From the NCBI GenBank assembly GCA_031367385.1, contig JANLPS010000071.1, positions 1 to 10,746 on the forward strand: a stretch of DNA of 10,746 nt. Reading direction: 5' to 3'. The notes beneath the pieces were generated by a model, which did not search any database, was not told the origin of the DNA, and was given only the letters and a program-made list of their open reading frames with translations. Below, in pieces: positions 1 to 10,746 of the stretch. Each line of letters begins with the position of its first letter. Within the stretch, counting starts at the first letter, position 1. Both the position numbers and the translations under genes were made by a program. Source of the stretch: Archangium sp. GTDB taxonomy: Bacteria; Myxococcota; Myxococcia; Myxococcales; Myxococcaceae.

Positions 1-2394
1 GGTGCAGGTGCCGGTGCCGGAGCAGCCTCCGCCGCTCCACCCGGTGAAGGTCGAGCCAGTGGCCTTCACTGCGCTCAGCTGAACGACGGTGCCTGACGTG
101 TAGGCCTCCGAGCAGTCGGTGCCGCAGTTGATGCCGGCGCCGGTCGAGGTGACGGTGCCGCTGCCAGGCCCGGGCTTCGAGACCGAGAGCGTGTACTGCT
201 GCAGGGTGAAGTCAGCGGTGACGTTGGCGACGGCGTTCATGTACACGCTGCAGGTGCCGGTGCCCGCGCACCCACCGCCGCTCCAGCCGGCGAAGGCGCT
301 GCCGGGGCTGGGCGTCGCGACCAAGGTGACGAGGGTGCCGGACACGAACGAGACCGAGCAGCTCGAGCCGCAGCTGAGGCCAGCGGGCGACGAGCTCACG
401 GTGCCATCGCCCAACCCGATCTTCGAGATGTTGAGCGCGTAGTCGCTCAAAGCGAAGTTCGCGGTGACGCTGGTGAGGGCGGTCATCGAGATGGTGCAGA
501 CGCCGGTGCCGGTGCAGGGGCCGCCGCTCCACCCGGTGAAGGTCGAGTCGGCGCTGGCGATGGCGCTCAGGTTCATGGTCGCACCGTAATTGACGTCTTC
601 TGAGCAATCGGCGCCGCAGTTGATGCCCACCGGGGCTGAGGTGACGACGCCGGTGCCGGTGCCATCTCGAGAGACCTGGAGCGGCACGGTGGCGGGCGCG
701 AACGTCGCCACCACGGTGGTCGCGGCGGTGATGGTCACCAAGCACGTCGGCGCCGTGCCCACGCAGGGAGCTCCGAAGCCAAGGAAGATCGAGCCTGAAT
801 CGGGCTCTGCGGTCAGCAGAACAGCTGTGTTTACGGAGTAGCGTTCAGTGCAATCGACGCCGCAGTCGATGCCGCTCAGGTCGCTGGTGACGTGGCCGAG
901 GCCGGCGCCCTGCCGTGCGACGGTGAGCGTGAAGACGGGGGCGGTGAACTGCGCGTTGACGGTGCGAGCGGCGCTCATCGTGACCGTGCAGGTGCCCATG
1001 CCAGTGCAGGCGCCCGACCACCCATCGAAGCTCGCGCCTGCGGCGGGGTTCGCGGTGAGGGTGACCATGGTACCGACGTCGAGAGACGCAGAACAGGTCG
1101 AGCCGCAGGCGATGCCGCCTCCGGTCACGGTGCTGGTGTCAGCGCCGGTGCCAGTCTTGGTCACGGTCAGCGCGAACTGCGGCAGCCCGAAGATGGCGGT
1201 GACGGTGGTCGACGAGCCCACGGTGACGACGCAGGGGCTGGTCGTGCCGCAGCCGCCGCCCGTGAACCCGACGAAGGTCGAGCCGACATCGGGCGTGGCG
1301 GTCAAAGTGACGTTGGCGCCAGTCGCGACGCTCTCGGTGCAATCAGCGCCGCAGGTGATGCCGGTGCCAGTCACAGTGCCAGTGCCGGTGCCGGTTTTTG
1401 CGACAGTGAGCACTGAGGTGGGCCCCGAGAACGCGGCCTCGATGTTGGTGTCGCCCGTCAGCGTGAAGGTGCAGTCGGCCGTACCGGAGCACCCGCCCCC
1501 AGACCACCCCATGAAGGTGGAGCCGGCGTTGGCGGTCGCGGTCAGCGTGATGACGGTGCCGTACGCGCGGGCGGCCATCGTGCAGCCGAAGCCGCAGTTG
1601 ATGCCAGCGGGGCTCGACTGAACGAAACCCGCGCCCGTGCCCGTCTTCACGACGCTGACGGAGTACTCGTAGGCGAAGAGCTTGGGGCCAGTGCTGGTGT
1701 ACCCAGTGACGGTGTGCGTGCAGGTCTGGCCTTGGCCGAGGCAATCGCCCGTCCACCCGGCGAAGTAGTAGCCGGTGCGGGGGGTGGCGGTGAGGGTGAC
1801 GACGTCTCCGTAATTGAAGACCTGGCGGCAGGTCGCGAAACCGGTGCAGTCGAACCCGCTCCCGGTGACCTTGCCCGAGGCGGTTGAGGGGCCAGAGAGG
1901 TCGAAGTAGTAGCTTTGCTTGCTGAAATAGACCGTGGGGCTCATCGAGCTGGTGACGGTGAGGTTGCAGTCGGGGTTGAACCCGCACTGCCCTGCCGCGT
2001 TGAACCAGCCGTCGAAGTTCATGCCCGTGTCGGGCTCAGCCAACAGCGCCAAACTCCCGCCGCTGACGATCGCGGCGCTGCAGTCGCTGCCGCAGTCGAC
2101 ACCGGTGCCCGTCACCTTGCCTGTACCGTTGCCGAGCTTGACCACGGTGACGGGGAAGATGGCCGACGCGAACTCGGCGTTGACCGTCGTGGCCGAGCCG
2201 ACGGTCACCGTGCAGGGAGCGGTGCCGTTGCAGCCGCTGCCGCTCCACCCGATGAAGACCGACTGGGAGTCTTCGTAGGCGGTGAGCGTGACCTGAGTGC
2301 CTTTGAGAAAATTCTCGGTGCAGTCATCGCCGCAGTTGATACCGGCTCCGAAGATCGCGCCGTCGCCCCGGCCCGACTTCGAGAGGGTGAGAAG
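1..2394 (-). repeat. Ten tandem protein repeats (divergent InlB B-repeat-like, 4 Cys each); the tenth is cut by the window edge
   Basis: Recurring motifs GINCGDDC, GVDCGSDC, GFDCTGFATC, GINCGFGC, GITCGADC, GIACGSTC, GIDCGVDC, GINCGADC, GLSCGSSC and GINCGTDC, each followed by an F-x-G-W/F motif and a second Cys pair. Confidence 0.88.
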
Positions 2395-2937
2395 CCCGAT
2401 GGGTGAGGGGGCTCCCGCGTCGACCGGGCCGCCGGCGTCAGTGGTCGAGCCGCCGCCTGCGTCAGTGGTGGCACCGCCGCCGGCATCGGTGGTCGTGCCG
2501 CCGGCGTCGGTGGTCGTGCCGCCGGCGTCGGTGGTCGTGCCGCCGCCCGCGTCGGTGGTGCCGCCGCCCGCGTCGGTGGTCGTGCCGCCCCCCGCGTCGG
2601 TGATCGTGCCGCCGCCGGCGTCAATCGGAGCGCCGCCGGCATCGACGTCGGTGTTGCCGCCGGCATCAACGCCCGAATTGCCGCCCGCATCACTCCCGCT
2701 GCCGCCACCCATGCCGCCACCCATGCCGCCACCCATGCCGCCGCCGACGCCGCCGCCCGTGCCGCCGCCGGTGGCCCCGCCCGCGTCTTTGGCTGACCCG
2801 CCGCCAGTGCCACCGCCGGAGCCGCCACCTGAACCGCCGCCTACTCCGCTGTCAGCCGTCTCGATGATTCCAGGACCACACCCGCCGAACACAACGACGA
2901 CGGCAGCCACGAGAACGAATCGAAGGGAGCTGTTCAT
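1..2937 (-). CDS. Large surface lipoprotein with Gly/DAG low-complexity linker and >=10 tandem divergent InlB B-repeat (Flg_new_2-like) domains; 3' end lies outside the window
   Basis: My translation of the minus strand from ATG 2937 is open to base 1 (979 codons, no stop, strong G/C at third positions). N-terminus MNSSLRFVLVAAVVVVFGG-C20 is a lipoprotein-type signal. It is followed by a GGG/DAGG linker, then ~75-80 aa repeats of consensus LTVxKxGxGxGxVT..GIxCGxDC....GTxVTLTA.P..GSxFxGWSGxxCxGTxxCxVT......VxAxF. Absent from the ORF track; the plus-strand ORFs here are its antisense shadows. Confidence 0.92.
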   Translation of the reverse strand, partial: MNSSLRFVLVAAVVVVFGGCGPGIIETADSGVGGGSGGGSGGGTGGGSAKDAGGATGGGTGGGVGGGMGGGMGGGMGGGSGSDAGGNSGVDAGGNTDVDAGGAPIDAGGGTITDAGGGTTTDAGGGTTDAGGGTTTDAGGTTTDAGGTTTDAGGGATTDAGGGSTTDAGGPVDAGAPSPIGLLTLSKSGRGDGAIFGAGINCGDDCTENFLKGTQVTLTAYEDSQSVFIGWSGSGCNGTAPCTVTVGSATTVNAEFASAIFPVTVVKLGNGTGKVTGTGVDCGSDCSAAIVSGGSLALLAEPDTGMNFDGWFNAAGQCGFNPDCNLTVTSSMSPTVYFSKQSYYFDLSGPSTASGKVTGSGFDCTGFATCRQVFNYGDVVTLTATPRTGYYFAGWTGDCLGQGQTCTHTVTGYTSTGPKLFAYEYSVSVVKTGTGAGFVQSSPAGINCGFGCTMAARAYGTVITLTATANAGSTFMGWSGGGCSGTADCTFTLTGDTNIEAAFSGPTSVLTVAKTGTGTGTVTGTGITCGADCTESVATGANVTLTATPDVGSTFVGFTGGGCGTTSPCVVTVGSSTTVTAIFGLPQFALTVTKTGTGADTSTVTGGGIACGSTCSASLDVGTMVTLTANPAAGASFDGWSGACTGMGTCTVTMSAARTVNAQFTAPVFTLTVARQGAGLGHVTSDLSGIDCGVDCTERYSVNTAVLLTAEPDSGSIFLGFGAPCVGTAPTCLVTITAATTVVATFAPATVPLQVSRDGTGTGVVTSAPVGINCGADCSEDVNYGATMNLSAIASADSTFTGWSGGPCTGTGVCTISMTALTSVTANFALSDYALNISKIGLGDGTVSSSPAGLSCGSSCSVSFVSGTLVTLVATPSPGSAFAGWSGGGCAGTGTCSVYMNAVANVTADFTLQQYTLSVSKPGPGSGTVTSTGAGINCGTDCSEAYTSGTVVQLSAVKATGSTFTGWSGGGCSGTGTCT
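2415..2840 (-). repeat. Low-complexity coding minisatellites encoding the GGG/MGGG and DAGG(G)TTT linker
   Basis: Exact 12-nt unit gccgccacccat x3 at 2701-2736. Exact 21-nt unit tcggtggtcgtgccgccggcg x2 plus a partial copy at 2486-2545. The linker has 14 DAG motifs. Confidence 0.9.
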
Positions 2938-3414
2938 GTGCCTCAATTGTGGCTGATTGACCCGATGAGTCCACTTGTAATGGTGGGCGATTGTCAGCGC
3001 GTTGGGAGTGGCGACGGGGCGCCCATGTAGGAGAGATATCGCGGTGTATCGGTCACCGCGCATCGCCGGGGGACACTGCTCGTAGACCCCTCGCTTTGAA
3101 ATGCAGCGGCGCAGTTGGCCGCGACGAGAGTCGATGACCTCGACGGCGCCGCTGCAAGGCAGCACGCCGCAGCTCGCCCACCGGCCTCGGGTTCTTCGAA
3201 GCTGCACCTGATGAGCGTGACCAGCGCTGACGCCACCGCCTCGGCCAGCGGCAGCTCGCAAGTTGAGCTCTGTAAAGCCTCGAACACGCCCTCGCCTCTG
3301 CTGTTTCTTGGTTTCTGAGAGCTCGGCAAGGCGCCCAATGTGCGCATCGCGCGCAACCCCGAATGCAGCGCCACGACAATCAGGCAAGCCTTCCAAACCA
3401 AGGGAAACGACCCA

Positions 3415-4938
3415 ATGAGCGTCTTGAAAATTCGCAGCCTGGCCTCGGCCATCATCACCGAAGCGAGCAGCAAGAAGATCATCGCCAGCGCTCAAGACGG
3501 GGGCAAGATCGACGCAGACGAGCGCGCCGAGCTCGACGCGTTGGCGGCTGCTCCGGCCGACCGTTTCGAGAGCCCTGCGGCCCGCCAGAGCTTCTTGGCC
3601 TCGTACTCGGCAGCGACCGGAGCGCCGTTGCCCCCCACCCCGCGCGTCTTCACGCAGGAGTCGCGCCCCTCGTGGACGACCACCTATTTCCCGATGGCCG
3701 ATTACTCGGGCGACAAGAAGGGCAGCCCCGAGTCGAACTTGTGGGCCGAGCACGGCGCCGCCGACGAATTCGACAAGGTGCTCAGCGCGCGTCACCTGAC
3801 GCCAGGGGCCCGCGAGTTCGAGCTCCAACCCGCCATCAACTGGATCGTGGGCAAGCCTTCGGGCGGCTACCTCGCCAACGGCACGGTCGACGAGAAGAAC
3901 GCCGAGGTCACCACCGGGCTCGACCTCAACGGCGACGGCAAGATCACCCCCAACGTGGAGTGGGACGTGATCGGCTACAACGGCACCCTGGTTCGCGCCA
4001 ACTCGGTCGGCAACGGCAAGGCCGAAGACTCGGTCGGGGTCAGCTGGTGGGGTCACTGCGACGAGGTCGGTGCCGCGGGCATCATGTTCCGCGAGCCGGT
4101 CAAAGACGTTGAGATCGACGGCGCCAAGTTCACGCCGGTGATGATCAAAGGCCTGCTGTCGATGATCTCGCAGAGCCAGGGTGGCAACACCGAGTACGTC
4201 GGCAGCCGCAACAACGAAGAGTTCGACTCGGTGCATTTGAAGAACGGCGAGCAGTTCTTGGGCCGCGTCGCCGGTGAGCTCAAGTTCGGCAGCGGCACCC
4301 GCTTCAACTACGACGACGCGACGTTCAATGGTGGCTTCGCGCCCGAGCTGCAGGTCGTCTTGAAAGACGGCACCACGCGAACCGTCAAGGGCTCAGAGGT
4401 CGACTCGATCACCCGTGAGCTGCGCAAAGAGAGCCCGGCGATGTACCACACCAAGATGATCGACTGGCTCGCCAGCGGCCGCCCCGCGGTGATGGACAAA
4501 GACGACGGCTTGCACTTGTGGAACTACAACTTTCACAAGCTCGAGGACACGATGTTCGAGAAGGGCCAGAAGCCCGATTGGGCCGACCAGGTCGACTTGA
4601 CCAACGGCTTCTCGGGCCCGGTGCAACCTGGCGACGATGTCACCTACGTCGACCGCAAGGTCACCCTCGGCGCGTCGGGTGCCGGCGAAAGCGGCGGCCA
4701 GGAGTCGTACCAGTACTGGATCGCCAAACGAAACGGCGAGATCGTGAATAGCGGCTGGGCCTCAGGTTCGTCGAGCCCCGACTTTCTCTGGCGGCCGACC
4801 CAAGCGCCCATCTTCTCGGGCCCGAACCCCCGCAACCCGTTCATCAAGCCTGAGATCGTGAAAGAGATTTACCTCCGCTCGCTTTCCGACGCAGACCGGG
4901 CGGCCGAGGAGCAGCGGTTGGCGGCGGTCGTTCAGTAA
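3415..4938 (+). CDS. Transglutaminase-elicitor (GP42/TGase_elicitor-like) family protein, ~507 aa, predicted Cys nucleophile, Ca2+-binding-like motifs
   Basis: Motifs occur in the order known for this family: PSWTTTYFP; WWGHC..GAAGIMFREP...IDGAKFTPVMIKGLL; SPAMYH...PAVMD.....LWNY; YQYW...NGEIVNSGW....PDFLW. The start is placed at ATG 3415, with AAGGGA about 9 nt upstream, rather than at GTG 3340. DLNGDGKI motif at 3922-3945. Confidence 0.75.
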   Translation: MSVLKIRSLASAIITEASSKKIIASAQDGGKIDADERAELDALAAAPADRFESPAARQSFLASYSAATGAPLPPTPRVFTQESRPSWTTTYFPMADYSGDKKGSPESNLWAEHGAADEFDKVLSARHLTPGAREFELQPAINWIVGKPSGGYLANGTVDEKNAEVTTGLDLNGDGKITPNVEWDVIGYNGTLVRANSVGNGKAEDSVGVSWWGHCDEVGAAGIMFREPVKDVEIDGAKFTPVMIKGLLSMISQSQGGNTEYVGSRNNEEFDSVHLKNGEQFLGRVAGELKFGSGTRFNYDDATFNGGFAPELQVVLKDGTTRTVKGSEVDSITRELRKESPAMYHTKMIDWLASGRPAVMDKDDGLHLWNYNFHKLEDTMFEKGQKPDWADQVDLTNGFSGPVQPGDDVTYVDRKVTLGASGAGESGGQESYQYWIAKRNGEIVNSGWASGSSSPDFLWRPTQAPIFSGPNPRNPFIKPEIVKEIYLRSLSDADRAAEEQRLAAVVQ

Positions 4939-4946
4939 GGCGCAAG

Positions 4947-5369
4947 TCACGCAGACAGCGCGTTGGCAATGGAGTGCGCCAGCGCGCCGTCGAACGTCGC
5001 CGGGTCGGTGTACAGGCGCATCGCGTCTTCGAGCCCGGCGAATTTTCGAACGAACTCCGCGCTCATTTGAATGAAGCGCGAGCCGGTGAGCATGCTCACG
5101 TGGCGAAACCGCGCTCGGTTCGCCTGGAGCCAGATTGCCCATTCTCCGCTGACGTCGACCGTCGCCGTTTGCACGTGGCGCGCGTCGATGAACAGCTCGA
5201 GCCGGCCTTGACCGACGAGGTCTTTGTTGAGCTCCTGAAAAGGCCGGCCCTTGAGCTCGCCGATGTCGGTGCCTGACAAGATCACCACCGTCACGTGCGG
5301 CGCTGGGCGGCGAATCACCAGCTTGACGTGAACGCCTTCGAAGAGAACGTCGGTCGGGTTCATCGCCAT
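4947..5369 (-). CDS. Stand-alone STAS/SEC14 (SpoIIAA-like) domain protein, 140 aa
   Basis: The alpha/beta pattern VTVVILSG...LELFIDARHV...WLQANRARFRHVSMLTGSRFIQM...MRLYTDPATF..AL resembles the small SpoIIAA-like proteins common in myxobacteria. Codon bias is good. The start could also be the ATG at 5363. Confidence 0.7.
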   Translation of the reverse strand: MAMNPTDVLFEGVHVKLVIRRPAPHVTVVILSGTDIGELKGRPFQELNKDLVGQGRLELFIDARHVQTATVDVSGEWAIWLQANRARFRHVSMLTGSRFIQMSAEFVRKFAGLEDAMRLYTDPATFDGALAHSIANALSA

Positions 5370-5402
5370 ATGGGCCTGCGTTCTAGCAGGTATGGTGCGC
5401 GC
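5370..5402. promoter_or_regulatory. Putative compact bidirectional promoter; leaderless -10 for the channel gene
   Basis: Plus strand: TATGGT (TAnnnT) at 5391-5396, exactly 6 nt before GTG 5403. Minus strand: TG-C-TAGAAC, extended -10-like, 10 nt before ATG 5369. Neither gene has a clear Shine-Dalgarno. Short inverted repeat CCTGC-N6-GCAGG at 5375-5390. Confidence 0.45.
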
Positions 5403-7727
5403 GTGTTCTCAGCCCTCGCGCTCGCGCTCTTCACTGCTGCCGCTCCTGCCCCCAAGAACGTCTACGTGGGCATGTACCTCTCAGACGTCTCTGACTTCGA
5501 TCTGAAGGCGGGCCGCTTCAAGGCTGACCTGCACGTGTGGGTGAAGTGGCTTGGTGACGAGAAGCAGGTGCCGGCGATCAGCTTCGAGAACGGAGAGCTC
5601 GACGAAAAGCAGGAGCTCGGTGTTGAAAGCGAAGGCGCCTGGCACTCGATGCAGTGGCGGGTGCAAGGCACGTTTCGCGGCGAGTTTCCGGTGCACGCCT
5701 TCCCCTTCGATCGACAGACGCTGCCGATCATCTTCGGGCTCAACGAAGATCTGGGTCGTCTGGTGCCCGACCTCGGCGCGTCTGGCATGAGCCCCCGCTT
5801 TTCAGTGAGCGGGTGGTCATACGAGCCGTACTTCTCGGCACGGGCCGAAGAGCGGGTCTATCGCTCTGATTTGGGCAGCGTGTGGCGTGAGGGCAAGAAC
5901 GCGAAGCAGCGGCTGACGACGTTCTCGGTCGAGATGCGAAGGCCCTTCGGCCCCTATCTGATCAAGTTCGCGCTGCCGCTGGTGCTCTTGCTGTTGATGG
6001 CATTGCTCGCCCTGTTTCTACCCCCGGAGCGCCTCGACGTGCGCTCGGCAATGGGCATCACCGCGCTGCTGTCGTGCATCGCATTTCACTACACGCAGGC
6101 CGACACGCTGCCCAACGTCACCTACCTCGTGGCGGCCGACAAACTGTTTCTCGGTTCGTATGTGTTCGTCGCGAGCACGTTGCTGATCAGCATCATCGCC
6201 TTTCGTTTCAGCGAGCGACGGCCCGAAGCGGCACGCAGAGCCGACCAGGTCGGGTTGTGGATGTTGCCGGCGTTGACGCTGCTGGGGCTCATCAGCCTCT
6301 TCGCTGGCGTGGTGCTCTCGCACGAGTCGATCGTCGAGCCGGGCGCGCCGATCAACCCGCACCTTGCAGAGCCTCTGCTGCGGGTGGCGGTGACCTCGCT
6401 CGATACGCTCGGCGGTGGTGGGCAGTTGCCGGCGCGGGCGGCGCAGCTCGTCGTGCGTGGAGCAGACGGCGCGTTCAAACCCGTGCTCGCGCAAGAAGCG
6501 CCATCGATGACCAACCCGTCGGTTCGCCTGCTGCCCAATGGAGGCATGCGCATTCGGTGGAAGCTCAGGCCGGAGGCCCAGTGGAGCGATGGCACGCGCA
6601 TCACGGCCGATGACCTCCTCTTTTCGCTCGGCCTGACCGCTGACCCACTCCGCAACGACGTCGAGCGCATCGACGATCGCACCATCGACGTCACCTACAC
6701 CGAGCGGCACAATGACGCGCTCGGTGGCTTCTCGGTCTTCCCCAAGAGCGCGGCCTCGCTTGCACTCGACGGGGGCCGCGAGGCACTCACGCGAGCCATT
6801 GGCGAAGGGGCGTTGCTCACCGCCGGTGCGTACACCTCGACAGCGTTCGAACCGGGCAAACGCGCGACCTTCGTTCACAACGATCGCTTCGCCGGAATGA
6901 AGCCGGTCTTCGAGAAGCTCGAGGTTCACCTGATGTCTCCACTCGAGGGTGCGAAGGCGCTCGTCGCAGGCGAGGTCGATGTGCTGAGCAGTCTGACCTC
7001 GGAGAGCTACGAGCTCTTGAAGGCCGAGAAGACAGTGCGGGTGCTGGAGCAACCCGGAGACATGCTCTGGGTGTTGGTGCCGAACCTCTCGTCGCTCCCG
7101 TGGTCGTCGCTCGAGAACCGCAGCGCGCTGCTCACCTCGCTTGACCGCGACGCGATGGCGAGGCTGCTCAAACCAGCGCCGGCACGGGTTGCTTTTGGCT
7201 GGCGAGAGAGCCCGCCCTACCCGCTTCCGCCCGCAGCGACGTTGGCGCACCAGTCGGTGAAGCTGTTCATCTCACCGGTGCAATCGAAGAGCGATCTGCA
7301 AGCCCGCCTCGCCGCGCAGATCACCCAAGACCTCGCGAAGATCGGCATCACGGTCGAGCTGGTCGAGCAGCCCGACGTGTTTGAAGCGGTGCAGCGCGGT
7401 GACTTCGAGGGGCTCGCGCTCCTCAACCGCGACACGTCAGACGTCACCCAGTTTCTCAACGTGCGCGACGTGTCAAAAACCTCGGGAGCCCACTACGACG
7501 AAGAGATGGTCGAGCGGGTCGAAGCAATTCAAGGTTCGCTCTACGTCGAACGGCGACGGGCCCTCGAGCTCGAGCTCCAAGAGGCCTGGTTCAAGCGACT
7601 GCCGATGCTGCCCCTGGTGCTCACCTCGCGACTCGCGGCGGTGCGGGCAGACCTCAAGGGGCCCGACTGGGGCGTGGCCGATTCACTGTGGTGGAACGTG
7701 TCGGAGTGGCATCTTCAGGCGCGTTAG
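5403..7727 (+). CDS. Prokaryotic pentameric ligand-gated ion channel (Pro-loop receptor) fused to a C-terminal family-5 ABC-type peptide/nickel solute-binding domain, ~774 aa
   Basis: Short signal peptide (M)FSALALALFTAAAP. ECD beta1-2 VYVGMYLSDVSDFDLKAGRFKADLHVWVKW. Pro-loop FPFDRQ (5700-5717). Pre-M1 RR and M1 YLIKFALPLVLLLLMALLALFLP; M2 RSAMGITALLSCIAFH; M2-M3 loop LPNVTYLVAAD; M3; M4 ending near 6317. Then SBP5 hallmarks PVLAQEAP, WKLRPEAQWSDGTRITADDLLFS, GAY..TAFEPGK, AGEVDV, R.ALLTSLDR, LAKIGITVEL, LPMLPL and terminal WNVSEW. Alternative start is ATG 5370; the ORF-track start at 5295 overlaps the divergent gene. Confidence 0.88.
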   Translation: MFSALALALFTAAAPAPKNVYVGMYLSDVSDFDLKAGRFKADLHVWVKWLGDEKQVPAISFENGELDEKQELGVESEGAWHSMQWRVQGTFRGEFPVHAFPFDRQTLPIIFGLNEDLGRLVPDLGASGMSPRFSVSGWSYEPYFSARAEERVYRSDLGSVWREGKNAKQRLTTFSVEMRRPFGPYLIKFALPLVLLLLMALLALFLPPERLDVRSAMGITALLSCIAFHYTQADTLPNVTYLVAADKLFLGSYVFVASTLLISIIAFRFSERRPEAARRADQVGLWMLPALTLLGLISLFAGVVLSHESIVEPGAPINPHLAEPLLRVAVTSLDTLGGGGQLPARAAQLVVRGADGAFKPVLAQEAPSMTNPSVRLLPNGGMRIRWKLRPEAQWSDGTRITADDLLFSLGLTADPLRNDVERIDDRTIDVTYTERHNDALGGFSVFPKSAASLALDGGREALTRAIGEGALLTAGAYTSTAFEPGKRATFVHNDRFAGMKPVFEKLEVHLMSPLEGAKALVAGEVDVLSSLTSESYELLKAEKTVRVLEQPGDMLWVLVPNLSSLPWSSLENRSALLTSLDRDAMARLLKPAPARVAFGWRESPPYPLPPAATLAHQSVKLFISPVQSKSDLQARLAAQITQDLAKIGITVELVEQPDVFEAVQRGDFEGLALLNRDTSDVTQFLNVRDVSKTSGAHYDEEMVERVEAIQGSLYVERRRALELELQEAWFKRLPMLPLVLTSRLAAVRADLKGPDWGVADSLWWNVSEWHLQAR

Positions 7728-7806
7728 CGTCACGGCGCGCTGCCGATCATTCTCGTCGGCCAACGCCTACATGGTCGGCAAACACCTACTCGGTTCATTG
7801 ACGAGG

Positions 7807-7841
7807 GAAGGGCAAGCCCTTCGCGACCAGAATGGTACTTT
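7807..7841 (+). promoter_or_regulatory. Possible promoter/operator upstream of the AgmC-like gene
   Basis: Perfect inverted repeat GAAGGGC-AA-GCCCTTC (7807-7822) lies where a -35 would be, relative to an extended -10-like TG-G-TACTTT (7833-7841). GGGGT RBS-like sequence at 7866-7870. Confidence 0.3.
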
Positions 7842-7876
7842 CCCGGGCTTCGTCGAAACCTTGTTGGGGTGTCTCA

Positions 7877-10648
7877 ATGCGTTCTGCTCAGCCCTTCGTC
7901 GCCGCCGCGCGGCTTCTCACCGCGGTCACCCTCCTGACGGCCTCGGCCTCGTTCGGAGCGGCCGACACGTTCGGTCTGGGCGACGGCCACTCGAATTCAT
8001 TCACCGCGCTCACCGCCATCGACGTGGTCAACGCGTACGCTCCGCTCACGGTTACGGCCGCCGCGGCGACTTCTTCGCTCACCGTCGGGGCCACCACCGG
8101 CAGCGGCGCCTTCGCTGCGAACGATCTGGTCATGCTGTGGCAGGTCGCCGGGCACTCGGGAGCAGTCAGCGGCAATCAAACGGCGATCGACCTCACCGCC
8201 GGCGTCGCGGCGACGCACTTCGAATTGGGCCGAGTGCTCAGCGTGGCAGCGGGCAACATCACCTTGACCGCGCCCCTGCTCACAACCTTCACCGGCGGCG
8301 TCACCCAGGTCGTTCGCGTGCCCGAATTCACCACCGTGACCATCGCCTCGGGCCTCGGCATCACCGCCCCCGCGTGGAACGGCACGACCGGCGGCATCGT
8401 GGCGTTTCTCTCGCTCAACGGCATCGCGAGCGCGGGCACCATCGACGTCTCAGGCAAAGGCTTCAGGGCAGGCATCATCGCGGGCCTCGACGGCAACTCG
8501 AATTGCCTCGGGAATGACGGTGCGCCCCCCCAGTGGTCGACCAAGGGCGAGGGCATTCAAGCGCCCGCCTCGGCCGCAGTCAGCGGAGGCATGGGCAACC
8601 TCGCCAACGCCGGCGGTGGCGGCAACTGTCACAACGCTGGTGGCGCGGGTGGCGGCAGCCGAGGCCAGGGCGGCAACGGCGGCGGTCGCTGGTCTGACAA
8701 CGCAGACTTCGGTGGGCGCGGCGGCTCGTCAATTTTGTTGGGCCTCAAACAATTGCTGCTCGGCGGTGGCGGCGGCGCAGGCCACGTCAACCAATCGGTG
8801 GGCACCAACGGCTCGGGCGCTCCGGGCGGCGGCGTCATCTTCATTCGCGCAAGCACGATCACCGGTATCAGCGCCGTGAACGGCACGCTGGTGGCGAACG
8901 GCACGGGCGCAATCACGAACCCCGAGCAGTGCGACCCGGCCGGCGGTGGCGGCGGTGGCGGCACCATCCATTTGCGCGTGTCAGGCTCGGTCGCGATCGC
9001 GTCGACGCAGGCCAGCGGCGGTAAGGGCGGCGATCACAACGGCACCTGCGCTCAATTTCAGACTCAGGCCCAAGGTGTCGGCGGCGGCGGTGCGGCGGGT
9101 ACGGTCTTGTGCCAAGTCGGTTCTGGCTCGTGCAACACGACCGCGGTCGGTGGGGTCGCGGGTACCGCGGCAGGCGTCTCGAGCATTCGCGCACAGCCAG
9201 GCGGCGCCGCGCCGATCGTCGTGCCCCCCACTGGAGGCTTTTTCGTGGCCACCGTCACGGCCCCGACCGCGGGGAGCGCGACCACGAATCAACAGCCCAC
9301 GCTCACGACCTCGGGAGACCCGAACGTCACCGTTTTCATCTTCGTCGACGGCGTTCAAGTATGCACCGGCACCTCGAACGCCTCGGGCGTCTTCAGCTGC
9401 ACGCCTGCGAGCACCTTGAGCTACGCGACGCACTCGGTCACCGCGCAAGAGTCACCCACCAGCAGCCTCGCGCAGGCCGGGCCGGTCTCGGCGGCGGTGA
9501 GCTTCACCATTGCCCCTACGCCAGTCGTGACCGTGTCAGCGCCAGCAGTGATCAACTCCGCCAACGCGGCCGCCTACCCGGTCAGCGGCACCTGTACGAA
9601 CTTCGCCGGCACCGTGAGCGTCTCGGTCGGCGTGGTGTCGGGTCCCACGGCCTGCGTCGCGGGCGCCTTCTCGACCACGCTCAATGTCTCGGCGCTGGTC
9701 GACGGCATCAACATCACGGTCGGCGCGAGCCAGACCGACGCCGTGGGCACCGGCAGCGACTCGAAGACGACTCGAAAAGACACGGTCGTCACAGCTCCTC
9801 TGATCTCGACGCCGCTTGCAGGCACGCAGGTCGCGCCCAACCCGAACATCACCGGCACCAGCGAAGCCTTGGCCACGGTCACCGTTCGAGACACCACGTC
9901 GATGGCCGTCATCTGCAGCACCACCGCCGACAACCTCGGTGCCTGGTCATGCGCCACCACGCTCGGAGCTGGCACCTCAACTGTCGCGGCCATGCAGACC
10001 GATACCGCCGGCAACGTGTCGACAGATTCGCTCTCACGCACCTTCACGGTCGTGGTCGCTCCCACTGTCACGGTCGACGTTCCCGCGGTCATCAACGCGG
10101 CGAACGCGGCGGCCTACCCTGTCAGCGGCACCTGCACGACGGGCGCCGGCAACGTGATCTTCTCAGTGGGTATCATCTTCGGCACGTCGCCCTGCGCCGC
10201 CGGTACCTACGCGGGCACGCTCAACGTCTCGGCGCTCCCTGACGGCATCGGCATCACCGTAGGTGCCTCGCAGACCAACGTGGCTGGCACGGGCAGCGAC
10301 TCGAAGACCACGCGCAAAGACACCGTCGTGCTGCCTCCCGCGATTCTGGTGCCCGCGAACGGCGCCGATGTCGCCGCCAACCCGACGATCAGCGGCACCA
10401 GTGAGGCCTCGGCCACGGTCACCGTTCGCGACGCGTCGATGGCCGTCGTGTGCATCGCCACCGCGAATGGCAGCGGCGCCTGGAGCTGCTCGACCACCCT
10501 CGGCGTCGGCTCGTACAGCGTCACCGCCACCCAGGTCGACACCGCGCTCAACCCGTCGGCCGCGTCGGGAGTGACCAGCTTCCGGGTCGTGGCTCCTCCG
10601 ACTGTCACCCACGCGATCCGTATCGGGCCCTATGACGCAAGCGCTTGA
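7877..10648 (+). CDS. agmC: AgmC-like (adventurous gliding motility protein AgmC N-terminal domain family) Gly-rich secreted protein with bacterial Ig-like repeats, ~923 aa, probably C-terminally truncated
   Basis: Signal peptide MRSAQPFVAAARLLTAVTLLTASASFG. Family-typical motifs DTFGLGDG, VVNAYAPL, FAANDLVMLWQ, ITLTAPL, TQVVRVPEFTTVTI, WNGTTGGIVAF, GKGFRAG, KGEG and NAGGGGNCHNAGGAGGG. Then five Ig-like domains (PTL.../PNITGTSEA..TVTV...GAWSC...QTDTAGN.S). The symbol denotes family resemblance, not demonstrated orthology. Confidence 0.8.
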   Translation: MRSAQPFVAAARLLTAVTLLTASASFGAADTFGLGDGHSNSFTALTAIDVVNAYAPLTVTAAAATSSLTVGATTGSGAFAANDLVMLWQVAGHSGAVSGNQTAIDLTAGVAATHFELGRVLSVAAGNITLTAPLLTTFTGGVTQVVRVPEFTTVTIASGLGITAPAWNGTTGGIVAFLSLNGIASAGTIDVSGKGFRAGIIAGLDGNSNCLGNDGAPPQWSTKGEGIQAPASAAVSGGMGNLANAGGGGNCHNAGGAGGGSRGQGGNGGGRWSDNADFGGRGGSSILLGLKQLLLGGGGGAGHVNQSVGTNGSGAPGGGVIFIRASTITGISAVNGTLVANGTGAITNPEQCDPAGGGGGGGTIHLRVSGSVAIASTQASGGKGGDHNGTCAQFQTQAQGVGGGGAAGTVLCQVGSGSCNTTAVGGVAGTAAGVSSIRAQPGGAAPIVVPPTGGFFVATVTAPTAGSATTNQQPTLTTSGDPNVTVFIFVDGVQVCTGTSNASGVFSCTPASTLSYATHSVTAQESPTSSLAQAGPVSAAVSFTIAPTPVVTVSAPAVINSANAAAYPVSGTCTNFAGTVSVSVGVVSGPTACVAGAFSTTLNVSALVDGINITVGASQTDAVGTGSDSKTTRKDTVVTAPLISTPLAGTQVAPNPNITGTSEALATVTVRDTTSMAVICSTTADNLGAWSCATTLGAGTSTVAAMQTDTAGNVSTDSLSRTFTVVVAPTVTVDVPAVINAANAAAYPVSGTCTTGAGNVIFSVGIIFGTSPCAAGTYAGTLNVSALPDGIGITVGASQTNVAGTGSDSKTTRKDTVVLPPAILVPANGADVAANPTISGTSEASATVTVRDASMAVVCIATANGSGAWSCSTTLGVGSYSVTATQVDTALNPSAASGVTSFRVVAPPTVTHAIRIGPYDASA
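9521..10609 (+). repeat. Tandem duplication of a two-Ig-domain unit (540 nt and 537 nt) plus a 4-codon stub of a third unit
   Basis: GTCAGCGGCACCTG at 9581 and 10121; TCGAAGAC at 9761 and 10301. Unit starts are PVVTV (9521), PTVTV (10061) and PTVT (10598). Unit 2 is one codon shorter (DTTSM vs DASM). Confidence 0.9.
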
Positions 10649-10746
10649 GGGGGCTGATCGGCAAGCATCGGCTTGATCGCGGCACCTCCGATGAATTGAA
10701 GGTCGAGAGTGGTGCCGAGCGACAGTGCGTTCCACGCGAGTCGTTG
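10630..10746 (-). CDS. Possible 3' end of a convergent gene entering from the right edge (hypothetical protein)
   Basis: The minus frame is open from the window edge to a TAG at 10632-10630: ...QRLAWNALSLGTTLDLQFIGGAAIKPMLADQPPQALAS*. Composition is protein-like, but only 38 codons are visible. Confidence 0.35.
   Translation of the reverse strand, partial: QRLAWNALSLGTTLDLQFIGGAAIKPMLADQPPQALAS

Follow-up and report, generated by a model that had tools for sequence, protein, structure and literature searches.

[quoted passage not shown] The frame is open throughout from a GTG start codon at 5403 to the stop codon at 7725-7727. This start is preferred over the upstream ATG at 5370 and GTG at 5295, which were discarded because the closest homologues (P0003-P0005) begin at the position equivalent to 5403. 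A preliminary description, made from the sequence, had read the frame as a complete pLGIC subunit, a Pro-rich linker and an SBP5, and structural comparison bears this out, with Z scores of 21.7 against GLIC and 26-29.5 against SBP5 structures; the Pro-loop, the four helices, the linker and the WSDG..TA.D and WN..EW motifs all lie where they had been placed. The domain order expected from Pfam was recovered in part: Neur_chan_memb (PF02932, E 4e-8) is followed by SBP_bac_5 (PF00496, E 5.5e-32, 111.7 bits against a cut-off of 32.4), both above cut-off, but Neur_chan_LBD (PF02931) found no match in the profile search of the fusion protein.

The window is a single 10.7 kb contig from a fragmented assembly, and at one of 79 homologous loci (L020) the frame is broken within the SBP, both of which would suit a fusion that arose in assembly or by accident in recent times. 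Against such an origin, the join (6300-6450) is spanned by single contigs in all four sequencing runs that were inspected, drawn from two studies; runs X1 and X3, but not X5 and X6, are marked as possible sources of the window. The bridging contigs are listed as differing in a single base, position 6459 of X5, and the stop or frameshift that had been feared at the join is not listed in any run. GC3 is steady along the frame, at 0.74-0.86. Moreover, 103 of 117 protein matches cover at least 93% of the fusion, and the trees of the two parts are congruent. The homologues rule out a chimera or accident, to which we give a vanishingly small chance.

The channel part opens with a likely signal peptide (5403..5450), a hydrophobic leader with an inferred cleavage site that is modelled as a helix over residues 2-10 and recurs in 103 of the 104 homologues scored. 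The beta-sandwich extracellular domain (ECD) follows at 5454..5942 (residues 18-180) and carries the Pro-loop motif FPFDRQ at 5700..5717. In the AlphaFold2 model four helices succeed the ECD, at residues 182-205, 211-235, 239-272 and 274-306; they correspond to M1 (5946..6017), the M2 pore helix (6033..6107, placed by alignment to GABA-A alpha1 and GLIC), M3 (6117..6218), and a short M3-M4 link with M4 (6222..6320). Residues 13-304 of the model (pLDDT 92.4) superimpose on GLIC (6hja) over 276 residues with an rmsd of 3.2, and also align to GluCl, GABA-A, DeCLIC, ELIC and sTeLIC with Z scores of 19-21. The hallmark residues of the superfamily, as described in PMC4795631, are all present, namely the Pro-loop proline, the pre-M1 arginine, the M1 proline, a basic residue at 0' and leucine at 9' of M2, and the M2-M3 proline. 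Among 201 pooled fused sequences, this core is kept almost without exception: P101 of the Pro-loop, P192 of M1 and P237 in all 201, R180 in 200, L223 (9') in 197 and an Arg or Lys at 214 (0') in 192. With GLIC, ELIC and sTeLIC the protein shares the ECD and four-helix fold (Z 19-21.7), a Pro-loop without cysteines and a very short M3-M4 link, and of the natural channels GLIC matches it best in sequence (E ~1e-17 to 1e-18). In contrast, at 17-19% identity, these channels stop at M4, whereas the fusion continues for another 450 residues.

In the usual prime numbering, the M2 helix presents D212 (-2'), R214 (0'), T220 (6'), L223 (9'), A227 (13') and Y230 (16'), the last being Tyr or Phe in 189 of the 201 sequences. 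The pore is likely cation-selective, because of the acidic residue at -2' and the hydrophobic gate at 9', 13' and 16', with the proviso that the pre-M2 motif is described as an unreliable predictor of selectivity in prokaryotes (Jaiteh et al. 2016, PMC4795631). The fused subunit is the sole pLGIC match in seven of ten genomes checked (of unstated completeness), which suggests that it forms a homo-oligomer. The genome from which the window comes also encodes two plain pLGIC subunits, so mixed pentamers are possible there. At the interface of the ECD, a patch under strong conservation (Y21, Y25, W46, K48, E75, W80 and loop C) could be the real agonist site. Loop C itself (5859..5897, with conserved S155, D156, G158, E163 and G164) is about nine residues longer than in GLIC.

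A Pro-rich linker (6318..6374) of almost constant length, with 32-39 residues between P289 and the start of the SBP in 98 of 100 aligned proteins, leads into the family-5 solute-binding domain at 6366..7718 (residues 322-772). This domain retains the whole fold, together with the SBP5 signature WSDG..TA.D at 6582-6614 and the C-terminal signature WN..EW at 7692-7709, but it has deletions of its own family and a cleft that departs from the canonical one. Modelled by itself (pLDDT 95.8), it aligns to family-5 structures over some 420 residues, with rmsd values of 3.2-4.4 and identities of 11-20%, the best match reaching a Z score of 29.5. It resembles DppA, OppA, AppA, NikA/NikZ, AgaA and AapF in overall fold and in the WSDG..TA.D motif, but differs from the family-5 proteins in having no ABC permease partner, in its own deletions and in its altered cleft residues. 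The structural matches mix binders of peptides, nickel, opines, sialic acid, glutathione and EDTA, and their top 50 rows fall within 3.5 Z units; fold similarity was therefore discarded as a guide to the class of ligand.

In DppA the two ends of the bound peptide are gripped by R383, at the carboxyl end, and D436, at the amino end (R355 and D408 of the mature protein; PMC12136057). When cleft positions were assigned by sequence alignment to DppA, the segments at the N and C termini being placed tentatively, R355, W386 and W405 turned out not to be retained in the fusion SBP and D408 was doubtful, R355 falling opposite a variable, gapped loop (622-633). The Trp that precedes this Asp is presumably a further peptide-binding residue of DppA, and a Trp occurs within 673-678 in two of the 201 fused sequences. 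At position 678 the 85 close relatives all have Thr, Ala or Ser, whereas 43 of the 116 distant sequences have Asp; D677, one residue away, is conserved in 73 of the 85, which would still permit contact with an amine. An N-terminal loop motif and a segment after helix 402-410 have been deleted. Judged from these residues, the ligand is likely not an ordinary, DppA-type peptide. As for nickel, the fusion protein scores 21.5 bits against TIGR02294, for which the cut-off is 393, and no His is among the commonest residues at 680-683, the stretch to which, by a tentative and unaligned mapping, H416 of NikA would correspond. The title of a PDB entry among the structural matches names H416 of E. coli NikA, the metal-binding His. 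As a statement on the ligand, the label of a peptide/nickel-type binding protein is not supported, since the fold ties equally with binders of peptides, nickel, opines, sialic acid and EDTA and the peptide-gripping residues of DppA are not kept.

Other positions in the cleft region follow subclade boundaries. In the 85 sequences of at least 48% identity that make up the subclade of the window, R346 is found in 82, R676 in 77, R743 in 84 and D760 in 81, whereas the corresponding figures for the other 116 sequences are 42, 42, 10 and 11. Such positions, fixed within subclades and differing between them, are as expected of ligand specialization, although the pattern can instead reflect recent common descent. 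From the Arg-rich positions, the ligand in the window's subclade is possibly an anion; the copy in the window itself has Ala at 346. Taken over the whole family, conservation of the cleft is poor, with a mean column identity of 0.55 against 0.70 for the ECD, the SBP residues that are invariant family-wide are mostly Gly, Pro, Trp and Asp of a structural kind, and the SBP tree is 1.56 times the length of the channel tree.

The same observations bear on a scheme in which a solute is caught and enriched by the SBP and then passed to the classical agonist site between ECDs, thereby opening the channel. A model of this kind was proposed for fused or neighbouring binding proteins (Tasneem et al., PMC549065, section 8), and the conserved interface patch, the long loop C and a short tether of fixed length all agree with it. 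However, residues of the cleft region change between subclades and the ECD patch does not, which is unexpected for one shared ligand, and a tight binder that is not emptied by an ATPase would presumably make a poor feeder. We regard a hand-over as quite unlikely.

The SBP was held by the preliminary description to be periplasmic, and the hydrophobic leader followed by four helices upholds that placement. The SBP is predicted to dock on the outer face of the channel: the whole-chain AlphaFold2 model has a pTM of 0.86 with the SBP in a defined pose, whereas a rough calculation gives some 0.60-0.64 for independent domains. When SBP and channel were submitted as separate chains the complex scored 0.34, which is weak support, against 0.00 for the best of three controls; at least 76% of contacts agree among the runs, and the partner pLDDT is at least 79. 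Of 157 solved complexes 116 attain the mark for such support, as do 2 of 215 mismatches, rates that apply roughly to the present case, and scores of 0.60 or below account for 18 of the 157 and for both of the mismatches reaching the mark. The proposed physical link between clamshell and channel has its support from models, namely the whole-chain pose and, weakly, the separate chains. In mutual information with APC correction (201 sequences; effective number 80), subfamily signal prevailed and pairs between the domains were not in excess (7 of the top 30, where 46% would be expected), a result that is neutral as to coupling. Of the four helices M4 lies at the greatest distance from the pore, and coupling of the SBP to the gate would therefore need a contact, which is so far predicted. 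A candidate docking face is the short loop F and start of beta9 (5760..5834), where L124, M129, F133, S134, Y140, P142 and F144 are conserved in 55 fused channel domains and not in 65 others (a de novo alignment of 120 rows); shared ancestry is an alternative explanation.

The SBP might instead be a structural module, without a ligand or indifferent to one, that packs on the ECD and stabilizes or tunes the channel, or binds another periplasmic protein, with the agonist acting at the ECD. The loss of the canonical peptide-binding residues and of two loops, the variable cleft, the replacement of R346 by Ala in the window's copy and the near-invariant ECD interface are in keeping with this, as is the N-terminal domain of DeCLIC, which packs on the peripheral ECD and affects gating kinetics (PMC9897478). 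It fits less well that the entire 450-residue clamshell is retained within a single frame at 72 of the 79 loci from genomes, 57 of which belong to Myxococcota, and down to about 32% overall identity, that polar residues of the cleft region are fixed per subclade, and that some genomes (G153, G219 and G251) keep two divergent copies, which would suit different ligands. We consider a purely structural role unlikely.

The architecture is shared by about 100 related proteins in other genomes, and of 181 full-length rows 180 have the channel ahead of the SBP. Within Myxococcota the gene has a scattered occurrence, and it is present also in spirochaetes, Bacteroidota, Melainabacteria and others, a distribution that lends no support to the suggested sensing of prey or kin by a myxobacterium; the carriers among the 79 loci are all metagenome-assembled, and no RNA data set is listed as carrying the gene. 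In the tree of the 120 rows, the 55 fused channel domains fall together in a single clade (support 0.978). For 70 proteins, the SBP and channel trees have 49 of 67 splits in common, none of 37 well supported SBP splits clashes with a well supported channel split, and the distances correlate at 0.94; this agreement points to a single old fusion, inherited jointly since. No stand-alone form of the fusion SBP appeared among 8000 scored candidates (245-898 residues) or the best 150 representatives. Matches at the level of the family profile (at least 287 bits) are fusions or short, partial pieces, with 197 bits for the highest-ranked SBP5 that stands alone; four SBP-only matches that group with the family look like fragments.

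Family-5 binding proteins usually work with an ABC permease and ATPase encoded nearby. The genome has 15 matches to PF00528, none of them on the window's contig, which agrees with the earlier remark that the window holds no permease. Among 80 DNA pieces around fusion genes (5-18 kb each, many stopping at contig ends) the permease profile matched in one, about 4 kb away on the opposite strand (L068). The 3926 ORFs of these pieces, with four clusters overlying the fusion gene itself left out, include no conserved neighbour, no family occurring in more than 9 of the 80, and the neighbourhood was discarded as a clue to the ligand. Independence of the fusion SBP from linked ABC transporters is thus supported. 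One might conclude that the protein replaces a transporter, its SBP supplying an ion or small solute that crosses the pore, given that SBP5 proteins normally serve uptake and that no permease is linked. The narrow hydrophobic gate (L9', A13', Y/F16') would suit small ions and not cargo of SBP5 size, though, and an SBP tethered outside the ECD ring would be distant from the pore mouth, making uptake very unlikely.

Our main reading, to which we give a probability of about one in two, is that the SBP is a tethered periplasmic sensor, possibly for an anionic ligand, that modulates a homopentameric channel. Each chain would contribute a Pro-loop subunit with a family-5 clamshell fused after M4, likely periplasmic and predicted to dock on the outer face, and five subunits would assemble into a pentamer bearing a ring of five clamshells. 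Closure of the clamshell on a small ligand, likely as a built-in sensor, would shift gating, the motion travelling to the gate via the post-M4 segment, loop F and the Pro-loop. In a more specific and tentative form, which we think possible but on the unlikely side, closure of five M4-hung clamshells docked on the ECD base, upon a specific small anion (a nucleotide, sugar phosphate, organic acid or metal chelate, for example), would open the pore from outside the textbook agonist site, with subfamilies tuned to different ligands. If so, iGluR-like logic would have evolved independently on the nicotinic-receptor fold, and the natural ligand and role of a bacterial pLGIC would become directly accessible, with a scaffold at hand for channels whose ligand can be swapped. 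Should the SBP gate or modulate the pore at all, the post-M4 segment and loop F would offer a new allosteric entry in a superfamily of drug targets. According to Jaiteh et al. 2016 (PMC4795631), what pLGICs do biologically in unicellular organisms is not known in a single case. The function of the fusion protein is wholly inferred; as the clamshell is a soluble domain of 450 residues that can be expressed alone, the question of its ligand is testable.

The parallel with iGluRs that had been drawn holds in that, as in GluR0, a bacterial-type clamshell is joined to an ion pore. It is otherwise loose: in iGluRs, whose tetrameric pore is unrelated, the clamshell is spliced into, or wired directly to, the pore helices, whereas in the fusion protein it is suspended from M4, next to an intact, conserved ECD that stands between sensor and gate and perhaps has a ligand site of its own. 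An ABC binding protein can be engineered to gate GluR0 (10.1101/2021.01.27.428399). DeCLIC, a Desulfofustis channel with N-terminal jelly-roll domains, likewise places accessory periplasmic domains around the ECD (channel Z 19.6, 6v4a), but these are N-terminal, beta-rich, calcium-binding, mobile and not clamshells (PMC9897478, PMC12664993); the 2022 DeCLIC paper (PMC9897478) gives it as the only solved member with an added N-terminal domain.

That binding proteins can be fused to pLGICs has been a familiar theme since 2005. As the preliminary description had supposed, no characterized fusion of an SBP5 after M4 was found in the literature searched (titles and abstract openings), though surveys of domain architecture may include one. 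Tasneem et al. 2005 (PMC549065) described N-terminal PBP-I and Cache fusions, and pLGICs beside stand-alone PBP-II genes; these too join a periplasmic binding domain to a pLGIC, with a proposed role in sensing or concentrating ligands, but the present fusion is C-terminal and belongs to PF00496, not PF13458. In the alignment file of Jaiteh et al. 2016, the channel begins at residue 391-511 in all 17 of the binding-protein-named entries seen. Members of the PBP-I-fused type are among the relatives of the fusion channel. Its closest channel relatives bear other clamshells N-terminally, TAXI in P0234, P0236, P0242 and P0246 and LivJ-type in P0252, P0259, P0295 and P0112-P0118, so that this group of channels has recruited binding proteins several times.

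The gene at 5403-7727 (+ strand) is a single open frame from GTG 5403 to 7727, in an assembly of 7.97 Mb and 65% GC in which the window is an entire contig (C228), and its start is matched by the start position in the closest homologues. Pfam places Neur_chan_memb before SBP_bac_5, each above its cut-off. In an AlphaFold2 model built from 100 aligned homologues (pLDDT 92.4, pTM 0.86), a leader helix is followed by a beta-sandwich (19-179) and four helices (182-306), and a linker then leads to a second domain (323-772). Compared with 48,161 solved chains, residues 13-304 resemble GLIC (Z 21.7, rmsd 3.2, 276 aligned) as well as GluCl, GABA-A, DeCLIC, ELIC and sTeLIC, and residues 322-772 resemble the family-5 solute-binding proteins (SBP5). 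Every feature that could be checked places the protein in the pLGIC superfamily, and it carries a true SBP5 fold. Single contigs span the junction in 4/4 sequencing runs from two studies, two of these runs possibly being the window's own source, and run X5 carries G6459C, which changes codon 353. The one-ORF pLGIC-SBP5 fusion of the preliminary description is confirmed by the domain order, the model, the structure matches and these junction-crossing contigs; an artefact is a negligible prospect.

The same domain order recurs in other genomes. Among 8000 scored candidates there are 117 matches, of which 103, counting the window's own, cover 93% or more of the 774 residues with at least 32% identity. 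Scanning species genomes gave 103 confirmed stretches, from which 79 loci, all titled as MAGs, were kept; both domains lie in one ORF in 72, six reach the contig end, and the homologue L020 (27-2367) has a frame break within its SBP part, either a sequencing error or a true break. By NCBI rank, which here rests on MAG labels that can be wrong, the 72 loci belong to Myxococcota (57), Pseudomonadota (4), Spirochaetota (3), Bacteroidota (2), and Altimarinota, Melainabacteria and Cyanobacteriota (1 each), with three unassigned. The gene is patchy, being present in 5/40 relatives, in 19/250 other genomes of the phylum (18/249 without G196, a genome flagged unpublished), and in 0/28 and 0/18 genomes of two well-sampled genera of the window's family.

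The two domains have been inherited together. In separately built trees of 70 proteins, 49/67 splits are common to channel and SBP, no well supported channel split contradicts any of the 37 SBP splits with support of at least 0.95, and patristic distances correlate at 0.94, the SBP tree being 1.56 times longer. In a 120-row channel tree, rooted arbitrarily on a distant paralogue, 55/55 fused channel domains form one clade (FastTree support 0.978). Its sister group (n=16) holds short stand-alone channels together with channels bearing an N-terminal TAXI (PF16868) clamshell (proteins P0234, P0236, P0242 and P0246, 631-650 aa), and LivJ-type N-terminal fusions fall farther out. The SBPs of the fusion proteins likewise form their own clade (support 1.0), and no free-standing member was found, either among 8000 scored candidates or among the best 150 representatives. 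These phylogenies indicate that the fusion is a single old event. With TAXI, LivJ-type and SBP5 fusions in the tree, this channel group has acquired binding proteins of at least three kinds, SBP5 alone being C-terminal. Three further proteins (P0164, P0168 and P0171, 863-885 aa) have an SBP5 at the C-terminus; the roughly 400 residues ahead of it match neither a Pfam family nor the channel profile.

The accessible part of Tasneem et al. (PMC549065) describes PBP-I and MCP-N/Cache fusions to pLGICs and neighbouring stand-alone PBP-II genes, and proposes chemoreception; those fusions are N-terminal, whereas the SBP5 here is C-terminal, following M4. The additions spoken of in the available portions of the DeCLIC papers (PMC9897478, PMC12664993) are also N-terminal only, in contrast to this post-M4 domain. 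Jaiteh 2016 (PMC4795631), in its available portion, mentions but discards C-terminal regions past M4, and in 17/17 distinct 'ABC', 'extracellular' or 'periplasmic' entries of its alignment file the channel starts at residue 391-511. A 171-member ESM Atlas cluster is automatically named for both domains (score 0.99), and the architecture is therefore visible in databases, though as far as found apparently unstudied. In line with the preliminary description, the literature searched yielded no report of a post-M4 SBP5 fusion to a pLGIC; Hu et al. 2020, which may bear on it, lies outside this coverage.

The 201 pooled full-length rows used for residue counts depend on one another and amount to an effective number of about 80. 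Six channel positions are each retained in 192-201 of them: the prolines of the Pro-loop, M1 and M2-M3, the pre-M1 Arg, the basic residue at 0' and the Leu at 9'. An acidic residue (Asp or Glu) occupies -2' in 183/201 and an aromatic one (Tyr or Phe) 16' in 189/201, so the pore leans towards cation selectivity with a hydrophobic gate; Jaiteh 2016 (PMC4795631), in the part available, cautions that prokaryotic selectivity cannot be read dependably from such motifs. In 103/104 homologues scored, beta1 comes after a hydrophobic leader. With four membrane helices, the established topology brings the C-terminus to the extracellular domain (ECD) side, which is where the SBP had been placed. The fused subunit is the only pLGIC match in 7/10 genomes checked, of unstated completeness, which favours a homopentamer. 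Counting otherwise, the window's genome holds two plain subunits with 23-29% identity to the channel part: one of 318 aa (locus L095:7583-8539, - strand; 29%), which by eye directly follows a LysR-like ORF, and one of 307 aa (locus L096:9998-10921, - strand; 23%), by eye near CheA-like chemotaxis and Ser/Thr kinase-like ORFs.

Docking of the SBP on the channel is predicted by modelling. By rough calculation, independent domains would give a pTM of 0.60-0.64, and the 0.86 obtained across the two requires the error between them to be about 6 A. With two channel domains (18-290) and the SBP as its own chain, the score was 0.34 vs 0.00 for the best control, at least 76% of contacts agreed between runs and partner pLDDT was at least 79. 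This mark is reached by 116/157 solved complexes and 2/215 mismatches, or, at 0.60 or below, by 18/157 solved complexes and both mismatches, a calibration only roughly valid for this job; the test weakly backs the predicted contact. PDB searches showed no solved pLGIC-SBP5 complex, and coevolution analysis of the two domains was uninformative either way. Linker length is nearly fixed among homologues. Channel residues conserved only in fused proteins cluster in the short loop F and the beta9 start (L124-F144), which from known anatomy would lie where a post-M4 domain arrives, and in the Pro-loop region. The most likely reading, at about 0.5, is that the SBP would dock in the periplasm as a sensor and shift channel gating when it closes; to call the protein a clamshell-gated pLGIC is more tentative. 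Relative to other channel domains, fused ones also conserve an interface patch (Y21, K48, E75, W80, E163), a possible agonist site of the channel itself, and a SBP that hands its ligand over to the ECD site is a distinctly unlikely arrangement.

Folded alone, the SBP part (pLDDT 95.8) resembles many SBP5 structures (about 420 residues aligned, Z 26-29.5); these matches span different ligands, so the fold names none. E. coli DppA binds dipeptide ends through R383 and D436 (mature 355 and 408; accessible part of PMC12136057). In alignment to it, R383 falls on a variable gapped loop and D436 on T678, Trp occurs within 673-678 in 2/201 rows, and the 22 residues that follow the first helix in DppA are missing. 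Similar replacements in HbpA2 were taken as incompatible with peptide binding (available portion of PMC3295651). Counting against a non-peptide reading, D677, one residue off the DppA Asp position, is kept in 73/85 close relatives, and 43/116 distant rows have Asp at 678. By the residues tested, the SBP part is not a DppA-type peptide binder: the family-5 assignment of the preliminary description stands on fold and Pfam, and its peptide-type ligand is not supported. The 85 rows nearest the window keep R345 (75), R346 (82), R676 (77), R743 (84) and D760 (81), and other residues prevail there in the remaining 116. Residues 675-678 line the cleft by alignment to DppA, and R345, R346, R743 and D760 presumably line it too. 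This pattern would fit a family whose subfamilies differ in ligand, the window's subclade possibly binding an anion; simple recent descent also fits, and a structural, ligand-less SBP module seems rather unlikely. The window's own copy has Ala346 (6438-6440) where 82/85 close relatives have Arg.

The fusion gene has no linked transporter. All 15 ABC-permease matches of the genome lie on other contigs, in line with the absence of a permease gene from the window noted earlier, and a profile made from those 15 hits 1/80 DNA pieces (the window plus 79 loci), at locus L068, about 4 kb from the fusion gene on the opposite strand. Uptake through the pore is a very improbable role. With four clusters of frames overlapping the fusion gene set aside, no family of neighbouring genes is shared by more than 9/80 pieces. 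Within the window, the fusion gene is accompanied by genes for secreted or surface proteins and by one small ORF. A large surface protein (1-2937, - strand), running off the contig end, combines a Gly-rich, DAGG-repeat stretch with ten divergent InlB B-repeat domains; a transglutaminase-elicitor match protein (3415-4938, + strand; PF16683, E 1e-7) has a weak EF-hand match; and an AgmC N-terminal domain protein (7877-10648, + strand; NF047640, 303 bits, above cut-off) has bacterial Ig-like repeats. The 140-aa SpoIIAA-like ORF (4947-5369, - strand), below cut-off, is oriented head to head to the fusion gene, their starts only 33 bases apart, and is not a recurring neighbour in the 80 pieces. Elsewhere in the window's genome, contig C382 (7693-10848, - strand) encodes a 1052-residue chemoreceptor-like protein with HAMP/MCP-type repeats, judged by eye, and a C-terminal SBP_bac_5 (E 4e-66); this SBP5 would be cytoplasmic, after the signalling domain, and would represent a second non-transport use of SBP5 in the genome.
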